Part shown: positions 1-64,000 of the stretch, in pieces
Layout of the letters: each line of letters opens with the position of its first letter
Position numbering within the stretch: the stretch's first letter is position 1
Source: Escherichia coli
GTDB lineage: Bacteria > Pseudomonadota > Gammaproteobacteria > Enterobacterales > Enterobacteriaceae
Length of the DNA stretch: 64,000 nucleotides
Assembly (NCBI RefSeq): GCF_003334315.1
Contig: NZ_QOWR01000007.1
Direction: 5' to 3' (one strand)
The notes under the pieces: model-generated
Seen by the model: the letters and a program-made list of their open reading frames with translations, nothing else
The model's database searches: none
Told to the model about the DNA's origin: nothing
Position numbers and translations under genes: made by a program

Positions 1-59
1 ATCGAACCAAGGACACGGGGATTTTCAATCCCCTGCTCTACCGACTGAGCTATCCGGGC
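1..59 (-). tRNA. pheU: tRNA-Phe (GAA), 5' 59 nt only; 3' end lies beyond the left window edge
   Basis: Reverse complement of 1-59 reads GCCCGGATAGCTCAGTCGGTAGAGCAGGGGATTGAAAATCCCCGTGTCCTTGGTTCGAT, the canonical E. coli tRNA-Phe with GAA anticodon; truncated by the window boundary. Confidence 0.85.
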
Positions 60-69
60 AACGGGGCGC

Positions 70-98
70 ATTAAACCGTAATCTGCACATCTCGTCAA
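70..98 (-). promoter_or_regulatory. Putative sigma70 promoter of the tRNA-Phe gene
   Basis: On the minus strand: -35 TTGACG (93-98), 17-nt spacer, -10 TTTAAT (70-75), then GC-rich discriminator GCGCCCC just upstream of the tRNA 5' end at 59; typical stable-RNA promoter layout. Confidence 0.45.
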
Positions 99-165
99 CC
101 TAATTTCAGTAAAAGCGATTCAACTGCTTAAGATTGCGGCAAATCGCTTCTTTTCTGTGTTTCTG

Positions 166-741
166 TCAGGTCAATGCACCACCCTGGCGGCAGCGGGCGA
201 AGCGCAGGATATCTTCCGCCAGCCGATGTGCAGTGTCGACATCCGCCTGGCTACGATTCACCAGCATTCGGCTTAAACAGCCTTCCAGCACCAGTTCCAT
301 CTGCTTTGCTACCATCGCCGGATCGTCAACTTCCAGTGTGGTTAACAGTTCGTGGGTGAAATCGTAGGCCGCGCTTTTTTGCTGATCGGCCAGTTGATGA
401 ATAGGGTGGCCAGGATCGGGATAAAACGTACAGGCAGCGATAAATAGACAGCCCGGATAGCGGTTGTTTTTAACGCACTCCGATAACGCCTGATAACGTG
501 CCAGCAGCTTTTGTTCGGCGGTTTGCGTTTCGTCCAGCATCAGCTGACGACGCCAGACATCTATCTGTTGGCTAAGATAACGCAGCGCATCGTAGAGGAT
601 TGCCTCTTTGTCTGGCCAGAAGCGGCGTAGCTCGTCCAGTGGATAATCCACACGTTCAGCAACCATCTCCAGCGTGGTGTTGGCAATCCCTTGTAATTCT
701 AATAATTTCAGGGCTTCTCCCAGTACATCTTCACGTTGCAC
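166..741 (-). CDS. yjdC: TetR-family transcriptional regulator YjdC (191 aa)
   Basis: ORF 166-765; GGAGG Shine-Dalgarno 8 nt upstream of an internal GTG at 741 gives the 191-aa protein [18 protein letters not shown]...; N-terminal helix-turn-helix typical of TetR regulators. Confidence 0.85.
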
Positions 742-777
742 GCTATTTTCCTCCGTCTTTCCCACTGCAAGTGTCGT

Positions 778-2475
778 TCACGGTTGGCGATCGCGCAAAT
801 GTGCGCTGAAGGTTTCAGCATCCATAAAGCCCGTGACGCGTGCTTGTGGATGCTCCTGGCCTTGTCCGTCAAAAAAGAGAATTGTCGGTAGGCCAAGGAC
901 ATTAAGATGCTTTAACAGCGCCACATCTTGTGCGTCGTTAGCAGTGACGTTGGCCTGAAGTAAGACCGTGTCTGCTAACGCTTTTTGCACCTGCGGGTCG
1001 CTGAAGGTGTATTTCTCAAACTCTTTACAGGCGACGCACCAGTCGGCATAAAGATCTAACATCACCGGTTTGCCTTTGGCTTCAACGAGCGCCTGATTTA
1101 ACTCATCTACCGTTTTGATTTGTGTAAAGTTGAGATGCGTCTGAGTTTGCGCGGTATGCGTCGCACCAAATGCCCAATCCTGAAGTGGGCGCACGCTAAC
1201 CAATGCCGCTGCCAGCAGAATAATTTGCACAATACGCATCCAGCCGCGTTTAGCCTGTAGGCTGGTGATAAAGGCCCAGCCAAAGAATGCGACACCCAGC
1301 GCCGACCACAAGCGTAATCCCCATACATCACCAATCACTCGCTCCAGCAGGAAGACCGGCAGTGCGAGGATCACAAAACCAAACGCGGTTTTGACTTGTT
1401 CCATCCACGGGCCGCTTTTCGGCAGCAAGCGGTTACCAAAGACGGTAATTAGCATCAGCGGCAGGCCCATGCCCAACGCATAGAGATAAAGCGTGCCGCC
1501 GCCCAGCCACATGTTCCCGCTTTGGGCGATATACAGCAGAATCGCGCTAAGCGGTGCGGTGGTGCATGGTGAACAGATCAGTCCGGCAATCGCCCCCATA
1601 ACAAACACACCGCCAGGTGAGCCGCCCTGTTGGCGATTGCTCATCAACGTGAGACGTGTTTGCAGCGAAGAGGGGAGTTGCAGGGTAAACAAGCCAAACA
1701 TTGACATCGCCAGCAAGGTAAAGACGATGGCGAGGCCAATGAGCACGTATGGGTGCTGTAGCGCCGCCTGGAACTGTAACCCTGCGGCGGCAACCACCAG
1801 ACCCAGCGCCGTGTAAGTCAGTGCCATCCCCTGCACATAAATAAAGGTCAGCAACAATGCTCTGGCAGTGGAGAGCCGCTGTTTACCACCCAGCACGATG
1901 CCAGAAATCAGTGGGTACATTGGCAGCACGCATGGCGTAAAGGCGATACCAATACCGATCAACAACGCCCAGAGCGCGGAAAAGGGCAATTGCGCGGTGT
2001 GCTGCTCTTGCTGCGGAACAGACACAGGCTGTGACGCTGCGTTGTTGGCTACCACTTCGCTTAACGGAACGGTTTTGGTTTCTGGCGGATAACAGAAACC
2101 GGCATCAGCACAGCCCTGGTAGGTGACAGTTAACGTCGCTCCCGCACTCGCCTGGTTGATGGTTACGGGAAGCGTCAGCCGATCGCGGTAAATCTCGCTT
2201 TTGCCGTAAAACTCATCTTCATGCCAGACGCCTTGCGGCAGCTGCACGTCGGCAATTTTCGCGTGTTCCGGCGTAATGCGGATCTGTTTACGGTAGAGGT
2301 AGTAACCGTCTTTGATCTGCCAGGTCAGATTCAGGTCATGTTGGTTTTGCTGAAAATCAAAAGCAAAGGCTTGATCCGCGGGGACAAAATGTGAACGTCC
2401 CGGCGCGTCGAATAATCCGGCAAAAACGGAAGTGCTGCAAAGTAGCAGGATCAGCGTAAAGATGCGTTGAGCCAT
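778..2475 (-). CDS. dsbD: Thiol:disulfide interchange protein DsbD (565 aa)
   Basis: ORF 778-2556 trimmed to ATG at 2475 ([12 protein letters not shown]...); periplasmic N-domain, polytopic membrane core and C-terminal thioredoxin-like WCVACK motif. Confidence 0.93.
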
Positions 2476-2789
2476 GAGAGGTAATCTGTGTCTCCGTGTG
2501 TAACAGGTAAAACCAGAAGTTCCGGGGTTTGATATGGATGATGAGACTTCAGGCATTCCAGCAGTGCCTGCTGGTGAGATACGGTAGTTTTTAAAATCAT
2601 CTGCACTTCGTATTCTTGCTCCAGCTTACCTTCCCAGTAATAGAGAGAGGTAGCGCCGGGGATCAAGGTCGCGCAGGCCGCCAGTTTTTCCGCCAGCACT
2701 TTGGCGGCTAAATCCTGGGCTGTCGCTTCATCTGGTGCCGTACATAGCACCACGACAGACGCGGTATTCGAACTTTTTTCATCAAGCAT
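2451..2789 (-). CDS. cutA: Divalent-cation tolerance protein CutA (112 aa)
   Basis: ORF 2451-2795, start ATG 2789 ([25 protein letters not shown]...); 3' end overlaps the dsbD start by 25 nt, consistent with a cutA-dsbD operon. Confidence 0.9.
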
Positions 2790-2904
2790 AAACACCTCGC
2801 AAGAACAGATGGAACCGCAAGAGAGAGGTCACTATACAACGGACGGGGGAAGGATGTTAGTCGGCGGGAAAGAAAGCGGGGCGTGAACGCCCCGCGATTG
2901 GTCA

Positions 2905-4206
2905 TTACAGCATGAAGCTACCCAGCACGAAGCCGAAGCAAACGGCCAGGGCAACACCCAGAGTACCCGGGATGAAGAACGGATGGTTGAAGACGAATTT
3001 ACCGATACGGGTAGTACCCGTGTCATCCATCTGTACCGCAGCAACCAGCGTCGGATAGGTCGGCAGAATGAACAGACCAGACACCGCAGCGAAAGAAGCA
3101 ACAGCGGTCAGCGGAGAAACGTTCAGTGCCAGAGCCATCGGCATCAGTGCTTTTGCGGTTGCAGCCTGAGAGTACAGCAGAGCAGAAGCAAAGAAGAAGA
3201 TGACGGCCAGCAGCCACGGATGACCCTGAATCACTTCACCAGCGGTATCTTTGATCCAGTCGATGTTGTTGGAAACGAAAGTATCGCCCAGCCACGCAAC
3301 ACCCAGGATACAAATACAGGCGCTCATACCTGCTTTGAAGGTGCTGGAGTTGAGGATGTTGTCGGTATCGACTTTACAGATAACGGTGGTCAGAGTTGCA
3401 ACGCTGAGCATGATGATCAGGATTGCGTTGGTGGTGTTCATCAGCGGTTTTTCAACCAGACCCATGCTTGGGCTGTTGATGATTGCATAGATAACCACGC
3501 CAACTACGCCCAGCAGGAACAGCCAGACGGACGTTTTTGCACCGGATTTGATTTCAATCTGCTTTTCACCGCGCAGTTCAACCAGGCCCTCTTCCAGACG
3601 CTTGCGATAAATCGGATCGTCAGAGAGTTTGGAGTTGAACAGCATAGTGACCAGGAAGGACATCACCAGAACCGCCAGCAGGGTGGACGGGATGACCACG
3701 GAGAGCAGATGGAGGTAGCTGATGCCATGACCTTCCATCACGGAAGACATGTAAACCACTGCCGCTGAGATTGGCGATGCGGTGATCGCAATCTGCGCGG
3801 ATACCACTGCAGTAGACAGCGGACGGCAAGGTTTAACGCCTTGTTCCTTCGCAACTTCAGCGATAACTGGCAGTGTCGCCAGAGAGATGTTGCCAGTACC
3901 AGCAAAAATAGTCAGGAAATAGGTCACGATCGGTGCGAGGATCGTGATGTATTTCGGGTTACGGCGCAGCAGCTTTTCTGTCTGATGAACCAGATAGTCC
4001 AGACCGCCAGCAACCTGCATGGCAGAAATAGCGGCGATAACCGCCATGATAATGGAAATGACATCGAACGGGATGTTACCGGGTTTAACGCCAATAGCGG
4101 CAAGAACCAGCACCCCCAATCCGCCTGCAAAACCAATACCTATTCCCCCCAATCTGGCGCCCAAGAAGATCGCCAGCAAAACTATGATGAGTTCTACAAC
4201 TAGCAT
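2905..4206 (-). CDS. dcuA: Anaerobic C4-dicarboxylate transporter DcuA (433 aa)
   Basis: Full-length polytopic membrane ORF matching DcuA; located directly downstream of aspA as in the aspA-dcuA operon. Confidence 0.95.
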   Translation of the reverse strand: MLVVELIIVLLAIFLGARLGGIGIGFAGGLGVLVLAAIGVKPGNIPFDVISIIMAVIAAISAMQVAGGLDYLVHQTEKLLRRNPKYITILAPIVTYFLTIFAGTGNISLATLPVIAEVAKEQGVKPCRPLSTAVVSAQIAITASPISAAVVYMSSVMEGHGISYLHLLSVVIPSTLLAVLVMSFLVTMLFNSKLSDDPIYRKRLEEGLVELRGEKQIEIKSGAKTSVWLFLLGVVGVVIYAIINSPSMGLVEKPLMNTTNAILIIMLSVATLTTVICKVDTDNILNSSTFKAGMSACICILGVAWLGDTFVSNNIDWIKDTAGEVIQGHPWLLAVIFFFASALLYSQAATAKALMPMALALNVSPLTAVASFAAVSGLFILPTYPTLVAAVQMDDTGTTRIGKFVFNHPFFIPGTLGVALAVCFGFVLGSFML

Positions 4207-4271
4207 ATTAGCCTTCCTTGTTTTTTAACAAGTTGATATTAGATTGTTATTTTTAAGTTACTGCTCACAAG

Positions 4272-4306
4272 AAAAAAGGCACGTCATCTGACGTGCCTTT
4301 TTTATT
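4272..4306. terminator. Bidirectional-looking hairpin between aspA and dcuA
   Basis: Perfect 9-bp stem GGCACGTCA / TGACGTGCC (4278-4297, 2-nt loop) flanked by an A-run (4272-4277) and a T-run (4298-4303); partial terminator after aspA on the minus strand. Confidence 0.5.
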
Positions 4307-4323
4307 TGTACTACCCTGTACGA

Positions 4324-5760
4324 TTACTGTTCGCTTTCATCAGTATAGCGTTTTGCTTTGTAAGCCGGGTGCATCAGATTCTGTACGGAGAAAATATCGT
4401 CAAGTTCCGCTTCAGTCAACAGACCGCGTTCCAGAACGACTTCACGTACACTCTTACCGGTTTCGGCACAGATTTTACCCACGATGTCACCGTTGTGGTG
4501 GCCGATGAATGGGTTCAGGTAGGTGACGATACCGATAGAGTTGTAAACGTAACCTTCGCACACTTCTTTGTTAGCAGTGATGCCGTTAATGCATTTTTCC
4601 AGCAGGTTGTAGCAAGCGTTGGTCAGAATGTGAACGGATTCGAACATGGCCTGGCCAATGACCGGCTCCATAACGTTCAACTGCAGCTGACCTGCTTCTG
4701 CTGCCATGGTAACAGTGGTGTCGTTACCGATGACTTTGAAGCATACCTGGTTAACCACTTCCGGAACAACCGGGTTTACTTTAGCTGGCATGATGGAAGA
4801 GCCCGCCTGCAGTTCCGGCAGGTTGATCTCGTTCAGGCCGGCACGTGGGCCTGAAGAGAGCAAGCGCAGGTCGTTACAGATTTTGGACATCTTCACAGCC
4901 AGGCGTTTCAGCGCGCCGTGAACCATAACATAAGCGCCGCAGTCAGAGGTCGCTTCGATCAGGTCTTCAGCCGGTACGCATGGGAAGCCAGTGACTTCAG
5001 CCAGTTTTTTCACTGCCAGCGGAGAGTACTCTTTCGGCGTGTTCAGACCAGTACCGATTGCTGTTGCGCCAAGGTTAACTTCCAGCAGCAGTTCAGCGGT
5101 ACGTTGGATGTTTTTCACTTCTTCTTTCAGCAGGATGCTGAAAGCGCGGAATTCCTGACCGAGGGTCATCGGTACTGCGTCCTGCAGCTGGGTACGACCC
5201 ATTTTCAGGATGTCCTGGAATTCGACAGCTTTACGTTCAAAGCCTTCACGCAGTTGGTTAATCGCATCTACCAGCTTAATCAGGGAAGAGTAAACTGCGA
5301 TACGGAAACCGGTCGGGTAGGCGTCGTTAGTGGACTGACATTTGTTAACATGGTCGTTCGGGTTCAGGTACTGATATTCACCTTTCTGGTGACCCATCAG
5401 TTCCAGACCGATATTGGCCAGCACTTCGTTGGTGTTCATGTTTACGGAAGTACCTGCGCCGCCCTGGTAGACGTCTACCGGGAACTGATCCATGCATTTT
5501 CCGTTGTTCAGGACTTCATCACATGCGGCAATGATGGCATTCGCTACACTTTTAGGAATGGTTTGCAGCTCTTTGTTTGCCATAGCTGCGGCTTTTTTAA
5601 CCATTACCATACCGCGAACAAATTCAGGAATATCACTGATTTTGTTGTTGCTGATATAGAAGTTTTCAATCGCTCTCAGAGTGTGAACACCATAGTAGGC
5701 ATCAGCTGGAACTTCCCTGGTACCCAACAGATCTTCTTCGATACGAATGTTGTTTGACAT
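4324..5760 (-). CDS. aspA: Aspartate ammonia-lyase (aspartase) AspA (478 aa)
   Basis: ORF 4324-5805 trimmed to ATG 5760 ([30 protein letters not shown]...); fumarase/aspartase family signature [11 protein letters not shown] present. Confidence 0.95.
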
Positions 5761-5947
5761 GTGAACCTTCTTTTTCAAGCTGCCAATGATTTGCTTTAAA
5801 CACACAGAATATATGTGGTTTCGAATGTTTTTCGACCGACGATTATCCCCTGCATCGACCGAATACCCGAGATCATATGCTGCTTGAGGATTTCTACCGT
5901 AATCTGGATCACTTTAAGTGTCGGTTTTTACCCCTTAATTATTAATT

Positions 5948-5963
5948 TGTGAAATAGATCACC
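5948..5963. promoter_or_regulatory. CRP-like binding site in the aspA/fxsA divergent control region
   Basis: TGTGAaatagaTCACc matches the CRP consensus TGTGA-N6-TCACA in 9 of 10 positions; lies about 190 bp upstream of the aspA start. Confidence 0.35.
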
Positions 5964-6096
5964 GCTTTGGGATTACTACCAAAAATAGTTGCGCAAACAT
6001 CTTGAAATTTTGCTAATGACCACAATATAAGCTGAACGCGATTCGCAACCCATTCAGGTAGCCGGGTTTAACCGGCTGCTATTACAGGAGAAACCT

Positions 6097-6573
6097 TTGC
6101 GCTGGTTACCTTTTATTGCCATTTTCCTTTATGTCTATATTGAGATTTCAATCTTTATTCAGGTTGCCCATGTATTGGGGGTATTGCTGACCCTCGTGCT
6201 GGTTATATTCACGTCAGTTATCGGTATGTCACTGGTACGTAACCAGGGCTTTAAGAATTTCGTGCTGATGCAGCAAAAAATGGCGGCGGGTGAAAACCCT
6301 GCGGCGGAGATGATTAAAAGTGTTTCGTTGATCATTGCCGGTTTGTTGCTTTTATTACCGGGCTTTTTCACCGACTTCCTCGGTCTTCTGCTTTTATTGC
6401 CGCCGGTGCAAAAGCATCTGACAGTGAAGTTGATGCCGCATCTACGTTTTTCCCGTATGCCAGGCGGCGGTTTTAGCGCCGGGACCGGTGGCGGTAATAC
6501 TTTTGATGGTGAGTACCAGCGAAAGGATGATGACCGCGACCGCCTTGATCATAAAGACGATCGCCAGGATTAA
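6097..6573 (+). CDS. fxsA: Inner-membrane protein FxsA (158 aa)
   Basis: ORF with TTG start (MRWLPFIAIFLYVYIEISIF...), two N-terminal transmembrane segments and an acidic C-terminal tail; matches FxsA. Confidence 0.85.
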   Translation: MRWLPFIAIFLYVYIEISIFIQVAHVLGVLLTLVLVIFTSVIGMSLVRNQGFKNFVLMQQKMAAGENPAAEMIKSVSLIIAGLLLLLPGFFTDFLGLLLLLPPVQKHLTVKLMPHLRFSRMPGGGFSAGTGGGNTFDGEYQRKDDDRDRLDHKDDRQD

Positions 6574-6588
6574 TGTCGAAACGCCGGA

Positions 6589-7845
6589 TTATGTGGTTAT
6601 GCCATTTTCCGGCGTTTTTCGTTTTGGCAGAAACAGCCATAACCCCGCCAGCATAATCAGCGCATAGAGACTTTTCCAGCCGACCATTGCCAGTAACAGA
6701 ACGCATAACAGCCCGCCAACCACCGCCAGTAGTCGATAACGTCCTTGCAATAATTTACAGCCTGCCAGCATGCATAACAGATAAATCATAATAAAGATGC
6801 CATTGACATAAATAATAAGAGCGTCCAGATTGATCTCTAAAGCATGAATCACCAAAGTGCTCACCACGCAGCAGCCGAGCACCGCATTGAGGGCATTATT
6901 CGGGATATGGCGAGAAGAGAGGCGTGCCTGGTAGTGGTCAGGATTATGTTGCGCCTGCGACCAGACCAGGCGGGCGAAGCTCTGTATATAAATGTTGAGA
7001 CTGGCAAAGCAGGCCAGATAGCCAATTACGCAGGCAATCCATAACGCTCCTACACCGAACAGTTGCACTACAATTTTTGGAAGCGATGCTGCCGCGGCCA
7101 TTTGTTCACCATAGGCGTCGAAGTGTAAGACAACTACCGTACAGCCCCAGTAGACTAATCCTGCCAGCAGCAGACCAATCATCAAAGCACGAGGAAAATC
7201 ACGCTCTGGATTTTTAAATTCCGAGGCAAGATGGGCAAATGCTTCCAGACCGACAAAACACCAGAACATCACTGATAACGCAGCAAATAACCCGGTAAGT
7301 TCGATATTTCCTGGCGCAGGGAAGGGGATACTCGCAGGTTTGATATCGCCCGCCCACCAGATAGCGACAATCAGCGCGACGATAAGTCCGGCAATAACGG
7401 TTTGTAGATTTGCACTGGAACTGGCACCGCGAGTACCGATATACCACACCAACGCCAGCGTACCGAGTTCTGCCAACAACAGTTGCCAGCTATGCCAGCC
7501 AAACATTGCCTGGCCGAATCCGGCAGCAATTTGTAGCGCGGTAGGCAAACCCACGGGAATGACCGATAAAAACAACCAGCCGGTGACTCGCTCAAGCCGC
7601 GAACCAAAAGCCATACCGACGAAGTGCGCGACACCGCCTGCGCTGGGATAGTGGCGACCCAGAATCGCAAACACAATCGCAATCGGGAACACTAAGATAA
7701 TCAAAACGGGCCACGCCCACAGGCTGTTATTGCCTGCTACCAGCGCAGCTAACGCAGGAACGGCAAACACGCCAGTGCCTAATAATGACGTCGATAGCAG
7801 GCCAATGCCCTGGGCCAGCCCCAGTTCTTGTTTGAGTCCACTCAT
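6589..7845 (-). CDS. yjeH: APC-family amino-acid exporter YjeH (418 aa)
   Basis: ORF 6589-7905 trimmed to ATG 7845 (MSGLKQELGLAQGIGLLSTSLLGTGVF...); polytopic membrane protein. Confidence 0.9.
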   Translation of the reverse strand: MSGLKQELGLAQGIGLLSTSLLGTGVFAVPALAALVAGNNSLWAWPVLIILVFPIAIVFAILGRHYPSAGGVAHFVGMAFGSRLERVTGWLFLSVIPVGLPTALQIAAGFGQAMFGWHSWQLLLAELGTLALVWYIGTRGASSSANLQTVIAGLIVALIVAIWWAGDIKPASIPFPAPGNIELTGLFAALSVMFWCFVGLEAFAHLASEFKNPERDFPRALMIGLLLAGLVYWGCTVVVLHFDAYGEQMAAAASLPKIVVQLFGVGALWIACVIGYLACFASLNIYIQSFARLVWSQAQHNPDHYQARLSSRHIPNNALNAVLGCCVVSTLVIHALEINLDALIIYVNGIFIMIYLLCMLAGCKLLQGRYRLLAVVGGLLCVLLLAMVGWKSLYALIMLAGLWLFLPKRKTPENGITT

Positions 7846-8007
7846 GGGTTGATGTCCGATTGCGCCCAAATTTTGGGCAACTGCGTAGATTTTCGATGGT
7901 AGCACAATCAGATTCGCTTATGACGGTGATGAAGAAATTGCGATGAAATGTGAGGTGAATCAGGGTTTTCACCCGATTTTGTGCTGATCAGAATTTTTTT
8001 TCTTTTT

Positions 8008-8040
8008 CCCCCTTGAAGGGGCGAAGCCTCATCCCCATTT
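8008..8040 (+). promoter_or_regulatory. sigma32 heat-shock promoter of groES-groEL
   Basis: CCCCCTTGAA (8008-8017) and CCCCATTT (8033-8040) match the sigma32 -35/-10 consensus; located about 80 bp upstream of groES. Confidence 0.75.
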
Positions 8041-8069
8041 CTCTGGTCACCAGCCGGGAAACCACGTAA

Positions 8070-8414
<345 letters not shown>

Positions 8415-8445
8415 TCCGCGCACGACACTGAACATACGAATTTAA

Positions 8446-10104
<1,659 letters not shown>

Positions 10105-10130
10105 TTGCCCTGCACCTCGCAGAAATAAAC

Positions 10131-10167
10131 AAACCCCCGGGCAGAAATGTCTGGGGGTTTTTCTTTT
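10131..10167 (+). terminator. groEL rho-independent terminator
   Basis: GC stem CCCCC(GGG)CAGA / TCTGGGGG followed by TTTTTCTTTT immediately after the groEL stop. Confidence 0.7.
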
Positions 10168-10241
10168 GGTCATCTTTCTAGTATAAGATTCAGACACGGA
10201 CGACGCGAGTGGCGTCCAGCTCATTGATTATGGGGAATAAC

Positions 10242-10595
10242 ATGCACGTAAAATACTTATCAGGGATTGTCGGTGCCGCGCTACTGATGGCGGGTTGTAG
10301 CTCCAGCAACGAATTGAGTGCTGCCGGTCAGAGTATACGCATTGTGGACGAGCAGCCAGGCGCAGAGTGCCAGCTGATTGGTACTGCGACAGGTAAGCAA
10401 AGCAACTGGCTTTCCGGGCAACACGGAGAAGAGGGCGGTTCTATGCGCGGCGCAGCAAACGATCTGCGCAACCAGGCGGCTGCAATGGGCGGTAACGTGA
10501 TTTATGGCATCAGCAGCCCGTCGCAGGGAATGTTGTCCAGTTTTGTCCCGACGGATAGCCAGATTATCGGTCAGGTTTATAAGTGCCCGAACTGA
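10242..10595 (+). CDS. yjeI: Lipoprotein YjeI (117 aa, DUF4156-like)
   Basis: ORF 10209-10595 trimmed to ATG 10242 (MHVKYLSGIVGAALLMAGCSSS...), lipobox LMAGC. Confidence 0.85.
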   Translation: MHVKYLSGIVGAALLMAGCSSSNELSAAGQSIRIVDEQPGAECQLIGTATGKQSNWLSGQHGEEGGSMRGAANDLRNQAAAMGGNVIYGISSPSQGMLSSFVPTDSQIIGQVYKCPN

Positions 10596-10633
10596 TGTGA
10601 TGGTGACAAACGTATAATTGCCAGAGGCGCTTC

Positions 10634-10719
<86 letters not shown>

Positions 10720-10787
10720 TGACCAACGATCACGTTATCAGTCATTTCAGGCTGGATGGCTCCAGCCTCGCATTAGCAAAGATGAGA

Positions 10788-11657
10788 TTATTTCGCCTGT
10801 GGTGCAGTTTTGCTGGTGGATTGAACACGTAAGTGATGCAGCGCGCGTAAGCATTGATCCTGGGTTAGCGGTTGGGCGTTATTCGCCGCTACGGTGCGAA
10901 CATAGACCTGACATGGCACACCCGCGAGTTTTTTCAGTCGTGGGCTGAAATCAAGCATTCGGCGAGTGATCGCCTCTATTTCTTTACCCGGCGTTGCTTC
11001 ACGCGTTTTCACCACTGCGCCGCTAAATTGTTCTTTGCCACTTTCATCTTTAAAGCGGTAAAGCACCGCCAGATAATGGTCGAACAGGTTATGTTTCCAT
11101 TCCGGTTGGGAATAGGTGTCATATTCCAGATTGCCATTTTCCTGGCAGTCAACGTCATATAACGGCAGGAAATCTAACAGTGAGGTAATACGTAATGCCA
11201 GCTCACGCATTTCCGCATTATTAATTGCATGAATGATTGCTCGCGCCAGCATTTCAATCTGCAACTCATTGACGACTAACTCACATTTGCTACCGTCATG
11301 TAGCGTTAATACGAAGGTAAGATTTTCGCCTTGATTATCGGTAAGTTCCAGCGTGTTAACCCGACGATTAATATCGGCATTTTTAAGCTCATCAACCAGA
11401 ATTTCTGGGATGTTTTCTGCCATTTTCTTAATGACTTTATCGCGAGCTTGCTCATACTGAAGGCGTGCAGCAGCATCCAGTTTATGCTTTTGATGCAGAC
11501 GACTTTCCAGCGCAATCAGCAGGTCGCGCAGTTCCATGACAGACATAAAGAACAACGATTCTTTATTGCGAGGTTCTTTAATTTTCAGCGCCAGTGCAAT
11601 GAAATTATTACTCTTGCGAATAACACCGGTATTAACACCCTTGATGCTTATGGCCAT
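10788..11657 (-). CDS. yjeJ: Uncharacterized protein YjeJ (289 aa)
   Basis: Full-length ORF (MAISIKGVNTGVIRKSNNFIALALKIKEP...); AT-rich gene with AT-rich upstream region, bracketed by REP elements. Confidence 0.85.
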   Translation of the reverse strand: MAISIKGVNTGVIRKSNNFIALALKIKEPRNKESLFFMSVMELRDLLIALESRLHQKHKLDAAARLQYEQARDKVIKKMAENIPEILVDELKNADINRRVNTLELTDNQGENLTFVLTLHDGSKCELVVNELQIEMLARAIIHAINNAEMRELALRITSLLDFLPLYDVDCQENGNLEYDTYSQPEWKHNLFDHYLAVLYRFKDESGKEQFSGAVVKTREATPGKEIEAITRRMLDFSPRLKKLAGVPCQVYVRTVAANNAQPLTQDQCLRALHHLRVQSTSKTAPQAK

Positions 11658-11920
11658 GTAGGTTCTCCCTAACCATTTCTCAATTAAATAATTAATTTTA
11701 ATTTATAAGCCAGATAAATGGGCTTGGTAGTAATAGTTGTTAAAATAACATAAATAGCCGTGCTCACTCTATATAAACAGAAAAGAAAGGTTAATTATTG
11801 GTGTTAGCTATATAAAAAGTAACAACAGCAATGCATATGAATAATTAAAGGTTATGCAACGGGCAAAGATTAAACTTCCCAGTTTAATGACAGGTTGCTG
11901 TACTTGCGTTTGTTGCTCTT

Positions 11921-12020
<100 letters not shown>

Positions 12021-12051
12021 ATTTTAATGTTTGACTTCCCTGTTTAATCAG

Positions 12052-13080
12052 TTACTGCTGGCGTAGCTGGAGATCCAGCGGCGTTTTGCTGGGTTCGCCG
12101 CCAATTTCTCGCGCCAGTTTCGGCACCAGATATCCGGACACCAGTGTCAGCAACTCACGCATAATCTGCCGTGCTTCGTCATCACTCACCATAAAATGCG
12201 CCGCGCCCTGTACTTTATCGAGCACATGCAGGTAATACGGCATCACGCCGGCATCGAACAACGCATTACTCAGGTTTGCCAGCGTTTGTGCGTTATCGTT
12301 CACACCACGTAACAGAACGCTCTGGTTCAGCAAAGTAACGCCCGCCCGGCGCAACTTAGCCATCGCCTGACGGAATGTTTCATATATCTCATTGGCATGG
12401 TTGATGTGATTCACCAGCAAGATTTGCAGCGTAGAATGTGAAAAGCGTTCAACCAGCGCATCTGTGATGCGTGCCGGGATCACAATCGGCAGACGACTGT
12501 GAATCCGCAGACGTTTGATATGCGGGATGGCTTCCAGTTGTGTGAGCAACCAGTCCAGCTCGTGATCTTTCGCCATCAGCGGATCGCCGCCGGAGAAAAT
12601 CATCTCGTCCAGTTCCGGATGCGCAGCAACATACTCAAGTGCAGTTTGCCAGTTACGCTTGTTGCCCTGATTTTCGGCATAAGGGAAGTGGCGACGGAAG
12701 CAATAACGGCAATTTACCGCGCAGCCGCCTTTGACCAGCAAAAGCGCCCGGTTGTGGTATTTATGCAACAAACCAGGCACTACGCTGTGCTGTTCTTCCA
12801 GCGGGTCGGTGGAGAATCCGGGCGCGATGGCAAACTCATCTTGCGAGGTAAGTACCTGACGCAAAAGCGGATCGTCCGGATTGCCTTTCTCCATGCGATC
12901 GATAAATGAGCGGGGCACACGCAGGGCAAACAGCTTTTTGGCGTTGCGTCCGGCCAACAGTTTTTCGTCCGCGTCTATATTCAAAAGACGCAGAAGTTCA
13001 TCAGGATCGGTCACAACATCGGCAAGTTGCGTTAACCAATCTTCTCTGGATGGGGTATTTAGGGTTACAATATGCGCCAT
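12052..13080 (-). CDS. epmB: EF-P lysine 2,3-aminomutase-like radical SAM enzyme EpmB (342 aa)
   Basis: Full-length ORF with radical-SAM CxxxCxxC motif (CAVNCRYC); divergent from efp. Confidence 0.95.
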   Translation of the reverse strand: MAHIVTLNTPSREDWLTQLADVVTDPDELLRLLNIDADEKLLAGRNAKKLFALRVPRSFIDRMEKGNPDDPLLRQVLTSQDEFAIAPGFSTDPLEEQHSVVPGLLHKYHNRALLLVKGGCAVNCRYCFRRHFPYAENQGNKRNWQTALEYVAAHPELDEMIFSGGDPLMAKDHELDWLLTQLEAIPHIKRLRIHSRLPIVIPARITDALVERFSHSTLQILLVNHINHANEIYETFRQAMAKLRRAGVTLLNQSVLLRGVNDNAQTLANLSNALFDAGVMPYYLHVLDKVQGAAHFMVSDDEARQIMRELLTLVSGYLVPKLAREIGGEPSKTPLDLQLRQQ

Positions 13081-13121
13081 TTTGTGGCTTAGCTACCAAT
13101 TAACAAATTTCAGAGGGCCTT

Positions 13122-13688
13122 ATGGCAACGTACTATAGCAACGATTTTCGTGCTGGTCTTAAAATCATGTTAGACGGCGAACCTTACGCGGTTGAAGCGA
13201 GTGAATTCGTAAAACCGGGTAAAGGCCAGGCATTTGCTCGCGTTAAACTGCGTCGTCTGCTGACCGGTACTCGCGTAGAAAAAACCTTCAAATCTACTGA
13301 TTCCGCTGAAGGCGCTGATGTTGTCGATATGAACCTGACTTACCTGTACAACGACGGTGAGTTCTGGCACTTCATGAACAACGAAACTTTCGAGCAGCTG
13401 TCTGCTGACGCAAAAGCAATTGGCGACAACGCTAAATGGCTGCTGGATCAGGCAGAGTGTATCGTAACTCTGTGGAATGGTCAGCCGATCTCCGTTACTC
13501 CGCCGAACTTCGTTGAACTGGAAATCGTTGATACCGATCCGGGCCTGAAAGGTGATACCGCAGGTACTGGCGGCAAACCGGCTACCCTGTCTACTGGCGC
13601 TGTGGTTAAAGTTCCGCTGTTTGTACAAATCGGCGAAGTCATCAAAGTGGATACCCGCTCTGGTGAATACGTCTCTCGCGTTAAGTAA
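13122..13688 (+). CDS. efp: Elongation factor P (188 aa)
   Basis: [47 protein letters not shown]..., including the modified-lysine loop KPGKGQA. Confidence 0.97.
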
Positions 13689-13739
13689 TGCGGTTGTGGT
13701 GCGGCCTGCAGGCTGCACCATCACTTATTCAGGTCAGAG

Positions 13740-13865
13740 ATGATGAAACGCCTTATCGTTCTTGTTTTGCTTGCCAGCACGCTGCTCACGGGCTGTAACA
13801 CCGCTCGCGGTTTCGGCGAAGACATCAAACATCTCGGCAACTCCATCTCCCGCGCTGCCAGCTAA
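13740..13865 (+). CDS. ecnA: Entericidin A lipoprotein (antidote), 41 aa
   Basis: Hand-translated: [41 protein letters not shown]; lipobox LTGC; below the ORF-track size cutoff. Confidence 0.85.
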
Positions 13866-13975
13866 TTTTTCTTCTCTTCCGAAAAATCATCAGATTTCCA
13901 TCATTTTTGGTGATGTTGTCTATTATTAATTTGCTATAGGCAAACATAAATAACATTACCTAAAAGGAAGACGTT

Positions 13976-14122
13976 ATGGTGAAGAAGACAATTGCAGCGA
14001 TCTTTTCTGTTCTGGTGCTTTCAACAGTATTAACTGCCTGCAACACCACGCGTGGCGTTGGTGAAGACATTTCTGATGGCGGTAACGCGATTTCTGGCGC
14101 AGCAACGAAAGCGCAGCAATAA
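13976..14122 (+). CDS. ecnB: Entericidin B bacteriolytic lipoprotein, 48 aa
   Basis: Hand-translated: [48 protein letters not shown]; AAGGAAG Shine-Dalgarno 6 nt upstream; paralogous to ecnA. Confidence 0.85.
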
Positions 14123-14234
14123 GCAATAACGGTACGACAGCTGTGTCGTGCCGTTTGTTTTTTCTGTGATAGTCATAAAGGTAATAGTTGAAATTCCCCT
14201 GCCACCTGGCAAAATATCCGTTCAACCATCAGCT

Positions 14235-14279
14235 TTGCAGGACGACCTGCAAACGCCTCTTTTCACCGGGGACGGCCCC
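14235..14279 (+). ncRNA. Guanidine-II riboswitch (mini-ykkC) in the gdx/sugE leader
   Basis: Two GC-stem hairpins each capped by an ACGR tetraloop: GCAGG-ACGA-CCTGC (14237-14250) and GGGG-ACGG-CCCC (14268-14279), 17 nt apart and 19 nt upstream of the gdx start; the defining mini-ykkC architecture. Confidence 0.7.
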
Positions 14280-14297
14280 AATTCTCCGGAGCCTGAT

Positions 14298-14615
14298 ATG
14301 TCCTGGATTATCTTAGTTATTGCTGGTCTGCTGGAAGTGGTATGGGCCGTTGGCCTGAAATATACCCACGGCTTTAGTCGTTTGACGCCGAGTGTTATTA
14401 CTGTGACGGCGATGATTGTCAGTATGGCGCTACTTGCCTGGGCGATGAAATCGTTACCAGTAGGGACGGCTTATGCCGTGTGGACGGGTATTGGCGCAGT
14501 CGGCGCGGCCATCACCGGCATTGTACTGCTCGGTGAGTCCGCTAACCCGATGCGCCTGGCGAGTCTGGCGTTAATCGTATTGGGGATTATTGGTCTGAAA
14601 CTCAGCACTCAATAA
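14298..14615 (+). CDS. gdx: Guanidinium exporter Gdx / SugE, SMR family (105 aa)
   Basis: ORF 14148-14615 trimmed to ATG 14298 ([26 protein letters not shown]...); four-helix SMR protein; the upstream in-frame extension is occupied by the riboswitch. Confidence 0.93.
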
Positions 14616-15145
14616 CTACCGGGCTGCTGTACCCAAATAAACTTACTGACATCAAACCCTTCCCGGGTCGCGACTGCCAGCATCTCCTGTTTCACTTCGT
14701 CAGAAATGGTTGGCGTGCGGGAGAGTATCCACAGGTAGTCGCGGTCCGGGCCGCAAACCAGCGCATGGCGGTATTCCCGATCGAGTGCAATAACGTTATA
14801 ACCGCCATAGAAAGGACCAAAGAATGACACTTTCAGCGCAGCGCGAGTTGGTGCGCCGGTAAAGTACGCTTTCCCTTCACTCTGCTGCCACATTCCTCTG
14901 TCAGGGTTATAGCCTTTATTAATGACATTCAGGCCGCCGTCATCACGCAGGCTGTATGTTGCGGTGACTTTTTCCAGTCCACGTTCAAAGCGGTGATCAA
15001 AACGGGCAATCTCATACCAGGTACCGAGATAGCGTTTAGCGTCGAAATTATTCACTACGGTCACGCCACGCGGCGGCGTAGGAGAACTGCAGGCAACGAC
15101 CAGAAATGCAGCTGTCGCTGCGGCAACGAGAGGGAGCAGGCGCAT
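14609..15145 (-). CDS. blc: Outer-membrane lipocalin Blc (178 aa)
   Basis: [50 protein letters not shown]..., lipobox VVAC and lipocalin GTWYEIA motif; 3' end overlaps the gdx stop by 7 nt (convergent). Confidence 0.93.
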
Positions 15146-15194
15146 AAATGTTTCCTTACTGGTTTTTTTCTAAGTGTAGATGACAGCAAGGAAA

Positions 15195-15222
15195 AGCGCA
15201 GAAAAGGTCCGAAAATTCGGAC
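15195..15222 (-). terminator. ampC terminator hairpin
   Basis: GGTCCGAA / TTCGGACC 8-bp stem (15205-15222) followed on the minus strand by a U-rich run, 12 nt downstream of the ampC stop. Confidence 0.5.
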
Positions 15223-15233
15223 CCGATGAAATT

Positions 15234-16789
<1,556 letters not shown>

Positions 16790-16799
16790 CTCAGGCTCC

Positions 16800-17932
<1,133 letters not shown>

Positions 17933-17940
<8 letters not shown>

Positions 17941-19741
17941 TCGCCTTCTCCTTCTTATTGGCTGCTTCCGCCTTATCGGCTGCATCCGCTTCGCCACCGT
18001 AAACGCGTTTAGCTGGCGGCAGCGTAGTAATCTTCACGTCGCTGTACTCCAGGCGAGTCGTGCCATCAGCATCGCGGAAGGCGAGGGTGTGTTTGAGGAA
18101 GTTGACGTCGTCACGCTCGGTGCAACCTTCGTCCAGACGCTGGTGTGCGCCGCGGGACTCTTTACGTGCCATTGCGGAGTGCGCCATACATTCAGCAACG
18201 TTCAGACCGTGGCCCAGTTCAATGGTGTAGAGCAGGTCGGTGTTGAACACGCTGGAAGTGTCGGTGATGCGCACGCGCTTGAAGCGTTCCTGCAGCTCAG
18301 CCAGCTTGTCGATGGTTTTCTGCATCAGTTCCGGCGTACGGTAGATACCGCAGCCTTCTTCCATTGCCAGGCCCATTTCGTCGCGGATCTTCGCCCAGTT
18401 TTCGCCGCCATCCTGGTTAACCAGATCTTTCAGACGTTGTTCAACGCCAGCTGCCTGCGCTTCAATTGCCGCTTCGTTGCCATTACCGGCAGTTGCTGCA
18501 CGCTCTGTCGCTTGTTCACCGGCCAGACGGCCGAAGACCACCAGTTCCGCCAGGGAGTTGGAGCCCAGACGGTTTGCACCGTGCAGACCAACAGAGGAAC
18601 ATTCACCCACGGCGAACAGACCTTTAATGCGGGTTTCACAGTTCTGATCGGTTTCGATACCGCCCATGGTGTAGTGTGCGGTCGGACGTACCGGAATCGG
18701 TTCTTTAACCGGATCGACGCCAACGTACGCTTTCGCCAGTTCGCAGATGAACGGCAGACGTTCATGCAGTTTTTTCTCGCCGAGGTGACGCAGGTCGAGA
18801 TAAACCACATCACCACGCGGCGTGGAGATGGTGTTGCCTTTACGCCATTCGTGCCAGAAGGCCTGAGAAACTTTGTCGCGTGGACCCAGTTCCATATATT
18901 TGTTTTTCGGCTCGCCCAGCGGAGTTTCCGGGCCCATGCCGTAATCTTGCAGATAACGGTAGCCATTTTTGTTGACCAGAATACCGCCTTCACCACGGCA
19001 GCCTTCGGTCATCAGGATACCGGAACCTGGCAGACCGGTTGGGTGATACTGAACGAATTCCATGTCACGCAGCGGAACGCCGTGGCTTAGCGCCATACCC
19101 ATACCGTCACCGGTAACGATGCCGCCGTTGGTGTTGTAACGATAAACGCGACCCGCACCGCCGGTAGCCATAACGACCGCGTTAGCACGGATCTGCACCA
19201 GCGTGCCTTCCATCATGTTCATTGCTACCAGGCCGCGAACATGACCATCATCAACCAGAATATCCAGCACGAAATGTTCGTCAAAACGCTGGATCTGCGG
19301 GAATTGCAGAGAGGTCTGGAACAGCGTGTGCAGCATATGGAAGCCGGTCTTATCGGCGGCGAACCAGGTACGCTCGATTTTCATGCCGCCGAAGCGACGT
19401 ACGTTGACGCTACCATCCGGGCGACGGCTCCATGGGCATCCCCACAGTTCCAGTTGGGTCATTTCGGTTGGGCAGTGGTGGACGAAATAATCCACGACAT
19501 CCTGCTCACACAACCAGTCGCCACCCGCTACTGTATCGTGAAAGTGATATTCGAAGCTGTCATGATCCTGCGCGACAGCGGCGGAGCCCCCTTCTGCAGC
19601 AACGGTATGGCTACGCATCGGGTATACTTTTGAGATTAGTGCGATTTTTGCATTCGGATTTGCCTGCGCGGCAGCAATTGCAGCACGTAATCCCGCGCCA
19701 CCGGCGCCTACAATGGCAAGATCGGCTTGAAAGGTTTGCAC
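17933..19741 (-). CDS. frdA: Fumarate reductase flavoprotein subunit FrdA (602 aa)
   Basis: GTG-initiated ORF ([26 protein letters not shown]...), FAD-binding GxGxxG fold; 3' end overlaps the frdB start by 8 nt. Confidence 0.97.
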
Positions 19742-19873
19742 GACATTCCTCCAGATTGTTTTTATCCCACAGCCACGTACTTCAGGGTAAGTACCTGAAA
19801 GTTACGGTCTGCGAACGCTATTCCACTGCTCCTTTATAGGTACAACAGTATAGTCTGATGGATAAGTCTGAAA

Positions 19874-19888
19874 TTTGACGAGATCGAT
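19874..19888 (-). promoter_or_regulatory. FNR-like site in the frdA promoter region
   Basis: Minus-strand ATCGATCTCGTCAAA resembles the FNR half-sites TTGAT-N4-ATCAA and lies about 140 bp upstream of the frdA start, where an FNR class II site is expected for this anaerobic operon; exact register uncertain. Confidence 0.35.
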
Positions 19889-20065
19889 TTTTTTAGTGCG
19901 CAAGAGGGCTAAATTATCACTGAAGATGATTAATTTAATTACTAAACCATCAGATCGTGCTTTTTTTAGCCACTGCCCACCGCTGTTTGATTCCTGCGTA
20001 AAATTTGTCTCGCCGTCGCGTTGCGAGTAGACTTCGTGCCCTTGTCAAAAACTGGAGATTTAACT

Positions 20066-21043
20066 ATGAGCGAAACGGCATCCTGGCAGCCGAGCGCATC
20101 CATTCCTAACTTATTAAAACGCGCGGCGATTATGGCGGAGATCCGTCGTTTCTTTGCCGATCGTGGAGTGCTGGAGGTGGAGACGCCTTGTATGAGCCAG
20201 GCGACGGTAACCGATATTCATTTGGTCCCGTTTGAGACACGTTTCGTTGGCCCCGGGCATTCGCAGGGGATGAATCTCTGGTTAATGACCAGCCCGGAAT
20301 ACCATATGAAACGCCTGCTGGTTGCCGGTTGTGGGCCGGTATTCCAGCTGTGCCGCAGCTTCCGTAATGAAGAGATGGGGCGTTATCACAACCCTGAGTT
20401 CACTATGCTGGAGTGGTATCGACCGCACTATGATATGTACCGGTTGATGAACGAGGTGGACGATCTCTTACAACAGGTGCTGGACTGCCCGGCAGCAGAA
20501 AGCCTTTCTTATCAACAAGCTTTCTTGCGTTATCTGGAAATTGACCCGCTCTCTGCCGACAAAACGCAACTGCGGGAAGTCGCAGCGAAACTGGATTTGA
20601 GCAATGTTGCTGATACCGAAGAAGACCGCGACACGCTGCTACAATTGCTGTTTACCTTTGGCGTAGAGCCAAATATTGGCAAAGAAAAACCGACCTTTGT
20701 GTACCACTTTCCAGCCAGCCAGGCATCACTGGCGCAAATCAGTACCGAAGATCATCGGGTCGCTGAACGCTTTGAGGTTTATTATAAAGGTATTGAGCTG
20801 GCGAATGGTTTCCATGAATTGACGGATGCCCGTGAGCAGCAACAACGCTTTGAACAAGATAACCGTAAGCGCGCGGCGCGCGGTTTGCCGCAGCACCCCA
20901 TTGACCAGAATCTGATTGAAGCCTTGAAAGTCGGTATGCCTGACTGTTCCGGCGTGGCATTAGGTGTTGATCGTCTGGTGATGTTGGCGCTGGGCGCGGA
21001 GACACTGGCTGAAGTCATCGCCTTTAGCGTTGACCGGGCATAA
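20066..21043 (+). CDS. epmA: EF-P lysine beta-lysyltransferase EpmA (PoxA/GenX), class II LysRS paralog (325 aa)
   Basis: ORF 20021-21043 trimmed to ATG 20066 ([30 protein letters not shown]...); class II aminoacyl-tRNA synthetase catalytic-core motifs without an anticodon-binding domain. Confidence 0.93.
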
Positions 21044-21071
21044 TTCTGAAAAATTACTGAATTAACAGCGA

Positions 21072-21096
21072 AGAATGGCGTGATAAGCGCCATTCT
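21072..21096 (+). terminator. Hairpin downstream of epmA
   Basis: AGAATGGCG / CGCCATTCT 9-bp stem with 7-nt loop, followed by a moderately T-rich stretch. Confidence 0.45.
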
Positions 21097-21261
21097 GTAG
21101 CATATGTTTTCATTTTTCCGTTAAAGGCCACAATTTAAGACTGGATATTTGATATCATCCAGGTATCAATTCTGTATTGGTTTTTACGCTGCCTGCTCAA
21201 TGTTGCGCAGTGCAGTTCAGTGGGCACGTGTTATACACGCGCTGAAATGAAGGATGGTTTC

Positions 21262-22764
21262 ATGCCTCACACGATAAAAAAGATGAGTCTGATAGGACTC
21301 ATATTGATGATCTTTACTTCCGTATTTGGATTTGCCAATAGCCCATCGGCTTATTACTTAATGGGTTATAGTGCGATTCCCTTTTATATATTTTCTGCAT
21401 TGTTATTCTTTATTCCATTCGCCTTAATGATGGCTGAAATGGGAGCTGCTTATCGCAAAGAAGAAGGCGGTATCTATTCCTGGATGAATAATAGTGTCGG
21501 ACCACGTTTTGCCTTCATTGGTACGTTTATGTGGTTTTCCTCTTATATCATCTGGATGGTGAGTACCTCCGCGAAAGTTTGGGTACCGTTCTCAACATTC
21601 CTCTATGGTAGCGACATGACCCAGCACTGGCGTATTGCCGGACTGGAGCCTACGCAGGTGGTTGGTCTGCTGGCTGTGGCATGGATGATTCTGGTCACCG
21701 TCGTTGCTTCTAAGGGGATTAATAAAATTGCCCGCATTACTGCGGTGGGCGGTATTGCAGTAATGTGTCTGAATTTAGTATTGCTGTTAGTAAGCATTAC
21801 TATTTTGTTATTAAATGGTGGGCATTTCGCGCAGGATATTAATTTCCTTGCATCACCGAACCCGGGTTATCAGTCCGGTCTGGCAATGCTATCGTTTGTG
21901 GTATTTGCCATTTTTGCCTATGGCGGAATTGAAGCGGTTGGTGGTCTGGTCGATAAAACGGAAAATCCAGAAAAGAACTTTGCCAAAGGTATTGTTTTTG
22001 CCGCTATTGTTATTTCAATCGGTTATTCGCTGGCAATATTTTTATGGGGCGTCAGCACAAACTGGCAGCAGGTATTAAGTAATGGTTCCGTTAACCTCGG
22101 CAATATTACCTATGTGCTGATGAAGAGCCTCGGGGTGACGCTGGGTAACGCACTGCATTTGTCACCTGAAGCGTCATTGTCGCTGGGCGTATGGTTTGCG
22201 CGTATTACCGGACTTTCGATGTTCCTCGCCTATACCGGTGCGTTCTTTACGCTTTGCTATTCACCGCTGAAAGCCATCATCCAGGGGACGCCGAAAGCGT
22301 TGTGGCCGGAACCGATGACGCGCCTGAATGCGATGGGGATGCCGTCTATCGCCATGTGGATGCAGTGCGGGTTGGTTACTGTCTTCATCCTGCTGGTTTC
22401 GTTTGGTGGCGGTACCGCATCGGCGTTCTTTAACAAGCTGACGCTGATGGCGAACGTGTCTATGACGCTTCCTTACCTGTTCCTCGCGCTGGCTTTCCCA
22501 TTCTTTAAAGCACGTCAGGATCTCGACAGACCATTTGTGATTTTCAAAACGCGTATGTCGGCAATGATTGCGACGGTGGTTGTCGTACTGGTGGTGACAT
22601 TTGCGAACGTCTTCACCATTATTCAGCCTGTGGTTGAAGCCGGAGACTGGGACAGCACATTGTGGATGATTGGCGGCCCTGTCTTCTTCTCGCTGTTAGC
22701 GATGGCGATTTACCAGAACTATTGCAGTCGCATGGCGAATAAACCTGAGTTAGCTCTCGACTGA
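21262..22764 (+). CDS. yjeM: APC-superfamily inner-membrane transporter YjeM (500 aa)
   Basis: ORF 21220-22764 trimmed to ATG 21262 (MPHTIKKMSLIGLILMIFTSVFGF...); polytopic. Confidence 0.88.
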   Translation: MPHTIKKMSLIGLILMIFTSVFGFANSPSAYYLMGYSAIPFYIFSALLFFIPFALMMAEMGAAYRKEEGGIYSWMNNSVGPRFAFIGTFMWFSSYIIWMVSTSAKVWVPFSTFLYGSDMTQHWRIAGLEPTQVVGLLAVAWMILVTVVASKGINKIARITAVGGIAVMCLNLVLLLVSITILLLNGGHFAQDINFLASPNPGYQSGLAMLSFVVFAIFAYGGIEAVGGLVDKTENPEKNFAKGIVFAAIVISIGYSLAIFLWGVSTNWQQVLSNGSVNLGNITYVLMKSLGVTLGNALHLSPEASLSLGVWFARITGLSMFLAYTGAFFTLCYSPLKAIIQGTPKALWPEPMTRLNAMGMPSIAMWMQCGLVTVFILLVSFGGGTASAFFNKLTLMANVSMTLPYLFLALAFPFFKARQDLDRPFVIFKTRMSAMIATVVVVLVVTFANVFTIIQPVVEAGDWDSTLWMIGGPVFFSLLAMAIYQNYCSRMANKPELALD

Positions 22765-22779
22765 TCATATGAAATCCTG

Positions 22780-22808
22780 CAACTCATCGTCTCTCCGGCG
22801 ATGAGTTG
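22780..22808. terminator. Strong hairpin between convergent yjeM and mscM
   Basis: Perfect 10-bp stem CAACTCATCG / CGATGAGTTG with 9-nt loop, 16 nt after the yjeM stop; no clear U-tract on either side. Confidence 0.45.
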
Positions 22809-22913
22809 TCAGGAAGTAATGCGTATGGATGATACTCTCAGGGCCGGTGATAACTGAAGATGATGTTAAGCTGCTAAATGAGCCACGTTGACATCATTTG
22901 GCAGCTTCATGCA

Positions 22914-25900
22914 TTACAAACTTCCCGCCTGACGACCTTTGCCCGCAGACGTCAGCGTTCTCCCCGTTTGTTTACCGTTGAGGCTTTCCAGACGCATCTG
23001 GAAGGGCGGGAATGGCATATCGATACCGTGGGCATGGAAGCCAGCCAGAATCAGCTGGTGGATCTCATGGCGTAGCGGCATACGGTGACCCATCTCAGCG
23101 GCATAAATACGCAGCTCGAAAATCTGAATCCCTTGTTGCAGATCCACCAGGAAGACTTCCGGTGCCGGGTTGTCGATCACCAGCGAGCAGCGACGCGCTG
23201 CGGTGAGCAGGATTTCCGTCACTTCTTCACTGTTGGCATCAGCAGGGGCCGGAATCGTCAACACTACGCGCGTGACCGAGTCAGAGAGCGACCAGTTGAT
23301 AAACTGCTCGGTAATAAACGCCTTGTTCGGCACGATTATCTCTTTACGGTCCCAGTCGCTGATGGTGGTGGCGCGGGTGTTAATTTTTGTCACGCTACCA
23401 GTAAGATCGCGGATCGTTACCGTATCGCCAATGCGAATCGGTTTTTCGAACAGGATGATCAGGCCAGAGATAAAGTTGGCGAAAATTTCCTGCAAACCAA
23501 AACCGAGACCAACACCGAGCGCGGCAACCAGCCACTGCAATTTCGACCACTCAATACCAATCATTGAGAAGCCGACCAGCCCGCCAATCAGCATCAGCAG
23601 ATATTTTGTGATGGTGGTGATGGCGTAACCCGTACCCGGCGTTAAATCCAGGTGCTGCAAAATCGCCAGTTCCAGCAGCGCGGGCAGGTTGCGCACCAGC
23701 TGCGTGGTGATGATAAATACCAGAATGGCAATCAGCACCGCACCGAGGGTAATTGGCTCCAGACTTTCTACGCCCTGTACCGTGGAGGTGACATCCCACA
23801 GCGAAATATTTTCGAGGAAGCCGAAAGCGGAATGGATTTCTGACCACAGCACAATGACCGAAAGCAGGGCGATCAACATCAAAATTGAGCGCACCAGCCG
23901 CAAGGATTGCGCACTGATGGCATCGAGATCGACTTCGCTTTCATCGACTTCAATTGCTCCTTCCGGGCTACTGTGATGATGCGCTTCCTCTTCGCCACGC
24001 GCACGTTGCGCTAACATCTCTGCCCGGCGATGCTTCGCCCGGTCAAACGCCAGCCTGCGGCGCTGGATCAGCATCCAGCGGCGGATAACGTGATAAACCA
24101 CCAGTAGCAGGAACCAGATGGCAACCGAGGTTTCAAGCCTCGCTAACAGCGCCTGTGCCGTTGCCAGATAACCCACAGCCGACGCCAGAATGGCAACCAA
24201 CGGCGCGCCAATCATCATGTTCCACAGCATATGGTTGGTAATGTTGTCGCCGCTGCCCTCTTTGTTGAGATACAGTGGGATCCCGGCCTTTTTCAGGCTG
24301 AGGGTGACCACCGCCAGCGCACCGCAAATGAGGATAAAGCAAAGCCGTCCCAGCGAACCGGAGAATTCACGGTCGTCGAGGTTATCGAACATCATCAGCG
24401 CCATAATCAGCGGCACAATAAGCCCGATGCTCATCAGGTAGTAGCGCATCCCACGGGAAACACGTTCGCGCGGCCAGCCAAAATGAGCGATAAACAAGCC
24501 GTTCGGGCGGGCAAAGGTGGCGCAAATCATCACTACCCACAGCAGCGGCACGGTGGCCGTTACGCCATCGCCAATCGCGACCGCCAGCGGATAAGGCCAC
24601 GCCTCGCGCAAGCCGTAACCCAGCGTCATCCACAGCACCGGCAGCGGTGACGCGACGAGAATCGACCAGAAAAGAGTGCGCAACGTCAGCCAGAAGTGAT
24701 CCTGAGTCACTTTGCCGACTTTCGCCGCCGAACGTTCAAGAAAACGGGTGAAATAGCGGCGCGAGTAAATACTGCAACCGACCAGAATCAACGCGCCAAA
24801 CAGCGGCAAAATTGTCTCTTTGCTGGTCAGCATCATCACACTGGCTTTGCCCAACTGACTGAAGGTGTCCAGCGAAATGAGACGACGCAGATCCTGGGCG
24901 ATTTCCAGCGGCCAGGCGATGGTCATCGGGCGCACGTCAGAGGTCCAGAACAGATAGCGGTGCGTTGCTTCGTTCACCTCTTTCAGCGCATCCTCCAGTT
25001 GCCCGTTGGAGACTTTCAGCTTGGTCAGTTCCAATAGTAGCGTGTCGCCACCCTGCAACAATGAGTTCAGCAACTCACGCTGAGTGCGTAGTTGTGCTTC
25101 CAGAATACGGTTTTGCTCGGCGGTCAGCGGCTGACCGTCGGCCTGATGAATTTGCCGTAGCAGCAGCTGTTTATTAAGCAGATCCTCATAACGTAACCGT
25201 TGCACACGCAACTGCGCCATTTCGGTATCAAGCTGTTGTGGTTTCGGCATTTCCGGCAGCCGTGCCACCTGCGCCCGCAACGCTTCGCCGAGCAGGTTGG
25301 ACGATCCCAGCCATTGCGACTGTTCACGCAGCGTATTCAGCGCCTGCCGAACCTGTAACGTCTGGCTGGTGGCCTGGCGCTGTTGCGAGGCAACGAGATC
25401 CATCCGCTGCGCCTGTTGATTCAGTGCCGCCGATAGTTCGCGGTTAATTTTGAATTGCGCGACGATGTCTTTCGGCAAATCGGCGCTGTTTTCTGCCAGC
25501 AATTCGGTACTTTCCAGCGCCCGCTCCGCCTCAAGCTGACGTTGGCTGTTCAACTGATTACGTAAGGCCTGCAAATACGCATCCAGTTGCTGGCTCTCTT
25601 TTTCCGCCAGCTCTGAGCGTAAGCGCGCTAATTCCTGACGGTTATTGGCAGACAGCTGCGCCAGTTCCAGTTCATCAACGAGCGCTTTCAGGCGTGCGGA
25701 GTCAGACTGCAACGCGAAATTTTGTGCCTGATTGAGCGGAGTATTGCCGGTAAGCGTTCCCAGGCGGCGCTCGATCTCATTTAACTGACGGCGGGCGTCG
25801 GTTTGCTGTTGCGGCAGTTGATTCAGCGAATCGGCAATCTCGCGGGCGCGCTCCTGCTCTTGCTGGGCCTGACGGCTTTTATCCAGCAACTGGCTGCTGA

Positions 25901-26237
25901 CCTGGAGAATTTCCTGATTCAGCGCGTCGGTAGACATTCCCGGCGACACGCTGCGCGGCTCGTCACGCATGTTGTTTAATTGTGCGCGCAGAGTAGCGGA
26001 GAGTTTCGGATAATTATCGATAACTTGCTGATATTGTTTGATGCGCTCAAGGGAACCTTTTCGTTCCTCAAGCGCATTTAAGGCAGACTGGAGCGCCTCT
26101 ACGACTTCCGGCTGTGCGGGTTTCGCCGCTTTTGCCTGCTCCAGTTCCTGAGTGATTTGTTTGCTATCGGGGGCCGTCGCGGCGTACGCCCCCCAACTGA
26201 GGCACCAGGCCATCAGAAAAGTGATAATCAGGCGCAC
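22914..26237 (-). CDS. mscM: Mini-conductance mechanosensitive channel MscM (YjeP), MscK/MscS family (1107 aa)
   Basis: Full-length ORF: signal peptide, long glutamine-rich coiled-coil periplasmic domain, multi-helix membrane region and C-terminal MscS-like channel domain. Confidence 0.93.
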   Translation of the reverse strand: MRLIITFLMAWCLSWGAYAATAPDSKQITQELEQAKAAKPAQPEVVEALQSALNALEERKGSLERIKQYQQVIDNYPKLSATLRAQLNNMRDEPRSVSPGMSTDALNQEILQVSSQLLDKSRQAQQEQERAREIADSLNQLPQQQTDARRQLNEIERRLGTLTGNTPLNQAQNFALQSDSARLKALVDELELAQLSANNRQELARLRSELAEKESQQLDAYLQALRNQLNSQRQLEAERALESTELLAENSADLPKDIVAQFKINRELSAALNQQAQRMDLVASQQRQATSQTLQVRQALNTLREQSQWLGSSNLLGEALRAQVARLPEMPKPQQLDTEMAQLRVQRLRYEDLLNKQLLLRQIHQADGQPLTAEQNRILEAQLRTQRELLNSLLQGGDTLLLELTKLKVSNGQLEDALKEVNEATHRYLFWTSDVRPMTIAWPLEIAQDLRRLISLDTFSQLGKASVMMLTSKETILPLFGALILVGCSIYSRRYFTRFLERSAAKVGKVTQDHFWLTLRTLFWSILVASPLPVLWMTLGYGLREAWPYPLAVAIGDGVTATVPLLWVVMICATFARPNGLFIAHFGWPRERVSRGMRYYLMSIGLIVPLIMALMMFDNLDDREFSGSLGRLCFILICGALAVVTLSLKKAGIPLYLNKEGSGDNITNHMLWNMMIGAPLVAILASAVGYLATAQALLARLETSVAIWFLLLVVYHVIRRWMLIQRRRLAFDRAKHRRAEMLAQRARGEEEAHHHSSPEGAIEVDESEVDLDAISAQSLRLVRSILMLIALLSVIVLWSEIHSAFGFLENISLWDVTSTVQGVESLEPITLGAVLIAILVFIITTQLVRNLPALLELAILQHLDLTPGTGYAITTITKYLLMLIGGLVGFSMIGIEWSKLQWLVAALGVGLGFGLQEIFANFISGLIILFEKPIRIGDTVTIRDLTGSVTKINTRATTISDWDRKEIIVPNKAFITEQFINWSLSDSVTRVVLTIPAPADANSEEVTEILLTAARRCSLVIDNPAPEVFLVDLQQGIQIFELRIYAAEMGHRMPLRHEIHQLILAGFHAHGIDMPFPPFQMRLESLNGKQTGRTLTSAGKGRQAGSL

Positions 26238-26258
26238 GTCAGCGTTTCCTTTGATGGA

Positions 26259-27227
26259 TTAGACCTGGTCTTTTTTGTCGTCAACCAATGGGCTGGCGTC
26301 GTGTTCTGCTTCGATCTCTTCAGCAGGAAGCGGGGCCGGTTCAGCGTCTGGCGTAACAAAGGTTTCGGTAGATACTGCCAGCGGCTGGCCAATTTTCGTG
26401 ACAGACAGGCTTTCCAGCTGCTCAACCAGATTCACTTTACCCGGTGCAAACAGGTTGATAACGGTGGAACCGAGTTTAAAGCGACCCATTTCCTGGCCTT
26501 TCAGCAGTGCCACAGAACCGTCGTTTTCCCCGGCAGGCCAGGTCCAGCGCTTGATGATGCCTTCGCGCGGCGGCGTAATGGTGCCCGCCCAGACCGTCTC
26601 AATGCTGCCTACAATCGTCGCACCGACCAGAATCTGCGCCATTGGGCCAAATTCGGTATCGAACAGGCAGATCACGCGTTCGTTACGGGCAAACAGATTC
26701 GGCACGTTCTGAGCGGTGAGATGGTTAACGGAGAAGAGATCGCCCGGCACGTAGATCATCTCACGAAGAATACCGTTGCACGGCATGTGTACGCGGTGGT
26801 AGTCACGCGGGGAGAGGTAAGTGGTCACAAACGTACCGTTGCGGAACAGGTCCGCCATCAGATAGTTACCTGCCAACAGGGCTTCGAGGCTGTAGTTGTG
26901 GCCTTTGGCTTGCAGGATTTTATCTTCTTCGATTTTACCCAACTGGCTGATAACGCCATCGGCAGGCATGACCAGGACATTCGGATCGGTATCGATTGGG
27001 CGTACTTCGTCACGCAGCGGACGGACAAAGAATTCGTTAAAGGTGCGGTAGCTGGCGGTGTCCGGTTTTTGCGCCTCTTTCATGTCGACCTTGTAGTATT
27101 TAACGAACAGATCGATAACCAGTTTTGTCAGCCATCCTGCCCGCTTGCTTGCGCCCCAACCCGCCAGGCGAGTAAGCCATAGTTTCGGCAGAATGTACTG
27201 TAGCGAAAGTTTAAATGAATTTAACAA
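26259..27227 (-). CDS. psd: Phosphatidylserine decarboxylase proenzyme Psd (322 aa)
   Basis: [33 protein letters not shown]... with the LGST self-cleavage motif (FKLGSTV). Confidence 0.95.
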
Positions 27228-27323
27228 GGTAGCCTCCAGGCCATTGTTTTGTCGTTCCTGATCCGGCCTACATGCCGGATCCTGAAAAAAAGGGGACGAT
27301 TCTAACGACGGTTAGCTTAATTG

Positions 27324-28376
27324 TCAGTCATCCGTATCAGAAAAGTTTTTACGCGTTTTTACCTGCGCCATGCTTTCCAGAATACGGTGATAGTTTTCGA
27401 AACGGGTTTCCGCGATTTTTCCTTCCTCAACCGCTTCCCGGATAGCGCAGCCCGGATCGGTATCGTGTTTGCAATCGCGATATTTACACAGACCTAAATA
27501 GTCATGGAATTCGACAAAGCCCTGAGTGATTTGTTCCGGCTCCAGGTGCCAGAGGCCGAACTCACGCACACCTGGGGAGTCAATCACATCACCGCCGTGC
27601 GGGAAGTGATACAGCCGAGCGGCGGTCGTGGTGTGCTGACCAAGCCCCGAGTTGTCAGAGACATCGTTGGTCAGGATCTCTTTTTGCAGCCCCAGCAACG
27701 CGTTCAGCAGGCTGGATTTACCAACGCCAGACTGCCCGGCAAAAATGCTGATACGCCCGGTCAACGCCTCTTCCAGCGGTTTTAGCCCATCCTGAGTATG
27801 GCTGGAAACCATCAATACGCGATAACCGATATTGCGGTAGATATCCATCTGTTCGTTGACGAACGCCATGCCTTCGTCGTCCAGCAGGTCTATCTTGTTG
27901 AGCACAATAATCGGCTCAATCTGCAAGGTTTCGCAGGCCACCAGGTAACGGTCGATAATATTGAGCGACAGCTCCGGCAAAATGGCGGAGACAATGACAA
28001 TCTGGTCGATGTTGGCGGCAATAGGTTTCACTCCGTCGTAGAAATCCGGACGCGTCAACACCGAGGTGCGCTCATGCACCGCTTCCACGATCCCTTTGAC
28101 ATTTACGCCTTCCGCCGCCGGTTTACCCGGACGCCAGACTACGCGGTCGCCGGTCACCAGCGAACGGATGGTACGGCGAATATTGCAGCGGTGAACGTCG
28201 CCATCGGCGGATTCCACATCAGCGTGCATACCAAAGCGGCTGATGACGATACCTTCATCAGGCTCGCCAAACAGATTGTCGTCGTAGTCGGGCTTCTCCT
28301 TAGACGTTTTAAGACGACGCTGGTGATTGGCGTTCACGCGGCGCTGCTGGCCTTTGGAGAGTTTATTTTTACTCAA
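27324..28376 (-). CDS. rsgA: Small-subunit ribosome biogenesis GTPase RsgA (350 aa)
   Basis: ORF 27324-28409 trimmed to TTG 28376 ([22 protein letters not shown]...); circularly permuted GTPase motifs and C-terminal zinc-finger cysteines. Confidence 0.92.
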
Positions 28377-28470
28377 TCGTACAGACTCCTGGTCGCCCCT
28401 GATGGGCAAAACATCTATGATACACGCAATTGTGGATCAATATAGTCACTGTGAATGGGTGGAAAATAGC

Positions 28471-29016
28471 ATGAGTGCCAATGAAAACAACCTGATTTGG
28501 ATCGATCTTGAGATGACCGGTCTGGATCCCGAGCGCGATCGCATTATTGAGATTGCCACGCTGGTGACCGATGCCAACCTGAATATTCTGGCAGAAGGGC
28601 CGACCATTGCAGTACACCAGTCCGATGAACAGCTGGCGCTGATGGATGACTGGAACGTGCGCACCCATACCGCCAGCGGGCTGGTAGAGCGCGTGAAAGC
28701 GAGCACGATGGGCGATCGGGAAGCTGAACTGGCAACGCTCGAATTTTTAAAACAGTGGGTGCCTGCGGGAAAATCGCCGATTTGCGGTAACAGCATCGGT
28801 CAGGACCGTCGTTTCCTGTTTAAATACATGCCGGAGCTGGAAGCCTACTTCCACTACCGTTATCTCGATGTCAGCACCCTGAAAGAGCTGGCGCGCCGCT
28901 GGAAGCCGGAAATTCTGGATGGTTTTACCAAGCAGGGGACGCATCAGGCGATGGATGATATCCGTGAATCGGTGGCGGAGCTGGCTTACTACCGCGAGCA
29001 TTTTATCAAGCTGTAA
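28471..29016 (+). CDS. orn: Oligoribonuclease Orn (181 aa)
   Basis: ORF 28327-29016 trimmed to ATG 28471 ([29 protein letters not shown]...), DEDDh exonuclease. Confidence 0.95.
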
Positions 29017-29141
29017 AATTTTTCCTGGTCACGTAAGCGCCGGAATCCACTTGCGGCGGCGTGATTTTGACGCTAAATTGAACGTCTTGCTGATAATTTC
29101 AGCACTTGAGATAAAAACGCAAAAAAAACTTTTTTGGGGGG

Positions 29142-29169
29142 TTGCAGAGGGAAAGATTTCTCGTATAAT
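29142..29169 (+). promoter_or_regulatory. Putative sigma70 promoter of the tRNA-Gly cluster
   Basis: -35 TTGCAG (29142-29147), 16-nt spacer, -10 TATAAT (29164-29169), GC-rich discriminator GCGCCTCCC, and an A/T-rich UP-like tract upstream (29111-29135). Confidence 0.55.
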
Positions 29170-29226
29170 GCGCCTCCCGTAACGACGCAGAAATGCGAAA
29201 ATTACGAAAGCAAAATTAAGTAGTAC

Positions 29227-29302
<76 letters not shown>

Positions 29303-29338
29303 AAATTTGAAAAGTGCTGCAAAGCACAGACCACCCAA

Positions 29339-29414
<76 letters not shown>

Positions 29415-29683
29415 AATTCTTCTCTCAATAAAATATCCACAGCGACGCGATGCGTTATTGCTGGTTTTTGTTGTCTCTGACAAACTCTTGTAAACAGAGT
29501 TATCCACAGCCTCAGGCTGTAATCTTAATTTCAAAGAAACTTCGCACGGTGAATAGTATTTTTTTAACCTATTGATAGATAAGTTAAAAATTAAGATTCC
29601 GTTTTGTCGAGTCGATCACTTGACGATTTTATTCGTCTTGAATTGCAATGCGTTTTTATTTTTATTCACAAGCTGTGGATGAA

Positions 29684-30821
29684 TCAGGCGTCACGCGGTA
29701 ACCCTTTTTCAATCACCCGAACCAGACGCTGTTTTTTCGGCAATTGCACTTCGACTATGCACGCATTTCGTCTCTCTATTTGCTGCGCAATCGCCCACGC
29801 TATGTGCTCATCGAGAAGTGGGTGCTCACCTTTACGACTTTCCAGCGCTGTCAAAATCGTTTCATCCCAAGGGGCATTGCCTAATGCTACGGCGATATTA
29901 CGCAGCCAACGCAGGTGACCAATACGACGAATCGCCGATCCTTCCGTGACTTTTAAAAACTTCTCTTCGCTCCAGGCGAATAACTCAATGAGTTCCGGTG
30001 CGTGTAGCGGCTTACGCGGGCTGAAATCCTCTTCTGTGGTGAGTTGTGAATAGCGATTCCACGGGCAGATAAGCTGGCAGTCATCGCAACCGTAAATACG
30101 GTTTCCCATTAACGGTCGCAACTCTTCCGGGATCGCCCCTTCAAGTTCGATGGTGAGATAAGAGATACAGCGGCGAGCATCGACGGTATATGGCTCGACG
30201 ATGGCACCGGTCGGGCAAATCGTCATACAGGCCACGCATTTACCACATCCTTCCTCGACTGGTTGATCCACGGGCAGAGGAATATCGACCAGCAATTCGC
30301 CTAAAAAGAAGAACGAACCGGCCTCGCGATTGAGGATAAGTGAGTGCTTACCTGTCCAGCCGAGCCCAGCTTTTTCAGCTAACGGGCGCTCGAGAATAGG
30401 CGCAGAATCGACAAACGGTCTAAAATTCAGCGAAACACAATGTTGCTGAATCATCTCGCCCAGCTTTTTGAGTCGGTTGCGCAGAAGTTTGTGATAGTCA
30501 CGGCCCAGCGCATAACGGCTAACATAGCCGAGTTTGGGGTTTTTCAGCGTGCTGGCAAATGCGGCGTTAGCAGGAAGGTAATTCATCCGCACGCTGATCA
30601 CGCGCAGCGTACCGGGCAATAACTCATGGGGGCGAGCGCGCAGCATACCGTGACGCGCCATCCAGTCCATTTCGCCGTGGTATTGTTTGTCCAGCCATGC
30701 TTGCAGTTTGGGCTCGGACTCGCTGAGATCGGTATCGGTAATACCTACCTGCTGAAAGCCCAGTTCCAGCCCCCACTGTTTAATTTTTTGCGCTAACTGA
30801 TTGAGATCGAGGGGCTCTGAC

Positions 30822-30823
<2 letters not shown>
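29684..30823 (-). CDS. queG: Epoxyqueuosine reductase QueG (379 aa)
   Basis: ORF 29684-30931 trimmed to ATG 30823 (MSEPLDLNQLAQKIKQWGLELGFQQ...); ferredoxin-type Cys clusters (CGKCVACMTICP, CDDCQLICPWN). Confidence 0.93.
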
Positions 30824-32802
<1,979 letters not shown>

Positions 32803-32820
32803 CCTTTGAAAGGTGGCGGG

Positions 32821-34158
32821 ATGATGTATCGCATCAGAAATTGGTTGGTAGCGACGCTGCTGCTGCTGTGCACGCCGGTGGGTGCCGCGACGCTCTCTGA
32901 TATTCAGGTTTCTAACGGTAATCAACAGGCGCGGATAACGTTGAGTTTTATTGGCGATCCTGATTATGCGTTTAGCCATCAAAGCAAACGCACCGTGGCG
33001 CTCGATATCAAACAAACGGGCGTGATTCAGGGACTGCCGTTGTTGTTCAGCGGTAATAATCTGGTGAAGGCGATTCGCTCTGGAACGCCTAAAGATGCAC
33101 AAACGCTACGGCTGGTGGTCGATCTTACCGAAAACGGTAAAACCGAAGCGGTGAAGCGACAGAATGGCAGCAATTACACTGTCGTCTTTACGATTAACGC
33201 CGATGTGCCGCCACCGCCTCCTCCGCCGCCCGTGGTTGCGAAACGCGTTGAAACGCCTGCGGTTGTCGCACCGCGCGTCAGCGAACCGGCGCGCAATCCG
33301 TTTAAAACGGAAAGTAACCGCACTACGGGTGTTATCAGCAGTAATACGGTAACGCGTCCGGCAGCGCGCGCGACGGCTAACACTGGCGATAAAATTATCA
33401 TCGCTATTGATGCCGGACACGGCGGTCAGGACCCTGGCGCTATCGGCCCCGGTGGTACGCGGGAGAAAAATGTTACCATCGCCATCGCGCGTAAATTGCG
33501 TACTTTGCTCAATGACGATCCGATGTTTAAAGGCGTTTTAACCCGTGACGGGGATTACTTTATCTCGGTGATGGGGCGCAGTGATGTGGCACGTAAGCAA
33601 AACGCCAATTTCCTCGTGTCGATTCACGCTGATGCCGCACCGAACCGCAGTGCGACTGGCGCTTCCGTATGGGTGCTCTCTAACCGTCGCGCCAACAGTG
33701 AAATGGCCAGCTGGCTGGAGCAGCACGAGAAACAGTCGGAGCTGCTGGGTGGGGCGGGTGATGTGCTGGCGAACAGTCAGTCTGACCCCTATTTAAGCCA
33801 GGCGGTGCTGGATTTACAGTTCGGTCATTCCCAGCGGGTAGGGTATGATGTAGCGACCAGTATGATCAGTCAGTTGCAACGCATTGGCGAAATACATAAA
33901 CGTCGACCAGAACACGCCAGCCTTGGCGTTCTGCGCTCGCCGGATATCCCATCAGTACTGGTCGAAACCGGTTTTATCAGCAACAACAGCGAAGAACGTT
34001 TGCTGGCGAGCGACGATTACCAACAACAGCTGGCAGAAGCCATTTACAAAGGCCTGCGCAATTACTTCCTTGCGCATCCGATGCAATCTGCGCCGCAGGG
34101 TGCAACGGCACAAACTGCCAGTACGGTGACGACGCCAGATCGCACGCTGCCAAACTAA
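32821..34158 (+). CDS. amiB: N-acetylmuramoyl-L-alanine amidase AmiB (445 aa)
   Basis: ORF 32806-34158 trimmed to ATG 32821 ([25 protein letters not shown]...); contains an eight-proline linker and the Amidase_3 catalytic domain. Confidence 0.93.
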
Positions 34159-34167
34159 GGACGATTG

Positions 34168-36015
34168 ATGCCAATTCAGGTCTTACCGCCACAACTGGCG
34201 AACCAGATTGCCGCAGGTGAGGTGGTCGAGCGACCTGCGTCGGTAGTCAAAGAACTAGTGGAAAACAGCCTCGATGCAGGTGCGACGCGTATCGATATTG
34301 ATATCGAACGCGGTGGGGCGAAACTTATCCGCATTCGTGATAACGGCTGCGGTATCAAAAAAGATGAGCTGGCGCTGGCGCTGGCTCGTCATGCCACCAG
34401 TAAAATCGCCTCTCTGGACGATCTCGAAGCCATTATCAGCCTGGGCTTTCGCGGTGAGGCGCTGGCGAGTATCAGTTCGGTTTCCCGCCTGACGCTCACT
34501 TCACGCACCGCAGAACAGCAGGAAGCCTGGCAGGCCTATGCCGAAGGGCGCGATATGAACGTGACGGTAAAACCGGCGGCGCATCCTGTGGGGACGACGC
34601 TGGAGGTGCTGGATCTGTTCTACAACACCCCGGCGCGGCGCAAATTCCTGCGCACCGAGAAAACCGAATTTAACCACATTGATGAGATCATCCGCCGCAT
34701 TGCGCTGGCGCGTTTCGACGTCACGATCAACCTGTCGCATAACGGTAAAATTGTGCGTCAGTACCGCGCAGTGCCGGAAGGCGGGCAAAAAGAACGGCGC
34801 TTAGGCGCGATTTGCGGCACCGCTTTTCTTGAACAAGCGCTGGCGATTGAATGGCAACACGGCGATCTCACGCTACGCGGCTGGGTGGCCGATCCAAATC
34901 ACACCACGCCCGCACTGGCAGAAATTCAGTATTGCTACGTGAACGGTCGCATGATGCGCGATCGCCTGATCAATCACGCGATCCGCCAGGCCTGCGAAGA
35001 CAAACTGGGGGCCGATCAGCAACCGGCATTTGTGTTGTATCTGGAGATCGACCCACATCAGGTGGACGTCAACGTGCACCCCGGCAAACACGAAGTGCGT
35101 TTCCATCAGTCGCGTCTGGTGCATGATTTTATCTATCAGGGCGTGCTGAGCGTGCTACAACAGCAACTGGAAACGCCGCTACCGCTGGACGATGAACCCC
35201 AACCTGCACCGCGTTCCATTCCGGAAAACCGCGTGGCGGCGGGGCGCAATCACTTTGCAGAACCGGCAGCTCGTGAGCCGGTAGCTCCGCGCTACACTCC
35301 TGCGCCAGCATCAGGCAGTCGTCCGGCTGCCCCCTGGCCGAATGCGCAGCCAGGCTACCAGAAACAGCAAGGTGAAGTGTATCGCCAGCTTTTGCAAACG
35401 CCCGCGCCGATGCAAAAATTAAAAGCGCCGGAACCGCAGGAACCTGCACTTGCGGCGAACAGTCAGAGTTTTGGTCGGGTACTGACTATCGTCCATTCCG
35501 ACTGTGCGTTGCTGGAGCGCGACGGCAACATTTCACTTTTATCCTTGCCAGTGGCAGAACGTTGGCTGCGTCAGGCACAATTGACGCCGGGTGAAGCGCC
35601 CGTTTGCGCCCAGCCGCTGCTGATTCCGTTGCGGCTAAAAGTTTCTGCCGAAGAAAAATCGGCATTAGAAAAAGCGCAGTCTGCCCTGGCGGAATTGGGT
35701 ATTGATTTCCAGTCAGATGCACAGCATGTGACCATCAGGGCAGTGCCTTTACCCTTACGCCAACAAAATTTACAAATCTTGATTCCTGAACTGATAGGCT
35801 ACCTGGCGAAGCAGTCCGTATTCGAACCTGGCAATATTGCGCAGTGGATTGCACGAAATCTGATGAGCGAACATGCGCAGTGGTCAATGGCACAGGCCAT
35901 AACCCTGCTGGCGGACGTGGAACGGTTATGTCCGCAACTTGTGAAAACGCCGCCGGGTGGTCTGTTACAATCTGTTGATTTACATCCGGCGATAAAAGCC
36001 CTGAAAGATGAGTGA
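34168..36015 (+). CDS. mutL: DNA mismatch repair protein MutL (615 aa)
   Basis: [50 protein letters not shown]... (GHKL ATPase). Confidence 0.97.
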
Positions 36016-36958
36016 TATCAGTAAGGCGAGCCTGCCTAAGGCGATTTTTTTGATGGGGCCGACGGCCTCCGGTAAAACGGCGTTAGCCATTGAGCTGCGT
36101 AAAATTTTACCAGTAGAGTTGATAAGCGTTGATTCTGCCCTTATTTACAAAGGGATGGATATCGGGACGGCGAAGCCGAACGCTGAAGAGTTACTCGCCG
36201 CGCCGCACCGATTGCTGGATATTCGCGATCCGTCGCAGGCTTACTCGGCTGCTGATTTTCGCCGCGATGCGCTGGCGGAAATGGCCGATATCACCGCGGC
36301 GGGGCGGATCCCACTGTTAGTGGGCGGTACGATGTTGTATTTCAAGGCATTGCTGGAAGGGTTGTCGCCGCTACCGTCGGCAGACCCGGAAGTACGGGCT
36401 AGAATTGAGCAACAGGCGGCAGAGCAAGGTTGGGAGTCATTGCATCGTCAACTTCAGGAGGTAGATCCGGTTGCGGCAGCAAGGATTCATCCAAATGATC
36501 CACAAAGGCTTTCCCGGGCACTGGAAGTTTTTTTCATTTCGGGTAAAACTTTAACGGAACTGACGCAAACGTCAGGAGACGCTCTACCGTATCAGGTGCA
36601 TCAGTTCGCCATCGCCCCGGCGAGCCGTGAACTGCTCCATCAACGCATTGAGCAGCGTTTTCATCAGATGTTGGCTTCAGGTTTTGAAGCAGAAGTCCGG
36701 GCGCTTTTTGCCCGAGGAGATTTGCATACGGACTTGCCTTCCATTCGTTGCGTGGGTTATCGCCAGATGTGGTCTTACCTTGAAGGCGAAATCTCATACG
36801 ATGAAATGGTTTATCGAGGTGTTTGCGCCACGAGACAGTTGGCGAAGCGGCAGATAACCTGGCTGCGTGGTTGGGAAGGGGTTCACTGGCTTGACAGTGA
36901 AAAACCAGAACAGGCGCGTGACGAAGTATTACAGGTTGTTGGTGCTATCGCAGGCTGA
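36008..36958 (+). CDS. miaA: tRNA dimethylallyltransferase MiaA (316 aa)
   Basis: [32 protein letters not shown]...; start overlaps the mutL 3' end by 8 nt. Confidence 0.97.
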
Positions 36959-37031
36959 ATGTGTACAATTGAGACGTATCGTGCGCAATTTTTTCAGAAT
37001 CGAAAGGTTCAAAGTACAAATAAGCATATAA

Positions 37032-37352
<321 letters not shown>

Positions 37353-37427
37353 GGTTTCGGGCTGTTTTTTTACACGGGGAGCCAGCGATCCTGCGTTCCC
37401 CGCTGATCTATTTAGAGGGTTATACGC

Positions 37428-38708
37428 TTGTTTGACCGTTATGATGCTGGTGAGCAGGCGGTACTGGTACACATCTATTTTACGCAAGACAAAGATATGG
37501 AAGACCTCCAGGAGTTTGAATCTCTGGTCTCTTCCGCCGGTGTCGAAGCATTGCAGGTGATTACCGGTAGCCGTAAAGCGCCGCACCCAAAGTATTTTGT
37601 AGGTGAAGGTAAAGCAGTTGAAATTGCGGAAGCTGTCAAAGCGACGGGTGCTTCGGTCGTTCTTTTTGACCATGCCCTGAGCCCGGCGCAAGAGCGTAAC
37701 CTGGAGCGTTTGTGCGAGTGTCGTGTTATCGACCGCACCGGCCTTATTTTAGATATTTTCGCCCAACGTGCGCGTACCCATGAGGGTAAGTTGCAGGTTG
37801 AGCTGGCGCAGCTGCGCCATCTGGCTACGCGCCTGGTGCGTGGCTGGACCCACCTTGAAAGACAGAAAGGCGGGATAGGTTTGCGTGGTCCGGGTGAAAC
37901 CCAGCTCGAAACCGACCGTCGTTTGTTGCGTAATCGCATCGTGCAGATACAGTCGCGCCTGGAAAGAGTTGAAAAGCAGCGTGAGCAGGGGCGGCAATCG
38001 CGTATCAAAGCCGACGTTCCTACTGTTTCGCTGGTGGGATATACCAACGCCGGTAAATCTACCCTTTTCAATCGCATCACCGAAGCGCGGGTCTACGCGG
38101 CAGACCAGTTGTTTGCCACCCTCGACCCGACGTTGCGGCGTATTGACGTTGCAGATGTCGGTGAAACCGTACTTGCAGATACCGTAGGGTTTATTCGCCA
38201 CCTGCCGCACGATCTGGTGGCGGCATTTAAAGCCACGTTACAAGAGACGCGGCAAGCCACATTACTGCTGCACGTCATTGATGCGGCGGATGTGCGTGTA
38301 CAAGAAAACATCGAAGCGGTGAATACGGTTCTTGAAGAGATCGACGCTCACGAGATCCCAACCCTGCTGGTGATGAACAAGATCGATATGCTGGAAGATT
38401 TCGAACCGCGTATTGATCGGGACGAAGAGAACAAACCGATCCGTGTCTGGCTTTCCGCACAGACCGGAGCGGGGATACCACAGCTTTTTCAGGCTTTGAC
38501 GGAGCGGCTTTCCGGCGAGGTGGCGCAGCATACATTGCGTCTGCCACCGCAGGAAGGGCGTCTGAGAAGTCGTTTTTATCAGCTTCAGGCAATAGAAAAA
38601 GAGTGGATGGAGGAGGACGGCAGCGTAAGTCTGCAAGTTCGTATGCCGATCGTTGACTGGCGTCGCCTCTGTAAACAAGAACCGGCGTTGATCGATTACC
38701 TGATCTAA
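37428..38708 (+). CDS. hflX: Ribosome-associated GTPase HflX (426 aa)
   Basis: TTG-initiated ORF ([23 protein letters not shown]...), G-domain motifs GYTNAGKST and DTVGF. Confidence 0.95.
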
Positions 38709-38793
38709 CGGCGTAGCGTCTGAAGCGTGGAGTCATATCCTCTGGCGTCGAAAGACAACAGGGATCACCGCATAACAAATATGGAGCACAAAC

Positions 38794-40053
38794 ATGGCGT
38801 GGAATCAGCCCGGTAATAACGGACAAGACCGCGACCCGTGGGGAAGCAGCAAACCTGGCGGCAACTCTGAGGGAAATGGAAACAAAGGCGGTCGCGATCA
38901 AGGGCCACCTGATTTAGATGATATCTTCCGCAAACTGAGCAAAAAGCTCGGTGGTCTGGGCGGCGGTAAAGGCACCGGATCTGGCGGTGGCAGTTCATCG
39001 CAAGGCCCGCGCCCGCAGCTTGGCGGTCGTGTCGTTACCATCGCAGCGGCAGCGATTGTCATTATCTGGGCGGCCAGTGGTTTCTATACCATTAAAGAAG
39101 CCGAACGCGGCGTGGTAACACGCTTTGGTAAATTCAGCCATCTGGTTGAGCCGGGTCTGAACTGGAAACCGACGTTTATCGACGAAGTCAAACCGGTGAA
39201 CGTGGAAGCCGTGCGTGAACTGGCCGCTTCTGGTGTGATGCTGACGTCGGACGAGAACGTAGTGCGCGTTGAGATGAACGTGCAGTACCGCGTCACCAAT
39301 CCGGAAAAATATCTGTATAGCGTGACCAGCCCGGATGACAGCCTGCGTCAGGCTACCGACAGCGCCCTGCGTGGAGTTATCGGTAAATACACCATGGACC
39401 GCATTCTGACGGAAGGTCGTACCGTGATTCGTAGCGATACTCAGCGCGAACTGGAAGAGACGATTCGTCCGTATGACATGGGTATCACGCTGCTGGACGT
39501 CAACTTCCAGGCTGCTCGTCCGCCGGAAGAAGTAAAAGCGGCGTTTGACGATGCGATTGCTGCGCGTGAAAACGAACAGCAATACATTCGTGAAGCAGAA
39601 GCGTATACCAACGAAGTTCAGCCGCGTGCGAACGGTCAGGCGCAACGTATCCTCGAAGAGGCGCGTGCGTACAAGGCCCAGACCATCCTGGAAGCTCAGG
39701 GTGAAGTGGCGCGCTTTGCTAAACTTCTGCCGGAATATAAAGCCGCGCCGGAAATTACTCGCGAGCGTCTGTATATCGAGACGATGGAAAAAGTGTTGGG
39801 TAACACCCGCAAAGTGCTGGTTAACGATAAAGGTGGCAACCTGATGGTTCTGCCGTTAGACCAGATGCTGAAAGGTGGTAACGCCCCTGCGGCGAAGAGC
39901 GATAACGGTGCCAGCAATCTGCTGCGTCTGCCGCCAGCCTCTTCCTCCACAACCAGTGGAGCAAGCAACACGTCGTCCACCAGTCAGGGCGATATTATGG
40001 ACCAACGCCGCGCCAACGCGCAGCGTAACGACTACCAGCGTCAGGGGGAATAA
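38794..40053 (+). CDS. hflK: FtsH modulator HflK (419 aa)
   Basis: MAWNQPGNNGQDRDPWGSSKPGG... Gly-rich N-terminus, single TM, SPFH/band-7 domain. Confidence 0.95.
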   Translation: MAWNQPGNNGQDRDPWGSSKPGGNSEGNGNKGGRDQGPPDLDDIFRKLSKKLGGLGGGKGTGSGGGSSSQGPRPQLGGRVVTIAAAAIVIIWAASGFYTIKEAERGVVTRFGKFSHLVEPGLNWKPTFIDEVKPVNVEAVRELAASGVMLTSDENVVRVEMNVQYRVTNPEKYLYSVTSPDDSLRQATDSALRGVIGKYTMDRILTEGRTVIRSDTQRELEETIRPYDMGITLLDVNFQAARPPEEVKAAFDDAIAARENEQQYIREAEAYTNEVQPRANGQAQRILEEARAYKAQTILEAQGEVARFAKLLPEYKAAPEITRERLYIETMEKVLGNTRKVLVNDKGGNLMVLPLDQMLKGGNAPAAKSDNGASNLLRLPPASSSTTSGASNTSSTSQGDIMDQRRANAQRNDYQRQGE

Positions 40054-40055
40054 CG

Positions 40056-41060
40056 ATGCGTAAGTCAGTTATCGCGATTATCATCATCGTGCTGGTAGTG
40101 CTTTACATGTCTGTCTTTGTCGTCAAAGAAGGTGAGCGCGGTATTACGCTGCGTTTTGGTAAGGTACTGCGTGACGATGACAACAAACCTCTGGTTTATG
40201 AGCCGGGTCTGCATTTCAAGATACCGTTCATTGAAACGGTGAAAATGCTCGACGCACGTATTCAGACCATGGACAACCAGGCCGACCGCTTTGTGACCAA
40301 AGAGAAGAAAGACCTGATCGTCGACTCTTACATCAAATGGCGCATCAGCGATTTCAGCCGTTACTACCTGGCAACGGGTGGTGGCGACATTTCGCAAGCG
40401 GAAGTGCTGTTGAAACGTAAGTTCTCTGACCGTCTGCGTTCTGAAATTGGTCGCCTGGACGTGAAAGATATCGTCACCGATTCCCGTGGTCGTCTGACCC
40501 TCGAAGTACGTGACGCGCTGAACTCCGGTTCTGCGGGTACAGAAGATGAAGTTACTACCCCGGCGGCAGATAACGCCATTGCCGAAGCGGCAGAGCGCGT
40601 AACGGCTGAGACGAAGGGCAAAGTTCCGGTCATCAACCCGAACAGTATGGCGGCGCTGGGTATTGAAGTTGTCGATGTGCGAATTAAGCAGATCAACCTG
40701 CCTACCGAAGTGTCTGAAGCGATCTACAACCGTATGCGCGCCGAGCGTGAAGCGGTAGCGCGTCGTCACCGTTCACAAGGTCAGGAAGAAGCGGAAAAAC
40801 TGCGCGCGACTGCCGACTATGAAGTGACCAGAACGCTGGCAGAAGCTGAGCGTCAGGGCCGTATCATGCGTGGTGAAGGCGATGCCGAAGCAGCCAAACT
40901 GTTTGCTGATGCATTCAGTAAAGATCCGGACTTCTACGCATTCATCCGTAGCCTGCGTGCTTATGAGAACAGCTTCTCTGGCAATCAGGACGTGATGGTC
41001 ATGAGCCCGGATAGCGATTTCTTCCGCTACATGAAGACGCCGACTTCCGCAACGCGTTAA
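40056..41060 (+). CDS. hflC: FtsH modulator HflC (334 aa)
   Basis: MRKSVIAIIIIVLVVLYMSVFVVKEGERGITLRFGKV..., SPFH domain; starts 2 nt after the hflK stop. Confidence 0.95.
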   Translation: MRKSVIAIIIIVLVVLYMSVFVVKEGERGITLRFGKVLRDDDNKPLVYEPGLHFKIPFIETVKMLDARIQTMDNQADRFVTKEKKDLIVDSYIKWRISDFSRYYLATGGGDISQAEVLLKRKFSDRLRSEIGRLDVKDIVTDSRGRLTLEVRDALNSGSAGTEDEVTTPAADNAIAEAAERVTAETKGKVPVINPNSMAALGIEVVDVRIKQINLPTEVSEAIYNRMRAEREAVARRHRSQGQEEAEKLRATADYEVTRTLAEAERQGRIMRGEGDAEAAKLFADAFSKDPDFYAFIRSLRAYENSFSGNQDVMVMSPDSDFFRYMKTPTSATR

Positions 41061-41089
41061 TATAACGACTGCGGTACAGGTCAATAAAG

Positions 41090-64000: not shown

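Follow-up and report, generated by a model that had tools for sequence, protein, structure and literature searches.

Do the two very short open reading frames (ORFs) that lie between efp and gdx on the Escherichia coli chromosome encode real proteins and, if so, do these proteins form the bacteriolytic peptide and antidote that their annotation makes of them? The question is raised here by a stretch of 64,000 nucleotides of E. coli DNA (the window), a chromosome segment equivalent to the one that runs from pheU to rplI in K-12. Neither ORF appears in the first ORF list of the window, because that listing defaults to products of 60 amino acids or more. When it was re-run with a minimum of 20 amino acids, both ORFs were recovered (Table 1), just where the first-pass annotation had placed a paralogous lipoprotein pair, ecnA and ecnB, filling the gap between efp and gdx and escaping the cutoff.

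Table 1. Coordinates of the features discussed in the text. Positions are those of the window unless a separate locus (L005, L007 or L008) is named.
Feature	Position	Strand	Description
tRNA cut by the window edge	1-59	-	pheU in K-12; known feature
REP/BIME repeat	11912-12026		in the yjeJ-epmB gap
efp	13122-13688		upstream neighbour
Stem-loop	13692-13725	+	GGTTGTGGTGCGGCC-TGCA-GGCTGCACCATCAC; directly after the efp stop codon
ecnA	13740-13865	+	entericidin A prolipoprotein, 41 aa; ATG ORF; RefSeq CDS with identical coordinates
ecnA-ecnB spacer	13866-13975	+	AT-rich, 110 bp, 29% G+C; ecnB control region
-10 element	13920-13926	+	CTATTAT, sigma-S type; from the spacer sequence
Second -10-like element	13932-13940	+	TGCTATAGG; matches the published promoter-proximal pause element
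Shine-Dalgarno sequence	13964-13970	+	AAGGAAG, 5 nt upstream of the ecnB start codon
ecnB	13976-14122	+	entericidin B prolipoprotein, 48 aa; ATG ORF; RefSeq CDS with identical coordinates
Predicted MicA pairing site	13977-14007	+	ecnB codons 1-11 with MicA nt 1-28; RNAduplex
Intrinsic terminator of ecnB	14128-14165	+	12-bp stem AACGGTACGACA-GCTG-TGTCGTGCCGTT, then TGTTTTTTCT; terminator scan
Guanidine-II (mini-ykkC) riboswitch	14234-14280	+	50.4 bits (gathering score 32); upstream of gdx/sugE
gdx/sugE	14299-14615		downstream neighbour
Two tandem tRNA genes	29227-29299, 29339-29411	+	Rfam
yjeV	29648-29701	+	17 aa (MRFYFYSQAVDESGVTR); curated K-12 gene, identical sequence
RpsF leader	61792-61876	+	110 bits; upstream of rpsF; known feature
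GerE-family regulator gene, Salmonella	L005, 2678-3265	-	between ecnB and sugE
GerE-family regulator gene, Cronobacter	L007, 2688-3293	-	between ecnB and sugE
GerE-family regulator gene, Lelliottia	L008, 2688-3287	-	between ecnB and sugE

Identity and conservation of ecnA and ecnB

The two ORFs are almost certainly the long-known ecnA and ecnB of E. coli, genes that encode lipoproteins of the entericidin family and are separate expression units. EcnA matched the NCBIfam equivalog model NF007319 over residues 1-41 of 41 (114.9 bits, cut-off 86) and EcnB the equivalog model NF007487 over residues 1-48 of 48 (121.9 bits, cut-off 94), and EcnB was also matched by Pfam PF08085 (E = 5.9e-07). Compared with each other, EcnA and EcnB show 55% identity (E = 4e-14), in agreement with the proposed paralogy. 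The curated K-12 record carries the same genes as b4410 (ecnA) and b4411 (ecnB), with the same lengths, neighbours and coordinates relative to efp and gdx. Between 13686 and 14298, K-12 differs from the window by five bases, one of them coding (13850, in ecnA), whereas several animal isolates of E. coli are 100% identical to the window over 13000-14700. In the PGAP annotation of a genome with 100% identity, ecnA and ecnB have the same coordinates. We met no counter-evidence to this identity; both genes are already known and annotated in reference genomes, and there is nothing biologically new about them.

The locus is part of the core chromosome of the species. A 1.7-kb query around ecnA-ecnB found a match in all 5,426 complete E. 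coli genomes, and the ecnA-ecnB locus itself was present in 5,425 of them, on the chromosome in 5,433 of 5,436 places. At least 80% of the query was covered in 5,415 genomes; one of the approximately ten with lower coverage, IAI39, was looked at and is described below. A database search for EcnB returned 228 homologues across the Enterobacteriaceae, most of them 48 amino acids long and, among the 120 listed, 79-100% identical. Citrobacter is presumably a further carrier of the locus. The gene order efp-ecnA-ecnB-...-sugE-blc is kept in Salmonella, Klebsiella aerogenes, Cronobacter and Lelliottia, and the loci of Salmonella, Cronobacter and Lelliottia share with E. coli the motif of the mature peptides and, among the control signals discussed below, the -10 elements of the promoter, the site for MicA and the stem of the terminator. 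They differ in the length of EcnA, which has 43-44 amino acids in these genera and 41 in E. coli.

Across the five genera, variable alignment columns are concentrated at third codon positions (positions 1/2/3: 20/14/37 for ecnA and 13/7/37 for ecnB), and codon alignments gave dN/dS values of 0.12-0.27 for ecnA and 0.02-0.13 for ecnB. Judged from these alignments, ecnA and ecnB are real genes under purifying selection. Translation, on whose presence the first-pass annotation had made its case depend, has been seen for ecnB: mass spectrometry finds up to ~70,000 copies of EcnB in a cell; the protein is among the most abundant E. coli small proteins and among those most regularly seen by this method (PMC12529367). 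EcnA goes unmentioned in the same paper and was explicitly undetected in one proteomic study (PMC3686733), and we found no direct evidence of EcnA translation in the literature examined. As mature EcnA yields only very short tryptic peptides, its non-detection is weak negative evidence, and conservation is the main argument for ecnA. That the two ORFs are chance ORFs of an intergenic gap is hardly conceivable: both are short, and as many as 35 ORFs of at least 20 amino acids overlap 12800-14800, but their profile scores lie above the curated thresholds, purifying selection and a common gene order are seen across the genera compared, and EcnB has been detected as a protein.

The lipoprotein signal prediction that had been suggested as a check on both peptides found a lipobox with its Cys in each. 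EcnA has a signal peptide of residues 1-18 with the lipobox LTGC (Cys19, codon 13794-13796), and EcnB one of residues 1-21 with the lipobox LTAC (Cys22, codon 14039-14041); both carry the lipobox pattern used for membership in the entericidin family, [LVI][ASTVI][GAS]C. When a K/R n-region, a hydrophobic core and a lipobox-Cys were together taken to define a lipoprotein signal, just two of the 355 ORFs of 30-60 amino acids in all six frames of the window had one, namely ecnA and ecnB. The mature parts open with a shared motif, C-N-T-x-R-G-x-G-E-D-I, which is invariant in both paralogues and in all five genera.

Bacterial lipoproteins are processed by Lgt, LspA and Lnt and then sorted by the Lol system according to the +2 rule. 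Processing by the three enzymes would give EcnA and EcnB a triacylated Cys with a polar, Gly-rich tail, in mature peptides of 23 and 27 amino acids, respectively. Since the residue at +2 is Asn and not Asp, the +2 rule predicts that the Lol system would carry both to the outer membrane. No entry of the PDB matched the EcnB sequence at E <= 1. For EcnB, lipidation and envelope location are asserted by UniProt curation, as quoted in PMC12529367.

Separate control of the two genes

The presence of a Shine-Dalgarno sequence of its own and of a 110-bp upstream spacer had been taken as a sign that ecnB is regulated separately from ecnA. Both features are found in the sequence, and published work agrees with their interpretation. 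The ecnB promoter is sigma-38-dependent and poorly recognised by the sigma-70 holoenzyme, OmpR sites overlap it and OmpR represses, and the initially transcribed region contains a -10-like pause element, with a pause at +17/+18 (PMC5389655). In the spacer, the CTATTAT element (as CTATnnT) is preserved in each of the five genera and the TGCTATAGG element (as GCTATA) in four of the five, K. aerogenes being the one that does not have it. From the published description, we infer that ecnB transcription starts near 13932-13934. A scan of the ecnA-ecnB spacer for sigma-70 promoters found none, a result that does not count against the ecnB promoter because it is expected for a sigma-S promoter without a -35 element.

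At the RNA level, MicA represses ecnB mRNA (PMC3551931). The predicted duplex of MicA with the first codons of ecnB has an energy of -24.2 kcal/mol; none of 500 shuffles reached so low a value (mean -12.2), and among 576 windows of equal length it ranks in the lowest 1.6%. The core of the duplex is also present in Salmonella, K. aerogenes, Cronobacter and Lelliottia (-19 to -23 kcal/mol). The stretch of ecnB that encodes the signal peptide (13976-14041) is nearly invariant across the five genera, and that of ecnA (13740-13796) is free to vary in both sequence and length in the same genera. The coincidence of the conserved ecnB stretch with the MicA pairing site suggests that the constraint acts on the RNA as well as on the protein.

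Downstream, the transcription unit is closed by a strong intrinsic terminator with a fold of -21.4 kcal/mol, whose stem (ACGGTACG/CGTACCGT) is conserved in the five genera and which stands between ecnB and the riboswitch and gene of gdx. The guanidine-II riboswitch takes up most of the 176-bp ecnB-gdx gap. A GTG ORF at 14148-14615, which runs through this riboswitch, does not mark the real start of gdx. In Salmonella, Cronobacter and Lelliottia, a convergent GerE-family regulator gene, presumably ecnR, lies in this interval; it is absent from 14123-14298 of the E. coli window and from the K. aerogenes locus (L006). Its absence suggests that part of the regulation of the locus has been lost in E. 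coli.

The stem-loop that follows the efp stop codon (-24.4 kcal/mol for the RNA fold of 13686-13745) is kept in the five genera with changes on both arms, as aligned by eye, and resembles an efp terminator. Its T-tract is weak in E. coli, and the terminator scan omits it because it has no T-run. As ecnA starts 51 bp behind efp, and the hairpin has no good T-tract, read-through from efp is plausible and may, judging from the sequence, be how ecnA is reached. Pairing with the anti-Shine-Dalgarno sequence amounts to -5.6 kcal/mol for ecnB versus -3.2 for the best site upstream of ecnA.

Reported expression changes are discordant between the two genes. An inhibitor of LolCDE raised ecnB 7-13-fold and did not induce ecnA (PMC5105897), while in bovine faeces ecnA was upregulated without ecnB in one O157 strain (PMC5854682). 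In E. coli IAI39, an IS1 element (2748-3445 of locus L009) is inserted in the ecnA-ecnB spacer at about position 13913 of the window, a short way upstream of the -10 element of ecnB, and leaves both genes intact. Together with the sigma-38 promoter and its OmpR sites, with MicA, with the terminator and with this IS1, the discordant responses bear out the earlier suggestion of separate ecnB regulation and support the view that ecnA and ecnB are separately regulated expression units. Having its own sigma-S promoter, OmpR control, strong Shine-Dalgarno sequence, MicA site and terminator, ecnB therefore appears to be a member of the stationary-phase and envelope-stress regulon. In the mechanism that we propose, ecnB would belong to the sigma-S and envelope-stress genes and be held down by OmpR and by the sigma-E-dependent MicA, and its product would be a very abundant lipoprotein; ecnA, with its weak ribosome-binding site, would be expressed far less, and independently of ecnB.

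Short genes elsewhere in the window

The first-pass annotation had also warned that other genes of fewer than 60 codons might lie in the remaining gaps, and had pointed to 11658-12051 and 56383-56736. The general warning was borne out by yjeV, which is the only other curated K-12 gene below 60 amino acids in the window, but the two gaps named were not where it lies, and the curated K-12 annotation has no gene in either of them. In the first gap, the only ATG ORF with a Shine-Dalgarno-like sequence (11854-11994, 46 amino acids) was rejected, since the C-terminal half of its product is the translation of a REP/BIME repeat. A further reason for the rejection is that this gap, which holds the repeat and E. 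coli-specific AT-rich DNA, has no equivalent in Salmonella, Klebsiella, Cronobacter or Lelliottia. The REP/BIME repeat explains the length of the yjeJ-epmB gap. A sub-threshold match to naRNA4 was found at 11862-11951 (43.6 bits, gathering score 59.5), with a REP consensus at 11921. The repeat recurs at ~10.6-10.7 kb of the window and in the K-12 rnr-rlmB and aidB-yjfN spacers. The second gap is the divergent intergenic control region of ulaG and ulaA; as candidate small genes it offered only TTG or GTG ORFs of 20-36 amino acids, none of them annotated in K-12, and these were rejected.

Regarding yjeV, it is located just after the tRNA-Gly cluster, and its K-12 copy shares sequence with queG at the 3' end of the latter. 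For the cluster itself, Rfam models detected two tandem tRNA genes, where K-12 has three copies of tRNA-Gly(GCC) (glyV, glyX and glyY), a tandem copy-number difference. The RpsF leader and the tRNA at the window edge are known features (Table 1).

The toxin and antidote labels

The pair had been described at first as the chromosomal module of a bacteriolytic peptide and its antidote. As a historical name this holds, and PGAP indeed calls the two genes "lipoprotein toxin / antitoxin" in the annotated E. coli genomes examined; as a settled mechanism it does not, because EcnB is abundant, EcnA has escaped detection and cells survive without ecnA. In our reading, EcnA and EcnB are stress-regulated envelope lipoproteins, of which EcnB is harmful only in excess, and they do not constitute a classical addiction module. 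More tentatively, the names toxin and antitoxin could be a misnomer altogether: EcnB would be a benign and highly abundant sigma-S and envelope-stress lipoprotein of the outer membrane or of vesicles, lysis an artefact of over-expression, and EcnA not an antidote but a paralogue present at low level. This possibility is compatible with the abundance of EcnB, the lack of detection of EcnA, the viable ecnA mutant, the core synteny, the separate regulation of the two genes and the polar, Gly-rich nature of the peptides.

It is rather unlikely, we think, that the pair is a true chromosomal toxin-antitoxin or programmed-death module, in which EcnB would be a membrane-lytic lipopeptide that, if EcnA did not neutralise it, would kill the cells making it when they are in stationary phase and osmolarity is high, and which could additionally stabilise DNA by post-segregational killing. 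The annotation of K-12 and that of PGAP speak for it ("bacteriolytic entericidin B", "antidote"), and so does the over-expression work of Bishop et al. 1998, from which the toxin and antidote names stem and in which, according to PMC7296081, over-production of EcnB causes lysis and ecnA supplied in cis counters this effect. An EcnB homologue of Enterobacter C6-6 is also reported to be bacteriolytic (cited in PMC7296081). At the level of the peptides, the helical hydrophobic moments of mature EcnA (0.59) and EcnB (0.41) are comparable with those of melittin, magainin and delta-lysin and so fall in the range of known lytic peptides. In other properties, however, the mature peptides are unlike melittin, magainin or TisB, as they are polar (mean hydrophobicity below 0), Gly-rich (three Gly in EcnA and five in EcnB) and near neutral or anionic (net charge +1 and -1, respectively).

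The physiological data argue against such a module as well. Cells hold EcnB in the numbers given above without being killed (PMC12529367), while EcnA was undetected (PMC3686733); the Keio collection contains a viable ecnA deletion, and Atu8019, a homologue, neither lyses cells nor forms pores (both PMC7296081). Nor does the locus have the architecture of an addiction module. Tight co-transcription is lacking and the two genes respond to different signals (PMC5389655, PMC5105897, PMC5854682); the promoter elements and Shine-Dalgarno sequence in the spacer, the IS1 of IAI39 and the discordant responses are not those of one tightly coupled unit. The distribution is core and syntenic, neither patchy nor mobile, as seen from the E. 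coli genomes counted above (5,425/5,426) and from the same neighbours in four other genera. Our doubt about the toxin-antitoxin label thus arises because EcnB is abundant, the ecnA mutant viable, co-expression loose, synteny core and the peptides polar.

Among established modules, entericidin resembles Hok/Sok and TisB/IstR in that a small membrane-associated peptide is reported to be toxic when over-produced and in that a small RNA (MicA) acts on the mRNA of the "toxin". In contrast to these systems, EcnA and EcnB are predicted to be exported lipoproteins and not hydrophobic inner-membrane helices. Further differences set the locus apart from both type I and classical type II modules: the antidote proposed is a paralogous protein that is regulated separately, the locus belongs to the core genome and keeps its neighbours, cells without the antidote gene survive, and healthy cells contain plenty of the toxin.

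A last possibility is that the proteins are directed outwards, as weapons or docking factors that would be released, for instance on outer-membrane vesicles, and act on other bacteria, with EcnA providing self-immunity or being a second variant. EcnB homologues do occur in vesicles of several Gram-negative species, and Agrobacterium Atu8019, likewise a small entericidin-family lipoprotein with a lipobox, occurs in the envelope and in vesicles, where it is exposed at the surface and serves in vesicle docking (PMC7296081); the same paper cites a report of a secreted Enterobacter entericidin active against Flavobacterium. We nevertheless consider an outward role highly doubtful for the E. coli proteins, as nothing in the window supports it, no export or immunity genes lie nearby, and neither surface exposure of E. 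coli EcnB nor its release in an active form is reported in the literature examined. Atu8019 differs from the pair, moreover, in being a single gene without an EcnA partner, with a product for which surface exposure, a role in vesicle docking and a lack of lytic activity have been shown (PMC7296081).

For gene finding, the locus is a calibration point: a cut-off of 60 amino acids hides real, conserved and highly expressed genes, and filtering for a lipobox or for conservation picks them out cleanly.

Follow-up and report, generated by a model that had tools for sequence, protein, structure and literature searches.

The leader of gdx (sugE) in Escherichia coli raises two questions: whether the two small hairpins that stand in it form a guanidine-II (mini-ykkC) riboswitch, as had been proposed from the letters alone (the sequence-only reading), and, if so, which nucleotides withhold the ribosome-binding site (RBS) of gdx in the OFF state. 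We addressed both in a 64,000-nucleotide stretch of E. coli DNA (the window, contig NZ_QOWR01000007.1; all coordinates are positions in it). The element is almost certainly the E. coli guanidine-II riboswitch, probably acting as a translational ON switch for the exporter Gdx. As a discovery it matters little, being a textbook riboswitch that is already characterized; its interest lies in the fact that a very small riboswitch could be recognized from raw sequence, and in the identity of the strand that sequesters the Shine–Dalgarno (SD) sequence in the OFF state, which is the sole point with some novelty.

The gdx locus and its leader

Here gdx occupies its native site on the E. coli chromosome. 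The genes lie in the order epmB–efp–ecnA–ecnB–gdx(sugE)–blc–ampC, and the segment 13950–14700 was found in 5,426 of 5,426 complete E. coli genomes, with 100% identity to strain 203740. Judged from its sequence, the product of gdx is an SMR-family guanidinium/H+ antiporter and the SugE/Gdx equivalog, in agreement with the sequence-only reading, which had named the downstream gene as an SMR guanidinium exporter. It matches NCBIfam NF008512 (SugE equivalog) over its full length (193.5 bits; cutoff, 126), and comparison with the PDB places it nearer to the solved Gdx (chains 6wk5/6wk8, the nearest structures, E = 1.4e-32) than to EmrE (E = 2e-10). All records listed name the protein ‘quaternary ammonium compound efflux SMR transporter SugE’. 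The RefSeq/PGAP tables of NZ_CP043213.1 and NZ_CM132950.1 carry no riboswitch or regulatory feature at 14234–14280; for an element that has been validated, this is a gap in annotation and not counter-evidence, and it leaves the element unannotated in RefSeq/PGAP beside a Gdx that is still named as a quaternary-ammonium efflux pump. Elsewhere in the window, Rfam matched an RpsF leader at 61792–61876 (110 bits), a pair of identical tRNA genes at 29227–29299 and 29339–29411 (40 nt apart), and a tRNA gene at 1–59 (minus strand) that is cut by the window edge.

The coding sequence of ecnB ends at 14122 and is followed by an intrinsic terminator that ends the upstream transcription unit; gdx therefore needs its own promoter. 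A consensus scan found a single promoter-like site in the region, at 14188–14215, and in an alignment of eight enterobacterial species both of its hexamers are conserved while the flanks diverge. Transcription from this putative promoter would start at approximately 14221–14224, so that the gdx mRNA probably begins roughly 10 nt before the first hairpin (P1) and carries a short leader. The features of the region, all on the plus strand, are as follows.

14128–14165, plus strand: intrinsic terminator of ecnB, a strong hairpin with a 12-bp stem at 14128–14155 and then a T-run (terminator scan).
14188–14215, plus strand: putative sigma-70 promoter of gdx, with −35 TTGAAA at 14188–14193, a 16-nt spacer and a TG-extended −10 CAAAAT at 14210–14215 (consensus scan).
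14234–14253, plus strand: P1 hairpin, an 8-bp stem UUUGCAGG/CCUGCAAA with an ACGA tetraloop (sequence, Rfam alignment); 5′ arm 14234–14241, loop 14242–14245, 3′ arm 14246–14253.
14254–14267, plus strand: linker CGCCUCUUUUCACC, 14 nt (sequence).
14268–14279, plus strand: P2 hairpin, a 4-bp stem GGGG/CCCC with an ACGG tetraloop (sequence, Rfam alignment); GGGG 14268–14271, ACGG 14272–14275, CCCC 14276–14279.
14288–14291, plus strand: Shine–Dalgarno sequence GGAG, 6 nt before the start codon (sequence; marked as SD in Fig. 1 of PMC13064478).
14298–14615, plus strand: gdx (sugE), the regulated gene, 105 amino acids (RefSeq WP_000118482.1).

Both of the hairpins that the sequence-only reading had described, GCAGG-ACGA-CCTGC and GGGG-ACGG-CCCC, are present. 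Its 5-bp P1 (14237–14250) is the inner part of the 8-bp stem, its 17-nt gap is the stretch between that shorter P1 and P2 (14251–14267), and its 19 nt to the start codon is correct as an offset, with 18 nt intervening between P2 and the ATG at 14298. The GGAG of the SD begins 8 nt past P2, and an SD of the form GGAG or GGGA is conserved across enteric leaders. Both loops are closed by a G–C pair within a GGACGRCC octamer (GGACGACC at 14240–14247 in P1 and GGACGGCC at 14270–14277 in P2); the P1 loop is the first guanidinium-binding loop and the P2 loop is the second.

Membership in the guanidine-II class

The element has been in Rfam since mini-ykkC was described. A covariance-model scan, the check that the sequence-only reading had itself put forward, matched RF01068 (Guanidine-II) to 14234–14280 on the plus strand at 50.4 bits against a gathering threshold of 32, covering model positions 1–48 of 48, with E-values of 5e-7 for the whole window and 8e-9 locally. 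A permissive Rfam scan of 13700–14700 on both strands (E ≤ 1) returned no competing RNA family besides RF01068. The mini-ykkC/guanidine-II identity proposed from the letters thus stands above the curated threshold at these coordinates, and the element is conserved, with compensatory changes in its stems, before gdx homologues of many Proteobacteria.

Recognized by eye, the twin-hairpin motif is only weakly significant alone. The window contains three GGACGRCC octamers where 3.4 are expected, and when the window was shuffled 300 times with its dinucleotides preserved, paired ACGR hairpins (stems 4 bp or longer, about 60 nt or less from each other) arose in 31 of the shuffles. Because the octamer is not enriched and twin hairpins appear in about 10% of shuffled 64-kb windows, a frequency that would suit a chance origin, motif counting was dropped as evidence. 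What places the element above chance is the score of the covariance model together with its position before gdx and the conservation, with covariation, of orthologous leaders.

This comparison drew on 80 loci that encode Gdx relatives, with one genome per species scanned. Of the 80 loci, 45 had a Guanidine-II match, which in 44 stood immediately before the gene; among the 20 closest loci, 19 had upstream sequence, and each of these 19 had a match. No other riboswitch class, guanidine-I, -III and -IV included, reached its gathering threshold in the 80 loci. The remaining 35 loci, one of which is truncated (L011), had no Rfam match of any family at the gathering threshold. The 44 homologue leaders and that of the window made up a set of 45, in which the distance from loop to loop is 29–39 nt and that from the end of P2 to the start codon 13–66 nt (median 20). 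The stems were aligned by their loops and without gaps, because they abut invariant tetraloops. In all 45 leaders the A, C and G of the loop and the G–C pair that closes it are unchanged, 91.8% of the cells of the alignment are standard pairs, and changes on both sides that preserve pairing occur in 10 of 13 stem pairs (7 of 8 for P1). The covariation score was 0.645 against 0.18 for shuffled alignments, with none of 500 shuffles reaching 0.645, and it fell to at most 0.25 when registers were slid by 1–3 columns. When 20 Enterobacterales leaders that included the start codon were folded with RNAalifold, P1 and P2 emerged independently, with 6 of the 8 P1 pairs compensatory. The linker, by contrast with these stems and loops, varies in length and sequence among orthologues, and its sequence is poorly conserved.

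Three further observations came from the same leaders. In the RNAalifold consensus of the 20 enteric leaders, GGA of the SD (14288–14290) forms a weak 3-bp helix with UCC of codon 2 (14301–14303); its significance is doubtful, because covariation is near zero and the codon is constrained by a conserved Met-Ser-Trp N terminus. In Mesorhizobium ephedrae (L064:245–289), a distance of about 900 nt separates the Guanidine-II match from the gdx homologue downstream, a different open reading frame comes next after the match, and this riboswitch seems to head an operon in which another gene comes first. Eight other Mesorhizobium leaders (L050, L051, L057, L065, L067, L069, L071 and L074) have 40–66 nt from P2 to the start and, within this distance, extra palindromic segments such as GGATCGGATCC; their sequences point to a longer and different expression platform from that of enteric leaders.

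A second way of doing without a riboswitch is to read the hairpins as codons of a Gdx with a longer N terminus, and an open frame is indeed there: a mechanical open reading frame, 14148–14615, starts with GTG, encodes 155 amino acids and runs into gdx. RefSeq nevertheless places the Gdx start at 14298, and the protein read from there aligns with the 104-position SugE profile beginning at its first residue. In orthologues the P1-to-start distance changes without keeping the frame, and 12 of the 45 leaders contain an in-frame stop. Neither in spacing nor in freedom from stops is the extension (14148–14297) conserved, and it is therefore not coding, as the sequence-only reading had cautioned. Covariance-model score, covariation, out-of-frame spacing and leader stops together refute both the chance and the extended-coding readings, to which we attach practically no probability.

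The element was already known, and its E. coli sequence is a model system of guanidine-II structural biology; reviews list E. coli as a host of the class (for example, PMC12186494). The leader (14177–14305) is identical to that of a K-12-lineage genome, with upstream differences only at 14167 and 14176, both before the promoter hexamers, and A14 and G44 of the published 49-mer would be 14245 and 14275 if that construct starts at 14232. Given the K-12-identical leader and the mapping of the 49-mer numbering, the NMR/SAXS, smFRET and crystal data concern the RNA of the window. In the E. coli 49-mer, guanidinium binding and a P1–P2 loop–loop complex were seen by NMR and SAXS, and the ACGG loop of P2 was the weaker binding site by NMR (PMC9300104). 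The smFRET study used a 47-mer from upstream of E. coli sugE and cites 5NDI as the crystal structure of an E. coli P1 homodimer (PMC9094411); smFRET and crystallography, too, have been reported to show ligand binding and the ligand-dependent complex for this sequence.

Genetic data exist for the same leader. In the Cs+-resistant strain ZX-1, 20 bp are deleted; the deletion is given as AGAATTGGGGCCGTCCCCGG (PMC13064478), the reverse complement of which, CCGGGGACGGCCCCAATTCT, is window 14266–14285, that is, P2 plus its flanks. ZX-1 expresses gdx constitutively, as read out by RNA-seq with n = 1 per condition, and its parent becomes Cs+-resistant in a gdx-dependent manner when guanidinium is supplied (PMC13064478). 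For E. coli that tolerates ionic liquids, a review cites riboswitch mutations by which gdx is upregulated (PMC12186494). Ligand binding, the loop–loop complex, guanidinium induction and de-repression without P2 thus come from the work of others on the same sequence; family membership, covariation, conservation and position are the part established in the present analysis. From sequence and fold models we infer the SD-sequestering nucleotides, the transcription start and a control that would be mainly translational rather than one of mRNA stability. All doubts concern the expression platform, and the riboswitch assignment is uncontradicted.

Among complete E. coli genomes, the 90-nt leader is present at a minimum of 95% identity in 5,407 of 5,426 (at least 80% of the query covered). 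A natural 29-nt deletion corresponding to window 14255–14283 was found in the clinical urine isolate E. coli strain 167 (NZ_CM132950.1; L082:1839–1840), in the one partial match examined; linker and P2 are lost, P1, SD and gdx are intact, and the deletion resembles that of ZX-1.

The strand that sequesters the Shine–Dalgarno sequence

In the mechanism that we propose, P1 would be stably folded without ligand, the 4-bp P2 would be only marginally stable and the RBS would be partly sequestered. The SD region GGAGCC would pair with the loop and 3′ arm of P2 (GGCCCC), and GGGAC of P2 with GUCCU at the start codon. The ligand-bound half of this scheme follows the accepted mechanism, by which guanidinium binding makes the two loops kiss and exposes the SD. 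As guanidinium accumulates, one cation occupies each ACGR loop and the loops pair through their C and G residues into a kissing complex; P2 would thereby be locked as a hairpin, the SD and AUG would be free, Gdx would be translated and guanidinium exported.

Models of the free RNA agree with several of these steps. P1 has a pairing probability of 0.73–1.0 in the free ensemble, and P2 forms with a probability of 0.01–0.32 overall. In transcript models ending at 14310–14345, P1 is always formed and P2 has a probability of 0.08–0.32. In these same folds, GGC 14274–14276 pairs with GCC 14291–14293, CC 14278–14279 with GG 14288–14289, and GGGAC 14269–14273 with GUCCU 14300–14304. We therefore propose, tentatively and with slightly less than even confidence, that the P2 loop and 3′ arm, and not the linker, are the anti-SD in E. 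coli, P2 being both sensor and sequestor; guanidinium would then tip a competition between the P2 hairpin and a P2:RBS pairing.

The published alternative concerns the same riboswitch and differs in the OFF state: an anti-SD in the linker, CCUCU at 14256–14260, pairs with GGAG, and the kissing complex separates linker and SD. It has been stated for the E. coli element as ‘putative’ (PMC9300104, PMC9094411). The placement follows, by analogy, what Reiss and Strobel proposed for P. aeruginosa (PMC5558903), and CUCU of the linker can form four pairs with GGAG, one of them G–U. Against this, the linker takes at most 0.12 of the six possible GGAGCC pairs in every fold model, the best linker:RBS duplex (−3.5 kcal/mol) is weaker than 87% of shuffles, and the poor conservation of the linker sequence does not suit an anti-SD. 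ZX-1 keeps CGCCUCUUUUCA and loses P2 yet is constitutively ON, where a linker repressor that needs P2 for its release would be expected to lock the gene OFF. Sequestration by P2 would explain the constitutive ON state of ZX-1, because the deletion removes P2 and keeps the linker. We regard the linker as a rather unlikely sequestor. For strain 167, in which linker and P2 are both lost, constitutive ON expression of gdx is predicted.

Opening energies of the RBS point the same way, with effects that are small and vary with the transcript model. In 11 of 12 comparisons the free wild-type RNA had the highest opening energy; it fell by 0.3–1.4 kcal/mol when P1 and P2 were locked, and usually fell similarly, by up to 2.9 kcal/mol, in the deletion RNAs of ZX-1 and strain 167. 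For the window sequence, the gain in RBS accessibility was 0.85 kcal/mol, which does not exceed the value for shuffled tails (0.76 kcal/mol), and 33% of shuffles reach 0.85. Across the family, locking the aptamer opens the RBS by 1.95 kcal/mol in the models versus 0.55 kcal/mol with shuffled tails (p = 7e-5), which supports a general ON-switch logic. In the longest transcript model, which ends at 14370, coding sequence is the main partner of the SD, so the gain predicted for the window depends on where the transcript ends.

Simpler measures gave no clear answer. The probability that the SD is unpaired was 0.26 in the free RNA, 0.27 in the bound-like RNA and 0.16 in the deletion RNA, which does not separate the three. 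In the 45 leaders, complementarity of the RBS to the 3′ half of P2 did not exceed that expected from composition (p = 0.14), and duplexes of the RBS with either half of P2 (3′ or 5′), with the linker or with the P1 3′ arm had energies that were in no case significantly better than those of shuffles. The purine of the P2 loop is associated with the base that follows GGAG (Fisher p = 0.006), an association that is phylogenetically confounded and holds in only 9 of 26 ACGA leaders; it carries no weight in our reading.

Control could also act mainly on the abundance of the mRNA, through Rho-dependent or intrinsic premature termination or through access of RNase E. The ZX-1 phenotype was, after all, seen as raised gdx mRNA by RNA-seq (PMC13064478), for guanidine-III, control of RNase E access in addition to translation has been reported (PMC9094411, PMC12186494), and a terminator scan flagged P1 followed by CGCCUCUUUU as terminator-like. 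An intrinsic terminator is nonetheless unlikely, with CGCC standing between the P1 stem and the U-run, four consecutive U residues and no conservation of the run in orthologous linkers. A further argument against mRNA-level control is the 8-nt distance from P2 to the SD, an arrangement shared with the class members that act on translation. Raised mRNA is, moreover, an expected secondary effect of better translation. Control mainly through mRNA abundance is thus improbable in our estimate; since the ZX-1 read-out is RNA-seq with a single replicate per condition, part of the control of gdx may act at this level. As a terminator candidate in its own right, P1 with its U-run (CUCUUUU) was rejected, the run being apart from the stem and unconserved.

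Mobile copies and related systems

A Citrobacter-type riboswitch–gdx unit lies beside blc (lipocalin) on 677 PLSDB plasmids (at least 95% identity), of which 656 are predicted to be conjugative. Their hosts are mainly Escherichia, Salmonella and Klebsiella; Providencia p8538-NDM-1 (L007:1138–1515) is an example. From these sequences, the riboswitch travels with the mobilized gdx gene, and plasmid carriage of riboswitch-controlled gdx is already in the literature (PMC12186494). The strand that sequesters the SD bears on guanidine-inducible tolerance (caesium, ionic liquids) and on these 677 riboswitch–gdx plasmids.

Compared with known systems, the element is closest to the E. coli sugE/gdx representative of RF01068, with which it shares aptamer, loops, linker length, SD position and gene, and from which its aptamer does not differ. 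The plasmid-borne Citrobacter-type blc–sugE module likewise has a guanidine-II aptamer (47.2 bits) directly before gdx, with a P1 identical to that of E. coli and the same P2 hairpin and loops; its Gdx is 82% identical to that of the window, which is the native chromosomal copy. Guanidine-I (ykkC), -III and -IV share the ligand and the gene classes (Gdx exporters, guanidine carboxylase) and differ in having unrelated folds, with I and IV transcriptional and III a pseudoknot (PMC9094411, PMC12186494); none of the three had a match in the window at the Rfam gathering threshold. The guanidine-II riboswitch of P. aeruginosa has in common with the E. coli element two ACGR hairpins before a SugE-family gene, a probable translational ON switch, and a loop–loop dimer with one guanidinium per loop (PMC5558903). 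The two part at the expression platform: for P. aeruginosa the proposed partners of the SD are the linker and the 5′ strand of P1 (PMC5558903), whereas in the E. coli fold models it pairs with the loop and 3′ arm of P2.

Follow-up and report, generated by a model that had tools for sequence, protein, structure and literature searches.

The 149-bp spacer that separates yjeM from mscM in this Escherichia coli DNA is very probably the scar of one old deletion of ~580 bp in an ancestral Escherichia yjeN-yjeO cassette, an allele that later spread through the species. This reading is based on the anatomy of the gap, its homologies, the counts of alleles among complete genomes, the single junction that the short alleles share, and the states of the same slot in outgroups. 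An earlier note on this DNA had reported a gap of 150 bp from which the K-12 genes yjeN and yjeO were absent. Both genes are indeed missing, and the gap measures 149 bp; the corresponding gap of K-12 MG1655 is 705 bp long and, unlike that of the window (the whole 64,000-nucleotide stretch that was analysed), contains yjeN and yjeO intact. The note had also stated that a K-12 junction identical to this one would overturn its claim, and the 705-bp gap is what we found there instead.

The genes yjeM (+) and mscM (-) are convergent, and the gap between them spans 22765-22913. The features of the region are as follows, with the evidence for each in brackets.

21262-22764, + strand: yjeM, a glutamate/GABA-family transporter (ORF list and the RefSeq annotation of CP53 mapped on the window)
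22762-22764, + strand: yjeM stop codon
22775-22814, + strand: hairpin 1, the yjeM-proximal stem-loop (inverted-repeat search, folding)
22811-22863, + strand: yjeN remnant, comprising a Shine-Dalgarno (SD) sequence, ATG and ~13 codons (alignment to the 5' end of APEC O1 and E. albertii yjeN, translation)
22861-22879, no strand: deletion junction zone (left- and right-anchored alignments to E. albertii)
22868-22907, no strand: hairpin 2, once the stem-loop between yjeO and mscM, which today follows mscM directly (inverted repeats, folding, E. albertii homology)
22914-22916, - strand: mscM stop codon
22914-26237, - strand: mscM, miniconductance mechanosensitive channel, formerly yjeP (1107-aa ORF, comparison with annotated genomes)

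Neither the ORFs of the window nor the RefSeq annotation of CP53 place a gene in 22765-22913. The CP53 junction is 100% identical to the window over 22265-23413, while outside the junction the two are not identical throughout. The gene order of the neighbourhood in the CP53 annotation, epmA-yjeM followed by mscM-psd-rsgA-orn, is the normal one. The second hairpin (22868-22907) and the 5' remnant of yjeN (22825-22863) had not been recorded in the earlier note.

The K-12 locus b4156-b4159 (yjeM-yjeN-yjeO-mscM) and the window have their chromosomal neighbourhood in common, with flanking genes that are ~98% identical and a stem-loop after yjeM in both. K-12 differs, in addition to its intact genes, in the last ~12 codons of yjeM, in hairpin 1 (four compensatory pairs) and in the spacer hairpin (GCCGGATTGGTTCATCCGGC). 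Because its haplotype diverges already within the last 12 yjeM codons, K-12 is an unsuitable comparator for the deletion. Direct repeats flanking the K-12 insert, which the earlier note had suggested looking for, were not found.

The end of yjeM exists in two deep haplotypes, which differ over the last ~12 codons (22725-22764 of the window compared with L001:758-797 of K-type). The W-type end, reading MANKPELALD or SRMANKPELALD before the stop codon, occurs in the window, APEC O1 and E. albertii; the K-type end, which is QSGKKSAVGGGI-like or reads PQWAVE before the stop codon, occurs in K-12, in strains that have yjeO only and in strain GF3-3. W- and K-type ends differ at about half of their nucleotides, with the remaining gene ~98% identical, and the K-type end resembles the yjeM ends of Citrobacter and Salmonella.

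The left 99 bp of the gap (22765-22863) are homologous to APEC O1 and E. albertii from the yjeM stop codon to the first ~13 codons of yjeN, and take in hairpin 1, an SD-like AGGAAG (22811-22816) and an ATG at 22825. The segment 22825-22857 translates as MDDTLRAGDN, with a stop codon at 22855-22857 that is reached because a 2-nt deletion after codon 6 of the yjeN stub shifts the frame. The shifted frame reads PVITEDD. Across the frameshift, MDDTLR / PVITED matches the YjeN N-terminus MDD[AT]SRDP[AV]ITEDE, which is conserved in Escherichia and Salmonella. The 10-codon ORF at 22825-22857 is a pseudogene fragment, a point that is of use for annotation. Over its last ~50 bp the remnant is ~70% identical to known yjeN alleles, and its flanks are less diverged; this divergence fits decay after the deletion, although the parent could instead have been an unsampled divergent allele.

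A weak sigma-70-like site was also seen on the + strand at 22806-22833 (TTGTCA-16-GATGAT, 9/12 matches), where it overlaps both the yjeN stub and the 3' arm of hairpin 1. Possibly this was the promoter of yjeN-yjeO before the deletion, but one such site is no more than the chance expectation.

The right 50 bp of the gap (22864-22913) are homologous to the E. albertii spacer between the yjeO and mscM stop codons. The homology spans the spacer hairpin and its tail (GGCAGCTTCAYGCA followed by TTACAAAC), with TGATTGAAGCTGCCAGATTCACATCCGGCAGCTTCACGCA joined to TTACAAAC in E. albertii as compared with TGATGTTAAGCTGCTAAATGAGCCACGTTGACATCATTTGGCAGCTTCATGCA joined to TTACAAAC in the window; the E. albertii spacer sequence aligned to hairpin 2 is GAAGCTGCCAGATTCACATCCGGCAGCTTCACGCA. 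Local alignment of the same 50 bp to the K-12, APEC O1, yjeO-only and GF3-3 alleles gave no match. The only homologue came from the E. albertii comparison, and the spacer hairpin of the window is of the E. albertii version.

Measured against the 728-bp gap of E. albertii, the gap of the window is shorter by 579 bp net (728-149). Anchored on the left, the alignment to E. albertii extends to 22879; anchored on the right, it begins at 22861. The two overlap at 22861-22879 because the junction (TGATGTTAAGCTGCTAAAT) can be matched to either of two segments, yjeN codons ~12-20 or the yjeO stop codon with the start of the spacer, which form an imperfect direct repeat (TGA...GCTGC...AT). The endpoints of the deletion lie somewhere in this 19-nt zone, in which the sole repeat is a 3+5-nt imperfect microhomology. 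An intact parent haplotype, combining the W-type left flank, yjeN-yjeO and hairpin 2 with a longer loop (AAGCTGCTAAATGA...TCATTTGGCAGCTT), was not found, and the breakpoints are therefore bracketed rather than placed. A MAFFT alignment had equated TGAGCC in the window (22879-22884) with the yjeO stop codon and the start of the K-type hairpin; we judged this a chance 6-mer, since the E. albertii alignment accounts for both arms and the tail.

We propose that the deletion began near yjeN codon 13 and took everything up to and including the yjeO stop codon. Its ends would lie in the short imperfect direct repeat (TGA...GCTGC), a pattern that replication slippage or illegitimate recombination would leave. 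Three pieces would then have been left behind: the post-yjeM stem-loop, the dead 5' end of yjeN and the former yjeO-mscM stem-loop. The 2-nt frameshift in the stub would have arisen later than the deletion, and the scar itself would have no activity of its own. Microhomology-mediated deletions in bacterial genomes likewise have a short imperfect repeat at their endpoints and keep a 5' gene stub, which here has since been frameshifted, and a second such deletion, with GGAA microhomology, has occurred at the same locus. A mechanism of this kind is what we infer from the scar itself.

The core of hairpin 1 is a perfect 10-nt inverted repeat (22780-22789 / 22799-22808) around a 9-nt loop, exactly the perfect 10-bp-stem hairpin that had been noted earlier at 22780-22808. 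Folding extends it to 12+5 pairs (22775-22814) with a dG of -31.2 kcal/mol (z = -6.6 relative to shuffles). The arms of hairpin 2 (22868-22881 / 22894-22907) are 14 nt long and 13/14 complementary, and fold on the mscM strand at -20.6 kcal/mol (z = -3.6 relative to shuffles). In seven alleles the 12-bp core of hairpin 1 was paired in 100% of cells, compared with 20-58% in slid controls. The K-type haplotype forms hairpin 1 at this position from another sequence, and comparison of the two haplotype families shows four pairs in which both partners have changed. The full pairing and the four compensatory pairs support selection on the structure of hairpin 1, as judged from only two independent lineages.

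Each hairpin occurs once in the 64-kb window, and the gap sequence has a median of one place per genome. As both are single-copy, they are not REP elements, and assignment to any dispersed extragenic palindrome was rejected on the same count of one copy each instead of many. No Rfam covariance model matched 22400-23300 at E <= 1, and a promoter/terminator scan of 22600-23100 gave no terminator-like site on either strand. The hairpins are like Rho-independent terminators in being stable, GC-containing stem-loops directly after stop codons, but the U run that follows the stem in such terminators is missing in both: hairpin 1 is followed by TCAGGAAG / CAGGATTTCATA and hairpin 2 by CATGCATT / AACATCATC. 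A predicted K-12 transcript, based on RNA-seq and metatranscriptome data, covers yjeM, yjeN and yjeO (PMC4168707) and passes hairpin 1 into yjeN-yjeO, which is unlike the behaviour of a terminator. Given the lack of U-tracts and the transcript across yjeM-yjeN-yjeO, a terminator role for the hairpins is unproven, and that of hairpin 1 is probably weak. Most likely the two stem-loops stabilise the 3' ends of the convergent yjeM and mscM transcripts or bring about partial termination, and still shield the mRNA 3' ends and reduce read-through.

We surveyed 5426 complete E. coli genomes for the short junction, which was present in 2395 of them (44%) with at least 80% coverage of 22765-22913 and 95-100% identity. 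It is the commonest single allele at the locus, and an allele carried by 44% of genomes is an ordinary strain polymorphism. The right half of the gap together with the first 27 nt of mscM (22864-22940) was covered to 80% or more in these 2395 genomes and no others, was at least 99% identical in 2356 of these, and occurred in none of the genomes bearing yjeN/yjeO; the form of hairpin 2 seen here is likewise limited to the 2395. DNA of yjeN/yjeO was found in 3030 genomes, 2153 having both genes and ~877 yjeO only, so the two sets are complementary (2395 + 3030 = 5425 of 5426). A further ~274 genomes match the left 99 bp alone, at ~84.5%, and have yjeN annotated there (APEC-type).

Carriers of the short allele include O157:H7, E. 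coli B (BL21) and NC101, which we take to be of different phylogroups. Their junctions are the same 149 bp at 98-100% identity with no gene annotated, and the window, showing no substantive difference from this class, is an ordinary member of it. One partial match was observed: in NZ_CP033605.1 (O157:H7 TR01) the gap was matched at positions 21-107 only (58% coverage, 98.9% identity), which points to an additional rearrangement there or to a fault in the assembly.

That one junction with a nearly invariant sequence is found throughout indicates that the short allele had a single origin. Among just four sequences, every possible pairing of a left flank (W or K) with a right flank (GCAGACGTCAGCG or GCAGAAGTTAATG) was seen, a pattern that indicates recombination across the junction, and such recombination explains how the allele came to be so widespread. 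The short allele would have spread through E. coli by descent together with homologous recombination.

Other alleles at the locus record other events. The yjeO-only allele (~877/5426) goes back to a 253-bp deletion that arose independently on the K-type haplotype; it shows GGAA microhomology, and a 12-bp deletion goes with it. The 253-bp deletion takes the yjeN SD and most of yjeN and leaves yjeO intact (FXCREC043, L003:800-1241, compared with L001). Strain GF3-3 (L005:1-3000) has yjeN, a frameshifted yjeO and an IS630-family pseudogene, and then a second cassette abutting mscM that consists of a 237-aa hypothetical protein and a YjeO-family paralogue 53% identical to K-12 YjeO. SCPM-O-B-8794 (L006, the GTDB species representative) combines a W-type left flank with a K-type spacer hairpin, and its YjeN and YjeO are 92% and 86% identical to those of K-12, respectively; this mixture indicates that the yjeN-yjeO cassette is itself mosaic.

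The number of these events raises the alternative that the locus is a recurrent hotspot, at which the hairpins promote repeated independent deletions and the short alleles arose separately. The 253-bp yjeN deletion, the IS630 insertion, the cassette swap and a Salmonella slot without yjeO would all be in keeping with this, as would the occurrence of short alleles in backgrounds as different as O157:H7, BL21 and NC101. However, independent deletions would leave differing breakpoints, and the short alleles agree in junction and in their unique right half in 2395/2395 cases; the four-combination flank pattern already accounts for their distribution via recombination. We consider recurrence very unlikely. 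The earlier description of the junction as an indel hotspot holds for the locus, with its 253-bp deletion, IS630 insertion and variety of cassettes, but not for the allele of the window.

The earlier note had left it open whether this strain never acquired the two genes or lost them by excision, and the states of the slot in other species bear on both possibilities. E. albertii has yjeN and yjeO between yjeM and mscM. In Salmonella enterica (L087:3993-4515) the slot holds a yjeN homologue, 125 aa as called and 69% identical, and no yjeO; no yjeO remnant was found in the 136-bp Salmonella spacer, which contains REP-like palindromes. In a comparison of 80 Enterobacterales species, three states were seen for the slot that follows mscM. 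It was empty, with a single hairpin between yjeM and mscM, in several Citrobacter, Klebsiella spallanzanii, Lelliottia and Pseudescherichia vulneris; it held a gene for a 237-aa protein and a DUF2645 paralogue in C. werkmanii, C. youngae, Pseudocitrobacter, Enterobacter asburiae and Kosakonia; and it held yjeN with yjeO in Escherichia only.

The empty slots in the family are what would favour a short junction that is ancestral, with K-12 and others having gained yjeN-yjeO by insertion. Yet the spacers of these empty slots in other genera have no sequence in common with the window gap, which contains the yjeN SD and ATG, 13 codons that can still be recognised despite a frameshift, and the hairpin found downstream of yjeO in E. 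albertii; the YjeN N-terminus is conserved as far away as Salmonella. As the missing segment has left both of its ends behind, the start of yjeN on the 5' side and the yjeO-mscM spacer hairpin on the 3' side, and outgroups have genes in the slot, we reject the view that this lineage never acquired them; an ancestral short junction is very unlikely.

Just as unlikely is a small mobile island that left an empty attachment site on site-specific excision: the slot does hold alternative cassettes by genus and, in one E. coli strain, an IS630 pseudogene with a second cassette, and in Advenella a lysozyme-like and DUF2645 pair lies near integrase fragments, but no integrase, tRNA or IS is present at the locus in the window or K-12 (nor any integrase or IS within +/-20 kb in CP53), there are zero direct repeat families in 22700-22980, and the cut falls inside yjeN and keeps the downstream spacer, so that no unit with defined ends can be drawn. 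With neither an element nor long repeats, and with a cut inside a gene, excision of an element is not supported, and "excised" is correct only in the loose sense of deleted. A single old deletion within the cassette is the reading that we carry forward.

As to what was lost, YjeO is a DUF2645 protein in which three hydrophobic segments can be read from the sequence. Its gene was reported to be induced 2.6-fold in a sigma-E study (PMC2731931), and a pan-genome study reported a link between yjeO and growth in milk (PMC11390585). YjeN belongs to no family and occurs in Escherichia and Salmonella only. Sequence searches of NCBIfam, PADLOC, Pfam and PDB with YjeN and with the 237-aa protein gave no match. 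The YjeN model is mediocre (pLDDT 70.5) and has no significant fold match, and we make no claim of a weak winged-helix resemblance. The idea of YjeN as a decayed piece of the lysozyme-like protein described below did not survive an hhalign comparison (probability 0.3%).

The 237-aa protein is one of a family of 234-259 aa found in Citrobacter, Enterobacter, Cronobacter, Dickeya, Pectobacterium and Xenorhabdus. Its AF2 model has a pLDDT of 86.8, and the top ranks of a Foldseek search of the PDB were nearly all lysozyme-like: MltE, goose-type (g-type) lysozyme and the T6SS muramidase Tse3. These matches had probabilities of up to 1.0, but E-values of only 0.05-0.3 and TM scores of 0.4-0.5. The family has an invariant Glu77, and in PHROGs the 237-aa protein matches only a family of unknown function.

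A DUF2645 gene lies immediately downstream of the lysozyme-like gene in all seven contexts examined, and hcp (PF05638) is adjacent in three of these: Dickeya, Pectobacterium and Xenorhabdus (L090:2512-4012, L092:3001-4572 and L093:3501-5086). Further loci with the pair are L091, L094-L096 and L010-L025; hcp is not next to the copies of the pair in the mscM slot. In Paramixta a CdiI-type immunity gene follows the pair. K-12 YjeO is 32% identical to the hcp-linked DUF2645 protein of Dickeya (E 9e-8).

The constant pairing with a lysozyme-like gene, often beside hcp, suggests that the two form a putative Hcp-linked type VI effector-immunity module. The arrangement, a lysozyme-like gene with a small gene directly after it, resembles Hcp-linked T6SS effector-immunity pairs such as the Tse3-Tsi3 muramidase pair. 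It differs in that the candidate immunity protein, DUF2645, is a predicted multi-pass membrane protein and not periplasmic; the pair has no sequence-level match to known effector or immunity families, and YjeO of E. coli is paired with YjeN, which is unrelated to the lysozyme-like protein.

Based on this coupling, one can speculate that the yjeM-mscM slot is an old docking place for small modules of interbacterial competition, that DUF2645 would be a membrane-anchored immunity protein against an unclassified Hcp-linked lysozyme-like effector, and that yjeO would be an orphan immunity gene. We hold this tentatively, as a possibility that is less likely than not. No paper mentioning DUF2645 was found in the literature searched, and the idea may exist under other names beyond it.

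The short allele is effectively already known, being a common and stable E. coli presence/absence polymorphism of two small genes without characterisation that is visible in the annotations of thousands of genomes and in pan-genome tables, and yjeO was handled as an accessory gene in the pan-genome study (PMC11390585). What is added here is its polarity, a single loss and not a failure to acquire, and its anatomy, a yjeN stub with two kept stem-loops. The allele also provides a clean marker for recombination in the yjeM-mscM region. The sole lead that we regard as worth following is the coupling of the YjeO family to a lysozyme-like partner, which offers a hypothesis, open to experiment, on what a K-12 y-gene without known function might do; if it is true, the scar would mark lost protection in 44% of E. 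coli.

Follow-up and report, generated by a model that had tools for sequence, protein, structure and literature searches.

The gap between the tRNA-Gly genes and queG raised the question of why the same 9-mer, ATCCACAGC, is found there three times, at positions 29435-29443 (+ strand), 29502-29510 (+ strand), and 29672-29680 (- strand). The preliminary description of this DNA had correctly placed the three copies downstream of the tRNA-Gly genes, and it had offered as explanations an array of binding sites for DnaA or another factor, a decayed repeat, or a part of the terminator region of the tRNA operon. In the window, i.e. the whole stretch of 64,000 nucleotides that was analyzed, the RefSeq gene order is rsgA, orn, two tRNA-Gly genes, a 17-codon ORF (yjeV), queG, nnr, and tsaE, and the gap is delimited by the following genes.

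29227-29302 and 29339-29414, + strand: two tRNA-Gly(GCC) genes of the glyV-X-Y operon (ARAGORN, Rfam tRNA, and RefSeq)
29684-30823, - strand: queG, tRNA epoxyqueuosine reductase (RefSeq), with the stop codon at 29684-29686, 1 nt past the inverted DnaA box (probable box 4) described below

The observation was confirmed; the gap between the second tRNA-Gly gene and queG measures 269 bp (29415-29683) rather than the 270 bp given earlier, and the third copy lies, as had been noted, 4 nt from the queG stop codon. There are two tandem tRNA-Gly(GCC) genes in the present strain versus three in K-12 and one to four in related species, where the tRNA-Gly array is a frequent break point of draft assemblies. 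A search of Rfam revealed nothing in the region except the tRNAs and a sub-threshold match to YrlA (Y RNA-like) at 29252-29391, which runs across both tRNA-Gly genes and scored 40 bits versus a gathering score of 69; this match is in all likelihood spurious and due to the tRNA-like module in the Rfam model. A promoter scan of positions 28900-29900 gave no match to the sigma-70 consensus.

The simplest explanation would be that the 9-mer recurs by chance in an AT-rich intergenic gap. Clusters of three identical 9-mers arise about 1.3 times per simulated 64-kb window, and the real window contains three others, since GCTGAAACC (in nnr), AATAATTAA, and GCCAGCGCC also occur three times within 270 bp (clusters at 31344-31552, 11687-11848, and 34371-34466); these three may perhaps be due to chance. 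However, when the 269-bp gap was simulated with a Markov-1 model, three or more non-overlapping occurrences of any one 9-mer, both strands counted, arose with P = 0.0035 (P = 0.027 when overlapping low-complexity copies were allowed). Four copies of ATCCACAGC were observed in the 64-kb window versus 0.55 expected, none of 100 shuffled windows reached that number, and in 381 kb of DNA from related enterobacterial loci, the gap excluded, there were only 2 copies, which amounts to 0.34 per 64 kb. Moreover, the motif is the core of the DnaA box, and the sites are both conserved and experimentally characterized (see below). The probability of a chance recurrence is negligible, and the early view that it is unlikely stands. 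The fourth copy of the window is present as TCATCCACAGC at 24626-24636 (the 9-mer starts at 24628), inside mscM and about 4.8 kb from the locus discussed here, datA; as a lone copy it agrees with the roughly 0.5 copies per window that chance would give.

The repeat unit is a DnaA box read 2 bp out of register, as it comprises box positions 3-9 and two flanking bases; the unit as originally framed was thus 2 bp off, and it is the 9-bp DnaA box that is conserved. The two direct copies of the 9-mer have 10 nt in common, TATCCACAGC, and the perfect match to the DnaA box that had been pointed out next to the second copy, TTATCCACA at 29500-29508 (+ strand), was confirmed and corresponds to box 2 of datA. 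Sites with at most one mismatch to TTATCCACA were found four times within 250 bp, at 29433 (+), 29500 (+), 29662 (+), and 29674 (-), and none of 200 simulated 64-kb windows contained four such sites in 250 bp. Only two perfect TTWTNCACA sequences are present in the 64-kb window, versus about 5 expected by chance, and these correspond to boxes 2 and 3, which share a strand. Sites one mismatch away from TTATCCACA, in contrast, exceed the expected number in the window (25 versus 11).

The position of the gap is that of datA, an exceptionally strong DnaA-binding locus that titrates and inactivates DnaA and is located at 94.7 min (PMC10950094, PMC5742627), whose minimal form occupies the intergenic region that follows glyV-X-Y and adjoins queG (PMC10950094, PMC5742627), and consists of boxes 7, 2, and 3 plus one IHF site, all of them essential (PMC10950094, PMC5742627). 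The length of the minimal locus is 183 bp (PMC5742627), although 187 bp (one review) or 262 bp have been given elsewhere; five DnaA boxes have been reported for datA (PMC4585315), and its relative distance on the chromosome is conserved among 59 E. coli genomes (PMC4585315). In the window, the gap lies directly downstream of the glyV-X-Y tRNA-Gly operon and adjoins queG, the 286 nt at 29415-29700 are base-for-base the same as in K-12 MC4100, and positions 29200-29700 are 100% identical to E. coli KO11FL. In addition, seven published primers, or genomic parts thereof, match the window exactly, and the segment 29488-29670 measures 183 bp, equal to the published size of minimal datA. The original locus, described by Kitagawa et al. 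in 1996/1998, is said to have been about 1 kb long with five boxes; exactly five sites with at most one mismatch were found between 29433 and 30339, as in that original description. On the chromosome datA would be expected about 0.47 Mb from oriC, on the same replichore as DARS1. A full-text literature search with the literal box sequences returned irrelevant matches only.

Taken together, these results identify the locus as datA, and we assign a probability of about 95% to the reading that this intergenic region represents the core of datA and that the three 9-mers are its DnaA boxes 1, 2, and, most probably, 4, seen with a 2-bp shift in register. Among the explanations offered at the outset, that of a DnaA binding-site array has therefore been borne out, both by the published descriptions of datA (PMC10950094, PMC5742627) and by the mapping of primers.

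The essential elements of the upstream part of the locus were assigned as follows.

29488-29496, + strand: putative datA DnaA box 7, TTGTAAACA, low affinity, essential
29500-29508, + strand: datA DnaA box 2, TTATCCACA, perfect, high affinity, essential; located by primers and holding copy 2 of the 9-mer
29567-29579, - strand: datA IHF-binding site (IBS), TATCAATAGGTTA; located by primers, its sequence being given in the supplement of PMC4585315

Of the two subDnaAbox2 primers, which swap TTATCCACA for AACATGTGT (Table 2, PMC10950094), one ends at 29499 and the other starts at 29509, so that box 2 is located at 29500-29508. Similarly, the wild-type IBS 70-mer matches 29543-29612 exactly, and the subIBS primer changes TATCAA to GTACTT within TATCAATAGGTTA. 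According to the published description, box 7 is of low affinity, has 2-3 mismatches, and overlaps PyjeV, the putative promoter of yjeV (PMC10950094). We infer that it corresponds to TTGTAAACA, which has 2-3 mismatches, overlaps a plausible -10 sequence of PyjeV, and starts at 29488, giving 183 bp up to the end of box 3. The IHF site is flanked by a perfect 11-nt inverted repeat, AATCTTAATTT (29521-29531) and AAATTAAGATT (29588-29598), and an imperfect 12-nt inverted repeat is present at 29561-29572 and 29579-29590. The 11-nt repeat was considered as a conserved structure around the IBS and discarded, since neither its position nor its sequence is kept in relatives, and the 12-nt repeat is not conserved in relatives either.

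At the other end of the gap, the third copy of the 9-mer is accompanied by a second perfect box, and a further site lies within queG.

29662-29670, + strand: datA DnaA box 3 by inferred numbering, TTATTCACA, perfect TTWTNCACA, essential
29674-29682, - strand: inverted DnaA box TCATCCACA, most probably datA box 4; holds copy 3 of the 9-mer
30331-30339, - strand: TTATCCTCA in queG, candidate box 5 of the original ~1-kb datA locus

All essential datA boxes have one directionality (PMC5742627), and TTATTCACA at 29662-29670 is the sole + strand box downstream of the IBS; therefore, it would be box 3. It is oriented like box 2, from which it is 162 bp downstream, so that boxes 2 and 3, the former placed by primers and the latter by orientation, length, and conservation, are both on the + strand with a single IHF site between them, at a constrained spacing. 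Exactly five sites with at most one mismatch follow one another between 29433 and 30339; the inverted site TCATCCACA, separated from box 3 by 3 bp, comes fourth and, with the sites numbered in order, should be box 4. Since orientation, order, the 183-bp length, and conservation all agree, the third copy of the 9-mer is very probably datA box 4, a site that is stimulatory for DnaA assembly in vitro and not essential in vivo (PMC5742627). The three copies are not equivalent, box 1 being dispensable, box 2 essential, and box 4 stimulatory only, and the preliminary description had overlooked the essential box 3 (TTATTCACA) as well as box 7 (TTGTAAACA) and the IHF site (TATCAATAGGTTA).

The conservation of these elements was analyzed by an orn-anchored scan of one genome per species, which yielded 80 loci from Enterobacteriaceae, Serratia, and Erwiniaceae; 56 of the 80 had at least 400 nt past the last tRNA-Gly gene and, together with the window, provided 54 distinct alignable sequences. 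All nine positions of box 2 were invariant in 54/54 sequences. At box 3, TTATNCACA was kept and only N varied (T in 31, G in 11, A in 10, and C in 2 sequences), the box being perfect in 49/54. The spacing between boxes 2 and 3 was 161 bp in 45/54 sequences, with a range of 159-164 bp. Most positions of the TTGTAAACA region (box 7) were also invariant in 54/54, and the TTGA core of the IBS was invariant in 54/54 or nearly so. Boxes 1 and 4 were less conserved than boxes 2 and 3, as box 1 had 0-1 mismatch in 44/54 sequences and was absent in Serratia and Kluyvera, and box 4 had 0-1 mismatch to TTWTNCACA in 33/54 and was absent in Serratia.

In contrast, all three exact 9-mers were present only in the K-12-type sequence of the window, another E. 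coli species representative having two of them, and in relatives the 9-mer differs in its last one or two positions. Because the exact triple is limited in this way, the conserved objects are the DnaA boxes and not the 9-mer. Conservation of the three copies in close relatives, which had been proposed as a check on their significance, hence failed for the exact 9-mer triple and held strongly for the underlying DnaA boxes. The conservation of boxes and spacing across the family, from Escherichia to Serratia and Erwiniaceae, is of modest confirmatory value, and it widens the published comparison of 59 E. coli strains to the whole family.

The same data bear on the suggestion that the copies are what is left of a longer repeat that has decayed, of the end of a mobile element, or of a tRNA-adjacent attachment site. 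Integration often takes place at tRNA genes, and both direct and inverted copies of the motif are present, as might be expected from such remnants. Nevertheless, the similarity between the copies stops at 10-14 nt, without the extension well beyond a site-sized core or the presence/absence polymorphism of a dispersed repeat or mobile element; from Escherichia to Serratia the gap can be aligned in a syntenic position and contains no insertion, and the 29200-29700 region was matched in all 5426 complete E. coli genomes, with at least 80% covered in 5420 of them. A decayed repeat is extremely improbable, and this explanation can be abandoned in favor of the DnaA boxes of datA.

The third copy also lies within an annotated ORF.

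29648-29701, + strand: yjeV, 17-codon ORF, MRFYFYSQAVDESGVTR (annotation), overlapping boxes 3 and 4 and the 3' end of queG

The ORF is the one named yjeV in the datA papers, and the location of the third copy within it would be compatible with that copy having been conserved as the codons for A-V-D of YjeV instead of for DnaA binding. However, about half of the 54 relatives lack the start ATG of yjeV and the length of the ORF ranges from 3 to 32 codons, and yet the TTTTTATTTTTATNCACA and TGTGNAT motifs persist. Since the reading frame is not conserved, the conservation of the DNA within yjeV suggests a constraint on the boxes as DNA sites rather than on a peptide, and a coding origin of the third copy is very unlikely.

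The first copy of the 9-mer differs from the other two in its overlap with a terminator, and a second hairpin begins within box 2.

29426-29473, + strand: intrinsic terminator/attenuator TglyV-X-Y (RNA fold; flanked exactly by deletion primers)
29433-29441, + strand: datA DnaA box 1, ATATCCACA, one mismatch; located by primer mapping and holding copy 1 of the 9-mer
29506-29520, + strand: small hairpin ACAGCC-UCA-GGCUGU (fold of -9.1 kcal/mol, z -2.72), beginning within box 2

TglyV-X-Y is known to overlap DnaA box 1 (PMC10950094), and box 1 is dispensable for datA-dependent hydrolysis of DnaA-bound ATP (DDAH) and contributes to the attenuation of read-through transcription (PMC10950094). In the window, the G+C-rich stem CCACAGCGACGC-GAU-GCGUUAUUGCUGG occupies 29437-29464 and is followed by the U-tract UUUUUGUUG; the hairpin begins 23 nt past the end of the tRNA, and its fold has an energy of -14.3 kcal/mol (z -2.84). 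Deletion with the primers delter_L and delteronly_R, which flank about 29432-29458, removes ATATCCACA, that is, box 1. In copy 1, CCACAGC forms the 5' arm of the terminator hairpin. Therefore, the proposal that the repeat belongs to the terminator of the tRNA operon is correct for copy 1, which is part of TglyV-X-Y, and not for the other copies.

These structures raised the alternative that the full 9-mer recurs because of RNA hairpin stems and not because of protein binding, its 'CAGC' tail providing the 5' arms of the two hairpins. In agreement with this alternative, both hairpins beat shuffled sequences at the z values given above, and it probably explains why the match extends 2 bp past the DnaA box in copies 1 and 2; thus, the 'GC' after box 2 in the present strain is probably accounted for by the ACAGCC/GGCUGU hairpin. 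Nevertheless, hairpin stems leave the ATCCACA core, the inverted third copy, and box 3 unexplained, TTATCCACA is invariant in 54/54 sequences while the bases that follow it vary, and relatives retain the boxes without the sequence of the second hairpin, which is not conserved among them (the columns past 29509 are variable). RNAalifold on the 54-sequence alignment gave no consensus structure for the terminator, for the box 2 hairpin, or for a hairpin at 29604-29626. As an explanation of the whole recurrence, RNA structure is unlikely; the hairpins complement DnaA binding and do not replace it.

The possibility that the 'GC' flank is the site of a second factor was also considered and rejected, since the base after box 2 is G in 50/54 sequences and the next one is G, A, or C, and all three exact 9-mers are found only in the K-12-type sequence. 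In the 54-sequence alignment, boxes 1 and 2 both have a conserved G as the next base, and the oriC boxes R1 and R4 likewise have a G in this position.

The alignment of the 54 sequences further revealed a conserved block between the IBS and box 3.

29614-29624, strand not assigned: near-invariant block GATCRCTTGAC, which contains GATC (54-sequence alignment)

A hairpin at 29604-29626 was found by per-sequence folding to be specific to E. coli, and what is conserved is the sequence GATCRCTTGAC; because the hairpin is not conserved, the constraint on this block acts on its sequence. Within 29598-29642, a TGTTA motif lies about 5 bp upstream of the block (TGTCG in E. coli) and TTGAA is present at 29638-29642. 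No assigned role for the block was found in the descriptions of datA that were searched. A further factor has been invoked in 2024 for the timing of IHF binding to datA (PMC10950094), and it is conceivable, though doubtful, that GATCRCTTGAC is the site of that factor, or a Dam/SeqA-sensitive element, or a low-affinity site for ATP-DnaA.

Since the sequence is identical to that of K-12, DnaA and IHF would be expected to bind at this locus and DDAH to take place as published for K-12. According to this model, ATP-DnaA would occupy the same-oriented boxes 7, 2, and 3 (PMC5742627, PMC10950094), its assembly being aided by box 4, as reported in vitro (PMC5742627). After initiation, IHF would bind between boxes 2 and 3 and bend the interval of roughly 160 bp (PMC5742627), so that the DnaA complexes bound at box 2 and box 3 could then contact each other and DnaA-bound ATP would be hydrolyzed (PMC5742627). 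The ADP-DnaA released would be inactive, and extra initiations would be repressed (PMC5742627). Before initiation, read-through transcription from the tRNA promoter is proposed to cross datA and to keep IHF off (PMC10950094), and the terminator, box 1, and box 2 would reduce the basal level of this read-through and thereby control the timing of IHF occupancy at datA (PMC10950094).

The cluster of three 9-mers is therefore a real, functional, and well-characterized element that was already known, and its novelty is low. Reportedly, datA has been known since 1996 and is still actively studied, and DDAH is said to have been described by Kasho and Katayama in 2013. The recognition of datA from raw sequence indicates that a scan of this kind can detect true regulatory DNA, and it adds nothing to existing knowledge of the locus. 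Together with oriC, DARS1, and DARS2, datA is one of the four chromosomal elements that set the DnaA ATP/ADP cycle, and through this cycle the once-per-cycle timing of replication in E. coli.

When compared with datA of K-12, the locus analyzed here occupies the same place between the same flanking genes and has boxes 1, 7, and 2, the IBS, and boxes 3 and 4 in the order and orientation described; there is no functional difference, and the upstream tRNA-Gly genes are present in two copies instead of three. The resemblance to oriC resides in the high-affinity TTATCCACA boxes that flank an IHF site and in the bending by IHF that aids the formation of ATP-DnaA oligomers (PMC5742627). However, a duplex-unwinding element is not part of datA as described, boxes 2 and 3, about 160 bp apart, are much more widely spaced than R1 and R5M of oriC (PMC5742627), and the outcome at datA is the hydrolysis of ATP as opposed to unwinding at oriC (PMC5742627).

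DARS1 and DARS2 are, like datA, non-coding chromosomal clusters of DnaA boxes that alter the nucleotide state of DnaA, and DARS2 shares with datA the use of IHF (PMC5742627, PMC4585315). Their effect is the opposite, as ADP is released from ADP-DnaA by means of a three-box core (I-III) (PMC5742627, PMC4585315); moreover, DARS2 has Fis sites, and DARS1 and DARS2 are located elsewhere on the chromosome (PMC5742627, PMC4585315). Finally, the DnaA box at the asnC terminator (Schaefer & Messer 1988/89), according to its citation in PMC10950094, acts as a roadblock or attenuator, as has been proposed for boxes 1 and 2 of datA. In contrast to the asnC box, attenuation at datA is a side role, and the main function of the locus is the inactivation of DnaA.

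Follow-up and report, generated by a model that had tools for sequence, protein, structure and literature searches.

Why does the gene for the N-acetylmuramoyl-L-alanine amidase AmiB carry eight consecutive proline codons, and does it matter that amiB, efp, epmA, and epmB all lie within 22 kb in Escherichia coli? We approached both questions in a stretch of 64,000 nucleotides of contig NZ_QOWR01000007.1 (assembly GCF_003334315.1), which we call the window. The ORF that holds the run matched the NCBIfam AmiB equivalog NF007751 with 977 bits, the cut-off being 532 bits, and the match covered residues 1-445 of 445. The gene carries the amiB annotation in each of the 5426 complete E. coli genomes; a RefSeq strain whose amiB is 100% identical has it in the order tsaE-amiB-mutL-miaA-hfq.

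At positions 33208-33231, the window reads CCGCCACCGCCTCCTCCGCCGCCC. Counted from the ATG at 32821, the offset is (33208-32821)/3 = 129 codons, so the tract falls in frame, and both the DNA letters and the ORF bear out the first-pass annotation, which had placed eight prolines at codons 130-137 of amiB. A polyproline stalling motif takes at least three consecutive in-frame proline codons; amiB has eight CCN codons in a row, and AmiB was alone among the 61 ORFs of the window in having a proline run of at least three. When the window was searched for (CCN)8, we found 1 match, compared with none in 100 dinucleotide-preserving shuffles. From the 4.5% proline content of the window genes, ∼2e-5 runs of eight are expected per E. 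coli-sized proteome. The run is non-random and far above chance. Its codons comprise 4 CCG, 1 CCA, 2 CCT, and 1 CCC, and proline in the window genes is encoded by CCG (60%), CCA (16%), CCT (15%), and CCC (9%). Since the codon mix of the tract is close to this background, it is uninformative in itself. A +1 frameshift at the closing CCC-G was considered on the strength of a motif resemblance and set aside. On the minus strand, we considered and rejected an ORF of 104 amino acids (33106-33420) with an RRRRR run, which is the complement of the CCN codons and is left unannotated in RefSeq.

The position of the run within AmiB was read from Pfam matches and from an AlphaFold2 model built on a 42-sequence alignment (mean pLDDT of 81.6). 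The model predicts a helix at residues 2-15, within the putative signal peptide. This peptide has no twin-arginine motif, from which we infer Sec-type export. Sec substrates are exported unfolded and acquire their structure in the periplasm, and AmiB would be expected to do so as well. The AMIN domain, which is all-beta and serves in septal targeting and peptidoglycan binding, is modeled as strands from residue 23 to 127 with pLDDT of 86-95, the final strand spanning residues 118-127. The run begins three residues beyond this last strand and opens the interdomain linker. The linker comprises ∼64 residues (128-191) for which the model gives no secondary structure and a block pLDDT of 40-58, and it lies upstream of the crystallized E. 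coli fragment 8c0j (residues 190-422). The catalytic domain is modeled with confidence from residue 192; Pfam PF01520 matches residues 194-413 (E = 4e-48), the comparison with PDB 8c0j gave E = 5e-143, and all 42 homologues compared keep H200, E215, and H269 at the zinc-ligand positions. The coordinates of these features and of the EF-P genes are collected in Table 1.

Table 1. Features of amiB and genes for EF-P and its modification, with positions in the window.
Feature	Positions	Strand	Basis or detail
amiB CDS, N-acetylmuramoyl-L-alanine amidase AmiB, 445 aa	32821..34158	+	ORF, NCBIfam, RefSeq annotation
Putative signal peptide, ∼residues 1-22	32821..32886	+	Sequence, predicted helix; boundary inferred
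AMIN domain, residues 23-127	32887..33201	+	Pfam PF11741 at residues 27-112; AlphaFold2 strands 23-127
Interdomain linker, residues 128-191, predicted disordered	33202..33393	+	Model; gap between Pfam domains
Eight-proline run	33208..33231	+	amiB codons 130-137: CCG CCA CCG CCT CCT CCG CCG CCC
Amidase_3 catalytic domain, residues 192-418	33394..34074	+	Pfam PF01520, PDB 8c0j, model
epmB, lysine 2,3-aminomutase, source of EF-P beta-lysine	12052..13080	-	TIGR03821, 531 bits; divergent from efp
efp, elongation factor P	13122..13688	+	TIGR00038, 254 bits; Lys34 in VKPGKGQA (PGKGQ loop)
epmA, EF-P (R)-beta-lysine ligase	20066..21043	+	NF006828, 604 bits

A short motif of the same linker is worth recording for itself. 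NPF (N159-P160-F161, window 33295-33303) stands midway in an otherwise divergent linker. Of the 129 representatives, 8 keep it, namely those of E. coli, Yersiniaceae, and Sodalis and several more of enterobacterial type. Half of these (4 of the 8) are without any PPP, and within this small set NPF persists in lineages that have no run.

AmiB was reportedly among the in vitro test proteins of Doerfel et al. in 2013. According to a 2015 paper, no E. coli gene has a longer run of proline codons than amiB, with eight, and these codons show a sharp ribosome-footprint peak in wild type (PMC4402525). The first-pass annotation had called AmiB strongly EF-P-dependent and had proposed ribosome profiling in EF-P-pathway mutants as the check. 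Such profiling has been published for strain BW25113 (Supplementary Data 3B, Nat Commun 2024; PMC11611912), where each PPP motif of amiB (six, overlapping) and its PPV motif are given an asymmetry score, the ratio of ribosome density before the motif to that after it. The scores for amiB were 1.0-1.24 in wild type, 6.7-10.5 in Δefp, 1.0-2.9 in ΔefpL, and 3.8-6.7 in Δefp with EfpL overproduction. MG1655- and K-12-derived genomes match the 90 bp spanning the tract at 100% identity, and because the K-12 tract region is identical to that of the window, the published profiling is valid for this allele as well. The rise from ∼1 in wild type to 6.7-10.5 in Δefp confirms the dependence of amiB on EF-P, and "strongly" is a fair word for it, although other genes go further: cpxA (38.8), bcsB (31.6), and atpD (18.9) score higher in Δefp despite their shorter motifs (PMC11611912). 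The tract, its standing as the longest run, and its EF-P-dependent stalling are therefore already known from publications. For mutants of efp, epmA, or epmB, the searchable literature yielded no measurement of how much AmiB protein is made.

The coordinates and identities of efp, epmB, and epmA given in the first-pass annotation were upheld by profile matches, with NCBIfam equivalog scores that all exceed the cut-offs. The modification system in the window had also been described as complete, and this did not hold: a tblastn search with MG1655 EpmC, the Lys34 hydroxylase whose role in the EF-P modification pathway has been described (PMC12856214), gave no match in the window (best E = 0.25), and epmC of MG1655 lies at 2,444,203-2,444,751, ∼1.9 Mb from efp. 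The start of amiB is 11.8 kb past the end of epmA and 19.1 kb past the end of efp. Between efp and amiB are ∼18 protein-coding genes and tRNA-Gly genes, organized in several operons on both strands; these include ecnAB, sugE, blc, ampC, frdDCBA, yjeM, mscM, psd, rsgA, and orn, and further on the tRNA-Gly genes, queG, nnr, and tsaE. EF-P itself works in trans, and its target motifs number in the hundreds across the genome. Moreover, the order groL-efp-epmA-amiB is identical in ST131 strain EC958, where the tract reads PPSPPP, and a Yersiniaceae genome without the run shares the mscM-to-rnr block that surrounds amiB (compared over a 10-kb flank that ends inside mscM). An operon or cluster of EF-P with a client would be recognized by co-orientation together with adjacency, or by linkage that tracks the trait, and the arrangement found here is of neither kind. 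The description of AmiB as a client that is built in, at ∼20 kb from the EF-P system, finds no functional support. The placement of efp and epmB at 19 kb and of epmA at 12 kb from amiB looks like conserved enterobacterial gene order rather than a functional unit.

Two further observations were made among the neighboring genes. Two identical tRNA-Gly(GCC) genes stand in tandem on the plus strand between orn and queG (29227-29302 and 29339-29414), and the RefSeq annotations of CP53 and EC958 have three tRNA-Gly genes at this spot; the difference looks like copy-number variation of a tandem tRNA. Directly downstream of amiB, MutL (34168-36015, plus strand) contains a PPG motif (TPPGG) at residues 595-597. 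PPG belongs to the strong EF-P-dependent tripeptide class in a published motif table, and for mutL the available part of the published per-gene table has a DPN motif as its sole entry.

How constant the run is within the species was assessed with a 90-bp query centered on it, for which matches were collected in 5409 complete E. coli genomes. A match of at least 95% was found in 4506 of them; each of the four examined among these has P8, and the codons of the run differ only synonymously. Such changes in E. coli keep proline, for instance CCG to CCA and CCC to CCT. The other 903 genomes matched at less than 95%, and the matched stretch is 84 bp long rather than 90 in each of the 10 rows sampled, owing to an in-frame loss of 6 bp, or two codons, inside the run. 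Judged by match length and identity, P8 is present in ∼83% of complete E. coli genomes and the 6-bp-shorter form in ∼17%. The shorter form encodes P6 in FDAARGOS_1284, PPSPPP in ST131 EC958, NCTC9022, and TUM2367, and PPSPPS in strain 1290; LF82 was assigned to the 84-bp form from its span alone. The EC958-type 84-bp sequence occurs exactly in 695 genomes, and 156 more are within a few mismatches of it. In the papers searched, we found no description of this natural series of P8, P6, PPSPPP, and PPSPPS alleles. The series is the one modestly useful by-product of the analysis, and the other content of the finding matters little.

Beyond the species, P8 predominates among the best 120 protein clusters, which come from Escherichia, Shigella, and Citrobacter and have longest runs from P3 to P9. 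Most Citrobacter clusters hold P8 at ∼87% overall identity, and AmiB of Citrobacter enshiensis has P9. Among 129 AmiB-family representatives with a linker, taken at the 50%-identity level, 78 have no PP in the linker at all, and four or more consecutive prolines occur only in a few near relatives and one apparently convergent case. No proline run was seen in the linkers examined from Yersiniaceae and Sodalis AmiB. By these comparisons, the run is restricted to certain lineages and varies in length, in a linker that evolves fast. Since proline is kept through synonymous changes and through the divergence of E. coli and Citrobacter, some selection on the residues is suggested, and it would be mild. 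We also observed that AmiB of the Yersiniaceae type (three loci) is 567-568 amino acids long and has an extra C-terminal LysM domain, which is absent from E. coli AmiB; the order tsaE-amiB-mutL-miaA-hfq is conserved at these loci.

The length alleles bear on an earlier argument about the origin of the tract, namely that its mix of synonymous codons speaks against repeat DNA generated by slippage. A slippage-prone simple repeat would be a perfect or near-perfect array of one unit. The tract, with its four different codons, is not such an array, and Tandem Repeats Finder reported no array in it at a score of 30 or more. This part of the argument stands. The remainder does not, as the in-frame 6-bp polymorphism is common and the codons are used near background. 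The frequent indel implies that the tract does vary in length, plausibly by way of the short internal repeats CCGCC and CCTCC.

In our judgment, the eight prolines are likely to be a linker-opening segment, probably a stiff spacer, that needs beta-lysylated EF-P for its translation, as published, and whose proximity to the EF-P genes is coincidental. The run would form a short, stiff, polyproline-II-like spacer, or else a low-complexity linker element, between AMIN and the zinc amidase domain. EF-P with beta-lysyl-Lys34, made by EpmB and EpmA, would stabilize the P-site tRNA during its translation. Without EF-P, ribosomes stall on the run, as the published data record, because Pro-Pro peptide bonds form slowly. 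The shortening of the run in ∼17% of E. coli and its absence from Yersiniaceae and Sodalis imply that a spacer role would be weak or easily replaced, and on the same comparisons the run seems dispensable in nature.

Three other accounts of the run can be set against this reading. It is possible, if on balance doubtful, that the run has no selected role and arose by replication slippage and mutation, the proline-rich linker being free of constraint. Such drift fits the in-frame 6-bp indel inside the tract, the spread of run lengths from P3 to P9 across E. coli and Citrobacter clusters, the near-background codon usage, and the disordered, poorly conserved linker on either side. It fits less well with a tract that is an imperfect repeat and went unreported by Tandem Repeats Finder, or with the retention of P8 in ∼83% of E. 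coli and most Citrobacter clusters despite synonymous substitutions, and the general selection against polyproline motifs (PMC5811046) should erode a neutral run. Alternatively, the run might be a programmed pause, selected to slow ribosomes once AMIN has emerged, for co-translational folding or targeting, as is hypothesized in general for polyproline at the boundaries of domains. Polyproline motifs are underrepresented within domains and overrepresented between positions -2 and +9 relative to a domain end (PMC5811046), a range that includes the start of the AmiB run at +3 after the last AMIN strand, and the footprint peak is present even in wild type (PMC4402525). We nonetheless regard such a pause as improbable: a Sec-exported AmiB should fold in the periplasm, which leaves a cytoplasmic folding pause little to act on, and a wild-type asymmetry of ∼1 means that there is no lasting hold-up with EF-P present. 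In addition, a run selected for pausing would sit oddly with its shortening or interruption in ∼17% of E. coli genomes and its lack in most orthologues.

To the remaining account, in which amiB is kept near efp, epmA, and epmB as a client or as a sensor or reporter of EF-P activity, we give next to no credence. It has in its favor the 22-kb span shared by the four genes and the post hoc probability of ∼1% that the longest proline run would lie this near efp. Against this, the genes occupy separate operons and strands with unrelated genes between them, EF-P reaches its many motifs in trans, epmC is 1.9 Mb off, the gene order is unchanged where the tract is PPSPPP, and the amiB neighborhood is the same in run-less Yersiniaceae.

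We therefore retain the reading of the run as a linker-opening segment whose translation needs EF-P. AmiB is one among many ordinary EF-P clients, one that happens to have the longest proline run of K-12. One extension, which we rate as very unlikely, is that P8, at the start of the gene string amiB-mutL-miaA-hfq-hflXKC, works as a brake that responds to EF-P. If this were so, low EF-P would cause stalls in amiB that uncouple translation from transcription and bring on Rho-dependent polarity, read-through into mutL, miaA, and hfq would fall, and the shorter alleles (P6, or PPSPPP as in ST131) would weaken the link.

Among known systems, the XPPX motifs of CadC, CpxA, AtpD, and ValS are similar to amiB in their consecutive proline codons, in the pile-up of ribosomes in Δefp, and in its relief in wild type, and amiB is itself included in the published EF-P motif tables (PMC11611912). 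The amiB run is longer, with eight residues, than these XPPX motifs, yet its score (at most 10.5) is below that of several three-residue motifs. CadC has a regulatory output, and none is known for the amiB run. As a protein, AmiB belongs with AmiC to the AMIN amidases activated by EnvC and NlpD, which share the signal peptide, the AMIN domain, the flexible linker, and the Amidase_3 zinc domain with its autoinhibitory helix. A linker that begins with polyproline sets the proteins of Escherichia/Shigella, Citrobacter, and a few near relatives apart from other AmiB/AmiC. As for a spacer role, the proline-rich region of TonB is a rigid periplasmic spacer. The AmiB run is like it in that prolines crowd the stretch joining two modules of an envelope protein, for which an extended polyproline-II conformation would be expected. 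The two differ in that the AmiB run has only 8 residues (∼2.5 nm when fully extended) and a putative mechanical role, and in that it is a pure homopolymer, whereas TonB is built of Pro-Glu and Pro-Lys repeats.
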